Below, one piece after another: positions 1 to 64,000 of a stretch of DNA of 64,000 nucleotides (position 1 is its first letter; every line of letters starts with the position of its first letter). Source of the stretch: Spirochaetia bacterium (lineage in GTDB: Bacteria; Spirochaetota; Spirochaetia; CAKZLE01); contig OY782041.1 of assembly GCA_963677595.1 (NCBI GenBank), forward strand, positions 192,001-256,000, in the 5' to 3' direction. The notes below the pieces were generated by a model. The model did no database searches and was not told where the DNA came from. It saw only the letters and a list, made by a program, of their open reading frames with translations. The translations under genes and the position numbers were made by a program.

Positions 1-1
1 C

Positions 2-1003
2 CGTGCCGCCATCGAGTATGGCAGCAGCTGTTCGGGGTCACGTTTCATGAACGGGACCTTAGACCTTCATGAGAACCTCGAGAGGAGGATCGCCGCATTC
101 ACGAGGAAGGAGGCAGCCCTCTGCTTCACGACCGGATACCAGGCGAACCTCGGGGCTGTATCAGCCCTGCTCGGCAGGGGCGACCACGTCTTCATCGACA
201 AGAGCAGCCATGCCTCGATCTTCGACGGCCTCTTTCTGGCAACCGGCATGATGAAGCAGGTGAACATGCACCGCTATGCCCACAACGACATGGCTGATCT
301 CGAGAGGAAGCTTGCCGAAGTGCCGCTGAAGGAGAACAAGATCATCCTGACAGACGGCGTCTTCAGCATGGAGGGCTGCATCGCGGACCTCCCCTCCCTC
401 AGGAGGCTCGCTGATACCTATAATGCCGTCCTCTACCTTGATGAGGCACATGCCTACGGGGTGATCGGGAAGACCGGACGCGGTACCGAGGAGTATTATG
501 ACTATGCTGCCGAGGCAGATATCATCATGTGTACCTTCTCGAAATCCTTCGGGTCGATCGGCGGCTTCATCGCCGGGGACTTCAAGGTCATCGACTACAT
601 CAAGCATTTCTCCCGTGCGCTGATCTTCAGCGCGAGCATGCCCCCTGCGAACATCCTTGCGGCACAGACCTCCCTTGACATCATAGAGAGCGAACCTGAG
701 CGGGTGCAGAAGCTGCAGCAAATCGCGAAGAAGATGATCAACGGGTTCTCCTCCATGGGGTTCAACATCCTGAAGACGACCACCCCGATCATCCCGCTGG
801 TGATCGGCAATGACGAGAAGTGTTTCGAGTTCTGGCACAGGCTGTTCGAGAACAACATCTACGTCAACCCGGTGATCAGCCCTGCGGTACCGCCGAACAT
901 GGCCCTGCTGAGGACCTCCTACATGGCGATCCATCAGGACGCTGAGCTTGACCATTTCCTCGAGGTGGCTGAGCGGGTCGGCAAGGACCTCGGGGTCATC
1001 TGA
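2..1003 (+). CDS. PLP-dependent alpha-oxoamine synthase, serine palmitoyltransferase-like (5' partial; frame open from the window edge)
   Basis: Frame reads RAAIEYGSSCSGSRFMNGTLDLH from position 2. Motifs HASIFDG, DGVFSMEG, DEAH, TFSKS (PLP lysine) and NPVISPAVP. Confidence 0.8.
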   Translation, partial: RAAIEYGSSCSGSRFMNGTLDLHENLERRIAAFTRKEAALCFTTGYQANLGAVSALLGRGDHVFIDKSSHASIFDGLFLATGMMKQVNMHRYAHNDMADLERKLAEVPLKENKIILTDGVFSMEGCIADLPSLRRLADTYNAVLYLDEAHAYGVIGKTGRGTEEYYDYAAEADIIMCTFSKSFGSIGGFIAGDFKVIDYIKHFSRALIFSASMPPANILAAQTSLDIIESEPERVQKLQQIAKKMINGFSSMGFNILKTTTPIIPLVIGNDEKCFEFWHRLFENNIYVNPVISPAVPPNMALLRTSYMAIHQDAELDHFLEVAERVGKDLGVI

Positions 1004-1079
1004 CCTGCAGGCAGGAACGGATTACATCTATATACCCATTGAGAAATTGACGAGCGGGGAAAAAAGTATTATATATATA

Positions 1080-1215
1080 GTACGGTTTTCCCGGTAACCG
1101 GGGAAGCTGTTTGTGATCATGCTTATGGATGCATGAAGTTGCTGTTTCCTGACGTGACCCCACAACACGACGGGACAGGTAGCTGAATAAAGTGTATAAC
1201 AAAAAGTAATTGTAC
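1080..1215 (+). ncRNA. Candidate structured ncRNA (6S RNA-like position upstream of 5-formyl-THF cyclo-ligase)
   Basis: Closing stem GTACGGTT/AATTGTAC, branch hairpin TTCCCGG-TAA-CCGGGGA, long imperfect rod about 1106-1207, TTGACG at 1047. Synteny with ygfA is typical of ssrS. No covariance-model check was done. Confidence 0.4.
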
Positions 1216-1254
1216 CTGAGTGACTTTAATGTATTTTCATGCTTTTTCTTTCCA

Positions 1255-1283
1255 TTGACTACCCTGTTCAATCAGGGTAGTCT
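1255..1283 (+). promoter_or_regulatory. Perfect inverted repeat that is also a sigma70-like promoter (TTGACT-17-TAGTCT); possible terminator or operator
   Basis: GACTACCCTG-N6-CAGGGTAGTC followed by TCTTT; ATG 8 nt after the -10. Confidence 0.55.
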
Positions 1284-1291
1284 CTTTATAT

Positions 1292-1870
1292 ATGGACATG
1301 AGAGAAGAGAAGTCCCGTACACGCACAGCCATCCTCAAGGACCTGCAGTCGCTTTCCCCAGAGCAGAGGAGGCAGAAGAGCACCCTCGCATCAGAGCGGC
1401 TGATCTCTTACCTCGAGGGCATCATGGGGCATTACGATACGATCCTCTCCTTCCTCTCGATGGGATCCGAGATCGAAACCGCAGGGGTGAACCGCTGGGC
1501 AGGAGAACATGCGATCAGGACAGCTTTCCCCAGGATAGAGGGTAAGGCGAAGGAGATGGTCTTCCGGGTCGCTGACCCTGCTGATAAGTCCCTCTTCGAG
1601 CTGCATCCCTACGGGTTCCTCCAACCGAAGGGGCGCCAGAGGGAGGTCGATACGGAGTATGCCGTGATCATCGTGCCGGGCATGGGGTTCACCCCGGACC
1701 ACCGGAGACTCGGCAGGGGCGGAGGCTATTATGACCGGTATCTGTCACAGCAGGGGACTGCAGTACTGACTGTCGGGTTCTGTTTCAGCGAGCAGCTCAT
1801 CGATGAGCTGCCGGTCGAAGAGCATGATTGGATAGTGGATATGGTCATCACCGATTCAGGGACGTTCTAG
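1292..1870 (+). CDS. ygfA: 5-formyltetrahydrofolate cyclo-ligase
   Basis: IIVPGMGF, RLGRGGGYYDRYL and LPVEEHD motifs. Confidence 0.95.
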   Translation: MDMREEKSRTRTAILKDLQSLSPEQRRQKSTLASERLISYLEGIMGHYDTILSFLSMGSEIETAGVNRWAGEHAIRTAFPRIEGKAKEMVFRVADPADKSLFELHPYGFLQPKGRQREVDTEYAVIIVPGMGFTPDHRRLGRGGGYYDRYLSQQGTAVLTVGFCFSEQLIDELPVEEHDWIVDMVITDSGTF

Positions 1871-2418
1871 TCCTTCCCTGATGCATGGTCCTGCAGCAGG
1901 GAGAAATGCTGTGAGAGCATCATATGGAGGAACCTGTTGCAGGCCTCGAGCTTCTCATCACTGAAGTCCAGGTTCAGGTGCTTCATCAGCTCCTTGCGCA
2001 CATCGACATCCTTGATGAACCGCATGATCGCAGCAAGGGCCCGCAGGTAGTCTACCTGACTGAAGGGGGATGAACCGATGACGAAGAGCAGGTGCACCGG
2101 CTTGCCGTCAGGAGACTGGAAATCGATCCCCTGTTCCGAGATGCCGAGTCCCACATGGACCTTCTCGATCGAGGGCATCTTCCCATGGGCGATGGCCACC
2201 CCCCGGCCGATCCCGGTGGTCTCGATCCGCTCCCGGCGCAGTACTGCCCTGGTGAATGCGGGGATATCTGATATATCTGAAAAGACGGGACACAGCTGAA
2301 TGACTTCTTCGATGGCCTCGAATTTGTCGAGGCTCTTCACACAGCAGAGTACATCTTTATAATTATTCTCAACTTCTTCCACATGTAACAGTATATGCAA
2401 ATAGCATTCGAATATCAA
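1867..2418 (-). CDS. PTS EIIA (fructose/mannitol/Ntr family) domain protein; start may be GTG at 2382
   Basis: RERIETTGIGRGVAIAHG phospho-His motif; IDFQSPDGKPVHLLF. Confidence 0.9.
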   Translation of the reverse strand: MIFECYLHILLHVEEVENNYKDVLCCVKSLDKFEAIEEVIQLCPVFSDISDIPAFTRAVLRRERIETTGIGRGVAIAHGKMPSIEKVHVGLGISEQGIDFQSPDGKPVHLLFVIGSSPFSQVDYLRALAAIMRFIKDVDVRKELMKHLNLDFSDEKLEACNRFLHMMLSQHFSLLQDHASGKD

Positions 2419-2450
2419 TATATCCTCATCCTATTCAGGAAAAAGGGAAA

Positions 2451-2476
2451 GGCCTGCGGGGTTTCCCCTGCAGGCC
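2451..2476 (-). terminator. Intrinsic terminator after nfnB
   Basis: GGCCTGCGGGG-TTT-CCCCTGCAGGCC hairpin with T-rich tail on the minus strand. Confidence 0.7.
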
Positions 2477-2502
2477 GTCTTATCTGTTTACATACGAATG
2501 AA

Positions 2503-3990
2503 TTATTCTTCTTCGAGCATCTTATTGATCGACTCTGCCGCCTTGCGTCCCTGTCCCATGGCCAGGATGACGGTCGCCGCACCGAGGACGATATCGCCTC
2601 CGGCATAGACACGGTCGATGGAGGACTTGCAGTCCTCGTCGACGATGATGTTCCCCCACTTGTTCGTGACGAGCGCCTCAGTAGTCTGCTTGATCAGCGG
2701 GTTCGAGTCATTCCCGATCGAGACGATGACCGAATCGACGGGCAGCACTGACTCGCTTCCCTCGATAGCGATCGGTCTCCTCCGTCCGGAGTCGTCCGGT
2801 TCACCGAGCTCATACTGGAGCAGTTCAAGGCCGTTGACCCTGCCCTTCTCATCACCGAGGATCCGCTTCGGGCTGTGCAGGAGCAGGAACTCGATCCCCT
2901 CCTCCTTCGCATGTGCGACCTCCTCGACTCGGGCAGGCATCTCCTTCTCCGTTCTCCGGTAAACGATATAGACCTTTTCGGCACCAAGCCTCTGGGCAGT
3001 CCTTGCAGCATCCATGGCCACGTTCCCGCCGCCGAGGACAGCAACGACCTTCGAGTCATAGATCGGGGTAGCGGCATTGCGCGGGTCATACGCCTTCATG
3101 AGGTTGCTTCTCGTCAGGTACTCATTCGCGCTGAACACACCCACGAGGTTCTCACCCTCGATCCTCATGAACTTCGGGAGCCCGGCCCCGCTTCCTACGA
3201 AGACGGCATCGAACCCATCCTTCTCGATGAGGTCCATCAGCTTCCGAGTCCTCCCGATGAGGAAGTTGGTCTCAACCTTCACGCCCATCCTGGTGAGGTT
3301 GTCGATCTCCTTCGCCACGATCGCCTTGGGGAGCCTGAACTCCGGTATCCCGTAGACCATGACCCCGCCGGGCTTGTGGAACGCCTCGAAGATGGTCACA
3401 TCGTGACCTGCTTTCCGTATGTCGGCTGCAGCGGTGATGCCTGCAGGGCCTGAACCGATGACCGCGACACGCTTCCCTGTCGCAGGTGCGATCTCAGGCA
3501 TGCTGACATTCCCTGACTCACGTTCCAGGTCAGCGACATACCGTTCGATACGCCCGATCGAGACCGACTTCTCAACATCCTTCAGAGACTTCCCGACCGT
3601 GCAGTAGAGCTGGCACTGGGATTCCTGGGGACAGACTCGCCCGCAGATCGCCGGCAGGAGACTGCTCTCCTTGATGATATCGACCGATCCCTGGAAATCT
3701 CCCTGTGCGGCCTTTGCGATGAAGCCGGGGATATCGATGGAGACCGGGCAGCCCTTGATACAGGGTGCGGTCTTGCACTGCAAACAGCGCTCGGCCTCGA
3801 GGATGACCTGCTCCTCGGAGTACCCGAGGGCGACCTCCTCCATGTTCGTGATCCTGACGGCAGGATCCTGCGCCGGCATCTCCTGGCCGGGGATAGCCAT
3901 ACGGTCCCTCGGCTTGAGGGCTGATGTATCTAGTGAGCCCAGTATCTGGGCAGCTTCTTTCTGTAGTGCTTCTTTTGTCAGATGACTCAT
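2503..3990 (-). CDS. nfnB: NfnB / GltD-like large subunit of electron-bifurcating NADH-dependent ferredoxin:NADP+ oxidoreductase
   Basis: CLQCKTAPCIKGCP and ICGRVCPQESQC Fe-S motifs; GSGPAG and GGGNVAMD; paired with nfnA and no gltB present. Confidence 0.9.
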   Translation of the reverse strand: MSHLTKEALQKEAAQILGSLDTSALKPRDRMAIPGQEMPAQDPAVRITNMEEVALGYSEEQVILEAERCLQCKTAPCIKGCPVSIDIPGFIAKAAQGDFQGSVDIIKESSLLPAICGRVCPQESQCQLYCTVGKSLKDVEKSVSIGRIERYVADLERESGNVSMPEIAPATGKRVAVIGSGPAGITAAADIRKAGHDVTIFEAFHKPGGVMVYGIPEFRLPKAIVAKEIDNLTRMGVKVETNFLIGRTRKLMDLIEKDGFDAVFVGSGAGLPKFMRIEGENLVGVFSANEYLTRSNLMKAYDPRNAATPIYDSKVVAVLGGGNVAMDAARTAQRLGAEKVYIVYRRTEKEMPARVEEVAHAKEEGIEFLLLHSPKRILGDEKGRVNGLELLQYELGEPDDSGRRRPIAIEGSESVLPVDSVIVSIGNDSNPLIKQTTEALVTNKWGNIIVDEDCKSSIDRVYAGGDIVLGAATVILAMGQGRKAAESINKMLEEE

Positions 3991-4844
3991 TATTTACTGC
4001 CCTCCAGTTCCTGGATCTGCATCTCCAGATGACAGGCATGATGATCCTCACCCTCCCGGACCTTGTAGGTCCCAAGGCGCAGCATCATGTTGTCGAAATC
4101 GACGAGGTGTCCGTCGAACTCAGGGCCGTCGACGCAGACGAACTTCGTCTCCCCGCCGACACTCACACGACAGCCTCCGCACATACCGGTGCCGTCTATC
4201 ATGATCGTATTCAGGGAGACGACGGTATGGACCCCGTAGGGCCTCGTCGTCTCTGCACAGAACTTCATCATGATCGGTGGTCCGATAGCCACGACCATGT
4301 CTGGCTTCCAGGTCTCGCAGAGCTCCTTGAGCGGTTGTGTGACCAGGGCCTTCCGGCCGTAGGACCCGTCGTCGGTACAGACGATGAGCTCATCGGCGAT
4401 CTTCGTCATCTCCTCTTCCATGATCATCAGGTCCTTGTTCCTGGCACCCATGATGATCTTGACCTCATTACCAGACTGCTTCATCCCCTGTGCGATCGGA
4501 TGGAGCGGGGCGACCCCGATCCCTCCGCCGACACAGACGACCTTGCCGAACTTCTCGATATGAGTCGGCTGGCCGAGCGGGCCGAGGATATTCTGGATAT
4601 ACTCACCCTCTTCGATGGCTGAGAGTTTGTGGGTGGTGCTGCCTACTGTCTGGTAGACGATCGTGATCGACCCTTCTTCCGCGTCCGCATCCGCGATCGT
4701 AAGCGGGATCCTCTCACCGAAGTCAGTGTCGATCTGAATGATGACAAACTGCCCCGGCTTCCGTTCCTGAGCAATGAGCGGTGCCTCAATCCTCATTCGG
4801 AACACCTCATTGCCGAGCTGTTCCTTGTGCAATACTCTGTTCAT
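3990..4844 (-). CDS. nfnA: NfnA / SudB small subunit (FAD, 2Fe-2S)
   Basis: ERIPLTIAD, GGGIG and DGTGMCGGCR...CVDGPEF motifs. Confidence 0.9.
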   Translation of the reverse strand: MNRVLHKEQLGNEVFRMRIEAPLIAQERKPGQFVIIQIDTDFGERIPLTIADADAEEGSITIVYQTVGSTTHKLSAIEEGEYIQNILGPLGQPTHIEKFGKVVCVGGGIGVAPLHPIAQGMKQSGNEVKIIMGARNKDLMIMEEEMTKIADELIVCTDDGSYGRKALVTQPLKELCETWKPDMVVAIGPPIMMKFCAETTRPYGVHTVVSLNTIMIDGTGMCGGCRVSVGGETKFVCVDGPEFDGHLVDFDNMMLRLGTYKVREGEDHHACHLEMQIQELEGSK

Positions 4845-4943
4845 TAAAACCTCCGAGATCGTCCCATAACCAAACCTGTCCTTATTTTACGCATAATTGG
4901 GTGGAAGTCAATGATGGTATTTGCTATAGTATTGAATATGGTA

Positions 4944-5222
4944 ATGAAAACGGCGACGATCAAGAACAATAACGGGATCCATGTACGGCCCTCCCAGGCG
5001 ATATCAGGCAGGATGTCTGGCTTCACCGGGGAACTCTCCATCAGGAGCAGGCATGCGGAGATCACCGATACCAATACGATAAGCATCATCTCCCTGGGAC
5101 TGGTAAAGGGTGACGAGATCACCATCACGGTGACAGGCAGGGATGAGGAAGCAGTAGGGAACCAGCTCGTGTCCCTGTTCGAATATGAATATGACTTCCC
5201 GCCGAGGGAAGCACAAGCATAG
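4944..5222 (+). CDS. HPr family phosphocarrier protein
   Basis: IKNNNGIHVRPS (His15); G.DE motif; about 92 aa. Confidence 0.9.
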   Translation: MKTATIKNNNGIHVRPSQAISGRMSGFTGELSIRSRHAEITDTNTISIISLGLVKGDEITITVTGRDEEAVGNQLVSLFEYEYDFPPREAQA

Positions 5223-5236
5223 AAGGGAGGCGCTGT

Positions 5237-5584
5237 ATGATTCGCACCGAAGGTGAAATGACCACGGATCTCAGGGAACACATGAGGGGAGGTGCCGGGA
5301 CGACGGAGATCCTGAACATCGTCCCGACTGGGGAACTCAACCATGCACGGCTCTTCTCGAAGATCACCCTGCCCGTCGGGGCCGGTATCGGGGAGCACAC
5401 CCATATCAAGGAGACCGAGTACTACTACATCCTCTCCGGGAATGGGATCGTCGATGAAGCTGACGGGGAGAAACCCGTATCCCCGGGGGATGTAGTGATC
5501 ACCGGCGACCAGGAATCCCACGGTATCCGCAACACCGGCGATACCCCCCTGGTGTTCATGGCGGTCATCATCCTCGATGACTGA
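5237..5584 (+). CDS. Cupin-domain protein
   Basis: GEHTH..ETEYYYILSG and ESHGIRNTG cupin motifs. Confidence 0.9.
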   Translation: MIRTEGEMTTDLREHMRGGAGTTEILNIVPTGELNHARLFSKITLPVGAGIGEHTHIKETEYYYILSGNGIVDEADGEKPVSPGDVVITGDQESHGIRNTGDTPLVFMAVIILDD

Positions 5585-6164
5585 TCCGGGAGGTCCCATG
5601 ATCTCAACAGTCTGCATCTTCTGCGGTTCGAGCAGCGGGAACTCGCCTGTCTTTACCGATGCGGCCGCCTCCCTGGCTTCGCTCCTGGCGGACAGGGGGC
5701 TCGACATGGTCTACGGGGGGAGCAACATCGGCCTGATGGGCCTGGTAGCCAGCACCATGCTCGAACGGGGACGTTCAGTCACCGGTATCATCCCGAGGGC
5801 CCTCTTCGAGGTGGTCGAGCACCTCGAGGTCACCGACCTCAAGGTGGTGGAGACCATGCATGAGCGCAAGGCTGCCATGTATGAGCGCTCAGATGCCTTC
5901 ATCGCCCTCCCCGGCGGTATCGGCACCTTCGAGGAACTGCTCGAGGTCTATACCTGGGGACAGCTCGGCTACCTGGAGAAACCGGTCTCCATCCTGAATG
6001 TCGAGGGGTATTATGACCACCTCATCATGCAGCTGAGACACAGTGTGGGATCAGGGTTCATGAAGCAGCACCATCTCGATTCGCTCATCATCGAGAGCGA
6101 CCCGTCTGCCCTCCTGGACCGGCTCGAGTCGAGCACCTATACCTTCCAGCCGAAATGGCAGTAG
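5577..6164 (+). CDS. LOG family nucleotide phosphoribohydrolase (TIGR00730-like)
   Basis: CIFCGSS, YGG, MHERK and LPGGIGTFEE. Confidence 0.92.
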   Translation: MTDPGGPMISTVCIFCGSSSGNSPVFTDAAASLASLLADRGLDMVYGGSNIGLMGLVASTMLERGRSVTGIIPRALFEVVEHLEVTDLKVVETMHERKAAMYERSDAFIALPGGIGTFEELLEVYTWGQLGYLEKPVSILNVEGYYDHLIMQLRHSVGSGFMKQHHLDSLIIESDPSALLDRLESSTYTFQPKWQ

Positions 6165-6282
6165 ACCCTGTCCTGCAGCCCTGTTGAAGCAGGACCTATC
6201 TTAGGCCGAAGCATCGGCCGACCCTTTCAACAACACCCCTTTTTATGTATACTGTCTCGACATAGTGTAAGGAGACTGGTTC

Positions 6283-7347
6283 ATGCTGAAGAAACTGGAG
6301 AGTCTCGAATCACACTTCGGTGTGATCGAGCAGAAGATAGCAGACCCTGAGATCATGAAGGACATGAATGCCTATCGTGAGATCATGCAGGAACATGCAC
6401 ATCTCTCCCCGATCATCGAGGAGTTCAATACATATAAGGATCTCACCGGACAGATAGCGGATGCGAAACTCCTCCTCGAGGAGGAGGATGATCACGACAT
6501 GCTTGAGATGGCCAAGGAGGAGCTCAATGAGCTCGAAGAGGCCCTGGAGCAGTCAGAGGGCCGGCTGAAGGTCCTCCTCGTACCGAAGGACCCGCTTGAC
6601 GGGAAGAATATCATCATGGAGATCCGGGCCGGGACCGGCGGGGATGAGGCAGCCCTCTTCGCCGCTGACCTCTACCGCATGTACTCCCATCTTGCAGAGA
6701 ACAACCGGTGGAAGACCGAGATCCTCTCGATGAACGATACCGAGATCGGCGGTTTCAAAGAGATCGTCTTCTCGATCTCGGGCAAGGAGGTCTATGGGAA
6801 CCTCCGCTGGGAGAGCGGCGTCCACCGTGTCCAGCGGGTCCCGACCACGGAATCGGGGGGCAGGATCCATACCTCGGCCGTGACGGTCGCCGTCCTGCCG
6901 GAGGCTGAGGAGACCGATATCCAGATCAAGCAGGAAGAACTGAAGATCGATGTGTACCGCTCCTCCGGTCCCGGGGGCCAGAGCGTCAACACGACTGACT
7001 CCGCTGTGCGTATCACCCACCTGCCGACAGGCCTTGTGGTGACCTGCCAGGATGAGAAATCCCAGATCAAGAACCGGGCGAAGGCCCTGCGTGTCCTCCG
7101 TGCCCGCCTCTATGAAGCTGAGGAGGAGAAGAGACAGAAGGAGCGGTCTGAGAACCGGAAGAGCCAGGTGGGGAGCGGGGACCGGTCCGAACGTATCAGG
7201 ACCTACAACTTTCCCCAGAACCGGGTGACTGACCACCGGATTAACCTGACCCTCTATAAACTCGAACAGATACTTGCCGGAGCCCTTGATGAGGTCATCG
7301 AGGCACTGAAGCTGAATGCAGGAGAAGAAGCCCTCAAGGAGTTATAA
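6283..7347 (+). CDS. prfA: Peptide chain release factor 1
   Basis: GGQ motif, PTT anticodon-mimic (VPTTE), RIRTYNFPQ. Confidence 0.98.
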
Positions 7348-7349
7348 GC

Positions 7350-8192
7350 ATGATCACCAGAAGTGATGTATTGACCCAGGGCAAGCAGCGGCTGCGGGAC
7401 CACTCGCCGAGCGAGAGTCCCTATCTCGATGCCCTGCTGTTGCTCTCCCATACGCTCAAGCTAAGTAAGGAAGCACTCCTGACCTCGTTGGAGAAACCCA
7501 TCTGGGAGGTTGATGCCCTTTCCTTCGGCAAGCTGCTGAGACTCCGGGAGAAGGGACTGCCCATAGCGTACATCACCAGGCGGAAGGAATTCTACGGGCT
7601 GGAGTTCTTCGTTGATGAGCGGGTCCTCATCCCGAGGCCCGATACCGAGATCTTAGTCGAGACAGCCCTGGAGATCGGCAGGGACCTGTCCCCGCTGGCT
7701 ATCCTCGACCTCTGCACCGGTTCCGGCTGCATCGGGATCTCCCTGAAGCACAGCCTCCCGCATGCGGACGTCTCCCTAGCCGACATCTCCGACGATGCAC
7801 TGGCAGTTGCGACTCTCAACGCGCGGAACATCCTGGAGAGCGAGCTGAAGGTCCTCAAGACGGACCTCTTCGACTCGATCGACTCCACCTACGATATGAT
7901 CGTCACCAACCCGCCCTACCTCACCGATTCGGAATGCGACTCCAAGGAGCTCAAGGCGAGATCCGAACCCGATATCGCGCTCCGTTCCGGCCATGACGGG
8001 TTCACACACATCAGGAAGATCATCGGCAGCGCCTACAAGGCGCTGAACCCGGGCGGTCACCTCCTCATCGAGGGCGGGTTCGACCAGGCGAAGAAGACAA
8101 GGGAGCTGATGATCGGCAGCGGGTACGCCGATGTCGCTATCATCAAGGACTTAGGCGGCAACGATCGTGTCGTCATGGGAAGGAGAGCATAG
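7350..8192 (+). CDS. prmC: Release factor glutamine methyltransferase
   Basis: LIPRPDTE, DLCTGSG, NPPY; directly after prfA. Confidence 0.96.
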   Translation: MITRSDVLTQGKQRLRDHSPSESPYLDALLLLSHTLKLSKEALLTSLEKPIWEVDALSFGKLLRLREKGLPIAYITRRKEFYGLEFFVDERVLIPRPDTEILVETALEIGRDLSPLAILDLCTGSGCIGISLKHSLPHADVSLADISDDALAVATLNARNILESELKVLKTDLFDSIDSTYDMIVTNPPYLTDSECDSKELKARSEPDIALRSGHDGFTHIRKIIGSAYKALNPGGHLLIEGGFDQAKKTRELMIGSGYADVAIIKDLGGNDRVVMGRRA

Positions 8193-10227
8193 CTGCAGCG
8201 GTATGGTCAACCTCATAGATAAATTCAAGCAGAAGATCACGGTCTACACCTCTGACGAGCAGGACCGGATCGTCAATGCCGCCCTCTGGGCCAAGTCCCT
8301 CCATAATGACCAGAAACGGGCAAGCGGGGAACCCTACTTCATCCACCCGCTCCATGTCGCGGAGACCCTCGTCTACCTGAACCTCGATGCGGATGCCATC
8401 ATCTCGGGCTTCCTCCATGATGTCATGGAGGATACCGAGACGACCTTCGAGGAGGTCGAGAGACGGTTCGGGTATGAGGTGGCGAAGCTCGTCGACGGGG
8501 TGACGAAGATCTCGATCCTCAAGGTGAAGAACAAGAGTGTCCAGGAGGCTGAGACCATCAGGAAGATGCTCTTCGCCATGTCCGAGGATATCAGGGTCAT
8601 CATCATCAAGCTTGCCGACAAGCTCCACAACATGAATACCCTGGAATACCTCTCCCCGCAGCGGAGGAAGGCCATCGCGAACGAGTGCCTGGACATCTAT
8701 GCCCCCCTCGCGGACCGGCTTGGTATCTCATGGATGAAGGATGAGCTCGAGGACCTCGCGCTCAAGGCCCTCAATCCCGAAGCCTACCAGTATATCAAGG
8801 ACTTCCTCCTGGCGAAGAAGAGCGAACGAAGCGACTATCTCAAACGGGTCGAGAAGGCGATCTACAAAGGTGCCTACGATGAGGGGATCACCGAGATCGC
8901 CGTCACCTCCCGGGCAAAGCACTTCTACTCGATCTACCAGAAGATGAAGCGGCGCAAGAAGCAGATCGATGAGATCTATGACCTGCACGGGGTCAGGATC
9001 CTCTGCGACTCCGAGAACGAATGCTATACCCTGCTGGGCGTCATCCATAAACTCTGGCCGCCTATCGAGGGCAGGTTCAAGGACTATATCGCCATGCCCA
9101 AGGCGAACCAGTACCAGTCCCTCCATACCACGGTGATGAGCTTCAACGGGAAACTCCTCGAGATCCAGATCCGGACCAAGACCATGCACTACACCGCGGA
9201 ATACGGGGTAGCGGCGCACTGGGCTTACAAGCACAAGACAGGCAGCGGCATCAAGATAGCCCAGAACCAGCTCCCGATCATCAACAAGCTCAAGAACTGG
9301 GACTCGCAGCAGAGCAGCTCGGAGACCTTCCTCGACGAGATCAAGGAGGAACTGCTCAAGGACTCGATCTACGTGTTCACCCCCAAGGGCCATATCGTGG
9401 AGCTCCCGGCGAACTCTACGGCGATAGACTTCGCCTATCACATCCATACCGAGGTCGGCCACCATATGATGGGGGCCAAGGCGGACGGATCGATCATCTC
9501 CCTGGGACAGCCGTTGAAGAACACCCAGACCATCGAGGTCCTCACCGCGACGAACGCCCGGCCCCATATCAACTGGCTGAGGCTCGCGAAGACCACGCGG
9601 GCCAAGCAGAAGATCAGGTACTGGCTCAACAAGCATGATGAGACACTGCTCATCGACAAGAACATCATCGCCAAGGGGAAGCCCGAGCAGAAGCATGCCG
9701 TACAGGAGGCAGCCCAGCAGAAGGGTCCCCATCACCCCCCTGAGGAGGAGAAGAAGGAAGAGATCATCACCCAGGTCCTCGACCAGGCGAAGGTCTCCTT
9801 CAGGATCGGCGATGAGACGAACATGATGATCAGTATAGCCCAATGCTGCAACCCCTCACGGGGGGATGACATCGTCGGGTATATATCGCGGGGAAGAGGC
9901 ATCATCGTCCACCGACGGGACTGCAAGAACCTCAAGCATATCAAGGATATCGAGAACCGGAGCGTCGAGGTAGAATGGGAGACCTCCTCCCCGAAGATCA
10001 CCAAGCGGTTCCAGGTCACCAGCAGGCGGGTGTCGGACCTCTTCAGCGAGATAGAGGGTGCTGTGAGGAAATTCCATGGGCACCTGATCGAGGGGAGACT
10101 CGAGGAGGCGGAGAATGACCGTCTCGTCGGCAGCTTCACGATGGAGATCGATAAGAACAATGACTACAAGAAGGTCCTGAAATCGATCAGGACCATCCCG
10201 TCAGTACTCAACATCATTCCGCTCTGA
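8167..10227 (+). CDS. rel: Bifunctional (p)ppGpp synthetase/hydrolase (Rel); start possibly ATG at 8203
   Basis: HD hydrolase (LHDVMED), DYIAMPK, YQSLHT, EIQIRT, TGS domain, CCNP. Confidence 0.96.
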   Translation: MSSWEGEHSCSGMVNLIDKFKQKITVYTSDEQDRIVNAALWAKSLHNDQKRASGEPYFIHPLHVAETLVYLNLDADAIISGFLHDVMEDTETTFEEVERRFGYEVAKLVDGVTKISILKVKNKSVQEAETIRKMLFAMSEDIRVIIIKLADKLHNMNTLEYLSPQRRKAIANECLDIYAPLADRLGISWMKDELEDLALKALNPEAYQYIKDFLLAKKSERSDYLKRVEKAIYKGAYDEGITEIAVTSRAKHFYSIYQKMKRRKKQIDEIYDLHGVRILCDSENECYTLLGVIHKLWPPIEGRFKDYIAMPKANQYQSLHTTVMSFNGKLLEIQIRTKTMHYTAEYGVAAHWAYKHKTGSGIKIAQNQLPIINKLKNWDSQQSSSETFLDEIKEELLKDSIYVFTPKGHIVELPANSTAIDFAYHIHTEVGHHMMGAKADGSIISLGQPLKNTQTIEVLTATNARPHINWLRLAKTTRAKQKIRYWLNKHDETLLIDKNIIAKGKPEQKHAVQEAAQQKGPHHPPEEEKKEEIITQVLDQAKVSFRIGDETNMMISIAQCCNPSRGDDIVGYISRGRGIIVHRRDCKNLKHIKDIENRSVEVEWETSSPKITKRFQVTSRRVSDLFSEIEGAVRKFHGHLIEGRLEEAENDRLVGSFTMEIDKNNDYKKVLKSIRTIPSVLNIIPL

Positions 10228-11308
10228 GGGCAGCCTTGAGTTCCTCGAACCGCTCGAGGATCGGGAGGTGCTGTGTACAGGCCTCTTCACACTTCCTGCA
10301 TTCGATGCACGCATCGAGTTCATCGATGCTCACACCCCAATGGGCCCGCAGCCGGGAATCCAATTTCTCATCAGTATCCAGGTAGAGGAGATTTGCCGTC
10401 TCGACGAACTTCCAGACGGGGATATCGACCGGGCAGTCCCTGCAGTAGGTACACCCGGTACAGAGGGCGTTGAACCGCTCTTCAGCCCCGCTCCTGAGTC
10501 GTTCGACCTCCTCCTCCGTATAGGGGGTGAACCGGTCGACCGAAGCAACAGCAGTATCCACATCATCTATGTCCCGGAAACCGATAAGCCGCACATCGAT
10601 CCGCTGCTCGTTCAGGAGGAAATGCAGTGCGCCGTCGAGCATGTCCTGGCCTTCATGGACCTTCAGGTATGAGAACGCCCGCTCGTTCGGTATGATCGTG
10701 CCGCCGCCGAGGGAGTTCATGACCACGACACCGAGCTTGTTTCGTGCCGCAGCGGCTATCCCCTCTTCACGGTAGCGGAAGTTGACAGCTGAGTAACCCA
10801 ACAGGACCCCTTCGAAGAGGCCCCGATCGATGACATCAACGATAGCGTAGCCGGGAAGGTGCGTCGAGAAGGTAAGGTGGCTGATAAGCCCCTCTTCCTT
10901 GGCCTTCTGCATGGCAGCGACTGCCCCGCCTGCGATCCGCCTGTCGATATCGCCGGGATTGAGGAGGTACCAGCAGTGGTAGAAGTCGATCGTATCGACG
11001 TTCAACCGCCTCAAGGATCGTTCCAGGTCTCTTCTCAGGTCATCCCCTGTGACTTTCATGGATTTTGTGCTGACATAGAAGGGCCTGCCGGTGCGTCCCT
11101 TCAGTTCTTTCACTGCCCTGCCCATGATGATCTCTGACTGGTCCTGGCAGTAGCCGGGTGCGGTATCGAAGTAGTTGATACCCTTCTCATATGCCCGGAC
11201 GACCACAGCAGCCATCTCATCGGTCTCCTGCGGCCGGGAGAACCTCATCCCCCCGAACCCTAGTGCCGAGACCTCCTTCCCCGTCGTTCCATACTCATTA
11301 TAGATCAT
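10214..11308 (-). CDS. Aldo/keto reductase with C-terminal 4Fe-4S dicluster
   Basis: VSALGFGGMR, NYFDTAPGY, CTGCTYCRDCP and CIECRKCEEACTQ. Confidence 0.9.
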   Translation of the reverse strand: MIYNEYGTTGKEVSALGFGGMRFSRPQETDEMAAVVVRAYEKGINYFDTAPGYCQDQSEIIMGRAVKELKGRTGRPFYVSTKSMKVTGDDLRRDLERSLRRLNVDTIDFYHCWYLLNPGDIDRRIAGGAVAAMQKAKEEGLISHLTFSTHLPGYAIVDVIDRGLFEGVLLGYSAVNFRYREEGIAAAARNKLGVVVMNSLGGGTIIPNERAFSYLKVHEGQDMLDGALHFLLNEQRIDVRLIGFRDIDDVDTAVASVDRFTPYTEEEVERLRSGAEERFNALCTGCTYCRDCPVDIPVWKFVETANLLYLDTDEKLDSRLRAHWGVSIDELDACIECRKCEEACTQHLPILERFEELKAALRAE

Positions 11309-11324
11309 TCGCTTTGTACCTTTT

Positions 11325-12434
11325 CTATACGTTGAACCTGAAGTGCATGATATCCCCATCACGCACGACATACTCCTTGCCCTCGATTCGCAGCTTCCCG
11401 GCTTCCTTCACCTTCTGCTCGGATCCGTAGGAGAAGAGGTCGTCACAGTGGTAGACCTCCGCCTTGATGAATCCCTTCTGGAAATCGGTATGGATGACCC
11501 CGGCCGCCTCCGGGGCTTTTGCCCCTTCGTGGAAGGTCCAGGCTCGATCCTCATCGGCACCTGCGGTGAAGAAGGTCCTGAGCCCCAGAGTCTTGTAGCC
11601 TGTCGCGATCAGGTGGTTGAGCCCGGACTCCTCGAGCCCTACAGCCTCGAGGAACTCCTGCCGCTCGGCTTCCGTCTCGAGGGCGGCGATCTCCGCCTCG
11701 AGCTTCCCGCAGATCATGATGACCGATGAGTCTTCCTCCCCGCCGGCGATCTCTCGGACTGTCTCGACAAACCCGTTCCCGGCTTCCAGAGCATCCTCGT
11801 CTACATTGCAGACATAGATGACCGGTTTCATGGTGATCAGGTGCAGGTCATACAGGAGGGCCTTCTGCTCCTCCGAGAGGTCCAGGGTACGGGCAGCCTT
11901 CCCTTCACTGAGCGCCTCTTTCACAGTGGTGAGTACCGGCAGCAGGGCTGCTGCCTGCTTGACCCCCTCTTTCCCGGTGCGGGAGAGCTTGTCCACTTTC
12001 GCGATACGCTTCTCGACGGTCTCCAGGTCTGCGAGCGCCAGCTCGATATCGATGGTCTCGATGTCGGAAGCTGGGTCTATCCGGTTATCGACATGGGTGA
12101 TATCCTCATCCTCGAAGCAGCGGACGACATGGACGAGCACGCTCACCTCCCTGATATGGGAGAGGAACCGGTTCCCGAGTCCCTCGCCCTTCGAGGCACC
12201 CTTGACCAGTCCCGCTATATCGACGAACTCGACGACTGCCGGGACGATCTTCTTCGGCGGTATGAGCTCAACGATCCTGTCCAGGCGTTTGTCGGGGACA
12301 CTGACCATCCCGACATTGGGGTCTATCGTACAGAATGGATAGTTCGCAGCCTCCGCAGGTGCAGAGGTAAGTGCTGAGAATATCGTGGATTTACCTACAT
12401 TCGGCAGCCCCACGATCCCGCAATTCAATCCCAT
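11325..12434 (-). CDS. ychF: Ribosome-binding ATPase YchF
   Basis: GLPNVGKST, NYPFCTI, DIAGLV, C-terminal HFRFNV. Confidence 0.98.
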   Translation of the reverse strand: MGLNCGIVGLPNVGKSTIFSALTSAPAEAANYPFCTIDPNVGMVSVPDKRLDRIVELIPPKKIVPAVVEFVDIAGLVKGASKGEGLGNRFLSHIREVSVLVHVVRCFEDEDITHVDNRIDPASDIETIDIELALADLETVEKRIAKVDKLSRTGKEGVKQAAALLPVLTTVKEALSEGKAARTLDLSEEQKALLYDLHLITMKPVIYVCNVDEDALEAGNGFVETVREIAGGEEDSSVIMICGKLEAEIAALETEAERQEFLEAVGLEESGLNHLIATGYKTLGLRTFFTAGADEDRAWTFHEGAKAPEAAGVIHTDFQKGFIKAEVYHCDDLFSYGSEQKVKEAGKLRIEGKEYVVRDGDIMHFRFNV

Positions 12435-12521
12435 AATTCTCTATCTCCTTAATAAAATCGATATATCCTATCACATATTGACATCGATGATAACCTCATT
12501 TAGAGTTAGAGTCTGTAGCTT

Positions 12522-13808
12522 ATGAAGAAAACAGATTTCCAGTATGACAGCAGCATGATCACTGAAGAGCATGCATACCTCGTTACGGTGCGTGACACCG
12601 ACGAGCCCGAAGATTTCACCTCGTTCAGGGCGGCAGAGCTTGCCAGCCTGGTGAAGACCATGGGAATGGTCGTCGCAGGGGCGGTCACCGTCTCGATCAA
12701 GGCCCCGAAAGCCACCTACCTCATCGGCTCGGGGAAGATGCGTGAGATCTGTGAGGAAGCGGATGCCCTCGATGCAGACTGCATCATCTTCGATGCGGAC
12801 CTCTCACCGAGCCAGCAGCGCAACTGGGAGAAGAACTCCGGGCGCTGCGTGATCGACAGGAGGGAGGTCATCCTCCAGATCTTCGCAGACCGTGCGTCAA
12901 CCCGGGAGGCCGTCCTCCAGGTGGCACTGGCGAGGCAGGAATACTCCCTGCCGAGACTCACACGGGCATGGACACACCTCTCACGCCAGCGCGGTGGTTC
13001 CCGTGGTACCAGGGGTGAAGGCGAGACCCAGCTTGAGGTAGACCGTCGTATCGTCATGAAGCAGATCTCCCAGATCAAGCGAGAGTTGACGAAAGTGAGA
13101 GAGCACCGTTCAACCCAGCGCAAGCAGAGACAGGGTATCCCCGTCCCGACCGGGTCGATCGTAGGCTACACCAATGCAGGGAAGTCCTCCCTGCTGAAGA
13201 AGCTCACCAACGCCGATATCCTCGTCGAGGACAAGCTCTTCGCGACGTTGGACCCGACCACGAGGAGGATCAACCTCCCGTCAGGGACCGATGTCCTCCT
13301 GACAGACACCGTAGGGTTCGTACAGAACCTCCCCCACGACCTGATCGATGCCTTCCGCTCCACCCTCGAGGAGACCCGCTTCTCCGATTTCATCCTCCAT
13401 GTCGTGGATGCCTCACACCCGGAACCACTGACCTGCTTCGAGACCACGATGGAAGTCCTTCGTTCCCTCGATTGTGCCGATAAGCCGCAGATCCTTGCCA
13501 TCAACAAGATGGACCTCTGCACAGACAGCCTCCACCTCTCAGGGCTCAAGCAGCTTGATGTCCGTATCGTCGAGATGTCCGTGAAGGATGGGACTGGAAT
13601 GGAGGAACTGCTCCAGGCGATCAGCGACACCCTCTTCTCAATCTACCCGGAAGAGGTCTACCACCTCCCGCAGGACCGGTACGACCTGCTGACCTTCATC
13701 AAGAAGAACGGCATGGTATCGAGCGAGGAGTATGAGGATGAGCGGATCATCATCCAGGCACGGATACCGGAACGGTTCCATTCAGCGATCAAGCAGTATA
13801 AATCCTGA
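12522..13808 (+). CDS. hflX: GTPase HflX
   Basis: GYTNAGKS, LFATLDPT, DTVGF, NKMD. Confidence 0.96.
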   Translation: MKKTDFQYDSSMITEEHAYLVTVRDTDEPEDFTSFRAAELASLVKTMGMVVAGAVTVSIKAPKATYLIGSGKMREICEEADALDADCIIFDADLSPSQQRNWEKNSGRCVIDRREVILQIFADRASTREAVLQVALARQEYSLPRLTRAWTHLSRQRGGSRGTRGEGETQLEVDRRIVMKQISQIKRELTKVREHRSTQRKQRQGIPVPTGSIVGYTNAGKSSLLKKLTNADILVEDKLFATLDPTTRRINLPSGTDVLLTDTVGFVQNLPHDLIDAFRSTLEETRFSDFILHVVDASHPEPLTCFETTMEVLRSLDCADKPQILAINKMDLCTDSLHLSGLKQLDVRIVEMSVKDGTGMEELLQAISDTLFSIYPEEVYHLPQDRYDLLTFIKKNGMVSSEEYEDERIIIQARIPERFHSAIKQYKS

Positions 13809-13846
13809 GCAGGAAGTATCCTGCATGGCAGTGCCCAGATACAAGA

Positions 13847-13868
13847 AATCCCCGGTCTCCCGGGGATT
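13847..13868. terminator. Hairpin between convergent genes
   Basis: AATCCCCGG-TCTC-CCGGGGATT inverted repeat. Confidence 0.55.
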
Positions 13869-13890
13869 CTCATATGCATGATAGGACAGT

Positions 13891-14367
13891 CTACATATCG
13901 AGTTTGTAACGACCGCCGATACCGCCGGCAACTGAGGCGCCGAACGGTACGATGTCGAAGCTGGGAACGATCTCAGCATAGACCTCGATCGGGTACTCTT
14001 CGAAGTAGTAAGAGATACCGATCGGGAATACCAGCCCGAGCCCGAAGCCTGAACCGAAATTTAGGCCGATACCACCACCGACATAGGGATAAAGCTCTAC
14101 TTTCTCGATCGCCAGTTCTGTATAGTTCCAGAGGAGGTCTCCCCGAATACTCAGCCCGTTAGCGATACCAAAACCGATGACGCCTTCAGCAGTCAGGTCG
14201 AAATCCTTGATGAGGTCATCGCCGAGGCCGTATTTGCCGGTGACCCCGAACGGTTCTCCCAATGACAGACCTACGCTGAAGTCTCCCTTCCCAACGATGC
14301 TGTCTGCAGCAACTGCAGGCATGATTACTGCAAGTATCAGAAATAACACGAGTACGATCTTCTTCAT
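13891..14367 (-). CDS. Small outer-membrane beta-barrel protein (spirochaete BAPKO_0422/DUF3996-like)
   Basis: Signal peptide; alternating Gly/aromatic strands; PIEVYAEIVP; terminal GGIGGRY. Confidence 0.7.
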   Translation of the reverse strand: MKKIVLVLFLILAVIMPAVAADSIVGKGDFSVGLSLGEPFGVTGKYGLGDDLIKDFDLTAEGVIGFGIANGLSIRGDLLWNYTELAIEKVELYPYVGGGIGLNFGSGFGLGLVFPIGISYYFEEYPIEVYAEIVPSFDIVPFGASVAGGIGGRYKLDM

Positions 14368-14696
14368 AATTCCCCCTAAAAATGTAACACTTTATGATCT
14401 TGTTACTATAATACCAAGGATAGGATAGGGATTCAACATAAATAATGAAAAACACCCGATTTTTATCGCGACTATTTATGAGTGTTTGTCAAAAAAAAAC
14501 TCATTCCCCGAGGATTGAGGTGAAGCAATACTCAATCATAGCCGGTATTATGTCTCTATGAGGGGCAATCCCCTCACTAACAGCCGCCTGCGGGGATACC
14601 TGATTGAATTAGTGTATTTTACCGCCTAAACTATTTTGTTTCATCTCAATACTATGATATAGTTTAGCTTGTAGTTTATAAAGAGGATTACCATAT

Positions 14697-15821
14697 ATGT
14701 CACAGGATGATGCAACGAGAAACACGGAATCTATGAGTCAACAGGATATCGAAGAGATCACTACCCTCTCCAAGCGGGGCTACCAGCTGTTGAAGGAAAA
14801 TATGGTGAGTGGCGCTGAAGAGTACTTCACGACCATCCTCGATAAGTATCCCAACAACAACTATGCATTAGTGGGTCTCGGTGACGTCGAACGGAAGAGG
14901 CGCAAGTACCGGAAAGCGATAAGCTACTACCAGGCCTGTCTCGAGAGCTATCCGAACAACAACTATGCACTCTTCGGGATGGCTGACTGCTACAAGGCCA
15001 TGAACCGTCTCGGCTCAGCAGTCGAGGCCTGGCTGAAATACCTCGAGAACGACCCGGGCAATGTGACAGTCCTCTCACGGGTCGCTGATGCCTACCGTAG
15101 GATGAAGAACTTCCCGAAATCGAAGCAGACGTATCTTCAGGTGCTTGATCTCCAGCCGGAGAACAGCTATGCCCTCATCGGCCTCGGCTACCTCCATTTC
15201 GATTTCAACGAGTTCGAGCTGGCCCTGAAGTACTGGGAGATGATGTACGAGATCGACCCGCAGGGCGTCGATATTCGGGTACTCACCTCGATCGGGAACT
15301 GCCATAGGAAGCTCAAGACCTATGAGAGCGGCCTGGTCTATTTCAAGAAGGCCCTCGACATGGACCGAAGGAACTTCTTCGCCCTCTTCGGCATCGCTGA
15401 CTGCTACCGCGGGATGCTGGAATATGAGAGCTCACTGATCTACTGGCTGAGGATCCTCGAGAAGGACCCGAAGAACAAGATCATCCTGACGAGGACCGGT
15501 GATGCCTACCGGGTCCTCGGCGATTACGACAATGCCGAGAAGTACTACCGCAAAGCTCTCAGCATAAACTTTGACACCTTTGCCATCCTTGGCCTTGCCC
15601 TCCTCAACAAGGAGCACGGGAAGTACGAGGAGGCGATCGAGCAGATCGAGAAGCTTCGCAGGAACGAGCCGAAGAACCACCGGTTCTATATCGAGCTCAG
15701 CAAGTGCTATACCGAGATGGGAAGGCATGATGATGCGGTGAAGATCCTGAAGAAGTATCAGGACCTCGGGATCTACAATATCTACATCTCGACCATGATA
15801 GACAAACTGCAAGAGAGTTAA
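14697..15821 (+). CDS. Tetratricopeptide repeat protein
   Basis: Repeated PxNxYALxGLA/GDxYR 34-aa units. Confidence 0.92.
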   Translation: MSQDDATRNTESMSQQDIEEITTLSKRGYQLLKENMVSGAEEYFTTILDKYPNNNYALVGLGDVERKRRKYRKAISYYQACLESYPNNNYALFGMADCYKAMNRLGSAVEAWLKYLENDPGNVTVLSRVADAYRRMKNFPKSKQTYLQVLDLQPENSYALIGLGYLHFDFNEFELALKYWEMMYEIDPQGVDIRVLTSIGNCHRKLKTYESGLVYFKKALDMDRRNFFALFGIADCYRGMLEYESSLIYWLRILEKDPKNKIILTRTGDAYRVLGDYDNAEKYYRKALSINFDTFAILGLALLNKEHGKYEEAIEQIEKLRRNEPKNHRFYIELSKCYTEMGRHDDAVKILKKYQDLGIYNIYISTMIDKLQES

Positions 15822-15825
15822 CCAA

Positions 15826-16854
15826 TTGGACATGACAGAAACACAACGATCACTATACGGACTCTCCCCAAAGGAGATCGCCGCATTGCTGCCCGACGAG
15901 AAACCGTTCCGGGGAGAGCAGATCTTCAGCTGGGTCCAGAAGGGTGCTGAATCCTTCGACGAGATGGCCAACATCCCGAAGCGGATCCGGCAGCAGCTGA
16001 CCGAGGCAGGATGGGGTCTCCTCACCTCCTGGATCATCGAAGAACGCATGGACCCTGACGGGACAGCGAAGCTTGGGATCAAGCTCACTGATGGTGCGGT
16101 GATCGAATGCGTCCTGCTCACCGATGACAAGGGCAGGAAGACCGCATGCCTCTCATCCCAGGTGGGCTGTGCCATGGGCTGCGCCTTCTGCCGGACCGGT
16201 ACTATGGGACTGACGAGGAACCTGAAAGCGGCAGAGATCGTCGAGCAGTTCCACCTGCTGCAGAAGCGATTCGGCGAGATCTCGCACATCGTCTATATGG
16301 GCATGGGGGAACCGCTTGCCAACATCAAGGCGGTACGGAAGTCGATCGAGATCCTCAACCATCCCAAGGGGGTGAACGTAGGCCTGCGGAAGATCACGAT
16401 CTCGACCTGCGGACTGGTTGAGGGGATCAGGGAACTCGCAGAGCAGGGTCCTCATGTGAAACTGGCGATCTCACTGGTCGCAGCCGATAACGAACTCCGA
16501 AGCTCCATCATGCCGATCAACAATGCCTACCCCCTCGAGGAGTTGAAGCAGGCGATCAAGGCCTACCAGGATAAGACCGGGCGGCGCATCACCCTCGAGT
16601 ACGTACTGCTCGGCGGGGTGAATGACTCTAGACGGGATGCGAACAGGCTCTCGGATTATATCAGGGGACTCCATGCGGTCATCAACCTCATCCCCTGGAA
16701 CCCCGGCGCCGAACTCGACTTCGAAGCCCCTGACGAACAGGCGGTCCGGAGGTTCACCGAGTACCTGACCCAGAACGGGGTCCAGGTGACCAGGCGCTAC
16801 CGCCGCGGGCGTGGTGTCAACGGGGCCTGCGGGCAGCTTGCTGTCAAGCAGTAG
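15826..16854 (+). CDS. rlmN: 23S rRNA m2A2503 / tRNA radical SAM methyltransferase RlmN
   Basis: CLSSQVGCAMGCAFC, MGMGEP, GACGQL. Confidence 0.95.
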   Translation: MDMTETQRSLYGLSPKEIAALLPDEKPFRGEQIFSWVQKGAESFDEMANIPKRIRQQLTEAGWGLLTSWIIEERMDPDGTAKLGIKLTDGAVIECVLLTDDKGRKTACLSSQVGCAMGCAFCRTGTMGLTRNLKAAEIVEQFHLLQKRFGEISHIVYMGMGEPLANIKAVRKSIEILNHPKGVNVGLRKITISTCGLVEGIRELAEQGPHVKLAISLVAADNELRSSIMPINNAYPLEELKQAIKAYQDKTGRRITLEYVLLGGVNDSRRDANRLSDYIRGLHAVINLIPWNPGAELDFEAPDEQAVRRFTEYLTQNGVQVTRRYRRGRGVNGACGQLAVKQ

Positions 16855-16856
16855 CT

Positions 16857-17927
16857 TCAGAGGATATAGACCGATCGTTCATTGAAGGTGAAGCGGATCT
16901 CATCCCCCTCGGCGAAGACTGTCTTCGCCACCGGGTTGAAATCTGTGGCCATGATCGTGATTCCCTCGAAATCAAGCTCGTAATCCTGGTTATCACCCAT
17001 GTAGATGCTTTTCGAGACCCTTGCCGGGAACGGTCCTTCACCGATGATGACCGATTCAGGGCGCACCACGATCCGGACTGAGTCCCCGGAGTTATAGGAT
17101 ACCGACTGGTTGACTGAGAACTCGGATCCATATAGCGAGAGCCTGGTAGCGGTATCCTCAGCCTCAACGATCTTCGCATCCAAGATATTGGCTTTCCCGA
17201 TGAAGTTCGCCACGAACTCATTCTTCGGTTTCTGATAGACCTCCTGGGGAGTCCCCACCTGCTGGATAACACCGAGATTCATGATCACCACTTTATCGCT
17301 GACAGCCATGGCTTCCGACTGGTCATGTGTGACATAGACCGTCGTGATGCCAACCTCTTTTTGGATCTTACGGATCTCATCCCTCATGTGAACTCTCAGC
17401 TTCGCATCGAGGTTGGAAAGCGGCTCATCGAAGAGCAGCACCCCGGGGTGCATGACGAGCGCCCTGACGAGGGCGACCCGCTGCTGCTGTCCTCCAGACA
17501 TCTGGGATGGGACCCTCGTCGAGAAGTCATCCATCTGCACGAGCTTCAGGGCATCCTCTACCCGCTCACGGATCTCGGCAGACGGCAGCTTCTTGAGCTT
17601 GAGGCCATACCCGATATTATTGAAGACATTCAGGTGCGGAAACAGGGCATAGTTCTGGAAGACCATGCCGAGGTCGCGCTTGTCAGGGGTAAGAGAGGAG
17701 ACATCCTCATCCCCGATGATGATCGCCCCTTCAGTAGGCGGCTCGAACCCAGCGATCATCCTCAGGATGGTGGTCTTCCCGCAGCCGGACGGCCCGAGCA
17801 GGGTGACGAACTCTCCCGGCTCAATATCGAGATCGATATGCTGGACTGCCCGGACCTCCCCTCGAGTCATGGTGACGAACGTCTTTGTGAGATTCTCCAA
17901 ACAGACCCGTTTTGCAGTAGTATCCAT
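16857..17927 (-). CDS. ABC transporter ATP-binding subunit (FbpC/AfuC/PotA type)
   Basis: GPSGCGKT, MSGGQQQR, DEPLSNLD, TOBE tail. Confidence 0.93.
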   Translation of the reverse strand: MDTTAKRVCLENLTKTFVTMTRGEVRAVQHIDLDIEPGEFVTLLGPSGCGKTTILRMIAGFEPPTEGAIIIGDEDVSSLTPDKRDLGMVFQNYALFPHLNVFNNIGYGLKLKKLPSAEIRERVEDALKLVQMDDFSTRVPSQMSGGQQQRVALVRALVMHPGVLLFDEPLSNLDAKLRVHMRDEIRKIQKEVGITTVYVTHDQSEAMAVSDKVVIMNLGVIQQVGTPQEVYQKPKNEFVANFIGKANILDAKIVEAEDTATRLSLYGSEFSVNQSVSYNSGDSVRIVVRPESVIIGEGPFPARVSKSIYMGDNQDYELDFEGITIMATDFNPVAKTVFAEGDEIRFTFNERSVYIL

Positions 17928-19636
17928 CAGTATGCCTCCCCGAAATCAATATCCATTCTCTTGAGCACCAGCCTCATGAGCAGCATGACAACTCCCACGA
18001 TGAGTATCAGCACGGTGCAATATGCGTTCGCAGCCCCGTAGAGCCCCTGATCGACCTGTCCCATGATCGCGGTCGTGAGCATCTGCCATTTCGCCGAGAT
18101 CAGGAAGATGATCGTGCTCACCAGCGTCATGCCCCGAATGAAGGCATAGACCATGCTCGAGAAGAAGACCGGCCTGATCAGCGGCAGGGTGACCGAAGTG
18201 AACACCTTCCGTGACCCCGCCCCGCAGACATTGGCAGCCTCTTCTATCGAGGGGTCTATCTGCTTGAGGGCCGCTATGGCAGACCGGGTCCCGACGGGGA
18301 AACTCCTGATCACCAGGGCGACGACCAGGATGATCGCCGTACCGGTCAGGATCACAGGGGGCTTGTTATAGGAGAGCACATATCCGAGCCCGATGACCGT
18401 GCCAGGCAGGGCGATAGCCATCAAGATCGAGGACTCCATGGCCCCCTTCCCCAGGAAGTTCTTCCTGACGATCAGGAAGGCTGCCACGATGCCGAGTATC
18501 CCGGCGATCGGTGTTGCGATGATCGCCAGGGTGGTCGAATCGATGATGTACTTGAGCCCTATAGTGAAGACATACTTGATCCATCGAAGGGAGAAGGAGA
18601 AGTCAGCTCCCCAGAGCTTCACGAAGGCACCGTAGGGTACCAGGGCATACATCGCCACGACGACCACCGAGATCGTCATGCATGCCGCATAGACCGGTCT
18701 CGTGACCCGCTTCGAGTCGATGAGGATCCTCTCCTTCGCCGCCTTTCCGGTAACTGTCACATAGGACTTCTTCCCGATGACGCCCTTTTGCAGGAAGAAG
18801 GCAAGCATGGAGATCATGAGCAGGACGACTGCCAACGCTGTCGCGCCGGAGAGGTCGTAACTCCCGATCCCCTGCTGGTAGATCTGCACCGCCATGGTGG
18901 TGTAGTTCCCGCCGATGACGATCGCATTGCCGAAGTCAGCGAGGGACTGGATGAAGATCAGCAGCGCGGCGTTCGCCAGCCCGGGAACCATGAGGGGGAG
19001 CGTGACCGTCAGGAACACTCTTACCCTGGATGCCCCTAACACCTGGGAAGCCTCCTCGATCGAGGGATCGATGTTCTGCAGCAGGTTCGTCAGCATGAGG
19101 TATCCGACAGGGAAGAAGGAGAGCGTCTGCGTCAGCAGCAGTCCCCAGAAACCGTAGATGTCGGACCTGATGCCAAGCAGGCTGCGGGTAACCAGGCCGC
19201 TCCTGCCGAAGAGGAGGATGGCGGAAAGTGAGATCACGAAGGGTGGAGAGATCATCGGGAGGATGGACAGGACCCTGAAGAATCCCTTGTGCGGTATCTT
19301 CAGGTAGGTGGTCGCATAGGCGAAGAGGAACGCGATGAGTGTTCCCGCTATGCTCACGGCGAGCCCGAGCTTGAGTGTCCTGAGGATGATGTCGATATTG
19401 TACGTCAGCCGCACGATATCGACATAGTTCTTGAAGGAGAAGCCCCCATCATAGAGCAGGCTCTCCTTGAGGATCGTGACCAGGGGTATGATGATGAACA
19501 TGATGACAACGATCATCACCGTGATGATCGAGACGAAGAGCACAGGGTCGCGGAAGGCGAAGAGCATCTGCCGCACCTGTTCCCTGAATCTCAATCCCCG
19601 TAACCGTCTCCCTTTTGTCTTACTGCTCATCCGCAC
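17927..19636 (-). CDS. ABC transporter permease, duplicated domain (FbpB/AfuB type)
   Basis: Two EAA loops (EEASQVLGA, EEAANVCGA); about 12 TM segments. Confidence 0.92.
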   Translation of the reverse strand: MRMSSKTKGRRLRGLRFREQVRQMLFAFRDPVLFVSIITVMIVVIMFIIIPLVTILKESLLYDGGFSFKNYVDIVRLTYNIDIILRTLKLGLAVSIAGTLIAFLFAYATTYLKIPHKGFFRVLSILPMISPPFVISLSAILLFGRSGLVTRSLLGIRSDIYGFWGLLLTQTLSFFPVGYLMLTNLLQNIDPSIEEASQVLGASRVRVFLTVTLPLMVPGLANAALLIFIQSLADFGNAIVIGGNYTTMAVQIYQQGIGSYDLSGATALAVVLLMISMLAFFLQKGVIGKKSYVTVTGKAAKERILIDSKRVTRPVYAACMTISVVVVAMYALVPYGAFVKLWGADFSFSLRWIKYVFTIGLKYIIDSTTLAIIATPIAGILGIVAAFLIVRKNFLGKGAMESSILMAIALPGTVIGLGYVLSYNKPPVILTGTAIILVVALVIRSFPVGTRSAIAALKQIDPSIEEAANVCGAGSRKVFTSVTLPLIRPVFFSSMVYAFIRGMTLVSTIIFLISAKWQMLTTAIMGQVDQGLYGAANAYCTVLILIVGVVMLLMRLVLKRMDIDFGEAY

Positions 19637-19704
19637 CTCCTCATGATGTGTTCAATGACAGTCGGGCGGCATCCAGCCGCCCAATTGTCACATTCAGCTG
19701 CCTT

Positions 19705-20736
19705 CTACTGGGTAGGAGGTGTTGTCTTGGTCAGCATGTTGAATTTCTCGAGGAACTCCGACCGGTGGTTCCCGGCCCATACATCATCCTGGTCGATGAG
19801 TACTGTATCCTTGAGCTGAAGGACCTCTTTGGGTGGATCCGCATTCGGGTTGGTGAGGAACTGCAGGGCGTTGACCGTCTGCCCGAGTTCCTGGGCTTCT
19901 GGGGTAAGGCACCAGTCGATGAACTGCTTGGCTGCATCCAGCTCCGGTGCCCCCTTGATGATGGCGACGGCGCCGATCTCATACCCGGTCCCCTCCTTAG
20001 GGGTCGTGAAGGTGATGTGGTCATATCCTTCTCTCTTGAACGCGATCGCATCGTGCATATACCCGATCGAGATCCCGCATTCATGGAGCTGGATCATCCT
20101 TCCACCGCCGGAACCTGACTTCGTGTACTGACGTACATTCTCGTTGAGTTTCTGGAGGTAGTCCCATCCTGCTTCCTCACCCTTGAGCTGCAGCATCGTC
20201 ACGAGGACGTTGTACGCGGTACTTGAGGAGCCCGGATGTGCGAAGACGATCTCACCCTTGTAGATCGGCTTCAGGAGGTCATCCCAGGTCTGGGGCATTG
20301 GGGCACCGACCTCGTCGAGCCACTCCTGGTCTGCCTCGAAGCCGAGGTACCCGCTATAGATACCGGTCCAGGCTCCGTTCGGGTCCTTGAAGTTGTCTGA
20401 GATCACGGCAGCAGTCGGGGATGTGTAGTGCTCGAGCAGCCCGAGCTTATCAGCCTCGATGAAGGTAAGGGACCCGCCACCGTACCATACGCTGGCCTGG
20501 GGGTTGTCCTTCTCAGCCTTGATCCTGGCAAGGATCTCGCCTCCACTCATCCTGACGAAGTTCGTCTCTATACCGGTAGCCTTCTCGAACTCCTGGGCTG
20601 CAAGTGCTGCATGCTCCTCGAGCATACCGGCATAGATGGTAAGAGTCTGCTTCTCCTCACCCTGACCGGCGGCGAACACGCTCATACCGGTGCAGAGAAG
20701 GGAAACGATCAGTAACAGAACTATACCTTTTTTCAT
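19705..20736 (-). CDS. ABC substrate-binding protein (AfuA-like, probably sugar-phosphate)
   Basis: Signal ending FAAGQ; RMSGGE..RIKAEKDNPQASVWYGG; GTGYEIG. Confidence 0.85.
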   Translation of the reverse strand: MKKGIVLLLIVSLLCTGMSVFAAGQGEEKQTLTIYAGMLEEHAALAAQEFEKATGIETNFVRMSGGEILARIKAEKDNPQASVWYGGGSLTFIEADKLGLLEHYTSPTAAVISDNFKDPNGAWTGIYSGYLGFEADQEWLDEVGAPMPQTWDDLLKPIYKGEIVFAHPGSSSTAYNVLVTMLQLKGEEAGWDYLQKLNENVRQYTKSGSGGGRMIQLHECGISIGYMHDAIAFKREGYDHITFTTPKEGTGYEIGAVAIIKGAPELDAAKQFIDWCLTPEAQELGQTVNALQFLTNPNADPPKEVLQLKDTVLIDQDDVWAGNHRSEFLEKFNMLTKTTPPTQ

Positions 20737-20774
20737 AATGTTTCCTCCTTTATGAAAAAGACATGTGTATATGA

Positions 20775-21626
20775 TCAGGCCCTGCCTTCAGAGCCTACCA
20801 TCGCCATCATCTCCTTGACTGCATCCTTCATCTTCGCAGTGGTCCTGCTCAAGATGGCCATCCAGTCAAGCTGGTCAGGTTCCTCGGAGAGGGTCACCTT
20901 CAGCTGGTCGATACCCGCCTTCCTGACTACCGTACTGAAATTGATCTTCGCGACCCCTCGCCCTATCGCGTCCACGACCTGAGACTGGGGGACCCCGGAC
21001 CCGCCGTGAAGGACGATCGGGACCTTCGTGCGGGCGGCGATCTCATCGAGCCGCTCCATATCGAGCTTGGGTTCTGACCGGTAGATGCCGTGAGCCGTCC
21101 CGATAGAGGCTGCAAAACAGTCGACACCCGATCGCTTGACGAACTCCTCGCATTGGAGGGGGTCAGACAGCGCGTTCTCACCGCCGGCACCCTCGACATC
21201 ATCGGTACCGCCGATCAGGCCTATCTCCCCTTCCACCGATACCCCTACCGCATGGGCTGCCTGAACGACATCTGCGGTGATCCTGATGTTCTCCTCGAAC
21301 GGCAGTCTCGAGCCGTCGAACATGACGGAACTGAACCCGTAGCGAATACATCGCATGGCCGTCCGGTAACTTGGTCCATGGTCCAGGTGGATGGCGATGG
21401 GGATCGTCATGTCAGCGGAGATCCTCTTCACTATGTCCGTGAAGACGAATCCGTCCATATAGTCGACCTCGCTCTCAGCCGCCTGGATGATCACGGGAGA
21501 CCGCATCTCCTCGGCAGCTGTGAGGATCGCCTGGATATACTCCAGGTTATTCGTGTTGAAGGCACCCACTGCATATCGGTTCTTCAATGCAGCATCAAGC
21601 AGTTCTTTCATCGGTACAATCGGCAT
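20775..21626 (-). CDS. Class II fructose/tagatose-bisphosphate aldolase
   Basis: HLDHG, SSVMFDGS, IGTAHG, VLHGGSG. Confidence 0.95.
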   Translation of the reverse strand: MPIVPMKELLDAALKNRYAVGAFNTNNLEYIQAILTAAEEMRSPVIIQAAESEVDYMDGFVFTDIVKRISADMTIPIAIHLDHGPSYRTAMRCIRYGFSSVMFDGSRLPFEENIRITADVVQAAHAVGVSVEGEIGLIGGTDDVEGAGGENALSDPLQCEEFVKRSGVDCFAASIGTAHGIYRSEPKLDMERLDEIAARTKVPIVLHGGSGVPQSQVVDAIGRGVAKINFSTVVRKAGIDQLKVTLSEEPDQLDWMAILSRTTAKMKDAVKEMMAMVGSEGRA

Positions 21627-21668
21627 GGCAGACTCCTCATCCTCATAGATTCTTCTCTCGGCTGACTG

Positions 21669-22535
21669 TCAGATACTGTAGATCGACTGGTCGCTCTCAA
21701 TCTTTGCGAGCATCTCCATATGCAGGTCCTTCCTGGTGAAGAAGAGCATATAGAAGAGCAAGTCGAATACGGCATACTCCGTGAGCCGGGTCTGGCTCCC
21801 GCCCCCCTCGAACATCTCATGATGGACGGAGGTGATGATCCGGACATCAGCCCACTTCATGATCGGTGATTTCAGGTAGTTCGACATACAGATGACCGGC
21901 AGCTTCATGCCGCTGACGATCTGCAGCGCCTCATTCACCAGCACCGATTCCCCCGACTGGGAGAATGCGAATGCGATATCCCCCCTCTTCATGTTCTGAG
22001 CCTGGAGCAGGGCCAGTTCGGGCAGCTCCGAGCAGATCGCCCTGATCCCGATCCTGCCGAGCCGGTAGACGAAATCATGGCAGACGGGAAGGGAGTTCCC
22101 CGCGGCGAAGACCTGTACCTGGTCGCAGTCGCTGATGAGCCTGACAGCCCGCTCAAGCTGGTTGACATCGAGGTGTTCATAGGTGTTCCGTATGTTGGTG
22201 ACTGCCAGGGAGAGTGAGCGCTCCATGAGCCCTGTCACGGTGTCTTCAGCCCCGATCGGTGCATCGACACTCTCCGTCTGCGTGGACCGGGCGATCTCGA
22301 TCTTCATCTGGTGGAACCCCTGGTACCCCATCTTCTTCGCGAACCTGATGATCGAAGCCTCACTCACCCCGCAGATATCAGAAAGCTCAGTCACGGTCTT
22401 GTCCGGGATATCATCGATGGAAGTCCTGATGAAATCTGAGAATCTCTGCTCCACGGCAGACATGTCGGCATAAGTCCGCTGGATCTGCAGAAGCAGGTCC
22501 GACCTGTTCAGGATCTTCTCCATCAACCACTCCAT
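21669..22535 (-). CDS. RpiR/MurR family transcriptional regulator
   Basis: VSEASIIRFAKKMGYQGF HTH plus SIS domain (FSQSGE). Confidence 0.93.
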   Translation of the reverse strand: MEWLMEKILNRSDLLLQIQRTYADMSAVEQRFSDFIRTSIDDIPDKTVTELSDICGVSEASIIRFAKKMGYQGFHQMKIEIARSTQTESVDAPIGAEDTVTGLMERSLSLAVTNIRNTYEHLDVNQLERAVRLISDCDQVQVFAAGNSLPVCHDFVYRLGRIGIRAICSELPELALLQAQNMKRGDIAFAFSQSGESVLVNEALQIVSGMKLPVICMSNYLKSPIMKWADVRIITSVHHEMFEGGGSQTRLTEYAVFDLLFYMLFFTRKDLHMEMLAKIESDQSIYSI

Positions 22536-22708
22536 GAAATTTTTATTCTTACTTACTAGATTCTATGAAGGAATTTTTCACTTGTCAAGTTTTCTTAACA
22601 TTTTTTTCAAAAACAGGGATGAGCAGACACCGGACACCAGCCCCCCCCTCTTCTTCGAGAAGAGTATCAGTGAGATCATACTTTTTGGAACTGATAGGAA
22701 CAGGATAC

Positions 22709-23020
22709 TCAGCGGAACTTCACGGCAGTACCATAGACCAGTACCTCGGCAGCACCCTGCATGATGTTGCTCGTGGCATACCGTATATTGACCACGGCAT
22801 CTGCGCCGAGCTCCTCGGCTTCGGTGACCATCCGCTTGGTAGCGATAGCACGGGCCTCGTTGAGCATCTCGGCATAGCCATCGAGCTCACCGCCGACGAT
22901 GGTCTTCAACCCTGCAAGGATATCCTTGCCCAGGTGTTTCGACTGGATGGTGGAGCCTTTCACGATGCTGATGGTCTCCAGGTCCTTCCCTGAAATGTGA
23001 TCAGTATTTACTAAGATCAT
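22709..23020 (-). CDS. YbjQ/UPF0145 family protein
   Basis: GLKTIVGGEL, LGADAVV, YGTAV. Confidence 0.92.
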   Translation of the reverse strand: MILVNTDHISGKDLETISIVKGSTIQSKHLGKDILAGLKTIVGGELDGYAEMLNEARAIATKRMVTEAEELGADAVVNIRYATSNIMQGAAEVLVYGTAVKFR

Positions 23021-23222
23021 CCAAGTCCTCCTTCTCGATCTCCCGATACCGCCGGTAGAGCACATACCCCATGGCAATGATCACCGCAAGGAACCCTAAA
23101 GCGATGAGCACCTTGATCCAGACGCTCATCGGTATCTGCATGATCATGGCGAAGTAGAGTATGACAAACGCTGTGAAGATCAGCGCGAATATGATCGGCG
23201 CAACCATCTTCTGCATGTTCAT
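23001..23222 (-). CDS. Small two-TM membrane protein
   Basis: Two hydrophobic helices, R.REI...DDLSKY tail, GGAGG RBS. Confidence 0.7.
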   Translation of the reverse strand: MNMQKMVAPIIFALIFTAFVILYFAMIMQIPMSVWIKVLIALGFLAVIIAMGYVLYRRYREIEKEDLDDLSKY

Positions 23223-23351
23223 AAACGACCTCCCGGACTTCTGGATACATGTATAGTATAGCGTGAGTAAATCCAGTTTCCTACTGTTTTTACAAAAAAA
23301 GACCGACATTCCTGCCGATCTTCTCGTATCTATATGCTGTAGTACGCGCCG

Positions 23352-25142
23352 CTACCGGATCAGGACTGCCTTGATCCTCCGGACCCCGGCAGATGAGGAC
23401 TGCTCTTTCTTGATCTTGAAGGTCCCCATCGTGCCGGTCCGCTCGACATGTGGTCCGCCGCAGACCTCCTTTGAGAACTCACCGATGGTATAGACCTTCA
23501 CCTGTTCCCCGTACTTGCTGTCGAAGAACGCGAGGGCTCCAGCATCTCGGGCCTCCTCGAGCGTCATGATCTCCATGGTCACCGGAAGGTCTCTGCTGAT
23601 CTGCTCATTGACCACCTTCTCGATCTCGTCGAGCTGTTCGCGGGTCACCTTGTCCGGGTTGGTGAAGTCGAACCTGAGCCGTTCCGCCGTGATGTTGCTC
23701 CCCATCTGCTGTACATGGTCCCCGAGGAGGTTCCTTAAGGCACGGTGCAGCAGGTGTGTTGCAGTATGGAGCGCCGTCGTCATGTCTGAGTGGTCGGCAA
23801 GACCTCCCTTGAAGTTCTTCTCGGCCCCTGCACGGGATGCTTCCTGGTGTTTCTCGAACGCCTTGGCAAACCCTTCCCGGTCGACGGTGAACTCATGCTC
23901 TGCAGCAAGCTCCTCGGTGAGTTCCAAGGGGAACCCGTAGGTATCATAGAGCTTGAAGGCGATCCGGCCGGGAATGACCCGGGCCTTCCCCTTCATCAGG
24001 TTTGGGAGGATCTTCTGGAACTCATGCTCCCCCTTCTGCAGGGTCGCTGAGAACCGCTCCTCCTCCTTGTCGAGCTCCTCCCTGATGGAGTCAGCCTTAC
24101 CGGCAAGGACCGGATACGCTTCAGCATAGACCTCGAGCACATAGGAGACCAGCTGTGAGAGGAAAGCCCCCTCGATCCCGAGCTTCTTGCCGTGCCTGAC
24201 CGCACGCCTGATCAGGCGCCGCAGGATATATCCCTGGCCGAGGTTCGACGGGGTGATCGTCTTCTCATCGCCGAGCAGGAAGACCGACGTCCTGATATGG
24301 TCAGCAATGATCCTGATGGACATGTCAGCTGACCCGTCCTGTCCGTAGGTCTTGCCGGAGAGGTTCTCTATAGCCGCGATCAGCGGTCCGAAGACCTCGG
24401 TCTCGTAGACCGATCCCTTCCCCTGGAGCATCGCGATCGTACGCTCGATCCCCATGCCGGTATCGACGCACTTCCGCGCCAGCGGCAGGTAGCTCCCGTC
24501 AGCCTGCTTGTTATACTGCATGAAGACATCGTTCCAGATCTCGAAATACTTGCCGCAGTGGCATCCCGGGGCACAGCTTGGGCTGCATGCCGGCTTGCCG
24601 GTATCGATGAACATCTCCGAGTCAGGCCCGCACGGTCCTGTCTCTCCTGCCGGTCCCCACCAGTTATCCTTCCGCGGGAGGAAGAAGATCCTCTCCTCGG
24701 GGATCCCGAGACTCTTCCAGAGTTCTGCAGACTCGGTATCCCTTGGGACCTCGTCGTCGCCGGCGAAGATGGTGACCGAGAGCCGGTCCACGTCGAAACC
24801 GAGCCATTCGGGGGAGGTCAGGAACTCGAAGCTCATCCTGATCGCCTCATCCTTGAAGTAGTCCCCGAGGGACCAGTTACCGAGCATCTCGAAGAAGGTG
24901 AGATGGCTTGGGTCCCCGACCGACTCGATATCGCCGGTACGGATACACTTCTGGTAGTCAGTGAGGCGCGTCCCAGCAGGGTGAGGTTCCCCGAGCAGGT
25001 ACGGCACGAGCGGATGCATGCCTGCTGTGGTGAAGAGGACCGTCGGGTCATTCTCCGGGACCAGTGACTGTCCCGAGATCTGTGCATGGTTCTTCGATAC
25101 GAAGAAATCGATATATTTTTTGCGTAACTCATGTGCTTTCAT
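23352..25142 (-). CDS. alaS: Alanine--tRNA ligase (short form lacking C-Ala domain)
   Basis: LFTTAGM, FFEMLGN, DTGMGIER, HTATH, CGGPHV. Confidence 0.97.
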   Translation of the reverse strand: MKAHELRKKYIDFFVSKNHAQISGQSLVPENDPTVLFTTAGMHPLVPYLLGEPHPAGTRLTDYQKCIRTGDIESVGDPSHLTFFEMLGNWSLGDYFKDEAIRMSFEFLTSPEWLGFDVDRLSVTIFAGDDEVPRDTESAELWKSLGIPEERIFFLPRKDNWWGPAGETGPCGPDSEMFIDTGKPACSPSCAPGCHCGKYFEIWNDVFMQYNKQADGSYLPLARKCVDTGMGIERTIAMLQGKGSVYETEVFGPLIAAIENLSGKTYGQDGSADMSIRIIADHIRTSVFLLGDEKTITPSNLGQGYILRRLIRRAVRHGKKLGIEGAFLSQLVSYVLEVYAEAYPVLAGKADSIREELDKEEERFSATLQKGEHEFQKILPNLMKGKARVIPGRIAFKLYDTYGFPLELTEELAAEHEFTVDREGFAKAFEKHQEASRAGAEKNFKGGLADHSDMTTALHTATHLLHRALRNLLGDHVQQMGSNITAERLRFDFTNPDKVTREQLDEIEKVVNEQISRDLPVTMEIMTLEEARDAGALAFFDSKYGEQVKVYTIGEFSKEVCGGPHVERTGTMGTFKIKKEQSSSAGVRRIKAVLIR

Positions 25143-25257
25143 GGGATTGATACTATGCAAGGAACGTCATATTGTCAACTGTCCCGGGCTCACCAACCGT
25201 ACCGGAGGGACAGTATTTTTACATCTCCCAGGGAAGTTCGGTCACACCGTCCCCTGC

Positions 25258-26442
25258 TCACCGCAGGCTCGCTGCATCTGCAGCATACCTGACCTTTGAT
25301 GCCCCGCAGCTGTGTGCAAGTCGCTGTACTGCGGACCGGATTGCACGGCAGGTCTCCTGATCCGGGATGAACCCCTCCTCAGGCCACCAGCTGCGTACCA
25401 GGAGGGTCCCTGTGCCCTTCTCGAGCACAGGTTCCAACCTGCCGATGAACCGGTCCCCGCAGAGGACCGGCAGCACATAGTACCCGTACTGTCGCTTGAC
25501 TGCCGGGGTATAGACCTCCCACCGGTAATGGAACCCGAAGAGCTCCTCAATGAGGTTCCTGTCCCAGATCATGCAGTCCAGCGGGGCAATGAGGGACGCT
25601 TCGGTGAACGTAGTGTCTCTCATTTCATGGAGGAGGTGCTCAGCCCATGACGGGATGTAAAACCCATCCCCATGGCCCTCGACTGTAACTTCCGTGACGC
25701 TCCCCGCCTCGATGAGCGCCTGCCATGCAGCCTTCCGCTGTACCGAACTCATCTCCATGCCGAGCCATGCATCGCTCGGGCGGTCCCACATGAGGCCCAC
25801 GGAGGCGATCCTTCTACCCAGGTACCACTGGTGGTACTCCTGCTCGCTGCTGAAGGGGTCAGGTGCATTGAGGATATCGGGAGGGATGAGATCCTCACTC
25901 CTCCCATAATACTTCCGTACCCCCTCCTTGTGGTGGACTATAAGCTCCCCGCTGTGGTACATGCTCTCGAGCACTGCCCTGCCCAGCTTTGCCGGAGCCC
26001 AGGCCCAATCCACCAGCCGGTCCTCCCCGATGTCTCCGGAAGAGATGTAGGGGTGGTCCCGTAGGTAGGCTGCTACCTCCCGGCGCATCCGGCCGAACTC
26101 ATGATCCCTTTTTCGGTAATGGTCCCTGAAAGTCTCACGTTTCCTTCTAAAGCAGGGCCAGTCCCCCACTGGGATGATCGACATGTTCTTGTCCCAGCCG
26201 TCGAAGAGCTTGCGCTGCCCGTAGAGCAGGTCATACAGCACCTGCGGGGTATACCCGTCACAGCGGGCAGCAAGCATGAGGTCCGCATTCCTCATGACTG
26301 TGCAGAGCGGATCATACTGCAGGCAGCCGACACGCTGCACATACTGCAGGATGTCCTCCTCCCCGGAGAGCCTTCCCTTGCTTTCGAGGTGGTGGTAGCG
26401 TGATAGGTACGATAATGCACGACCTGCCGATATGGTGATCAT
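25258..26442 (-). CDS. YcaQ/AlkZ family (HTH_42) DNA crosslink-repair glycosylase
   Basis: LQYDP catalytic QxD motif; LIAPLD..IWDR; YRWEVYTP..KRQYGYYVLP. Confidence 0.9.
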   Translation of the reverse strand: MITISAGRALSYLSRYHHLESKGRLSGEEDILQYVQRVGCLQYDPLCTVMRNADLMLAARCDGYTPQVLYDLLYGQRKLFDGWDKNMSIIPVGDWPCFRRKRETFRDHYRKRDHEFGRMRREVAAYLRDHPYISSGDIGEDRLVDWAWAPAKLGRAVLESMYHSGELIVHHKEGVRKYYGRSEDLIPPDILNAPDPFSSEQEYHQWYLGRRIASVGLMWDRPSDAWLGMEMSSVQRKAAWQALIEAGSVTEVTVEGHGDGFYIPSWAEHLLHEMRDTTFTEASLIAPLDCMIWDRNLIEELFGFHYRWEVYTPAVKRQYGYYVLPVLCGDRFIGRLEPVLEKGTGTLLVRSWWPEEGFIPDQETCRAIRSAVQRLAHSCGASKVRYAADAASLR

Positions 26443-26525
26443 TATTGTCTCCCTCCCCTTCTCATCCTGGTCTCTCCTATTCTGCGGCAAAACGCCGGCT
26501 CTGTATAGGAAAAAGGAACAATCAT

Positions 26526-26574
26526 TGGACATCTGCTGCGTTTGCCGGTATACTGGCAATGCAAACGCTTGCAT
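26526..26574 (+). promoter_or_regulatory. Promoter with LacI-type operator
   Basis: TGGACA-17-TATACT followed by palindrome ATGCAAACGCTTGCAT (26559-26574). Confidence 0.7.
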
Positions 26575-26586
26575 CAAGGAGGTCGT

Positions 26587-27390
26587 ATGCATACCCTAAG
26601 ATCCCTGCTGCTCATAGCTGCAGCAGCTGCCATACTGGTTTCCTGCCGGAGTCTGCCTCATGAACCGGGCATCTATCTGGACACTGGGACCGGCGAGGTC
26701 GAGTCGGGAGGCACCCTCCCGCTTTCCGCCTTCATCGACCTGCCGGCCGGGACCACGTCCTATACCTTTGAGTGGGAGACGAGCGGGGGAACCATCAGGA
26801 AGACGAGAGTCGAGAATGCGGTGGACTTCATGGCCCCGCAGGCAGAAGGAGTCTCAGAGATCACGGTCACCTACCGTGGTGATGGACTCCTCCTCACGGA
26901 CACTGCAGCAGTGAAGGTCCTGCAAAGCGGCGCCCTGGCCCCTGAGTCAACGGTCCTGATCAAGGTCGATACGAACACCCTCTCCGGTGTCTTCGTCGAC
27001 GAGAAGGCCCCTGCGGAGTCCTTCACCCCGCCCCTCACCATCAAGGGGACCTTCACCTACGACCCCTCTTCCGGACATGCCGCCTCAGGCGGTAACTGGC
27101 AGACCTATCTGATGTACGATGACGGGACCCATGGAGATGAGACGGCAGATGACGGGATCTGGTCCCTCCTCATGGTCTTCGAGAAGACGACCGAGAAGGT
27201 CTACTTTGCCTTCGATGAGGCTTCCCCCTACCGTGTGCAGTGGGAATCGGGACTCGCCTGGAGGCTTAAGGTCGCCTGGATAGACCTTGACGACTTCCCG
27301 AACGACCGGAGCAACCCGGCATTCATACCTGAGAAGGACCAGATCCTCTTCTGGGATGCCGGGATGGCTGAAGCAGGAGGCCTGCGATGA
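26587..27390 (+). CDS. Lipoprotein with Ig-like / possible glucan-binding domains
   Basis: Lipobox LVSC; MYDDGTHGDETADDGIW motif; overlaps the start of the GH13 gene. Confidence 0.75.
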   Translation: MHTLRSLLLIAAAAAILVSCRSLPHEPGIYLDTGTGEVESGGTLPLSAFIDLPAGTTSYTFEWETSGGTIRKTRVENAVDFMAPQAEGVSEITVTYRGDGLLLTDTAAVKVLQSGALAPESTVLIKVDTNTLSGVFVDEKAPAESFTPPLTIKGTFTYDPSSGHAASGGNWQTYLMYDDGTHGDETADDGIWSLLMVFEKTTEKVYFAFDEASPYRVQWESGLAWRLKVAWIDLDDFPNDRSNPAFIPEKDQILFWDAGMAEAGGLR

Positions 27391-29864
27391 AACGACTCAT
27401 GATGATCACACTCCTCATACTGCTTACCGTCAGTACTGCAGCAGCCAAACAGCCGAGGCTCCAGGGGAAGTATATCTACAGTGACGGCACTGACTTCTTC
27501 CGCAGCCCCTCCTCCCCCGAAGTCGGGGAACCTGTCCTGATACGCATACAGGTCCGCACCGGCATGGCAGACGGGGTCTTGCTCCACCTCCCCGGGCGCG
27601 CACCGATATGGATGGCGCCACAGTCTGAGGAGGGGATCTTCACAATCTATGCGGCAGAGACACCGCCGATCATGGAGCAAACCAGCTACTACTTCCAGAT
27701 CACCCAGGGGGACAAGCAGGTCTTCTACTCCCGCAGGGGTGTCGAGGCCGGGACCCCGCCGACGGGTGTCCAGTTCCGTATCCAGCCGGGCTTCACCATC
27801 CCCGGGTGGATGGAAGGGGCAGTCCTCTACCAGGTCTTCACCGACCGGTTCTCTAACGGGGACCCCACCAATGATGTCCGTACGAACGAATACCTCTATG
27901 ACAACTACCCGGCGGTCGCAAAGGAGTGGGAAACACTCCCTGACAGCAGCAGGACCTATGCTGATGGATCAGACCGGACAAGAGAGTTCTACGGCGGGGA
28001 CATCCAGGGACTCATCGACAAGCTCGACTACCTGCAGGGTCTTGGGATCGAGGGGATCTACCTCAACCCGGTCTTCGTCTCGCCCTCGAACCATAAGTAC
28101 GATACACAGGATTATTACCACATCGATCCCCACTTCGGGGTGATCGTGCATGATGATGAGAGCCTGATCGTCCCGGGAGAGGACCCGAACTACGGCTCAC
28201 CGAAGTTTGACAGCGCCTCTACGGTGAACAGGGATGCTGCCGGGTATATCACGAGGACGACGGATGAGGCGAACCTCGCTGCCTCCGATGCCCTGTTCAA
28301 GCAGTTCGTAGACGAAGCCCATGCACGAGGGATCAGGGTCATCCTCGATGGGGTCTTCAACCATGCAGGATCCTTCAATCGGTGGTTCGACCGGGAGCAT
28401 CTCTATCCTTCCGACGGGGCGTATGAATCAGCTGGTTCACTCTGGGACGACTGGTTCATATTCCATGACCCCGACGGGTTCCCGGACAACGAGTCGTACG
28501 AAGCCTGGTATGGATTCAAGACCCTGCCGAAGATCAACATCTACGACGGATCGCCTGCCGAGCAGGCCATCCTCGACATCGCGGCGTACTGGGTCGGCCC
28601 CGAAATCGGGGTCGACGGCTGGCGGCTCGATGTCGCCGCAGAGGTGGGGACCACGGCAGAGTACAACCATACCTTCTGGGAACGCTTCAGGCAGGCGGTG
28701 AAGAAGGCGAATCCCGATGCCGTCATTTTAGCGGAGGTATACGGGGATTCATCCCCCTGGCTCGAGGGGGACGAGTGGGATACCATCATGAACTACGATG
28801 CGTTCTTCGATCCGGTCTCCTACTTCCTGACCGGGATGGAGAAACACAGCTGGAGCGAGTCGATCGAACTGCTGGACAACACGGATACCTTCTCCTCCAC
28901 CCTCGCAGACCGGATGGCGAGGCTCCCCTGGTCGTCGCTCTCATCGGCGATGAACGAACTCTCGAACCACGACCACTCGCGGTTCTACACCAGGACCGGC
29001 CGGTATGTGGATGCGACCAAGGCATCGCAGGACATCTCCGACCCGGCACTGGCGGATGACGGTCTGGACGAAGGGGTCCTCAAAGAGGCAGTACTCATGC
29101 AAATGTTCATGCCCGGGGCCCCGACCATCTACTACGGGGAGGAGGCCGGCCTCGCCGGCTTCACAGACCCGGACAGCAGGAGGACCTACCCCTGGGGGAC
29201 GGAGGATGAGAGTATCCTCTCCTTCTATCACGACGTGATCAGCCTGAGGACGCAGTTCAGCTGCGTCAGGGACGGCAGCTTCATGATCCTGCCAACCGGC
29301 AGGAAAGGGGTCTTCGCCTTCTCCCGCTGGGATGATGCCGACCAGGTGGTCGTCGTCACGAACAACCGTGAGGAGATGGTGCAGGTCAGCATCCCTGTGG
29401 ACCTGGCAGGGATCGATGAGAGGACACCGATGGAAGTGATCCTCTCCACGACTGCGGAAGACCATTCCACACAGGTAGTACCCGTAACACCAACGACAGA
29501 AGGCCTGCAGCTCGAACTGCCGCCACACGGGGGCATGGTGATCCAGGCCTCACGGGAGACGGTGAGAGACCGTGAGCTCTCCCGCCCGAAGGTGACAGGA
29601 TTCTCCATACCGAACGATGAGGTCCGTGGTTCAGTCACGATCCATTTCGACCGGCTCATGGACCCGAGGATGATCATCGACGCATTCTCCATGAGCCCGA
29701 AGCGGAACGGGCGGTTCTACTGGAACGGGCACTCGGTGACCTTCATCCCCTCTGCGGCAGTCTTCCCGGGTGAGTACACGATAACCATCGATGATACCAT
29801 CCGGTCAGTCGAGGGGAACCTCTCCCTTGAGGCACCGGTCAGCTGGAGGTTCACGGTACACTAA
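27387..29864 (+). CDS. Secreted GH13 alpha-amylase/neopullulanase family glycoside hydrolase with C-terminal Ig-like domain
   Basis: Signal peptide; DGVFNH, GWRLDVA, AEVY, NHD, YYGEEAG. Confidence 0.93.
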   Translation: MKRLMMITLLILLTVSTAAAKQPRLQGKYIYSDGTDFFRSPSSPEVGEPVLIRIQVRTGMADGVLLHLPGRAPIWMAPQSEEGIFTIYAAETPPIMEQTSYYFQITQGDKQVFYSRRGVEAGTPPTGVQFRIQPGFTIPGWMEGAVLYQVFTDRFSNGDPTNDVRTNEYLYDNYPAVAKEWETLPDSSRTYADGSDRTREFYGGDIQGLIDKLDYLQGLGIEGIYLNPVFVSPSNHKYDTQDYYHIDPHFGVIVHDDESLIVPGEDPNYGSPKFDSASTVNRDAAGYITRTTDEANLAASDALFKQFVDEAHARGIRVILDGVFNHAGSFNRWFDREHLYPSDGAYESAGSLWDDWFIFHDPDGFPDNESYEAWYGFKTLPKINIYDGSPAEQAILDIAAYWVGPEIGVDGWRLDVAAEVGTTAEYNHTFWERFRQAVKKANPDAVILAEVYGDSSPWLEGDEWDTIMNYDAFFDPVSYFLTGMEKHSWSESIELLDNTDTFSSTLADRMARLPWSSLSSAMNELSNHDHSRFYTRTGRYVDATKASQDISDPALADDGLDEGVLKEAVLMQMFMPGAPTIYYGEEAGLAGFTDPDSRRTYPWGTEDESILSFYHDVISLRTQFSCVRDGSFMILPTGRKGVFAFSRWDDADQVVVVTNNREEMVQVSIPVDLAGIDERTPMEVILSTTAEDHSTQVVPVTPTTEGLQLELPPHGGMVIQASRETVRDRELSRPKVTGFSIPNDEVRGSVTIHFDRLMDPRMIIDAFSMSPKRNGRFYWNGHSVTFIPSAAVFPGEYTITIDDTIRSVEGNLSLEAPVSWRFTVH

Positions 29865-30042
29865 GGGTTTCACAGGCAGTTTCCATAGGAAGCTGCCTGT
29901 ACTCCCGTGCAAACCGCAGCTTCTGGCTACGCGGTCATGCAATCGCTTCCATGGTTTTCACGACAGTTTTTACATATATGTCAAATATTCTCCTGTTTTC
30001 ATCCTGTTTTCGTTGAATGCTTGGTTTCGATGCAAAAAAACC

Positions 30043-30089
30043 TTGACAGATCGAACATTTCAGGTCCATAATTAATGCAATCGGTTGCA
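30043..30089 (+). promoter_or_regulatory. Promoter with LacI-type operator for the maltodextrin ABC operon
   Basis: TTGACA-18-CATAAT then TGCAATCGGTTGCA (30076-30089); a weaker site TGCAATCGCTTCCA near 29938. Confidence 0.7.
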
Positions 30090-30125
30090 CTGATTGTGCA
30101 AAGACAAACATCAATTATCAGGAGA

Positions 30126-31352
30126 ATGAAAATGAAGAAGATTTTATGTATCCTTCTCGCATTGACCGTCATGGCCGTACCGCTCTTTGCCGGTGGCCAG
30201 CAGGAAAAGACGACAGGGCCGGTGACCCTGACCCTGTGGACGCAGGAAGGCCAGTCAGAGAATGCGTTCCAGTTCGTGGAGAAACTTGCCAATGAGTATG
30301 CGGCCTCGACGAACATCGTCGCAGCCATCGAGGTCCTCAATAAAGAGACCGAGGCCCTCAGGGAGGATTTCCAGACAGCATCACTGGCCGGGACATCGCC
30401 CGACCTGCTCTGGACCGTGAACGACCATGCCGGCCCATTCGTCACTGCAGGGCTCATCCAGCCGGTCGAGAACCTCGTTGACATGAATGACTATGTCGAA
30501 TCGGTCATCATGGATGGCCATACCTGGGGAGTCCCTATCTCTTCGGGTAACCACCTCATGCTCCTCTACAACAAGAAATATATCACGACCCCGCCGGCAA
30601 CGACTGATGAGTTGATCGCCATGGCACAGGCAAACACGAAAGGCGACATGTACGGGCTCGCCTTCAATCTCGGGGAAGCCTTCTGGCTCGCACCCTGGCT
30701 CGGAGGGTTCGGCGGCAGAGTCTTCGCCGATGACGGCGTGACCCCGAGCCTCAACACGCCGGAAATGGTCGCCACCCTCGACTTCATGCAATCCCTCACC
30801 TATGACTACAAGGTCACACCGCTCGAGGCCGATTACGCAGTTGCCGACACCCTCTTCAAGGAGGGCAAGGCTGCCATGATCATCAACGGCGACTGGTCAC
30901 TCGGCGGGTATGCCGATGTCCTCGGTGATGACTTCGGTGCAGCTCCCCTGCCAAAGGTCGTAGCAACCGGTCTCTATCCAGCCCCCTACACGTCAGGGAA
31001 GTACTTCATGATCCCGGAAGACCTCGCACCCGAGAAGGTCGAGGCAGTCGTGGGCTTCATCAAGTTCGTGACTTCGAAGGCAAAACAGTATGAGCAGCTC
31101 GAGGTCCTCAACAGGCTTCCTGCCCTGAAGGCAGCCATGGATCATCCCGACATCGAGAATGACCCGGTCCTTGCCGGATCGATCGCGCAGCTGGCTAAGG
31201 GTACCCCGATGCCGTCAGTCCTCGAGATGAGGGCTATCTGGGACGCCATCAACCCCGAGCAGTCTGCGGTCATGGCAGGGACCCTCTCACCGGCAGAGGC
31301 TGCTGCCAACATGCAGGCTGCCGCAGTTACCGGCATCGAGAACCTGCAGTAA
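30126..31352 (+). CDS. Maltose/maltodextrin ABC substrate-binding protein
   Basis: Signal FAGGQ; LFKEGKAAMIINGDW; PMPSVLEMRAIW (MalE/CycB-like). Confidence 0.88.
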   Translation: MKMKKILCILLALTVMAVPLFAGGQQEKTTGPVTLTLWTQEGQSENAFQFVEKLANEYAASTNIVAAIEVLNKETEALREDFQTASLAGTSPDLLWTVNDHAGPFVTAGLIQPVENLVDMNDYVESVIMDGHTWGVPISSGNHLMLLYNKKYITTPPATTDELIAMAQANTKGDMYGLAFNLGEAFWLAPWLGGFGGRVFADDGVTPSLNTPEMVATLDFMQSLTYDYKVTPLEADYAVADTLFKEGKAAMIINGDWSLGGYADVLGDDFGAAPLPKVVATGLYPAPYTSGKYFMIPEDLAPEKVEAVVGFIKFVTSKAKQYEQLEVLNRLPALKAAMDHPDIENDPVLAGSIAQLAKGTPMPSVLEMRAIWDAINPEQSAVMAGTLSPAEAAANMQAAAVTGIENLQ

Positions 31353-31465
31353 CGCACACCCATCCCTGGCATCTCCAGCTCCTGCTGGAGATGCCTTCCG
31401 CTCTTGAAGCATCGGAGGGGACCAGTCCTCAGGCACTGACCGTCCCCTCTTAGTGGAGGTATTTC

Positions 31466-32476
31466 ATGAATTCCCAAGTTGCCGCAAGGAGCCTGTCGCA
31501 GGTAAGTACGACCATTCTCGGCATGCTCATCGTGATCGCGCTCATCGAGGCCCTGGTCTTCTTGATCGGGAGAGTGCTCCTGCACCGCAGGAAGGTCATC
31601 GTCGCCATGCTGGTGACCCCTGCGATCATCGGGCTGGTCGTACTGATCGTCTATCCTATCATCTACGAGCTGGTACTCTCGTTCAGCAATATGAATCTCC
31701 GCCATTTCAAGGACCCGAGCTTCTCCCTAGCCAATGGTATCGAGAATTACATCAGGGTCTTCACGAAGCCTGTCCTGAAACAGGAGATGTTCTGGCCGGT
31801 ATTCTTCCGGACCATCCTCTGGACGCTGCAGGTCTTCATCCATGTTGCAGGCGGTATATTCCTCGCCCTGCTCCTCAACAGGCCGAGACTGCGGTTCAAG
31901 AACCTCTACAAGGGGATCCTCATCCTACCGTGGGCTATGCCCCAGGTCATCTCTGCCCTCACCTGGAGGGGAGAGTTCAACTTCCAGTACGGCTTCTTCA
32001 ACATCATCCTGACGAAGCTCGGGATGACGCCGATCCAGTGGAAGGCAGCCCCGGTCCCGAACTTCCTGGCCATGATCATGACGAATGTCTGGCTGGGGAT
32101 CCCGTTCATGATGGTCATCAGTCTCGGTGCACTGCAGAGCATCTCCTCTGAGTACTACGAGGCAGCTGACATGGATGGAGCGACCGGGTACACGAAACTC
32201 TCGAAGATCACCCTGCCCCTGATGAAACCGGTCCTCGCCCCATCGATCATGCTTGGGATCATCTGGACGTTCAACAATTTCAATATTCCATACTTCATCA
32301 ACGAGATGAAGCTGGAGAGTTCCGAGATCCTGATCACAGCCCTCTTCCGGGCAGCGTTCAACTTCAACCAGTATGGATTCTCGGCAGCCTTCGCTGTCGT
32401 CATCTTCCTCATCCTCTTCGGTCTGACCCTTCTCTACATCCGCTTGACCGGAGCCCTGAAAGGAGTCACCGAATGA
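31466..32476 (+). CDS. Carbohydrate ABC permease (MalF-like)
   Basis: ILPWAMP; EAADMDGA loop; FNNFN. Confidence 0.9.
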   Translation: MNSQVAARSLSQVSTTILGMLIVIALIEALVFLIGRVLLHRRKVIVAMLVTPAIIGLVVLIVYPIIYELVLSFSNMNLRHFKDPSFSLANGIENYIRVFTKPVLKQEMFWPVFFRTILWTLQVFIHVAGGIFLALLLNRPRLRFKNLYKGILILPWAMPQVISALTWRGEFNFQYGFFNIILTKLGMTPIQWKAAPVPNFLAMIMTNVWLGIPFMMVISLGALQSISSEYYEAADMDGATGYTKLSKITLPLMKPVLAPSIMLGIIWTFNNFNIPYFINEMKLESSEILITALFRAAFNFNQYGFSAAFAVVIFLILFGLTLLYIRLTGALKGVTE

Positions 32477-33312
32477 ACCCGCTGAGAAAGAGAAACTACG
32501 GGAACACCCTGGCACACGTGATCCTGATCCTTGCCTGCCTGATCACCATCTACCCGATCCTGCGCATCGTGACCGTGTCGCTGAGGCCGGGAAGCCGGCT
32601 GCTCTCGACCTCGTTACGGATCATCCCGGAGGATGCCTCCTTCCAGAACTATCGGGCGGCACTCACAGAGCATGATTTCTTCCTCTGGATCTGGAACAGC
32701 TTCATCGTGACCATCGCGACCGCCTTCATCGGCCTGGTCATCTCCTCTACGTCGGCCTATGCCCTCTCGAGGTGGAAGTTCAAGGGCAGGAATGCCATGC
32801 TGATCTTCCTCCTGGCGACCCAGATGATCCCTGCAGCCATGCTGATGGTCCCCCTCTACCTGCTTGCCGCGAAACTGAACCTGATCAACACCTACCGGGG
32901 TATCGTCGTGGCCTATTCGGTACAGGCGATACCGTTCAGCATCTGGGTGCTCAAGGGGTATTATGACTCGATCCCGAAGACGCTCGAGGAGGCGGCCATG
33001 ATCGATGGTTCGACACCGATGTACACCTTCTGGAAGATCATCCTTCCCCTAGCTGTACCAGCACTGGCGATCGCCTTCCTCTTCAACTTCATGAACTCCT
33101 GGAATGAGTTCATGCTTGCCAGGATCATGCTGCCGAAGGGCGACATGTTCACCTGGCCGCTGGGCCTCCAGGCACTGCAGGGACAGTTCAACACCAACTG
33201 GGGCATCTACGCCGCATCATCGGTGATGATCTCGATCCCGGTGGTCGCATTGTTCCTCTACTCCTCGAGATGGCTCGTCTCAGGATTGACAATCGGATCG
33301 GTAAAAGGGTAA
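32473..33312 (+). CDS. Carbohydrate ABC permease (MalG-like)
   Basis: EEAAMIDG; WNEF; GSVKG C-terminus. Confidence 0.9.
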   Translation: MNPLRKRNYGNTLAHVILILACLITIYPILRIVTVSLRPGSRLLSTSLRIIPEDASFQNYRAALTEHDFFLWIWNSFIVTIATAFIGLVISSTSAYALSRWKFKGRNAMLIFLLATQMIPAAMLMVPLYLLAAKLNLINTYRGIVVAYSVQAIPFSIWVLKGYYDSIPKTLEEAAMIDGSTPMYTFWKIILPLAVPALAIAFLFNFMNSWNEFMLARIMLPKGDMFTWPLGLQALQGQFNTNWGIYAASSVMISIPVVALFLYSSRWLVSGLTIGSVKG

Positions 33313-33343
33313 GAATGGATTCTATAGGATAACAGGCACGTTT

Positions 33344-34351
33344 ATGAGTATAACGATCAAGGAAGTAGCAGAATACGCAGGGGTCGCCCCCTCGACGGTG
33401 AGCAGGGTGGTCCACAACAACCCGAAGATCAGCCTCGAGACCCAGGAGAAGGTCAGGGAGGCGATGAAGGTCCTCGGCTACCACCCCAATGCAGCGGCAC
33501 GCTCATTAGCACGGGGAAGGACCCACACACTCGGTCTCATCATCCCCAACTCAGCGGAGGACCTCTTCACAAAACCCTTCTTCATCATGGCGATGCGGGG
33601 GTTGAGCATCGAAGCCCAGAAACGCGGCTACAACATCATGTTCTCCTTCTCCAGCAGCGCCGAGGAGGAGGTCTCCTTCCTGAAACAGTTCATACGGCAG
33701 AACATCGTGGACGGGGTCATCCTCATGACCTCGAGCCGGGATGACAAGTGCATGGCATACCTCGAGGAGAAACGGTGCCCCTACACGGTCATCGGCCGTC
33801 CGGAGAGCAGGTTCGAGCATGCACTCTGGGTCGATAATGACAACTTCCAGGCCATGTACAACCTGGTCTCCAACCTGCTCCAGAAGGGGCTGCGAAGGAT
33901 CGCCCTCCTCGGGGGGCCACAGCAGTTCAGCGTAACACAGAACCGTCTCCGTGGCTACCAGGAGGCGCTGAGGACCCATGGGATCACGATCGATGAGGAC
34001 CTCATCTGCCTCGCCGGGACCTACCGGGAGGTCGAGGGGTACCAGGGGATGAAGACTGTGAGCCAACGGACCTCCTTCGACTCGGTGATCGCGACCGATG
34101 GGTTCATCGCACTCGGAGCCCTGGACTACCTCAAGGAACATGATGCGATGGTCCCCATAGCCGGGTTCAACAACACGACCCGCAGCCAGTGCAGCTCCCC
34201 GCCGCTCACGACGGTCGACATCCAGCCGGAACTGCTCGGCAGGCGTGCGGCAGCCCTCCTGATCGACCACCTCAGCGGGATCGAGCATGCTCCCCGCTAT
34301 GCGATCGTGGACACGATCCTCATCGAGCGGGAATCGACCCTCTCCCTGTAG
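33344..34351 (+). CDS. LacI family regulator (MalR-like)
   Basis: TIKEVAEYAGVAPSTVSRV; YHPNAAARSL; WVDNDN. Confidence 0.94.
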   Translation: MSITIKEVAEYAGVAPSTVSRVVHNNPKISLETQEKVREAMKVLGYHPNAAARSLARGRTHTLGLIIPNSAEDLFTKPFFIMAMRGLSIEAQKRGYNIMFSFSSSAEEEVSFLKQFIRQNIVDGVILMTSSRDDKCMAYLEEKRCPYTVIGRPESRFEHALWVDNDNFQAMYNLVSNLLQKGLRRIALLGGPQQFSVTQNRLRGYQEALRTHGITIDEDLICLAGTYREVEGYQGMKTVSQRTSFDSVIATDGFIALGALDYLKEHDAMVPIAGFNNTTRSQCSSPPLTTVDIQPELLGRRAAALLIDHLSGIEHAPRYAIVDTILIERESTLSL

Positions 34352-34355
34352 GGGA

Positions 34356-34799
34356 TCACAGCTCCTTTCCGGTGACACGCTCGGCAGCCAGCTTCCAGAC
34401 CCGTACAGCCTCGACAGCTTCAGGAGTGAACTCCCAGGCCTCATCTGAGTAGTGGGCCATGATGCGGGACAACGCTTCCACCTTCCCCGTATAGCCTGTC
34501 ACCTCTGAGACCTGCCCGTACCCGATGACACTCCTTCCGGACATACCCCAGCCGCAGGGAGCTTTATCATGCGGCTGCAGCCTTACATCCTGCTCCATCT
34601 CGAAGCAGACGGTCCCCCCGCCCTCGAGGTAGGCGATCTTCCTGCCCTCACGTGCCGTGTGGAAATAGATATGCGACCCGTCGTACCCGTAGTTCAGCGG
34701 GATGATATACGGGAGGGATCCTGCAGAAACAGCGAGCCGCATGACCTCTGCCCCCCTGATCACCTCATCGATCCGTGCACGATCCCTGATCTCTTTATT
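34356..34799 (-). pseudogene. 3' part of pyridoxamine 5'-phosphate oxidase / NimA-like flavin-binding gene interrupted by IS110 after codon 4
   Basis: Reads NKEIRD...PYIIPLNYGY...IYFHTAREGRK...VTGK. Joining to ATG AGA AGA GCA at 36392-36381 restores a 151-aa ORF beginning MRRANKEI. Confidence 0.85.
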
Positions 34800-34809
34800 T
34801 GTCTGTAGA

Positions 34810-34815
34810 TGTCAA
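34810..34815 (-). promoter_or_regulatory. IS right-end -35 box (TTGACA); pairs with left-end -10 TAGTAT (36373-36368) at 17-nt spacing only in the circle
   Basis: Junction sequence TTGACA-tctacagaCAgagaaag-TAGTAT. Confidence 0.85.
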
Positions 34816-34930
34816 GGGGTATAAACAAGAAAGTTTTGGCAATTCAAATAGACACAATTCTCCGAGACCTTAAAAATAAGGACTTGCGTGGGGAGGTGGT
34901 TAGTGATAGGCTAAAACCGTTAGATTGGCT

Positions 34931-36100
34931 TTAGCTGGTTATTGAGCTCTTATCGGAATTAATCTGCCAGGATCGGGTTCCGACGAGAGCTTCAAGTTTA
35001 TAGTATTGCAGTTTCTTCAACAGATACTGTTCCCCGTCAGGCATCCGGTAGATGTCACCGTTCTTCAGCAGAGCGAATCCGATAGAGAGCATCTTATTAG
35101 CAATGGCAACTGATGCTTTCTGACCAAGCTTCCGTCGGCTCTCAAGACGCTGCCAGTACCGAGTAAGAGAACAATCTCTCCTAAAGCTCTTGATCCCCCA
35201 GGCTCCCTGCATGATGTGCCTCCTGATCGGCATACACCCGTGACGAGAGACCCCGAGCTGCTTATCGACCGTCCCAGATTGATCCTTCTTCGGGATGAGA
35301 CCGATATAGTTCCTCAGTTGGTTAGCAGAAGAGAATCGGTCTCCATTACCGAGGAAGGCAATGAGCGTTACAGCCGTGATGTCTCCGATGCCAGGGATCG
35401 AGAGCCAGGAAAGAGCTTCTCGTGGATGAGCGAGAATGATCTCCTTGAGCTTCTCATGAATACGTTCCATCTGCGACTCCAATGATTCAAGCTCTTCGAG
35501 CAGGAGCCCTGCACTGAATAGAGCTATCTCCTCGGCGAGTAGGGTCTCCACCCAGGCCCGTCGCTTGCGAGGATCCTTCAGATCCGATTTCTTCAGGTCA
35601 GGGAACCCCATTCCCGTGAATACCGCATGAAGCTTGTTGATGACCTTCGTACGATACTGAGCATAGGCGATGTGAAGTTTGACTACTGAGCGCTCAGCAG
35701 ATTCCTGTTCAGTCGGGATGGGAACCAGTACCCAGTTCTCAGGATGGGCATCCCGTGCATACTTAGCCAATTTTGCAGCATCTTGCCGATCTGTCTTGCA
35801 GATCGACTCGAAGATGATATGCAGTTTCATGGGGTTGAGTACATACACGTCTGCTTCGGTGTGCTTCAGCAGATACCGTGCGAGGTTGAAGGAAGATGTC
35901 CCTCCCTCCATAAAGATCGCATCTCCTGCTTTGAACCGTTCAGCGAGTCGCTGACGTCCTTGAGCATTCATCTTCTCGTTGAAGAAGTGATTCTTCATGA
36001 ACCCTTCTTCTGCTAGCAGCATACACCCAACCAGAGTCTTCTTGGAAAGATCCAAGCCGATGATCCTGGTTGCCGTCAATCGTAAAGGTCTGTCTATCAT
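34931..36100 (-). CDS. IS110 family transposase/recombinase (RuvC-like DEDD plus Tnp domain)
   Basis: IGLDLSK, FMEG, KTDRQDA (DEDD); SIPGIG; YIGLIP..DQSG catalytic serine; GAGGAGG RBS. Confidence 0.95.
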   Translation of the reverse strand: MIDRPLRLTATRIIGLDLSKKTLVGCMLLAEEGFMKNHFFNEKMNAQGRQRLAERFKAGDAIFMEGGTSSFNLARYLLKHTEADVYVLNPMKLHIIFESICKTDRQDAAKLAKYARDAHPENWVLVPIPTEQESAERSVVKLHIAYAQYRTKVINKLHAVFTGMGFPDLKKSDLKDPRKRRAWVETLLAEEIALFSAGLLLEELESLESQMERIHEKLKEIILAHPREALSWLSIPGIGDITAVTLIAFLGNGDRFSSANQLRNYIGLIPKKDQSGTVDKQLGVSRHGCMPIRRHIMQGAWGIKSFRRDCSLTRYWQRLESRRKLGQKASVAIANKMLSIGFALLKNGDIYRMPDGEQYLLKKLQYYKLEALVGTRSWQINSDKSSITS

Positions 36101-36124
36101 GGCAGCCTCCTCAAAATAAAATTA

Positions 36125-36368
36125 ACGGATAGTTGGGAAGCTTTATGACAGGAAGTGCGTAGATGTCCTTCATTTTTATTATTGAGATCATTCCCGGGGA
36201 GAATTCCCCGGGAAGTCTCCAAGTAGTCTTCGATGACCGGTCAGTGTATCTTTCTCATTGAGGTATGTCTGGCAGTCCAGCATCCATCACAATAGATCAT
36301 TACACGATCACCGGTTCCCATTCTCCGTCAAGAATAGGATAGCATCTATGACTTCTCAACTACAGTCA
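36125..36368 (-). ncRNA. IS110 bridge/seek-type guide RNA with target-binding and donor-binding loops (ends approximate)
   Basis: Guides GAUCUAUU (36298-36291) and AUGAGAA (36258-36252) match target flanks. ACUACUU (36227-36221) and GACAUCUAC (36167-36159) match the circle junction. All lie in internal loops between stems. Confidence 0.8.
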
Positions 36369-36380
36369 TACTACTTTCTC

Positions 36381-36392
36381 TGCTCTTCTCAT
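36381..36392 (-). pseudogene. 5' stub (MRRA) of the IS-interrupted gene, with leaderless promoter upstream
   Basis: TTGAAA-16-TATAAT-N7-ATG AGA AGA GCA, then the IS left end. Confidence 0.8.
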
Positions 36393-36666
36393 ATGCATGA
36401 TTATACCTGCGGCGTAGTTCTTTTCAACTGCAGGCGTACATGATCTCCATAAACCCTCCGATATTCATCAACATAATTAGTTGCATTGCTATTTATTCTG
36501 GGCTAGAATAAATTATATAGAATAACAAAAAAAGGCAGATCAACTATGGTGTATGTTTCTTTGTGTCAGACAATACTGCTTCGTATCCTTTTTTCGATTC
36601 GTCAACAACCCTTCAGCGACCGGTGTACCACGACACGCATACAGCCACCCCTAGAGGGGGTGCTGC

Positions 36667-37491
36667 ATGGGTAAGCCTGTCCACAAATACATCAGCCTCC
36701 TCTTCGGGATCGCCGGCATCCTCAACTTCCTCTCCACCTTCTTCGGGACGGTGACCGACTGCCCCTTCTGCAGCGGCTATGAGCTCAGGTGGTGGAGCTA
36801 TCCCCTCCTCGGAGTCGGGATCTACTTCCTGTGGACCTACTTCTGCACACGTGAACGGGTAGTCCTGAGCCTGCAGGATAAGACCGTGACAGTCAACATG
36901 TCCGTGATCATCCAGTATTCACAGTTCGGGTTCATCTACCTGATCTCGATCTTCGTGGCGTTCCACCCGCTCCACAACAACTTCACGATGGAACTGCTCT
37001 TCCTCGCCCTGCTGCTCGGGCTGCGGTACCAGCTGATCAAGATCCGGGGGAGCATCTTCATGGGGGTCACCACCTCCATTGCCTTTGAGTTTGCTGCCTT
37101 CCAGAACGGCACACCCCTCGACGGGCTGTATGTGCTGATCTTCGCAGGAGCCATCATCTTCGTCCTGCTGCTCATCCACATGGACTTCCTCAAGATCGAC
37201 TCAAGCATGCATGAGCGGATCCTCCATGTGGAGACGCGCCTGAACCAGTACGAAAAGGAAACCCTCGACCCGGGGGACTTCCCGTTCACCCCCAGGGAAC
37301 TGGACGTCCTGAAGGCCCTCTGCCTGACGCACGGCTCCAACAGTGATATAGCTAGCGGTCTCGGGATCAAGGAACAGACGGTCAAGGGGCACCTGAAGAA
37401 CATCTTCGACAAGGCAGGGGTCGATGACCGACACCAGCTCGTCGACCTCTTCAGGCATGCCTTCATCATGGATGACGACCTTGACCATTAA
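36667..37491 (+). CDS. Membrane-bound LuxR-type HTH regulator
   Basis: About 6 TM helices, then FTPRELDVL...SNSDIASGLGIKEQTVKGHLKNIFDK. Confidence 0.88.
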   Translation: MGKPVHKYISLLFGIAGILNFLSTFFGTVTDCPFCSGYELRWWSYPLLGVGIYFLWTYFCTRERVVLSLQDKTVTVNMSVIIQYSQFGFIYLISIFVAFHPLHNNFTMELLFLALLLGLRYQLIKIRGSIFMGVTTSIAFEFAAFQNGTPLDGLYVLIFAGAIIFVLLLIHMDFLKIDSSMHERILHVETRLNQYEKETLDPGDFPFTPRELDVLKALCLTHGSNSDIASGLGIKEQTVKGHLKNIFDKAGVDDRHQLVDLFRHAFIMDDDLDH

Positions 37492-37548
37492 GGGAATCAA
37501 ACGTTCCGAAGCTGCAGATACGTGCTATACTGACAGGAGGAGTAAGAC

Positions 37549-38376
37549 ATGGAAGATGATCGATTCAAGACAGTCAGCCTGATCTACGGTATCATCGGTA
37601 TGCTCACCTGCATCATGCAGGTGGTCACGGTCATGACAGAGACGGACCTTGGCGATGAACACACACTGGCCTGGTGGTGGTACATGATCCTCATTATCGG
37701 GATCTTCTTCCTCTGGATGGCCTTCAAGAAACGGGGCACCTACTCCATCACCCTGTTGGGGAAGACCATCAAGATCAACCTCTTCCGCATCACGAAGGTT
37801 CTGCATTTCGTCGTGATGTATATCTTCTCCGTAGTGGAGATCAACGCTGACCATACGAGCCAGTACGGCATGATGATGCTGTTCATCTCCCTCATGATGG
37901 GGATCAAGTACCGGCTGATCCGAAAGCGGGGGATCATCATCTGCCTGATCATCTTCGCAGCCTCGCTCGAGACGGGTGCAGTCCAGGCAGGGTATCCCTT
38001 CCGGGCAGTCTACACCTTCATCTTCGCAGGGTTCTACTTCGGTATCCTGAGCGTCCTCTATACCGATGAACTGCGGAAATACTTCACCCTGGCAAAGAAC
38101 TTCCATGAGAAACTCCTATCGGTAGAGGAGAAGCTGAAGAAGTATGAGGGTCAGACCTTCGACCCGGAGGCCTTCCAGTTCACTCCCAGAGAGAGGGAGA
38201 TCCTGAGTATCCTCTGCACCACGCACGGCACCAACCAGGAGATCTCAGACCAGCTTGGGATCAAGGTCCAGACCGTGAAGACCCATATAAAGAACATCTT
38301 CGACAAGGCAGGGGTCGATGACCGGCATCAGTTGATCGATCTCTTCAAGCATTCCTACATCCAGGATGAGACGTAA
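37549..38376 (+). CDS. Membrane-bound LuxR-type HTH regulator (paralog of previous gene)
   Basis: About 6 TM helices, then FTPREREIL...TNQEISDQLGIKVQTVKTHIKNIFDK. Confidence 0.88.
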   Translation: MEDDRFKTVSLIYGIIGMLTCIMQVVTVMTETDLGDEHTLAWWWYMILIIGIFFLWMAFKKRGTYSITLLGKTIKINLFRITKVLHFVVMYIFSVVEINADHTSQYGMMMLFISLMMGIKYRLIRKRGIIICLIIFAASLETGAVQAGYPFRAVYTFIFAGFYFGILSVLYTDELRKYFTLAKNFHEKLLSVEEKLKKYEGQTFDPEAFQFTPREREILSILCTTHGTNQEISDQLGIKVQTVKTHIKNIFDKAGVDDRHQLIDLFKHSYIQDET

Positions 38377-38382
38377 GGAGGA

Positions 38383-39645
38383 TCAGTAAACTAACTCCTG
38401 GCATCGGAGGAAGAACCGCTCATCCCCGAAATTCCCTGACTTGAGAGCCAGGCTGACATCACGGTCCACCGCCCGGATCCAGGGGACTCCCGGGGCGATC
38501 TGCTGGCCGATATAGAAACTCCTGACCCCTAAGACCTGTACGACCTTCCCGGAGGTCTCCCCGCCCCCGATGATAAGCTTCTTCACTCCCCCGTCGACCA
38601 GCCTGCTCGCGACAGCCGAGAACAGCAGTTCGATCCGCTCCCCGAGCCCCTCGCCATAGGCCTCCCGGTTACACTCGATGACATCCGGCAGGGCTGTTGA
38701 ATAGATCATCGGGGCATGCGCATCGTCGGCATGGTCCAGCAGCCAGGTGACAAGCTCATCTTCATACGAAGGGTTATGGATTACTGCTTCAGGATCGACG
38801 AATCTCGAGGCGGCGAGCTGCCGGTAGAAGTCTACCTGGCGGTTCGTCATGACCGAACATGACCCGGAGATGATGGCCGAAGGCCCTCTGGACGGTCTCC
38901 AGGAGTCATGGACGGTAGGCGTATCTCCATGTTCGCTTGACCACGCCCTGACCAGCCCCCCGATGAGGGCTGACCCGCCGGTGATGAGCACCTCATCTCT
39001 GCAGGCTGAGCCGATCGTATCGATATCGTCATCAGTCAGGCAGTCCGGGATGATATACCGGATACCTTCTGAGCGCAGCTTCATGATATCAGTCTTCACA
39101 GCCTCCACGCCGTCCCAGACATGCTCGATGAAGATATTCCCCGACTTCCCCCTCGACTGGGCATCCATGATGCGTGAGAGGGAGGGATCCCGCATCGGGG
39201 TCACAGGATGGTCCTTCATCCCCGAATCACTCAGGAGCTCATTCCCGGCAAAGAGGTATCCCTTATAGACGGTGCGGCCGTTGACCGGGAAAGCCGGGCA
39301 GATCACGGCATGGTCTGCCTCCAGCGCATCAAGCAGGGCATCAGTCACCGGTCCGATGTTCCCCTTCGGCGTGCTGTCGAAGGTCGAGCATACCTTGAAG
39401 TAGAACCGCGAGCAGCCCTGTCCCTGCAGCCAGGCAAGGGCTGCCAGGGACTGGTTGATCGCTTCTCCTGCGGGGCAGGAGCGGCTCTTCAGGCTGACCA
39501 CATAGGCATCAGCCTCTGCCGCAAGATCCCCATCCGGAACCCCGGCAGTCTGTATCGTCTGCAGCCCGCAGCCTGCAAGAATCCCCGCGATATCGGTCGC
39601 TCCCGTGAAATCATCTGCGATGACCCCGATCCTGTGTTTCATCAT
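38383..39645 (-). CDS. otnK: Four-carbon acid sugar kinase (DUF1537; 3-oxo-tetronate kinase-like)
   Basis: GVIADDFTGATD, FKVCSTFDST, GSCS, GGETSG, LKSGNFG. Confidence 0.85.
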   Translation of the reverse strand: MMKHRIGVIADDFTGATDIAGILAGCGLQTIQTAGVPDGDLAAEADAYVVSLKSRSCPAGEAINQSLAALAWLQGQGCSRFYFKVCSTFDSTPKGNIGPVTDALLDALEADHAVICPAFPVNGRTVYKGYLFAGNELLSDSGMKDHPVTPMRDPSLSRIMDAQSRGKSGNIFIEHVWDGVEAVKTDIMKLRSEGIRYIIPDCLTDDDIDTIGSACRDEVLITGGSALIGGLVRAWSSEHGDTPTVHDSWRPSRGPSAIISGSCSVMTNRQVDFYRQLAASRFVDPEAVIHNPSYEDELVTWLLDHADDAHAPMIYSTALPDVIECNREAYGEGLGERIELLFSAVASRLVDGGVKKLIIGGGETSGKVVQVLGVRSFYIGQQIAPGVPWIRAVDRDVSLALKSGNFGDERFFLRCQELVY

Positions 39646-39750
39646 CTCCACCTTCCTGGACCCCATTATGCCCGGTGATTGCGGGAACGGCAAGACGATC
39701 TCACACCTCAATCGTTCAGATTCTCCACCTGTCATGGTATAATCACTGGT

Positions 39751-40128
39751 ATGAGACGAATCGGAATCTTTGCGATCATCATAGGTACGGGTATCATCCT
39801 GCTCTGGGGGTTCCTGCTTGCCGCAGGTGGAGTTCCCGAGATCAGGACCGCCCCGGTGAGTATCACCTTCCACCTGATAGCGGAACTCCTGATGGGGACA
39901 GCATCCCTGACCAGCGGGATCCTGATCCTGCAGGGCATACCAGCAGGCACCTATACCTATCTCATCACCAGCGGGATGATCATCTACTCGGTCATAAACT
40001 CTTCAGGCTATTACGGGGATACCGGGGAGTGGGTGATGGTGGCTATGTTCATGGTAATCCTCATCTCCACCCTGGTCACTGATACCATGCTGCTGAATCG
40101 CATCTTTCAGGCTGGGAAGGACCGATAA
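39751..40128 (+). CDS. Small four-TM membrane protein
   Basis: Hydrophobic helices; FHLIAE; YSVINSSGYY; TATAAT 7 nt before ATG. Confidence 0.7.
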   Translation: MRRIGIFAIIIGTGIILLWGFLLAAGGVPEIRTAPVSITFHLIAELLMGTASLTSGILILQGIPAGTYTYLITSGMIIYSVINSSGYYGDTGEWVMVAMFMVILISTLVTDTMLLNRIFQAGKDR

Positions 40129-40153
40129 AAAAACCTCATCCGAAGATGAGGTC
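40127..40153. terminator. Terminator downstream of tRNA-Phe
   Basis: ACCTCATC-CGAA-GATGAGGT hairpin with U-tract on the minus strand. Confidence 0.8.
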
Positions 40154-40226
40154 TGCCGCCGAACAGAATTGAACTGTTGACACGTGGATTTTCAGTCCAC
40201 TGCTCTACCGACTGAGCTACAGCGGC
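40154..40226 (-). tRNA. tRNA-Phe (GAA); CCA not encoded
   Basis: GCCGCTGTAGCTCAGTCGGTAGAGCAGTGGACTGAAAATCCACGTGTCAACAGTTCAATTCTGTTCGGCGGCA folds as a cloverleaf. Confidence 0.97.
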
Positions 40227-40277
40227 ATGTCGTTGTCTTGACGACAAGAGAATGTATATAATTTGAGCGGGAAATTG

Positions 40278-41024
40278 TCAACCCCTCTGGGAGAATTTCT
40301 CGTAATAGTGCATCTCCAGCTCCCATAATCGCCTGTTTCCGGCACTCCGTTCAGCCCTGTCTACCGGAACGGGGATCGTCCCCCGTATTGATGCAGGCCT
40401 GCCGGAGAGGATGATCACCTCATCCGAGAGGAGCAGGGCCTCCTGGATGTCATGGGTGACCAGCGCGGTCATCCTCGGCGTCCTCTGCCAGATGGCCTGG
40501 TAGGCTGCGATCAGGTTGAACCGAAGATCAGCATCCAGGGACTGGAAGGGTTCATCCATGAGGATGAGCTGTGAGGGATAGGCGAATGCACGGGCGATCG
40601 CGACCCGCTGCCGCATACCCCCTGAGAGCTCTCGCGGGTACAGGTACTCGAACCCCTTCAGTCCGACGAGTTCCACGAACTGCAGGACCCGTTCCTTCCG
40701 CTCTGCCGCATCCGTGATATGGTTGCGCAGCACGAGCTCGATGTTCTCAGACACATTCCGCCACGGCAGCAGCCGGGGTTCCTGGAAGAGGTAGCTCAGG
40801 CTCGCGACATTCGTCGTGGAGCTCATCGGCACACCTGAGATGGTCCCTGAGTCAACCTGCTCCATGCCGGCGAGCATGTGGAGGAGCGTGGTCTTCCCGC
40901 AGCCTGAAGGCCCGACGAGGGCAACGATCTGCCCGTCCCCGATGGTCAGGGAGAGGTCATGAAAGACCTCGAGTGACCCCTGAGCTGTCTCATATGATTT
41001 CGACACCCCCTCGATCCTGATCAT
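40278..41024 (-). CDS. NitT/TauT family ABC ATP-binding protein
   Basis: GPSGCGKT, FQEPRLLPW, LSGGMRQR, DEPF. Confidence 0.93.
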   Translation of the reverse strand: MIRIEGVSKSYETAQGSLEVFHDLSLTIGDGQIVALVGPSGCGKTTLLHMLAGMEQVDSGTISGVPMSSTTNVASLSYLFQEPRLLPWRNVSENIELVLRNHITDAAERKERVLQFVELVGLKGFEYLYPRELSGGMRQRVAIARAFAYPSQLILMDEPFQSLDADLRFNLIAAYQAIWQRTPRMTALVTHDIQEALLLSDEVIILSGRPASIRGTIPVPVDRAERSAGNRRLWELEMHYYEKFSQRG

Positions 41025-41785
41025 ACTTCACCCCCGCGCCGTTTTCTCATGATCCTGACCCCGCCGTCAAAGAGCAGGTCGCTCAATGCGTTGAGCAGTA
41101 TCGCGACAATCGTCCACCCCATCACCGTTGCCGTCTCCAGGTTGATCTGGGCATACTGCATGGCAGAGCCCACCCCGTGCTTCGGGACGGTCAGGACCTC
41201 CGCGGCGATGACCACCTTCCAGGTCATCCCCAGGGCGCCTTTCGCCCCGGCGATGATGAACGGCAGCATCGAGGGTATCGTGATATGAAACAGCGACTGC
41301 CATCGGTCCAGTCCATAGACCCTGCCCATCTGGATGAGCTTCGCATCCCGTTTCTCCATGCCGACGAGCAGGTTCTGGTAGAGGACCGGGAAGCCCATGA
41401 GGAAGGCAGAGAAGACGGGGACCGTACCGGTCTTGAACCAGATGAAGGCCAGCAGGATGATCGCCATCACGGGAGTCGCCTTGATGACGGAGAGCACCGG
41501 GCGCATGACGGCGCTCACGGTCCGGCTCTGGCCGCCGAGCAGCCCGAGGACGAGCCCTGAAGCCATGATGATGAGGAAGCTGCGCAGCGCACGGGCCACA
41601 GTCGCGCCGATCGCGACCCAGGAGTCGGGGTTTGAGAAGAACGAGAGGAACTCTCCCAGTACCGAGACCGGTTCCGGGAGAATGATCGGTATGCCCATTA
41701 CGACGGCAGCAGCCTGCCAGATCCCCAGCAGGATGACTACCGTGAGGGCTGTTACCAGACTAGTTCGCCATATAGAATGCTTCAT
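41021..41785 (-). CDS. NitT/TauT family ABC permease
   Basis: TM helices; WKVVIAAE. Confidence 0.9.
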   Translation of the reverse strand: MKHSIWRTSLVTALTVVILLGIWQAAAVVMGIPIILPEPVSVLGEFLSFFSNPDSWVAIGATVARALRSFLIIMASGLVLGLLGGQSRTVSAVMRPVLSVIKATPVMAIILLAFIWFKTGTVPVFSAFLMGFPVLYQNLLVGMEKRDAKLIQMGRVYGLDRWQSLFHITIPSMLPFIIAGAKGALGMTWKVVIAAEVLTVPKHGVGSAMQYAQINLETATVMGWTIVAILLNALSDLLFDGGVRIMRKRRGGEV

Positions 41786-42845
41786 CCGGGAGTGACCCTC
41801 CTATAGAAGCAGGTGCATACTCTTTCAGGACTTCAAGGTAGGCCTCTATCGAAGCCCTTGCGTCTGCTGCGTCGATATAGACGAGGTTGCAGTTCGGGAT
41901 CGCCGGCTGGGCAAGAGCAGCAGTGAGGATCTCATGCTTCTCGATGAGTGCAGCTGCATCAGCAGGATTGGCATTCACCCAGTCGATCGAGTTCTCCACT
42001 GCCATCCTGATCACCCGTACGACCTCAGGGTGTTCTGAAGCGAACGCACCCCTGATCAGCAGTGCTGTCATCGGATAGGTCGAGGTCCCGGTGATCGATG
42101 ACCACTCCTCCTGGAAGTCCAGGACTCGCCGTACTGCCTCACTCTTGGACTCAGCCATCGTTGCGAAGGGTTCCGGGAGTACGGCGGTCGTCACCTTGCC
42201 GGCGATCAGCATCTGTGTCAGCTGTGCCGCGACGTTCAGGGAGAAGTCGAACTCGACATCCTCACCGACGGCAAGGCCGTTCTTCTCGAGGACGAACTTC
42301 GGCACATACTCAGGTGTGGATCCCGCTCCGGGGATGTTCACGCTCTTACCGGAGAGGCTTGCCGCCTGGTCGGTAACTGCCGGATCAGAACTCATCAGGT
42401 AGAGCATCCCCTCCCCGGTGACTGCCGCCAGCTTCACGTCGATCCCCTTGTTGTAGATCGAGGAGGCTGCATTGACCGGCATCGCTACCACATCCAGCTC
42501 CCCCGAGGCAAGCCGTGCGATCGCCTCAGTCGGCGAAGGCAGCACCTGGGATTCTACCGAGATGCCGTCCACCAGGTCCGGTCCCTCCTCGATCAGCTTC
42601 ACGTATCCGAAGCCTGTCGGTCCCTTGAAGACCGCGAGATTGACCTGTACCGTCCCTGCAGGACTGGCTGCTGCCTCAGGCGCGGCCGGTGCCTCCACGA
42701 CTGCGGGCTCCTCCGCAGGGGCTGCCGGTGCCTCGACTGCGGGGGCCGGCTCTTCCTTGGCTTCCTGGGCACCCCTGGCAAAAAGGGTTCCGGCAGAGAC
42801 CAGCATCAGTACCATAAGTACTGACAGTATCTTAGCTATTCTCAT
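41760..42845 (-). CDS. NitT/TauT family ABC substrate-binding protein with Ala/Pro/Glu linker
   Basis: Signal LFARG; KGPTG; AVLPEPF; IGGSLPDEAFY. Confidence 0.88.
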   Translation of the reverse strand: MRIAKILSVLMVLMLVSAGTLFARGAQEAKEEPAPAVEAPAAPAEEPAVVEAPAAPEAAASPAGTVQVNLAVFKGPTGFGYVKLIEEGPDLVDGISVESQVLPSPTEAIARLASGELDVVAMPVNAASSIYNKGIDVKLAAVTGEGMLYLMSSDPAVTDQAASLSGKSVNIPGAGSTPEYVPKFVLEKNGLAVGEDVEFDFSLNVAAQLTQMLIAGKVTTAVLPEPFATMAESKSEAVRRVLDFQEEWSSITGTSTYPMTALLIRGAFASEHPEVVRVIRMAVENSIDWVNANPADAAALIEKHEILTAALAQPAIPNCNLVYIDAADARASIEAYLEVLKEYAPASIGGSLPDEAFYMAN

Positions 42846-42864
42846 AGTGTTCTCCTCAATTCTC

Positions 42865-44121
42865 TCAATCGGTGATGACGACCCGGAAGTACCGTTTCTT
42901 ACCGGCCCTGAGAAGCAGTTCCCCGTCCTCGGAGCTGGACGCATCGATCACAGCGTCTATGGCGGTGATCTTGACGTCATTGACGACAGCACCGCCCTGC
43001 TGGACGAGCCGTCGTGCATCACTCTTCGTCTTGCAGAGTTCGGTCCTGGCGAACAGGTCCATGACATTGATCCCGGCAGCGAGTTCTGCCCTCGGGATCT
43101 CCACAGACGGGATTGCCTCCTTGTCGAGGGACGCTCCCCCGCCCTGGGTCGAGAAGGCCGCCCTGGCAGCCTCCAGTGCCTTGTCAGCCTCTTCCTTCCC
43201 ATGGATGATCTTCGTCTGCTCGTATGCAAGGATCTCCTTGGCTTTGTTGACCTCCTGGTCCTTCAGCTTGGCAAGTTCATTGATCTCCTCGAGGGGGAGG
43301 AAGGTGAACATCTTCAGGAACTTCACGACATCGGCATCGGCGACATTCCGCCAGTACTGGAAGAAGTCATAGGGGCTGAAGAGCTCCGCAGAGAGGAACA
43401 CTGCCCCCTTCTCGGTCTTGCCCATCTTCTTGCCGTCCGACCTGGTCACCAGCGGGAAGGTCAGTCCGTAGACCTCCTCACGCTCGCAGCGCCGGGTAAG
43501 CTCGACGCCTGCCACGATGTTCCCCCACTGGTCGTCCCCGCCCATCTGGAGGCGGCACCCCTCGTCCCTGAAGAGGGTGAGGAAGTCGAAAGACTGCAGC
43601 AGCTGGTAGTTGAACTCGATGAAGGAGAGCCCCTTCTCCAGCCGCTGCTTATAGGACTCGAAGGTGAGCATCTTGTTCACGGAGAAGTGCTTCCCGATGT
43701 CACGGAGGAACTCGATGTAGTTGAGTCCCCCGAGCCAGTCATAGTTGTTGAGCATGACGGCCTTGCCTTCTGCCCGGTCAGGGTCGAAGTCGACGACGGT
43801 GCCGAGCTGTACCTTGATTGCCTCCGAGTTGCTGCGGATCTGCTCGATGGTGAGCATCTTCCTCATCTCGGTCTTCCCCGAGGGGTCGCCGATCATCGAG
43901 GTGCCGCCGCCCACGAGGGCGATCGGGTTGTGCCCTGCCTCCTGCATGTGGTGCATGGCGAAGAACGGCACCATATGCCCGATATGGAGGCTGTTCCCGG
44001 TCGGGTCTACCCCGACATAGAACTTGACGGGGCCCGCCTCCATCAGCTTGTCCAGTGCCTCGATATCGGTGCACTGTTTTATGAAACCACGGTCCTGAAG
44101 GACCTGTAATGCTTTGTTCAT
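42865..44121 (-). CDS. tyrS: Tyrosine--tRNA ligase
   Basis: GVDPT..SLHIGH, GGDDQWGN, KMGKT, S4 domain. Confidence 0.98.
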   Translation of the reverse strand: MNKALQVLQDRGFIKQCTDIEALDKLMEAGPVKFYVGVDPTGNSLHIGHMVPFFAMHHMQEAGHNPIALVGGGTSMIGDPSGKTEMRKMLTIEQIRSNSEAIKVQLGTVVDFDPDRAEGKAVMLNNYDWLGGLNYIEFLRDIGKHFSVNKMLTFESYKQRLEKGLSFIEFNYQLLQSFDFLTLFRDEGCRLQMGGDDQWGNIVAGVELTRRCEREEVYGLTFPLVTRSDGKKMGKTEKGAVFLSAELFSPYDFFQYWRNVADADVVKFLKMFTFLPLEEINELAKLKDQEVNKAKEILAYEQTKIIHGKEEADKALEAARAAFSTQGGGASLDKEAIPSVEIPRAELAAGINVMDLFARTELCKTKSDARRLVQQGGAVVNDVKITAIDAVIDASSSEDGELLLRAGKKRYFRVVITD

Positions 44122-44138
44122 CCTAAGAATATCTCCAG

Positions 44139-45464
44139 TTACGCTCGTTTGTATGCCTTGATCGCTTCCCTCATGGTCTGTGCCAGCTCAGCGATGGGAA
44201 CGCGGATCTGCTCCATCGAATCCCTGAAACGCAGGGTCACCGTCTGATCGTCCTTGCTCTGGTAGTCGACGGTGATGCAGAACGGTGTCCCGATCTCGTC
44301 CATCCTCCGGTACCTCCTGCCGATTGCACCCGACTGGTCATAGAAGGTGGCGAAATCCTGGCGGAGCTCCTTCTCGATCCCGGATGCGAGGTCGGCGATC
44401 CCGTCCTTCTTCACCAGCGGCAGCACGGCAACCGTGACCGGGGCGACCTCCGGGTGGAAGTGCATGACGACACGGGTGTCGCCGCCCTCGAGCTCCTGCT
44501 CCTCATAGGCATCGGAGAGGACCATGAGCACTGACCGGGTAAGGCCTGCCGAGGTCTCGATGACATAGGGGACATACCGGGTGTTGTCCACCGGGTCAAG
44601 GTACTGCATATCCTTGCCGGAGTACTCCTGGTGGCGTCCGAGGTCGAAGTCGGTCCTTGAGTGGATCCCCTCCAGCTCCTGCCAGCCCATCGGGAACTCG
44701 AACTCGATATCGAAGGCATCCTTCGCATAATGGGCGAGCTCGTTCTCACCATGCTGGTGGAACCTGAGCTTGTCCTTCCTGATCCCGAGCTTGTCGTAAT
44801 AGCTGATCCGGGAGTTCTTCCAGTAATCGAACCACTGCTCGTCATCACCGGGGCGGACGAAGAACTGCATCTCCATCTGTTCGAACTCGCAGGTCCTGAA
44901 GATGAAGTTCTTCGTGGTGACCTCATTCCTGAACGCCTTCCCTACCTGGGCGATCCCGAAGGGGACTTTGACCCTCGAGGTCTGCACGACGTTCTTGAAG
45001 TTCGCGAAGATCCCCTGGGCCGTCTCAGGCCGCAGGTAGACGATACTCGAGTCATCCTTCACCGGCCCGAGATGGGTCGAGAACATGAGGTTGAACTCCC
45101 TCGGCTCAGTGAAGGTCCCCTTGCTCCCGCAGACGGGACAGGGTGCCTCGAGGTCGATGTGGTCAGCCCTGAACCGGCTCTTGCACTGCCGGCAGTCGAC
45201 CATCGGGTCGGTGAAGTTCGCGACATGGCCGGAAGCCTCCCATACCCGGGGGTGCATCATGATAGCTGCATCGAGTCCCACGATATTGTCATGGAGCTGC
45301 GTCATCTCCTTCCACCAGAAATCCCTGACCCGGTTCTTGAGTTCCACACCGAGTGGACCGTAGTCCCAGGCCCCAGAGAGCCCCCCGTAGATCTCACTTG
45401 ACTGATATACGAACCCTCTCCTCTTGCAGAGAGAGACGATCTTTTCCATCGTTACGTTTCCCAT
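44139..45464 (-). CDS. glyQS: Glycine--tRNA ligase (homodimeric type)
   Basis: YLRPETAQGIF, FRNE, EFEQME, IGRRYRRMDEIG. Confidence 0.97.
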   Translation of the reverse strand: MGNVTMEKIVSLCKRRGFVYQSSEIYGGLSGAWDYGPLGVELKNRVRDFWWKEMTQLHDNIVGLDAAIMMHPRVWEASGHVANFTDPMVDCRQCKSRFRADHIDLEAPCPVCGSKGTFTEPREFNLMFSTHLGPVKDDSSIVYLRPETAQGIFANFKNVVQTSRVKVPFGIAQVGKAFRNEVTTKNFIFRTCEFEQMEMQFFVRPGDDEQWFDYWKNSRISYYDKLGIRKDKLRFHQHGENELAHYAKDAFDIEFEFPMGWQELEGIHSRTDFDLGRHQEYSGKDMQYLDPVDNTRYVPYVIETSAGLTRSVLMVLSDAYEEQELEGGDTRVVMHFHPEVAPVTVAVLPLVKKDGIADLASGIEKELRQDFATFYDQSGAIGRRYRRMDEIGTPFCITVDYQSKDDQTVTLRFRDSMEQIRVPIAELAQTMREAIKAYKRA

Positions 45465-46945
45465 TATTCTCCTACCTCTTGTGTTATCTGTGTTATCGCC
45501 CGGTCAAGGCGTGCTAACGTCGTCTCCAACCCGACGAGCCTGATCGACTCGAAGAGCGGCGGTGAGATCGAGGACCCGGTGACGGCTACCCGCAGGGGCA
45601 TCAGCACGGCACCTAGCTTTACTTCGAGCGCCTCTGCGGCAGTTCGGTACTCCTCCTCGAGAGTCTCATCATCCTTGTCGCCCATCGCCTCGATGAGCTC
45701 CCTTCCCTTCTTCAGGATCTCACACGTCTTCTCAAGACTCGTCTTCTTCGGTATGAGCGCCTCGTTCGCGGGAGTCTCGATCTCGCAGAAGAGGAACTTC
45801 GTCATCGCGCTGACGTCGCTGAGCAGCTTCAGCCGCTCGGCGATGATCGGGATCATCCTGGTGATGGTCGCCTCCTGCTCATCAGTCGGGGGATCTGCGA
45901 CGATCCCGTCCCGGACGAGGAACGGCACGAGGAGGTCCCGGAGCTCAAGGTAACTCTTCTGCCTGATGTACTGGCCGTTGAACCAGAGCAGCTTCTTGTA
46001 ATCGAAGACACCCGGAGCCTTGTTGATCTTCTCCAGGGTGAACACCTTCTCGAGCTCCTCCCGCGTGAAGAACTCGGTCTTGTCATCGAAGGACCAGCCG
46101 AGCAGGCTGATGTAGTTGAGCACAGCCTCAGGCAGGTATCCCTGGTCACGGAAGTCCCGCACAGCAGTCGAACCGTGGCGCTTGGAGAGTTTCTGGCCGT
46201 CCTTGCCCATGACCATGGGAAGGTGGCAGTACTTCGGGGGCTCCCAGCCGAACGCCTCATAGAGCAGGATATGCAGCGGCCCTGAGGGGATCCACTCCTG
46301 TGCCCGCATGATATGGGTGATGCCCATGAAGTGGTCATCGATCACATTTGCGAGATGGTAGGTCGGGAACCCGTCTGACTTGAGGAGCACGGGGTCGGGA
46401 CTCACGTCCTTGTTCTTCCGCGTGATGTCACCCATGAGCTCATCATGGAAGGTGGTCTTCCCGTCGAAGGGGACCTTCAGCCGGATCACGCGGGAGAGCC
46501 CTGCTGCCTCATTGGCAGCAATCTGCTCGGCAGTGAGGTCACGGCAGCGGCGGTCATACCCCTGGTTCTTGCTCTTGCTCTTCTGCTGCTCTACCCGCAG
46601 GTCGGCAAGCCGTTCCGGGGTGCAGTAGCAGTAGTAGGCCTTCCCGTCATCGACGAGCTTCTGTGCATACTCCTTGTAGAGGTCGAACCGCTCAGACTGG
46701 ATATAGGGACCAACATCCCCGCCCTTCTCGGGGCCTTCATCCCAGTCGATCCCGAGCCACTCCAGGGTGGAGTAGAGGTCATCCAGCGCCTCCTGGTGGG
46801 ATCGCTCCTGATCGGTATCCTCGATCCGCAGGATGAACGACCCGCCGTTGGCACGTGCGAAGAAATAGTTGAACACAGCAGTCCTGACCCCGCCTATATG
46901 CTGGAGGCCGGTCGGGGACGGTGCATATCGTACACGAACACTCAT
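45464..46945 (-). CDS. gltX: Glutamate--tRNA ligase
   Basis: RYAPSPTG.QHIGG, RIEDTD, KLSKR. Confidence 0.98.
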   Translation of the reverse strand: MSVRVRYAPSPTGLQHIGGVRTAVFNYFFARANGGSFILRIEDTDQERSHQEALDDLYSTLEWLGIDWDEGPEKGGDVGPYIQSERFDLYKEYAQKLVDDGKAYYCYCTPERLADLRVEQQKSKSKNQGYDRRCRDLTAEQIAANEAAGLSRVIRLKVPFDGKTTFHDELMGDITRKNKDVSPDPVLLKSDGFPTYHLANVIDDHFMGITHIMRAQEWIPSGPLHILLYEAFGWEPPKYCHLPMVMGKDGQKLSKRHGSTAVRDFRDQGYLPEAVLNYISLLGWSFDDKTEFFTREELEKVFTLEKINKAPGVFDYKKLLWFNGQYIRQKSYLELRDLLVPFLVRDGIVADPPTDEQEATITRMIPIIAERLKLLSDVSAMTKFLFCEIETPANEALIPKKTSLEKTCEILKKGRELIEAMGDKDDETLEEEYRTAAEALEVKLGAVLMPLRVAVTGSSISPPLFESIRLVGLETTLARLDRAITQITQEVGE

Positions 46946-47103
46946 AACACATCCTTACCATCAATCTTGATTTCACGGCTCTCATCGGTATTTCATGGGA
47001 ACACATGAATTTCACTGTTGTTATTGCTATAGGTTATACTCAATTCCCCGCCTTTTTACAACAAGGAACAGCGCTTTCCTATAGTAGCAAATAAAATAAA
47101 CCT

Positions 47104-48366
47104 ATGATAGACTTCCAGGACACATCAACGTTGATAGAGGTCATCATGACACAGAGATCGCTGATCATCACCTTCGGGATCCACCAGGCCCTTCACTGGC
47201 TCTCACTCGGCATACTGATCCCGGTCCTCGTACTCATCCAGCAGGCTAAGGGACTCTCCCTCCTCGAGGTCGGGAGTGTCATGGCTGTCTACGGGATCGT
47301 GGTCATCCTTCTTGAGGTTCCCACCGGATCCCTGGCCGACCTCCACGGGAGGAAGCGAATCTACCTGATCGCCACAGCTGTGAACCTCCTTTCGACCTCC
47401 ATGCTGCTCTTCGTCTCATCCTTCTCCGGTGTCATGGCAGCCCTCATCGTCTACGGTATCTCCCGTGCCCTGAACTCAGGCTCGATGGATGCATGGTTCG
47501 TCGATGAGTTCAACAGGGTCTCCCCTGACGGGAACCTCCAGAGAGCCCTTGCGGTCATAGAAGTAGCCGTACTCATCGCGCTGGGGATCGGGTCCCTCCT
47601 CGGGGGGTATCTCCCCGACGGGATCGGGGCCATCCTTGAACCATACCGACTGCTTGACCGCTACAGCGGGAACATCCTCGCAGCACTGGGCATCATGCTC
47701 CTGCAGCTGTGTTATACCGCATCGGTCATCCGGGAGCATGAGCTGCCGCAGGCAGAGAGACGCAGCATGGCTTCCCAGCTGGCAGCATCGTTCAAGTTCA
47801 GCATCTCCCACCGCACGATCCTCCTCCTGCTGCTTACGACCCTTACGCTCGGGATCGGGTTCTCCACAATGGAGACCTTCTGGCAGCCGAGGGTTCGGGA
47901 GATCGGGGGAGAGGGCCTTCCCTCCCTGACCTTCGGCATCCTCTCAGCCGGCTACTTCATCGCTGCAGCGATAGGGTCCCTGGTGATCATACCGATCGCA
48001 CGGCGCTTCAAGGATGCATACCCCAGGCTACTGGCCCTGACCAGAATCCTCTTCGGCATCGGGTTCATCATGCTTGCCCGGCAGAGCGGCCTCTACTCCT
48101 TCGCCTGCTGGTATTTCATCCTCTTCAGCTTCAACGGGGCTTCTTCCTCCCCCCATAACGCACTGCTCAACAGCAAGGTCCCTTCAGAGAAGCGCTCCAC
48201 GATCCTCTCGCTCTCCTCCCTGGCCCTGCAGGCCGGCGGCGCGATCGGATCACTGGCAGGGGGGATCATCTCGGAGCGTTTCGGCATCCCTGTCACCTGG
48301 GTCGCGGCAGGGATCCTGCTCATCCTCTCCTCAGGGCTCTACCTTGCAGTCCGCACCAACGACTGA
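47104..48366 (+). CDS. MFS transporter (start may be 47146)
   Basis: LEVPTGSLADLHGRKR motif A; 12 TM segments. Confidence 0.9.
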   Translation: MIDFQDTSTLIEVIMTQRSLIITFGIHQALHWLSLGILIPVLVLIQQAKGLSLLEVGSVMAVYGIVVILLEVPTGSLADLHGRKRIYLIATAVNLLSTSMLLFVSSFSGVMAALIVYGISRALNSGSMDAWFVDEFNRVSPDGNLQRALAVIEVAVLIALGIGSLLGGYLPDGIGAILEPYRLLDRYSGNILAALGIMLLQLCYTASVIREHELPQAERRSMASQLAASFKFSISHRTILLLLLTTLTLGIGFSTMETFWQPRVREIGGEGLPSLTFGILSAGYFIAAAIGSLVIIPIARRFKDAYPRLLALTRILFGIGFIMLARQSGLYSFACWYFILFSFNGASSSPHNALLNSKVPSEKRSTILSLSSLALQAGGAIGSLAGGIISERFGIPVTWVAAGILLILSSGLYLAVRTND

Positions 48367-48921
48367 TTCGATGAAGTAGCGATGGAAACGACCATCCGTG
48401 GTAAGCTCGGGATGGAAAGTCGTCACGAGGATGTGCGCCTGCCTGCAGGCGACGGGATGCCCCTGCCAGCTGCTTAAGACCGCTACCCCTTTCCCGGTCT
48501 CAATGATCCTCGGGGCCCGTATGAACACTGCCGGGAACGCATCACCGACCCCTTTCACCGAGACTACTGCCCTGAAGCTGGACAGCTGTCCCCCGTAGGA
48601 ATTCCTCTCGATCGTGTAATCGGCAGCATGAAGGATGGGCTCCTGTCCGGTGATCCTGCCTGCCAGCAGGATCGCCCCGGCACAGGTCCCCCATACGGGC
48701 ATACCTTCGCAGATCCGCTGCCTCAGCCGTTCGAGCAGGCCGAGCCGACCGAGGAGCCGGTAGTGGGCCGGGCTCTCACCCCCGGGAAGGATGAGGGCAT
48801 CAGCCTCCTCCAGTTCCGCAAGGGTCCGGACAGGCAGGGTCCTGACGTTCAGGGCCCTGAGCATGCTCAGGTGCTCTTCGACACCGCCCTGGAGGGCAAG
48901 GACTCCAATGAGGGGTCCCAT
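48331..48921 (-). CDS. pdxT: PLP synthase glutaminase subunit
   Basis: GVLALQG, LPGGES, GTCAG, FIRAP, FHPE. Confidence 0.95.
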   Translation of the reverse strand: MGPLIGVLALQGGVEEHLSMLRALNVRTLPVRTLAELEEADALILPGGESPAHYRLLGRLGLLERLRQRICEGMPVWGTCAGAILLAGRITGQEPILHAADYTIERNSYGGQLSSFRAVVSVKGVGDAFPAVFIRAPRIIETGKGVAVLSSWQGHPVACRQAHILVTTFHPELTTDGRFHRYFIESVVGADCKVEP

Positions 48922-48922
48922 G

Positions 48923-49807
48923 CTACCAGCCCCTGGCCGCATAGTGCTCCCCACTGCCTAATTGTGAGATCTCACAGCCGCGCATGGCTTCCCCGAGCCC
49001 TCTCGAGACCTCAGCCACGGCCGCCGCATCGGTATACTGCGCCACAGCCAGGACGATAGCCCTCGCCCGTCGCGCCGGGTCCTCCGAGGTGAAGATCCCG
49101 GAACCGACGAAGACTCCCTCGCTGCCGAGATGCATCATCAGTGCGGCATCCGCAGGCGTTGCGATACCGCCTGCGGCGAAGTTGACCACGGGAAGCTTAC
49201 CGGTCTCTGCGACTTCACAGACCAGCTGGTAGGGAGCACCGAGCTCCTTGGCGGCACTCATCAGCTCCTCACGGCCCTTCCCTCGAAGAGCGCGTATCTG
49301 GCTGGAGATCATCCGCTGGTGCCTGACTGCCTCCACGATGTTCCCGGTACCGGCCTCGCCCTTCGTCCTGATCATGCTCGCACCTTCCCCGATCCTCCGC
49401 AGAGCTTCCCCGAGGTCCCGGGCACCGCAAACGAAGGGTATCCTGAATGCGTGCTTGTCGATGTGGTACTGGTCATCCGCAGGGGTGAGGACCTCGCTCT
49501 CATCGATATAGTCGATCTCGAGGGCCTCGAGGATCCTCGCCTCGACGATATGGCCGATCCGGGCCTTCGCCATGACCGGGATCGAGACAGCATCCCGTAT
49601 CTCGGTGATCATCTGAGGATCGGACATCCGGGCGACCCCGCCGGCCTTCCTGATCTCTGAGGGGACCCGTTCCAGCGCCATGACGGCAACAGCCCCTGCT
49701 TCTTCCGCTATCCTTGCCTGCTCGACATTCACCACATCCATGATCACCCCGCCCTTGAGCATCTTCGCGAGATCCCTGTTCAATCCTGCCTGTTCGTTCA
49801 TCTCCAT
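48923..49807 (-). CDS. pdxS: PLP synthase lyase subunit
   Basis: [37 protein letters not shown]. Confidence 0.97.
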
Positions 49808-49815
49808 CTCCTTGA

Positions 49816-49829
49816 CTGTATCGATACAA
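49816..49829. promoter_or_regulatory. Palindrome, likely PdxR operator
   Basis: TGTATCGATACA between divergent pdxS and pdxR; near copy GTACCGATACA at about 49922. Confidence 0.55.
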
Positions 49830-49903
49830 TTTACTAAAATACATATAGCATACCGGAACAATAGATCCCGATTACGGTATAGTCAATCAGCGAGGTGGTA
49901 CAA

Positions 49904-51412
49904 ATGGAAGAAAGTAATATCGTACCGATACAGTTTAGCGGCACCCTGCCGAAATACCGGCAGGTCTATGCAGGGTACCGGGAGTGCATCGAGTCAGGCT
50001 CGATCCTTCCGGGTGAGCGGCTCCCCTCGATCAGGAAGTTGGCAACCGGGCTCGGGGTGAACACGGTCACGGTGGTAAAGGCCTTCGACCTGCTCGAGGC
50101 AGACGGCCTCGTCGAGAAACGGGCGGGTTCCGGGGTATTCGCTGGCAGGCCTGCAGGTCCGAGGCCTGCTCCAACGGAGGCCCTGCAGGATGAGGAACTC
50201 TTCGAGGATGACGAGATCAGCCTCATGCAGCAGGGGTCCATCTACATCCCCGAAGAGGTCTGCAACCTCGCCACCTCCACCCCGACGGCAGGACTCTTCC
50301 CGATAACCCCCTTCCAAGAGGCGATCAACCGGGTCCTCGACCGGGACGGGGGGAATGCCTTTCTCTATGACGAGAGCAACGGGTACTATCCCCTCCGGCA
50401 GCACCTGTGTTCGCTACTGCAGGGGGACTATGGACTCACTATCCCCGCTGACCGGCTGCAGATCATCTCCGGGGCACAGCAGGGGCTCGATATAACGGCG
50501 AAAGCGCTCATCGCCCCGGGGGACTGCGTGCTCGTCGAGGACCCCTCCTATACCGGGGCCCTCGCGGTATTCCGTTCGCGGGGAGCGAATGTGGTCGGGA
50601 TCCCATTGCTCCCGGACGGTATAGACCTTGCGTTCCTTGAACAGGCAGTATCCCATTACCAGCCGAAAGCCCTGTACCTTATGCCCGACTTCCAGAACCC
50701 TACCGGCATCAGCTATGCTGATGAGAAACGGGAACGGCTGCTGGGAATTGCACGGGAGCACAATTTCTATATCATCGAGGATGACTATATCTCCGACCTC
50801 TATTACGCGAAACAGCGGGAACACCTTCCCCTGAAGATCTATGACAGGGAGGAGGATGAGCGGGTCATCTACATCAAGAGCTTTTCCAAGCTCATCATGC
50901 CCGGGCTCCGGCTCGGTTTTCTCACAGCTCCCGAGGCCCTCACCCACCAGCTGCTGAAGGCAAAACATCTCTCTGACATCTCCTCCTCTGCCTTCCTCCA
51001 GCGGGCTTTTGCCGAATACATGGGATCAGGGATCCTGGAAAGGCACCTCGAGAGCATCAGAGGAGTCTACCGGGAACGGTTCGGCCTCCTGGTACGTGCC
51101 GTCGAACAGCACCTCTCCAATTGGACTGAGTACCGGATAGCCCAGGGAGGGTTCAACCTCTGGCTGCAGCTCCCTGCCCATGTCTCAGCCCTCACCCTCT
51201 ACGGGAAGGCTGCGGCGGAGGGGATCCTCCTGACCCCGGGGAATGTCTTCCGGAGCGGGACGAGGGATTTCGATTCCTACATCCGCTTGAGCATCGCCGG
51301 GGTCAGCAACGAAGAGATCGATCCGGGGATCGCGGCCCTGGCACGGGTACTCCTGCCGCTGATGCACGCGAAAAAAAAGGACCGAACCGGCAGGTTCAGT
51401 CCCATTCTGTAA
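49904..51412 (+). CDS. MocR/GabR family PLP-dependent regulator (PdxR-like)
   Basis: GntR HTH (LPSIRKLA) plus aminotransferase domain (FQNPTG, IEDDY, SFSK); divergent from pdxST. Confidence 0.92.
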   Translation: MEESNIVPIQFSGTLPKYRQVYAGYRECIESGSILPGERLPSIRKLATGLGVNTVTVVKAFDLLEADGLVEKRAGSGVFAGRPAGPRPAPTEALQDEELFEDDEISLMQQGSIYIPEEVCNLATSTPTAGLFPITPFQEAINRVLDRDGGNAFLYDESNGYYPLRQHLCSLLQGDYGLTIPADRLQIISGAQQGLDITAKALIAPGDCVLVEDPSYTGALAVFRSRGANVVGIPLLPDGIDLAFLEQAVSHYQPKALYLMPDFQNPTGISYADEKRERLLGIAREHNFYIIEDDYISDLYYAKQREHLPLKIYDREEDERVIYIKSFSKLIMPGLRLGFLTAPEALTHQLLKAKHLSDISSSAFLQRAFAEYMGSGILERHLESIRGVYRERFGLLVRAVEQHLSNWTEYRIAQGGFNLWLQLPAHVSALTLYGKAAAEGILLTPGNVFRSGTRDFDSYIRLSIAGVSNEEIDPGIAALARVLLPLMHAKKKDRTGRFSPIL

Positions 51413-51420
51413 GCTGGTGT

Positions 51421-53889
51421 TTAGATGAAGAGGTTGCTGTAGGCTTCCTGTGCATCACCGAGGTAGGAAGCCACACCGCCGTATTCGATACCGTCGATCA
51501 GCTCCTCCTTCTTGATCCCCATGACGTCCATCGACATGGTGCAGGCTATCGCCTTGCCGCCGTTATCTAAGAAGGTCTTCAGCAGGTCGCCGGTCGAGTC
51601 GATATGCTTCTTCTTCATGATCGACTTCATCATACCGGTACCCATGCCGCCCATATGCATCTTCGAGAGGGTGAGCTTCTCGACACCTCTCGGCATCATC
51701 TTTGCGAACATCCTCTCGACAAGGCTCTTCTTCACCCTGACTCCCTGGCCCTTCCGCAGGATATTGAGCCCCCAGAAGGTGAAGAAGATCGAGACCTCCT
51801 TCCCCATGGCCATGGCGCCGTTCGCGATGATCAAGGCTGCCAGGGCCTTATCGAGGTCGCCGCTGAAGACGACGAGCGTCTGCCGGTTCTTCTCGAGGGC
51901 AGGTCGGTTCTTCACCTGGGCCTTCCCCTTCTGGATCTGCGCCTCGATCTGTCCGCCGGCACTCTCGATCGATACGAGGGAGTTCCCGGTCTTCTCGGCC
52001 CAGACCCCGATATCCTTCTTGAACCCCGGGTCAGTCGCCTTCACGACGAGAAGGTCGCCCTCTGCGAGGCCGTCCATAGCCTGTTTGGTCTTGAGGATCG
52101 GTCCCGGGCACTGGAGTCCGCAGGCATTGAGTTCCACAGACCGGGTCTCCCGGGATGCTGCGGCAGGCGCCGGTTTAGGTCTCCGGCCAAGAGAGTCTGA
52201 GAGCTGGGCGAAATCCTTGCGGTTATCCTGCGGGAGGAAGAGCGGCTGCCACAGCTTGTATCCCCCGTCGAGGTTGAGTGCCTTGAACCCTGCATGCTCG
52301 AGGATCTTCGCTGCCACATAGCCCCGCTGCCCGACCTGGCAGTAGACGAGGTAGGTCTTCTTCTTATCGAGCTCACCGAGCCTGCTTCTGAGTTCATCGA
52401 CCGGGATGTTCACGGACGTCGGGATCACCCCGAGTTCATGCTCATCGGCTGTCCTGATATCGAGGAGGACGGTATCGCCGCGCTCGAGCAGCCCCTCGAG
52501 TTCATACCACCTGAACTGCTTCACCATGCCCTGCAGCAGGTTCTCGGCAGCATAGCCCGCGATGTTCACCGGGTCCTTCGCTGAGTTGTATGGCGGTGCA
52601 TAGGCGAGCTCGAGCTCCTGGAGGTCATAGATCGACAGGTTACCCTTGATCGCCGTGGCAATGACGTCGATACGCTTATCGACCCCGTCATAGCCTACTC
52701 CCTGTGCGCCGAAGATCCTTCCTTCCGGTGAGAAGAGGAGCTTCAGGATGAAAGGGACAGCCCCAGGATAGTACCCGGCATGGTTGTTCCTGTTCACGGT
52801 CACGACCAGGTAGTCCTTGCCGTACTCGAGACCTGCTGCCTTGAGGGCCTTCTCGTTGAGTCCCGTCGCAGAGACGGTCAGGTCGAAGACCTTGAGGATC
52901 GAGGTCCCCATCGAGCCGGTATAGCTCTTCCGGTTGACCCCGAGCATGTTGTCAGCGACGATACGTCCCTGCCGGTTCGCAGGCCATGCCAGCGGGATGA
53001 GGGCTTCCCTCCCGTTGATGTAGTTGCACACCTCGATGGCGTCCCCGACGGCATAGATGTCCTCATGGGAGGTTTGCAGGTACTCATCGACCTTGATTCC
53101 CCGGGTCTTTCCCGTCTCGAGGCCTGCACCGAGAGCCAGTGAGGTCTCAGGCCGTACCCCGATCGCGAGGATGACGATATCGGCAGAGAGCTCGGCACCG
53201 CTCTCGAGGGAGACGTTCACCGAATCAGCACCGTCGGTGAACTTGGTGACCCCGTCCCCGAGGTAGAGCCCGATATGGTTCTCCTTGAAGTGCTGGTGGA
53301 CCTGTGCCGCGATGTCGATATCGACGGGGGCGAGCACCTGGTCCATCTTCTCGACGACGATCACGGAGATCCCCTTGTCATGGAGGTTCTCTGCGATCTC
53401 CATGCCGATGAACCCGGCCCCGATGACCACAGCCCGGTCAGCCTTGGTCTCGGAGAGCTTCGCAATGATCCTGTCCATGTCGGTCATGTTGCGCAGGGTC
53501 AGGATCCGGTCAGAATCGATCCCAGGGATCGGCGGCCGTGCAGGCTCGGCACCCGGGGAGAGCAGGAGCTTGTCGAACGTCTCGGTATACTCTTCCCCGC
53601 TCAGGAGGTTCTTCGCCTGGACACTCTTCCCGGCCGTGTCGATGGAGAGGACCTCGGTCTGCACCCGTACATCGATATTGAACCGTTCCTGCATCCCCTC
53701 GACCGTCTGGACGAGGAGGTTATCCCGTTCCGTGATGGTCCCGCCGATATGGTAGGGCAGCCCGCAGTTGGCGAAGCTGATATACTTCCCCCGCTCGAAC
53801 ATGATGATCTCGTGCTCCTCACCCAACCTTCTCAACCTGGCAGCAGCACTCGCGCCTCCTGCGACACCTCCGACGATTATGACTTTCAT
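51421..53889 (-). CDS. CoA-disulfide/persulfide reductase with rhodanese, TusA/SirA and DsrE-like domains
   Basis: SFANCGLPY, YAPPY, YCQVGQRG, GLQCPGP, FFTFWGL, ACTMSMD. Confidence 0.93.
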   Translation of the reverse strand: MKVIIVGGVAGGASAAARLRRLGEEHEIIMFERGKYISFANCGLPYHIGGTITERDNLLVQTVEGMQERFNIDVRVQTEVLSIDTAGKSVQAKNLLSGEEYTETFDKLLLSPGAEPARPPIPGIDSDRILTLRNMTDMDRIIAKLSETKADRAVVIGAGFIGMEIAENLHDKGISVIVVEKMDQVLAPVDIDIAAQVHQHFKENHIGLYLGDGVTKFTDGADSVNVSLESGAELSADIVILAIGVRPETSLALGAGLETGKTRGIKVDEYLQTSHEDIYAVGDAIEVCNYINGREALIPLAWPANRQGRIVADNMLGVNRKSYTGSMGTSILKVFDLTVSATGLNEKALKAAGLEYGKDYLVVTVNRNNHAGYYPGAVPFILKLLFSPEGRIFGAQGVGYDGVDKRIDVIATAIKGNLSIYDLQELELAYAPPYNSAKDPVNIAGYAAENLLQGMVKQFRWYELEGLLERGDTVLLDIRTADEHELGVIPTSVNIPVDELRSRLGELDKKKTYLVYCQVGQRGYVAAKILEHAGFKALNLDGGYKLWQPLFLPQDNRKDFAQLSDSLGRRPKPAPAAASRETRSVELNACGLQCPGPILKTKQAMDGLAEGDLLVVKATDPGFKKDIGVWAEKTGNSLVSIESAGGQIEAQIQKGKAQVKNRPALEKNRQTLVVFSGDLDKALAALIIANGAMAMGKEVSIFFTFWGLNILRKGQGVRVKKSLVERMFAKMMPRGVEKLTLSKMHMGGMGTGMMKSIMKKKHIDSTGDLLKTFLDNGGKAIACTMSMDVMGIKKEELIDGIEYGGVASYLGDAQEAYSNLFI

Positions 53890-53892
53890 TGA

Positions 53893-54111
53893 TTATTCTT
53901 CCTCCGCATTGTTCATGAGGAACGCTGCAAAATCCTGCAGGTTCTCAGCCTTGAATATGGTGATACCCCGGTCCTGGTTACCGAGCACGACCAGGGAATC
54001 CCCCGGGTTGATATTGAAATACTCCCGGGCCTTCTTCGGGATGACGATCTGTCCCCGCTCCCCGACTTTCACGGTCCCGCAGATACAGGAACCATCCTTG
54101 AACTCTAACAT
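53893..54111 (-). CDS. AbrB/MazE/SpoVT family DNA-binding protein
   Basis: VKVGERGQIVIPKKAREYFNINPGD. Confidence 0.9.
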   Translation of the reverse strand: MLEFKDGSCICGTVKVGERGQIVIPKKAREYFNINPGDSLVVLGNQDRGITIFKAENLQDFAAFLMNNAEEE

Positions 54112-54394
54112 TGCTTTCCTCACTCATACAAATATGATTTTTCATACTTTTCGTATCCAACATAGTGACTTCGAATCGCTTAGTCAATATTATCTGCAGG
54201 GATTTGTGATAATTCTTCTGATATGCACTACAACATGCATAAGTTTTCTATTTATATTCCATATTTCACATTTTTAATCAATGTTGTCTTATTTTTGTAT
54301 CGTTTAAGATCATGCTGTCATATGTGTTGCGGATTAAAGAACAGGCAGTATACACACTGCCTGTAGGAAGAAAAGAGGTTATGGTGAAGAGAGC

Positions 54395-55723
54395 TTATCT
54401 GCCGACGCATTCGTAGAAGAAACCGAAGGCCTCGATGTATTCACGTTCATAGAGGTTCCTCAGGTCGAAGAACCAGCGGCCCCGCATAGCGGAAGAGACC
54501 TTCGAGATGTTGAGCTGCCTGAACTGGTTCCACTCGGTGAGGATGACGAGCGCATCCCCGCCGGATGCTGCCTCATACTCATCCTGGCAGAAGGTGACCT
54601 GGTCCCTGATCGCTGAGAGTCTCCATTCAGCTTCCCGTTCCCATTTCGGATCATAGACACGCAGCTCGGCACCGGCTGCCGCCAGTCCCGGAAGGATCGT
54701 CAGGGAAGGCGATTCACGCATGTCGTCAGTCCCCGGCTTGAAGGTCAGCCCCAGGACTGAGATCACCTTGCCTGAGAGACTGCCGCCTTCTGAGAGCCTG
54801 CCGATGATCTTGTTCACCATCCTCGTCCGCTGGTACGCATTAGCCTGAACTGCAGCCTCGACGATAGTCATCGGGCTGTTATGGGTCCGCCCCATATGGG
54901 CAAGGGCTCTCGTATCCTTCGGGAAGCAGCTTCCCCCATAGCCTGGGCCGGGATGGAGGAACTTGGAGCTTATACGTCCATCCATCCCCATGCAGGCAGC
55001 GATATGGTGGACATCCGCCCCGACCTCCTCGCAGAGGTTCGCCATCTCGTTGATGAAGGAGATCTTCACTGCCAGGAAGGTGTTGTTCGCATACTTGATC
55101 AACTCAGCGGTCTCGCGGTCAGTCTCGACGAGGGGCACCTTGTTCAGGGTGAGGGATCGGTATACTTCCCGCATGAGTACAAGAGCCCGTTTGGACTCCG
55201 TCCCGAGAACTACCCGGTCTGGGTGCATGAACTCATAGAGGGCTGCCCCCTCACGCAGGAATTCCGGGTTCGAGACGACATCGAACGGGATCTCGACCCC
55301 GCGTTCAGCGAGCACCACCCTGATGACATCCTCGACCTGCTTCCCGGTCCCGACCGGCACGGTCGATTTATCGACGATGACGAGGTAGGAATCCATGTAT
55401 GCCGCGATCTCCTCTGCTGCCTGTAGTACATAGGTCAGGTCAGCGCTCCCATCCTCGCCTGGAGGGGTCCCTACCGCGATGAAGAGCACATCAGCATGGA
55501 GCACCGCCTCTTCCAGGTTCGTGGTAAACCGCAGCCTGCCGCTGCTGCGGTTCCGATCGAAGAGTTCCTGCAGGCCGGGTTCATAGATGGGGACCATCCC
55601 TTCCTGCATCGATGCGATCTTCTTAGCATCGGTATCGACACAGATGACATCCGAACCGAACTCTGCCATGCAGGTCCCGACGATCAGACCAACGTATCCT
55701 GTACCTACCACTGAAATGTTCAT
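54395..55723 (-). CDS. ugd: UDP-glucose 6-dehydrogenase
   Basis: GTGYVG, NPEFLREG, GYGGSCFPKD, TDDMRESP. Confidence 0.95.
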   Translation of the reverse strand: MNISVVGTGYVGLIVGTCMAEFGSDVICVDTDAKKIASMQEGMVPIYEPGLQELFDRNRSSGRLRFTTNLEEAVLHADVLFIAVGTPPGEDGSADLTYVLQAAEEIAAYMDSYLVIVDKSTVPVGTGKQVEDVIRVVLAERGVEIPFDVVSNPEFLREGAALYEFMHPDRVVLGTESKRALVLMREVYRSLTLNKVPLVETDRETAELIKYANNTFLAVKISFINEMANLCEEVGADVHHIAACMGMDGRISSKFLHPGPGYGGSCFPKDTRALAHMGRTHNSPMTIVEAAVQANAYQRTRMVNKIIGRLSEGGSLSGKVISVLGLTFKPGTDDMRESPSLTILPGLAAAGAELRVYDPKWEREAEWRLSAIRDQVTFCQDEYEAASGGDALVILTEWNQFRQLNISKVSSAMRGRWFFDLRNLYEREYIEAFGFFYECVGR

Positions 55724-55858
55724 GCCGAAGCCTCCTTGAGAAGGTAACGGTATGAGCTTATGCCGTGATTATGAGAAATCGATGTGGTGCAGATGTATAT
55801 TCAGCAAGAAGTCTTCCAGATTGGTTACACCCATGAGGTTTCAGGCAGCAGCCTCACG

Positions 55859-56761
55859 CTACAGGGGGACTTCGAAGGTCAGGGTGTCAAAGGAATCCAC
55901 GGTCGCAACGTTCTCGAGGACAGACCCTTGCGTATCCACCAGGGAACTCTCCCCCTCCCAGAACAGGTTGAAGGCCTCCCCGGTCAAGCAGAGGGTCAGC
56001 CCGTAGCGGCTCCCGCTCTCCTCGACGCGTTCAGGCACTGCACGGGTAAAGCGCTCTTCCTCCTCCTCGGTGAACTGCGTCCCGTTCGCCTTGATGTCGA
56101 TCCAGAGATCCACCTGGCCGAACTGGTCCTCCCATTCGGAGAAGAAGGTGTCGCGGCAGATCGTCACGGCGACCTCCTGCCCCTCAATGGTGAACGGCTG
56201 GGCATCTGAGACCTCGCCTCCCTCGATCCCGCAGTACTCCTCCTCGAAGGGGGTGCAGTAGACCTTGTCCTGGGAATAGATCACCCCGCCGTCCGGGTCA
56301 ATGACGATCATCCGGTTCACCAGGTCTTTAGTCTCAGGTTCATAGACGAAATAGGTCCCGGGAATGATGTAGCAGTCATATTCACGCGCCAGGTTCTTCC
56401 AGCGCACCACCTCTCCCTGCATCTCAAGGGACTGTTTGGTGAAGAGTTCCTCTATCGACTGGTACCCGTACTCAGACGAGACTTCCTCCCAGGCACCGAG
56501 GAAGCTATCATACGCCTCAACGATGGGGCCGAACTCATCCAGGGCAAGGAAGACGCTGGTGTATTCCGGGAAGACCACGAGGGTCTCGGGTTCCTGCTCG
56601 GTGAGCACCCCCTCGACATCCTCCCAGAACTCCTCCGGCTCGGTGATATACTCCATATCCATCTCCCACTGCACGGCGGTGACTGTCAACTCATCAGCCG
56701 ATGCCGATACGATACCCAGGGTCAGGAAGATGAAGATAAGGAGTGCTGCCGTTCTGTTCAT
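55859..56761 (-). CDS. Secreted acidic carbon-nitrogen hydrolase (nitrilase superfamily)
   Basis: Signal peptide; E-K-C triad in VFPEY, QDKVY and TICRD. Confidence 0.85.
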   Translation of the reverse strand: MNRTAALLIFIFLTLGIVSASADELTVTAVQWEMDMEYITEPEEFWEDVEGVLTEQEPETLVVFPEYTSVFLALDEFGPIVEAYDSFLGAWEEVSSEYGYQSIEELFTKQSLEMQGEVVRWKNLAREYDCYIIPGTYFVYEPETKDLVNRMIVIDPDGGVIYSQDKVYCTPFEEEYCGIEGGEVSDAQPFTIEGQEVAVTICRDTFFSEWEDQFGQVDLWIDIKANGTQFTEEEEERFTRAVPERVEESGSRYGLTLCLTGEAFNLFWEGESSLVDTQGSVLENVATVDSFDTLTFEVPL

Positions 56762-57037
56762 AGGTGGTCAGTATAATCGTTACCCGCAGGACCTGCAAGG
56801 ACCTGACCCTCAGGAGTGGGGTAAAGCCTGTTAAGGTATATTCTGGGAATACTGTACATTGGAGGATATCAGGCAGAGGATTCTTTCAGCAAACCCAATG
56901 AGTTTCTGATATACTGGTAAGCGGTCTTCGTCCAACGAATCCAAAGATTCCCAGGAATCCGAAGCAGTATCTGGTACCGGAAACAATGCAGCTGCCCAGG
57001 CAGCCGTAGATAATATAACGCATCTATTTCAGGAGTC

Positions 57038-57826
57038 TTGAAGTTGGTCTCTTTCTCACGGTACCGCGAACTGCCCCCGCTGTTCGATGCACATATCCAC
57101 CTCACCCATGCCCTGGACGGGGCATACCCCGACCACTTCTCCTACTTCACCAATGCTGCTTCCCCCGACGGCTGGGCTGCCATCCTCGAGGTCAAACATC
57201 CCGGAGTCCTGCCGTTCATCGGCATCCACCCGGAATGCGGGTCCGGGCCGATCGATGATATCGGGTGGGGGGAACACTTGAACGAGCTCGAGGAGCTGGC
57301 AGGGACCCACCATATCGGGATCGGGGAGTGCGGGATAGACAACAGGTTCTACCAGAGCTTCACCAAGCAGGAGCAGGGGGAACTCTTCGAGGTCCAGATA
57401 GCTATCGCACAGAAGTACCACAAACCAGTCACCATCCACCATGTCCATGCCGCAGAGATGGTGATCTCCCTGCTGAAGAGGCTCTCGGTGGATATACCGT
57501 TCATCGTCCACGGGTTCTACGGGTCGCTCCAGACTGCGAAGAGGATCCTCGACCTTGGGGGCTACCTCTCGATCTCGACGAACCTCCTCAGGTCCAGCGA
57601 GAAGTTCAAGCAGATCGCCGCCTATATACCGGATGACCGGCTCTTCATCGAGACCGACTACCCCTACACCTTCATCCCCGCTCCATGGGCTGATTACTCG
57701 TATGCGGAGATACTCTATACCTGGTATGAGCAGGTTTCACGGGTCAGGCAGATTGACATTCTCGAGCTTCTTGATATAGTGCTGAGGAATGGAACGGTTT
57801 TTACGAATACAACGTCTGCTCGGTGA
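57038..57826 (+). CDS. TatD family metal-dependent hydrolase (start uncertain)
   Basis: DAHIH, GIHP, IGECGID, HGFYG, IETDYP. Confidence 0.9.
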   Translation: MKLVSFSRYRELPPLFDAHIHLTHALDGAYPDHFSYFTNAASPDGWAAILEVKHPGVLPFIGIHPECGSGPIDDIGWGEHLNELEELAGTHHIGIGECGIDNRFYQSFTKQEQGELFEVQIAIAQKYHKPVTIHHVHAAEMVISLLKRLSVDIPFIVHGFYGSLQTAKRILDLGGYLSISTNLLRSSEKFKQIAAYIPDDRLFIETDYPYTFIPAPWADYSYAEILYTWYEQVSRVRQIDILELLDIVLRNGTVFTNTTSAR

Positions 57827-58541
57827 GTCGAAGCACCGCAGGCTGCAGGATGCACATGTCACGGTCGTCGGGGTCGGGGCTGTCGGCAGCTATGCCGCAG
57901 AGGCCCTTGCACGCTCAGGTGTCGGGCACCTCAGGCTCGTCGATTTCGACACGGTCAGCATCAGCAACATCAACAGGCAGCTCATAGCCCTGGAATCGAC
58001 ACTGGGCCAGAAGAAGTGCTATGTGGCAAAAGAACGGATCAGGGATATCAACCCTGCCTGCGAGGTCGAGGCCCTCGACCTCTTCGTCCATAACGATACC
58101 ATGCAGGAAGTCCTCGCCGAACCGATCGACGTGCTCATCGATGCGATCGACTCGGTGAGCTCGAAGGTCGCCCTGCTCGAGTCAGCCTACACCCGCGGCA
58201 TCAGGACCTTCTCGTCCATGGGAGCAGCCCTGCGGACTGACCCCTTCTCTATCCATAGGACGGACCTCATGGATACCCATACCTGCCCTCTGGCTCGCCA
58301 GATCAGGCAGAAACTGCGTAAGCGGGGAGTCGGTAAGGGAATAGAAGTGATCTTCTCCGATGAGGAGATCTCATTCACCTATACGGAACCGGGAGATGAG
58401 GAGAGACAAGCGTCGGGAGAACAGCTCTATGAGAGGGGACGTGAGAGACGGGTGCTCGGCAGCATGGCTACGGTCACCGGCATCTTCGGCCTCATGCTTG
58501 CCCAGACTGCCATCGACAGCCTGACTGCCGGGGATCAGTAG
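57789..58541 (+). CDS. tcdA: tRNA threonylcarbamoyladenosine dehydratase (ThiF family)
   Basis: GVGAVGS, SNINRQ, DAID, SSMGAA, CPLAR. Confidence 0.9.
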   Translation: MERFLRIQRLLGESKHRRLQDAHVTVVGVGAVGSYAAEALARSGVGHLRLVDFDTVSISNINRQLIALESTLGQKKCYVAKERIRDINPACEVEALDLFVHNDTMQEVLAEPIDVLIDAIDSVSSKVALLESAYTRGIRTFSSMGAALRTDPFSIHRTDLMDTHTCPLARQIRQKLRKRGVGKGIEVIFSDEEISFTYTEPGDEERQASGEQLYERGRERRVLGSMATVTGIFGLMLAQTAIDSLTAGDQ

Positions 58542-58551
58542 ATCCTGAGTA

Positions 58552-59496
58552 TCAGTAGATCCTGCGTTTCTTCAGGGCAGACTCTTCATACCTGGAGACG
58601 GCATCCGAGAGGTTCGGCATTGCCGTCTGGGCACCAAGTCGTTCGGTCACCATGGAAGCGAAACAGTTCGCGAAACGGATCGCGTTCTCTATGGCCTCCC
58701 CTTCCCCGAGGGCATAGGCAAGGGCCCCGTTGAACCCGTCGCCGGTCGCCATCGTATCCACGACCAGGGCATCACCAATGGACTCTACCTGGAAGAAGAG
58801 GTCCCGGTCGCAGTAGTAAGCCCCATCCTTCCCGCTGGTAAGGATGACCTTCTCCACCCCTTTATCGAGCAGGAGCTGGGATGCTGTATAGATGGCATGG
58901 TCATCGGTCGGATAGATACCGGTCAGGTAATAGAGCTCCCTCCTGTTCGGGGTGATGATCGTCGTACAGGCAAGAAGCTCATCGGGGAACTCCCCGGAAG
59001 GGTCCGGGTCGAAGATCACCACCTTCCCCTGGTCTCTGGCGATCCTCGCACAATGGAGGCTTGTCTCGTACGGGATCTCTGCCTGCAGGAGCAGGTAGTC
59101 ACAATGCTCGATGATCGACTGCTGTCCCTGCACATACTCGATCGTGACCTCCTGGTTACCCCCCGGGATCACGAGGATCTTATAGTCTCCCCCGGTCTCA
59201 TGCTCCACCAGGGCGATGCCGGAACTCACGCCTTCGAGCATCTCCACACCGGAGGTCTCGACTCCGATGTTATCGAGGTGGGTCAGGTACCGCCTGCCGT
59301 AGATATCGTCACCGAGGCAACCGACCAGGTAGACCTCCTGCTCGAGGAAGGCAAGCGCTGCTGCCTGGTTCCCGCCATGCCCCCCGGGTGAGGTCTTGAA
59401 GCTGTTCCCGAAAAGGTGTTCCCCGCGTTCAGGGAACCGATCACAGGTTGCGAACAGATCCATGTTCAGACTGCCGACTACACAATATCTTGCCAT
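58552..59496 (-). CDS. Ribokinase / PfkB family sugar kinase
   Basis: VVGSLNMD, GG.GGNQA, LQAEIP, TPN..E, DTMATGDGF. Confidence 0.88.
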   Translation of the reverse strand: MARYCVVGSLNMDLFATCDRFPERGEHLFGNSFKTSPGGHGGNQAAALAFLEQEVYLVGCLGDDIYGRRYLTHLDNIGVETSGVEMLEGVSSGIALVEHETGGDYKILVIPGGNQEVTIEYVQGQQSIIEHCDYLLLQAEIPYETSLHCARIARDQGKVVIFDPDPSGEFPDELLACTTIITPNRRELYYLTGIYPTDDHAIYTASQLLLDKGVEKVILTSGKDGAYYCDRDLFFQVESIGDALVVDTMATGDGFNGALAYALGEGEAIENAIRFANCFASMVTERLGAQTAMPNLSDAVSRYEESALKKRRIY

Positions 59497-59612
59497 ATAA
59501 CATCCCTGTCCGATTAATCTTCTCTCCCCTACATACTACTCCAGTACAGCATTGGATGCAACCGACAATCCCGTGCATCGGATTTGTCCATACTGATGTG
59601 GTTGGAATTCTA

Positions 59613-59640
59613 TTGACATTCAACTGAGATGGATTATAGT
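59613..59640 (+). promoter_or_regulatory. Sigma70-like promoter
   Basis: TTGACA-16-TATAGT. Confidence 0.6.
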
Positions 59641-59791
59641 AAAAATTAGCTATGAGCTTTGAGTCCTATACCACAGGGGATCTGTACTGCAGAGGGGATG
59701 TGTGAAGGCTGCCGTTCGATTGAGAGGATCGATACGGCAGGTCAACCTGTTCAGGGCTGCACTGGCAGCCTAGACATAGTATGGAGGGGAT

Positions 59792-60001
59792 ATGTCTCGA
59801 GAACACCATAGGCAGATTTTCATGTCTGAAGAGGATCTCTATAACTATTATACCGACGTAGATGACGACGACGATGATGACGACTTCGACCCGGAAGACG
59901 ACGATGAGTTCGATGAGGACTTCGACGAACTGGAAGAAGACGAGGATGATCTCTTTGAGGACTATGATTTTGACGATGACTATCTCTATGGTGATGATTG
60001 A
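59792..60001 (+). CDS. Hyper-acidic low-complexity microprotein (69 aa)
   Basis: GGAGG RBS, upstream promoter, downstream hairpin; mixed GAC/GAT/GAA/GAG codons. Confidence 0.7.
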   Translation: MSREHHRQIFMSEEDLYNYYTDVDDDDDDDDFDPEDDDEFDEDFDELEEDEDDLFEDYDFDDDYLYGDD

Positions 60002-60009
60002 ACCGCTTA

Positions 60010-60036
60010 GGTCATCAGGGCTGCCCCTGATGACCC
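60010..60036. terminator. Hairpin between convergent genes
   Basis: GGTCATCAGGG-CTGC-CCCTGATGACC. Confidence 0.65.
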
Positions 60037-60047
60037 CGTCTGAGCCG

Positions 60048-60635
60048 TTACCATAGTAGGGATGTTTTCAGGATCGGGAGGATCGGCAGGTCCGTATCCT
60101 CCGTATAGTCCCCGATAAAGGCATATCCGTGCAGTCCCACCGAGAGGACTGCCCCACCAACAGGTCCACTGAACCCGAAACCACCGCCGCCGAAGATGAT
60201 CCCGCCGGAGAGAGATTCAGCCAAAGTGATCCCTGTCCCATTACCGAAGATCCCAAGATTAGTGAAGTCAGCCTCGACGTAGAATGAACTCGGGGAAGAG
60301 GAGAGGTGGTATCGTGCCCCTGCCTCAGCGACATAGACGAAGATGAACTCATTCCCTTCGATCATCTGCGGGAGGATCATTGCCGTGAAATAGTTCAGCG
60401 GCGCGAAGGTGACCTGGGCATCGAGCCTGTCCGTCAGCCCATAGGCAGCCGTTATGCCGAACGGCGCGATCTTGAGGACCTCCACGTTCGGGATCGGCAG
60501 GGCATACATCCCCAGGCCGATCCGCAGGTCCCCTTCCCTTCCCGCATCCATACCATACGTATCCGCACTGTAGAGCGGCAGGACTGCAGCACTCAGCAGG
60601 AACACCGCAGCTATGATCATCAGTCTGTTTCTCAT
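60048..60635 (-). CDS. Predicted outer-membrane beta-barrel protein
   Basis: Signal peptide, amphipathic Gly/aromatic strands (EAGARYH), C-terminal Trp. Confidence 0.65.
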   Translation of the reverse strand: MRNRLMIIAAVFLLSAAVLPLYSADTYGMDAGREGDLRIGLGMYALPIPNVEVLKIAPFGITAAYGLTDRLDAQVTFAPLNYFTAMILPQMIEGNEFIFVYVAEAGARYHLSSSPSSFYVEADFTNLGIFGNGTGITLAESLSGGIIFGGGGFGFSGPVGGAVLSVGLHGYAFIGDYTEDTDLPILPILKTSLLW

Positions 60636-60802
60636 TACTCATTTCCTCCATTACTACAAGGAGAACCTGCCTCCTCATACGAAGTTACATCTCACGTTGA
60701 AACAAACGTTCAAGGGCCCTGCTGCATGCTGGGATCTGGCTTCTAGCCCAGGATCTTCAGGACTTCAGACTCTGGGAATTCTGTCACACGTGCACTCAGG
60801 TA

Positions 60803-61705
60803 TCAATCAGCCAGGGTATCCTGGAGTTCCCTGATGGCATCTTCACTCAATCCTGTGATATCAGCGATATCAGGGGGAGACATCCCCTTAGCCAACATTC
60901 GCTTTGCAATCGCTTTCTTTTCTTCCTCTACGATCGCCTTCTCCCGAGCCAGGGCATCCTGTACTGCCAGCCTTCGCTGTTCCTTGTGGTACCTGCTCAC
61001 ATCCTCATCGCTTATGTGTATCATCTGATCTACCGCCTTGTCGAAGATCGCGTTCCGTTGACAGAGTTCCTCGAGCTGTGTCTCATCCTCCAGCCTGAAG
61101 AATGTCGTCCACTGATCCCTCAGGCTCTCGGGATCATCATGGTCCATACGCTTAAGCTCCACGAAGACCATCTCCATGAGATCCGTGAACTCTTCTTTCG
61201 TCTCCCGGTCATGGAAGGTCATGTGCCGTATATAGGACCTGGTCGTATCCGGCTTCTCTTCGTAGTTCTCTCCGTCCTTATCTTCTTCCGTCTCTATCAG
61301 ATTATAGCACAGAAAATTGAGAGTTATAGCCTTGCCGAAATCGGCAGGCCGCTTTCGGCAGTCTCCCTTCTTGATCTGGCTTGAGTAGAGGCGGGCAAGG
61401 TAATGCAGGCTGCGGGGCATGATGTCAAACTCATTACGGACCTGGACCTCGACGTTGATATGCTCGTTGTTCGAGGTGAGGACCCGCAGGTCGAGGCGGA
61501 AGAGCTTGTCATCGGGGTATTCCCGCTCTATTTCCGTGGTCATGATCGTGATGTCCTCCGGGCTCTCCGCGGAGATGTCGAGGTAGGCGGTGAGCAGGGA
61601 GAGCAGCAGGTCCTTGTTCTCCTCCTTGGTGAAGATCGCCTTGAAGACGATGTCACTGGTAAGCGGCAGCAAGGTGCTGTTCCCGTACTTGATCTCTTTA
61701 AACAT
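60803..61705 (-). CDS. Rpn family recombination-promoting nuclease (PD-(D/E)XK)
   Basis: SDIVFKAIF, RLDLRV, INVEVQ, C-terminal IAKRMLAKGM..IADITGLS. Confidence 0.9.
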   Translation of the reverse strand: MFKEIKYGNSTLLPLTSDIVFKAIFTKEENKDLLLSLLTAYLDISAESPEDITIMTTEIEREYPDDKLFRLDLRVLTSNNEHINVEVQVRNEFDIMPRSLHYLARLYSSQIKKGDCRKRPADFGKAITLNFLCYNLIETEEDKDGENYEEKPDTTRSYIRHMTFHDRETKEEFTDLMEMVFVELKRMDHDDPESLRDQWTTFFRLEDETQLEELCQRNAIFDKAVDQMIHISDEDVSRYHKEQRRLAVQDALAREKAIVEEEKKAIAKRMLAKGMSPPDIADITGLSEDAIRELQDTLAD

Positions 61706-61790
61706 GCGGGTTCCTCCTGTGTTCGTATAGCTACTACAAACAGGATTTAGTTAGATTTGATTTAAAAAATGCTGCGATCGATGAAAAAAA

Positions 61791-61963
61791 TATGACTGTA
61801 GTTGAGAAGTCACAGATGCTATCCTATTCTTGACGGAGAATGGGAACCGGTGATCGGATAATACTCCTTTGTGACGGATGCTGAACTTTCAGACATACCT
61901 CAATCAAAAAGATACACTGCCCGATCATTGTAGACTACTTGGAGACTTCCCGGGGAATTCTCC
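61791..61963 (+). ncRNA. Orphan copy of the IS110 bridge-type RNA with altered target guides and truncated donor loop
   Basis: Ungapped 156/173-nt identity to the reverse complement of 36198-36370; no transposase follows. Confidence 0.8.
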
Positions 61964-62035
61964 TGACAGTCTTACTGCGGCTGGACGATTCCGGCATCCG
62001 ACCAGTTGAACAAACCTACCGTTCCGGTATAATCC

Positions 62036-62938
62036 ATGGGTATGGAACAGATTCTCGGACAGGCCCTGGCACTGGTCATAGCAGTATGCTGGGCACAGAA
62101 CTCCCTCGTCTTCTCATATACCGGCGGCAGGATCGGAGCGAACACCACAGCCCATGTCAGGCTGTGGATTGCGCTGCCGCTCATCCTTGCCGTCCACAGG
62201 ATCTGGCTTGGCTCCTGGTTACCGCAGGGATACGGATTGGAGACCTGGCTCCCCCTCGGGCTCTCCGGGGTACTTGGCTTCTTCATAGCGGACATCCTGA
62301 TCTTCCAGTCCTACGTCCTCCTCGGCCCGAGGGAGACCCTCGTGATCCTGACGACATCGCCCATCATCATCGCTCTCCTCTCTGCGGCATTCCTGCAGGA
62401 GGCATTATCCCGGATGCAGGTCTTCGGGATCCTGACGACGGTGGCAGGGGTCATGTGGGTAGTACATACGGAGACGGAGAGACGCAGGAAGGAGCAGCGG
62501 CACAGCCTCAAGGGCATCCTGGCGGCACTCGGCGGGTCAGTCACCCAGGCAGCGGCCATGGTCCTCTCACGGGCAGGGATGGATGAAGGGATCCATCCGC
62601 TCTCCGCTACGGTGATCAGGATAAGCTTCGGGTTCATCGGGCTTGTGGTGATGGTGATCCTGCAGGGAAGGTTCATCGATGACTTCAGGAAAGCCGGATC
62701 TGTGAGGATCCTCCTCCTGATCACGGCAGCCGTGGCTGCAGGTCCCATCATAGGCATCAGCCTCACCCTCTATGCCATAACCCTCGCCCCGGTGGGAGTC
62801 GTGACCGCGATCAGCCAGATCAGCCCGATCCTCCTGCTTCCCGTCGAACGGTACGCCTTCGGGAAGAGGATCGGCCTCAGTACCCTTGCGGGCACGGCCG
62901 TCGCGATCTCAGGCACGATTATCCTGATCGCAGCCTGA
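62036..62938 (+). CDS. DMT/EamA family transporter
   Basis: 10 TM segments in two EamA repeats. Confidence 0.9.
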   Translation: MGMEQILGQALALVIAVCWAQNSLVFSYTGGRIGANTTAHVRLWIALPLILAVHRIWLGSWLPQGYGLETWLPLGLSGVLGFFIADILIFQSYVLLGPRETLVILTTSPIIIALLSAAFLQEALSRMQVFGILTTVAGVMWVVHTETERRRKEQRHSLKGILAALGGSVTQAAAMVLSRAGMDEGIHPLSATVIRISFGFIGLVVMVILQGRFIDDFRKAGSVRILLLITAAVAAGPIIGISLTLYAITLAPVGVVTAISQISPILLLPVERYAFGKRIGLSTLAGTAVAISGTIILIAA

Positions 62939-63005
62939 ACGAGAAGACCTATATTTCGGCTTCATTACGCTTGCGTACGGCTCTCAGTGGCTGTATCATA
63001 AAGAT

Positions 63006-63503
63006 ATGGGTAGCTGTACGTATGACGATTCATTCCTATTCTCACACAGTCTCTTTGGCGGCCTTTCCTGTGAGGAGATAGATTATATCAGGGACTGCTT
63101 CAAGGAGGAGGTGTATGAGGGCGGACAGCTCATCCTCACCCAGGGGGAACCCAACAACAGGATCTTCTTCATCCTCGAAGGGGGAGTCGAGATCCTGAAG
63201 CACCCCGTGGACCTGGGAGATGCAGATCGGCTCATCTCGACCCTGATCGCGGGGGATACCTTCGGGGAGATGGAACTCATCGACATCCAGCCCTGCGCCG
63301 CCTCAGCCAGGGCTGTAGGCAGCACCACGGTCCTGACGTTCACCAATTACGATCTCTACCGCCTCTCCAAGACCCACCTGAAGGTCTATGCCATGATCAT
63401 CATGAACCTTGCCCGGGAGATCAGCAGGCGGCTGCGCAAGACCGACCAGGACCTGGCTGAGATCATGTACGAGACGCAGAAGCAGATCACCTCGTTCGAC
63501 TAG
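63006..63503 (+). CDS. Cyclic nucleotide-binding domain protein (Crp-like, no HTH)
   Basis: [33 protein letters not shown]. Confidence 0.88.
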
Positions 63504-63850
63504 AAGGTCCCCGAGATCCTGTTATCATCATCAACGATCACCACTGACGGCGTGAAGGCATCTGCCTCCTCTTCCGTCATGGAGGCGTATGCGACGATGA
63601 TCACCTTGTCCCCGGGCTGCACCAGCCTGGCGGCTGCCCCGTTGAGGCAGATCTCCCCCGGCTCCCCGTTGATGATGTAGGTCGTGAGCCGTGAGCCGTT
63701 CGTGATATCGAGTACATCGACTTTCTCATATTCCCTCATATTGGCAGCCCGGTAGAGTGCCGGGTCGATCGAAATCGAACCGACATAGTTCAGGTCTGCC
63801 CGTGTCACCGTTGCCCGGTGTATCTTCCCTTTGAGCATCTCTATCGTCAT
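63500..63850 (-). CDS. panD: Aspartate 1-decarboxylase
   Basis: [16 protein letters not shown] (pyruvoyl cleavage), ICLNGAAAR. Confidence 0.97.
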
Positions 63851-64000
63851 GGATTCATCTCCTGTGCAGTATAGATCCCTTCCAGGACCAGGTCAGGAAG
63901 GATCTGGTCGAACAGACCCGATGCGGTGAACAGACCGGAGAACCCCCCGGTCCCCAGCACGACGGTCTCCCCGCTGGAGAACTGCTCCTGCTTCAGCCGG
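63847..64000 (-). CDS. coaX: Type III pantothenate kinase, C-terminal fragment (runs off the window)
   Basis: Translates ...[12 protein letters not shown]...PDLVLEGI...; stop overlaps the panD ATG. Confidence 0.8.

Follow-up and report, generated by a model that had tools for sequence, protein, structure and literature searches.

The window, i.e., the whole stretch of 64,000 nucleotides analyzed here, contains a full IS110-family element and, between an rpn-family gene and an EamA transporter gene, an orphan piece resembling the left end of that element. The features, with their positions in the window, are as follows.

34794..36376, minus strand: full-length resident IS110-family element (1583 nt from core to core); the genome has five such near-identical copies, this one included
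34931..36100, minus strand: intact 389-amino-acid (aa) IS110 recombinase (PF01548 and PF02371; NF033542 with 201 bits, cut-off 140)
60803..61705, minus strand: rpn-family PD-(D/E)XK gene, whose upstream repeat is the insertion site
61781..61790, plus strand: left junction with the half-site ATGAAA, the AA core, and then AA in place of the GTAG of the relatives
61788..61793, plus strand: degenerate -10 position, AAATAT for TAGTAT
61791..61961, plus strand: inserted IS110 left-end fragment with the 5' hairpin of the bridge RNA, its target-binding loop, its first donor guide, and one half of the donor hairpin
61793..61809, plus strand: left subterminal inverted repeat, retained in the orphan
61822..61845, plus strand: bridge-RNA 5' hairpin, identical to that of the resident element
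61848..61930, plus strand: target-binding-loop hairpin; the outer helix forms, and the inner TGTA/TACA helix (61857-61860 with 61913-61916) is broken
61863..61870, plus strand: 5' target guide ACTCCTTT, predicted to pair with the core and right flank AA-AGGAGT
61903..61910, plus strand: 3' target guide ATCAAAAA, identical to the predicted left flank and core
61934..61940, plus strand: first donor guide ACTACTT, complementary to the core and the start of the left end
61942..61961, plus strand: 5' arm and loop of the donor hairpin, with the break point just behind the loop of a 10-bp palindrome
61962..61994, plus strand: right host flank, starting with CCTGAC and joined directly to the left flank in the empty paralogues at C1:2986277 and C1:1176996
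62036..62938, plus strand: EamA transporter gene, with a promoter-like site (62006-62033) outside the insertion

The resident recombinase has the domains of an IS110 enzyme, a DEDD RuvC domain and a Transposase_20 domain with the conserved SG motif. Residues D17, E65, D104, D107, and S275 align to ISCro4, and we take these to be the catalytic residues. The named close homologues are spirochaetal, and all five full copies in the genome have intact recombinase genes. Across the joined ends of the element, TTGACA-17-TAGTAT can be read, a predicted circle-junction promoter. The element has properties of the IS1111 group: subterminal repeats were found in six of six elements with 11 to 14 matches in 17 positions (counted without a shuffle control), and the top-strand guide comes first, an order taken from the junctions. 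In contrast to that group, the RNA is encoded upstream of the transposase and not in a noncoding region 3' of it, and the protein has 389 aa and not 330 to 350 aa; exceptions to the IS1111 layout rule are noted in PMC11187229. The combination of an IS110-like RNA upstream of the transposase with an IS1111-type guide order was seen in this lineage (34794-36376, L047, L060, L061, and L063), and in L061 both subterminal repeats change together. A more distant full IS110 element in the same genome (L084, G000:C1:2615275-2616691; 46% protein identity) encodes a bridge RNA with the same architecture (82 bits).

The original prediction had described positions 61791-61963 as a gapless 173-nt alignment to the resident left end with 17 differences, six of them in the target guides, and alignment and blastn reproduced this: against the reverse complement of 36198-36370, the alignment is ungapped with exactly 17 differences in 173 nt, and the E value of about 1e-62 is far beyond chance. 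The six guide differences are at 61863, 61864, 61867, and 61868 in the 5' guide and at 61905 and 61907 in the 3' guide. From the nearest full copy, the orphan is separated by fifteen differences. The CC at 61962-61963 is compatible with both the element and the host flank. As had also been described, the first donor guide is unchanged, the homology ends within the donor hairpin, which is indeed palindromic, and the second donor guide, the transposase, and the right end are all absent. The -10 position is degraded as claimed, and the TTGACA -35 is supplied by the right end of the element, which is missing at the orphan. The description of the piece as an IS110 bridge-RNA left end without a transposase and with target guides unlike those of the resident element was correct.

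Which site would such guides address? All five full copies have the AA core at both their left and right junctions. The six bases to the left of the core recur in the 3' guide, and the six to its right are the complement of the 5' guide, giving a contiguous site of the form 6+AA+6; overlap of both guides in the core is the published rule (PMC11208160). The agreement of guides and flanks was examined by a scripted permutation test with equal slip on six distinct elements, with the G001 element left out and checked separately. The 5' guide covaried with the right flank, and only 2 of 720 permutations reached the observed score; for the A-rich 3' guide and the left flank, the number was 90 of 720, which is not significant with six elements. 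The site of the full copy at 145k (G000:C1:145124-146706) agrees with the guides of that copy in 5/6 and 4/6 positions (wobbles counted half) but with the resident guides in only 2/6 and 2/6. Since the junctions of the five copies and of the relatives give 6+AA+6, the predicted target of the orphan is ATCAAA-AA-AGGAGT. The right half of this target is similar to a Shine-Dalgarno sequence, an observation of the original prediction that we can uphold. The spacing of nine nucleotides between the two target halves that had been proposed could not be maintained: ATGAGAA is found 9 nt upstream in just one of the four copies with resident guides, the one in the window, and every match of the N9 pattern in the genome has two or more mismatches. 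The N9 spacer stems from a chance ATGAGAA upstream of the copy in the window.

The guides of this family are not fixed. Between the 145k copy (L076/L051) and the copy at 2594k, 9 of 12 guide positions are different but no more than 2 of 161 positions in the scaffold. A third 3' guide is present in a full sibling from run X4. On this comparison of sequences, guides change far faster than the scaffold, either via selection or via some rewriting route. Several elements of the lineage are located at, or have guides for, A-runs beside terminator-like hairpins or the 3' end of a tRNA (L047, L067, G000:C1:1664440, and window position 40125), which suggests safe-harbour targeting.

The orphan is an insertion right behind AA in the repeat that precedes rpn genes. 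At two paralogous sites, which are empty, the sequence is GATCGACGAA(A/G)AA directly followed by CCTGAC, with the insertion point between the two parts and no loss of flank. The left half of the site, which precedes the insertion point as ATGAAA-AA, matches the orphan guide in 5/6 and the resident guide in 5.5/6 positions and is the best left half among the three paralogous sites. The right half matches the orphan guide in 0.5/6 positions, i.e., the flank at 61962..61994 does not match the orphan 5' guide, and the resident guide in 1.5/6. The rpn family itself is expanded (window 60803-61790; G000:C1 1076k, 1177k, 1991k, and 2986k): at least five close copies have 75 to 120 nt of upstream sequence in common, and these copies are mosaic with about 88 to 91% identity.

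Contigs from other samples also touch this site. A contig of X1 joins 61785 to 61962, and a contig of X3 joins 61789 to 61962; at the 16 diagnostic positions covered, the X1 contigs have resident-type alleles alone. The empty joint of X1 abuts a contig leading into EamA, and a paralogue-type branch leaves at 61994, so the joint may be that of a paralogue. In contigs of runs X3 and X4, the EamA upstream region of another strain is preceded, at window position 61963, by unrelated DNA ending in AATAAA; the spot by the right junction of the orphan may be a recurrent junction. Upstream of the EamA orthologue in G001, a genome of the same genus, neither rpn nor the orphan was found. Could the orphan be an assembly artefact of collapsed repeats? 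The locus lies between two repeat families, the contamination score of G000 is 6.3%, and the left junction is not bridged by an independent contig. However, a 151-nt contig of X2, possibly from the source sample, is identical to 61840-61990 and spans the guides and the right junction, and fifteen differences from the nearest copy cannot arise by collapsing copies. An artefact is therefore scarcely credible.

To judge the RNA, we used a bridge-RNA structure drawn by hand for nine relatives from one of those sequences. In this structure, 94.5% of the cells are paired and 12 pairs are doubly changed; none of 500 shuffles reached this value, and slid controls gave 37 to 50%. The claim that the stem changes of the orphan keep pairing was correct for 61884/61889, 61854/61924, and 61849/61929 but not for T61857G and G61858A. 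These two changes (TG to GA) break two of the four pairs of the inner helix TGTA/TACA, which is invariant in nine of nine aligned relatives and is kept, often via other letters, in distant relatives. When the resident RNA is folded, the pairs of this helix have predicted probabilities of 0.94 to 0.99, compared to 0.0 for the orphan; the outer target helix of the orphan is still predicted to form (0.69 to 1.0). Two mismatches in the inner helix were found only in the orphan and in the transposase-less locus L110, among the 37 of 41 hits with both arms aligned. The change from CUGG/CCAG to CUGA/UCAG is largely inherited, for the copies at 2594k and 2379k already have CUGG/UCAG, and the A at 61884 is present in 9 of 13 relatives. 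C61929T and A61931T fall on invariant columns as well. The target loop had been called intact, a description that does not fit a broken conserved closing helix and two further changed invariant positions. At the left end, the terminal GTAG has become AA, and 61787, 61788, and 61790 differ from columns that are invariant in 13 of 13 relatives.

Are these changes more than decay? Among the nonguide changes of the orphan, 4 of 9 fall on columns that are invariant in other lineages, which is about the unselected expectation (62 invariant of about 161 columns; L067, which aligns poorly, was excluded from this count). Some intact relatives break invariant columns as well (L061, 6 of 68). The scaffold differences are concentrated in the target hairpin (8 of 73 positions, versus 1 of 88 outside; p=0.008), and with the six changes unique to the orphan alone, the p value is 0.07. 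Evenly spread decay would not produce such clustering, for which a recombinant parent or gene conversion of the flanks from resident copies may be responsible. As another source of the clustered changes, correction of the hairpin by template switching was considered and gave, by eye, only a partial fit.

The orphan is not a complete bridge RNA. It has no 3' arm of the donor hairpin, no second donor guide, and no long-range closing helix, so that a donor loop with both guides is missing, and its target loop has both guides but not both conserved closing helices. The covariance-model score is 139 bits, compared to 279 to 281 bits for the full copies, which helped to build the model. The promoter scan gave no consensus promoter upstream of the orphan RNA; a weak promoter-like site was found inside the orphan (61802-61830, 9/12), and shuffles give 0.7 sites per region.

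The predicted target ATCAAA-AA-AGGAGT has a single 14/14 match in the genome, at C1:391409, and this site is unoccupied. It lies at a ribosome-binding site, six bases ahead of the coding sequence for a ChvE-family sugar-binding protein, which is the first gene of an ABC operon. In none of the five other genomes searched was a perfect target present. The chance of a perfect match is about 2 to 10%: of 729 sequences varied at the same six positions, 16 are present in the genome, the Markov expectation is 0.03 to 0.05 at orders 3 to 7, and 5 of 64 variants occur in the same A-rich context. One of eight foreign sibling guides has a perfect site in this genome, and other A-rich sibling guides have perfect empty sites in two of five and one of five genomes. 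The chvE leader itself had no match in G001, G002, and G004 and coding matches alone in G003 and G005. Antisense pairing of the orphan 5' guide region to the chvE message was rejected as an explanation; it ranked 188 of 17,021 seeded windows, which is nothing special. The chvE match may be chance, the preferred site of the parent element, or a live target.

The last of these possibilities would make the orphan a working target-loop-only guide RNA that is produced by read-through or from a weak internal promoter, loads onto the resident recombinase, and takes it to the chvE site, where it could block transcription or redirect insertion. In its favor are the single perfect chvE match, absent from all five other genomes searched, the five intact recombinase genes, and the internal promoter-like site, which would start an RNA just before the loop. 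Moreover, one-junction transfer is possible with RNAs that have the target loop alone, and with IS621, full transposition was seen as a rare event (bioRxiv 10.1101/2025.10.25.684509; PMC11187229), and read-through yields bridge RNA without the junction promoter (PMC13626964). On the other hand, the chance of a perfect match is not small, the chvE site is empty, the conserved inner helix is broken, and the orphan was found neither at the EamA orthologue of G001 nor in the X1 contigs, although contigs cannot prove absence. The loop-only RNA of IS621 is >10,000-fold worse than the full bridge RNA at completing transposition (bioRxiv 10.1101/2025.10.25.684509). No orphan-guided insertion was found: each of the five full copies occupies a site to which its own guides are suited at least as well as those of the orphan, and the genome contains no orphan-type junction. 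We therefore consider a working guide RNA quite improbable. The same holds for the trans-acting role that the original prediction had assigned to the orphan, for which neither a promoter, nor conservation, nor orphan-guided insertion was found and which we regard as very doubtful, and it is just as improbable that the stranded target loop serves as a separate guide by which the resident recombinase is directed to the chvE operon and its ribosome-binding site.

If the orphan is not a guide, it could still be a mobile unit, i.e., a nonautonomous mini-element moved by the resident recombinase like ssr9 of ISPpu9. The precise insertion at AA, the empty paralogues, and the retained left subterminal repeat would fit, and there is a precedent for the mobilization of solo RNA modules by an IS110 enzyme (PMC12288879). 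But such a unit needs both ends and should be multicopy. The right end is missing, which largely refutes this reading, and the terminal GTAG is lost. We had looked for further solo copies in the genome by blastn and with the covariance model, and found the five full copies, the orphan, one distant full element, and nothing more; copies with the ends of the orphan were not present in 61, 401, and 258 genomes searched by DNA. A mini-element is thus extremely unlikely. Rfam gave no match for the orphan (E values up to 1, positions 60000-63000), and the viral contigs searched contained no such locus.

Remnants that consist of little but the left end are common in the lineage. The covariance model had hits in 30 of 151 genomes of a related family. 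We examined 32 loci, the best hit per genome plus two, of which 26 have at least 1.2 kb of downstream DNA; at 7 of these 26, the transposase is <=110 aa long. In G001, a left end with 37 codons (L002:1497-1883) has immediately behind it a sequence that agrees in 9/9 positions with the 5' guide of this same element, which reads as a deletion ending at the right junction. Inspection of the right junctions of L064, L070, L048, L091, L097, and L102 by eye gave no clear guide match, and therefore, the pattern of a deletion up to the right junction is limited to G001 and the orphan. Other remnants have different shapes. In G392, two pieces of one bridge-RNA type (L059 and L054/L106) are on different contigs, both without a transposase, and L059 breaks off where the 5' guide begins and gives way to other sequence resembling another IS. 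L110 in G401 is a transposase-less target loop that ends in a short donor hairpin, has broken pairs, and is much like the orphan.

Taken together, the orphan is very probably a nonfunctional remnant, whether it arose by insertion and later deletion or arrived as a fragment. That it might be a decayed remnant of a sibling IS had been offered originally as the alternative, and this is the best fit to the data: the right end, the transposase, the closing helix, and the -35 are gone. The perfect unoccupied 14/14 target, the clustered changes, and the outer helix that still forms count against a remnant.

With regard to its origin, we favor, as the probable course of events, that the orphan is the left end of a differently programmed sibling IS110 element that inserted in full, then suffered a deletion, and is likely dead. 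A full sibling with the guides of the orphan would have inserted here by half-match recombination at the AA core, a kind of insertion described for IS621 (bioRxiv 10.64898/2026.08.31.748434). About 1.4 kb, from the palindrome of the donor hairpin to the right junction, would then have been lost across the CC microhomology, and the stranded piece would have gathered a few unselected changes, i.e., those in the terminal GTAG, in the inner helix, and at two invariant bases. In this view, the orphan would have received its different guides from the parent, as a case of ordinary natural reprogramming and not of adaptation of the orphan itself. Two observations weigh against insertion and deletion: further changes (GTAG to AA) are required at the left junction, and no AA core is left at the right one.

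Alternatively, the site never held a full element, and the nonfunctional remnant arrived as a fragment, by an aborted one-ended transfer or as a reintegrated partial circle. This would explain why no flank was lost and why there is neither a trace of a right end nor a second core, and the break at a strong palindrome is in line with it. Partial IS110 circles that reuse one terminus and reintegrate at new sites have been described (bioRxiv 10.64898/2026.08.14.744561), as has one-junction transfer (bioRxiv 10.1101/2025.10.25.684509). However, a circle that reintegrates at the core is expected to be flanked by AA on the left and on the right, and the right side has no AA. Furthermore, the G001 remnant retains the core and a right flank matched by its guide, as expected for a full insertion followed by a deletion. 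Arrival as a fragment is therefore possible but rather unlikely.

How does the remnant compare to known systems? Bridge RNAs of the IS621 type are noncoding RNAs upstream of a DEDD recombinase with separate target and donor loops (Durrant et al. 2024, PMC11208160). The system described here has these traits in common with them, along with two guides overlapping in a 2-nt core, a predicted circle-junction promoter, and natural variation of the guides (PMC11208160); it differs in its AA core, in its 6-nt arms, and in a guide order that is reversed relative to the element, with the 5' guide pairing with the right flank. Unlike an IS621-type element, the orphan has just a target loop and half of a donor part and no recombinase. 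For seekRNAs, it is reported that an RNA of 58 to 100 nt with target guides alone can support some transfer (Siddiquee et al. 2024, PMC11187229; Sun et al. 2025, bioRxiv 10.1101/2025.10.25.684509), and the parent of the orphan has the IS1111-type guide order and imperfect subterminal repeats found there (PMC11187229). But a seekRNA is processed from the full element and has the same target, whereas the orphan is a separate locus with another predicted target and a broken closing helix. Closer relatives are the partial circles and reintegrated fragments of Hu et al. (2026, bioRxiv 10.64898/2026.08.14.744561), which also have one terminus, a precise insertion, and an empty site, and the half-match insertions of Xie et al. 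(2026, bioRxiv 10.64898/2026.08.31.748434), in which one half-site alone is matched. Those fragments are >99% identical to their parent; the orphan differs in its guides, and the genome no longer contains the parent. Like ssr9 of ISPpu9 (PMC12288879), the orphan is a solo small-RNA module from an IS110 locus apart from the transposase, but ssr9 is a multicopy module with boundary boxes and circles of its own, and the orphan has no right end and is present in one copy. Truncated IS110 left ends are thus an already known kind, of which the orphan is a fresh example with reprogrammed guides. A natural split guide aimed at a host gene was not found in the literature searched, most entries of which were judged at the level of their listing.

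The remnant itself is ordinary, but it records how an IS110 element can insert at a half-matched site and then be stripped of all sequence before its right junction. With it, one genome has three guide settings on one scaffold, which bears on how the guides of bridge RNAs get rewritten in nature. Expression of the orphan loop and its binding by the recombinase would, if they took place, make it a natural case of a split guide directed against a host gene, and steering of the resident recombinase to the chvE operon, if true, would mark the beginning of a natural path by which a bridge RNA turns into an RNA-guided regulator of a host gene or would give the resident element a second address.
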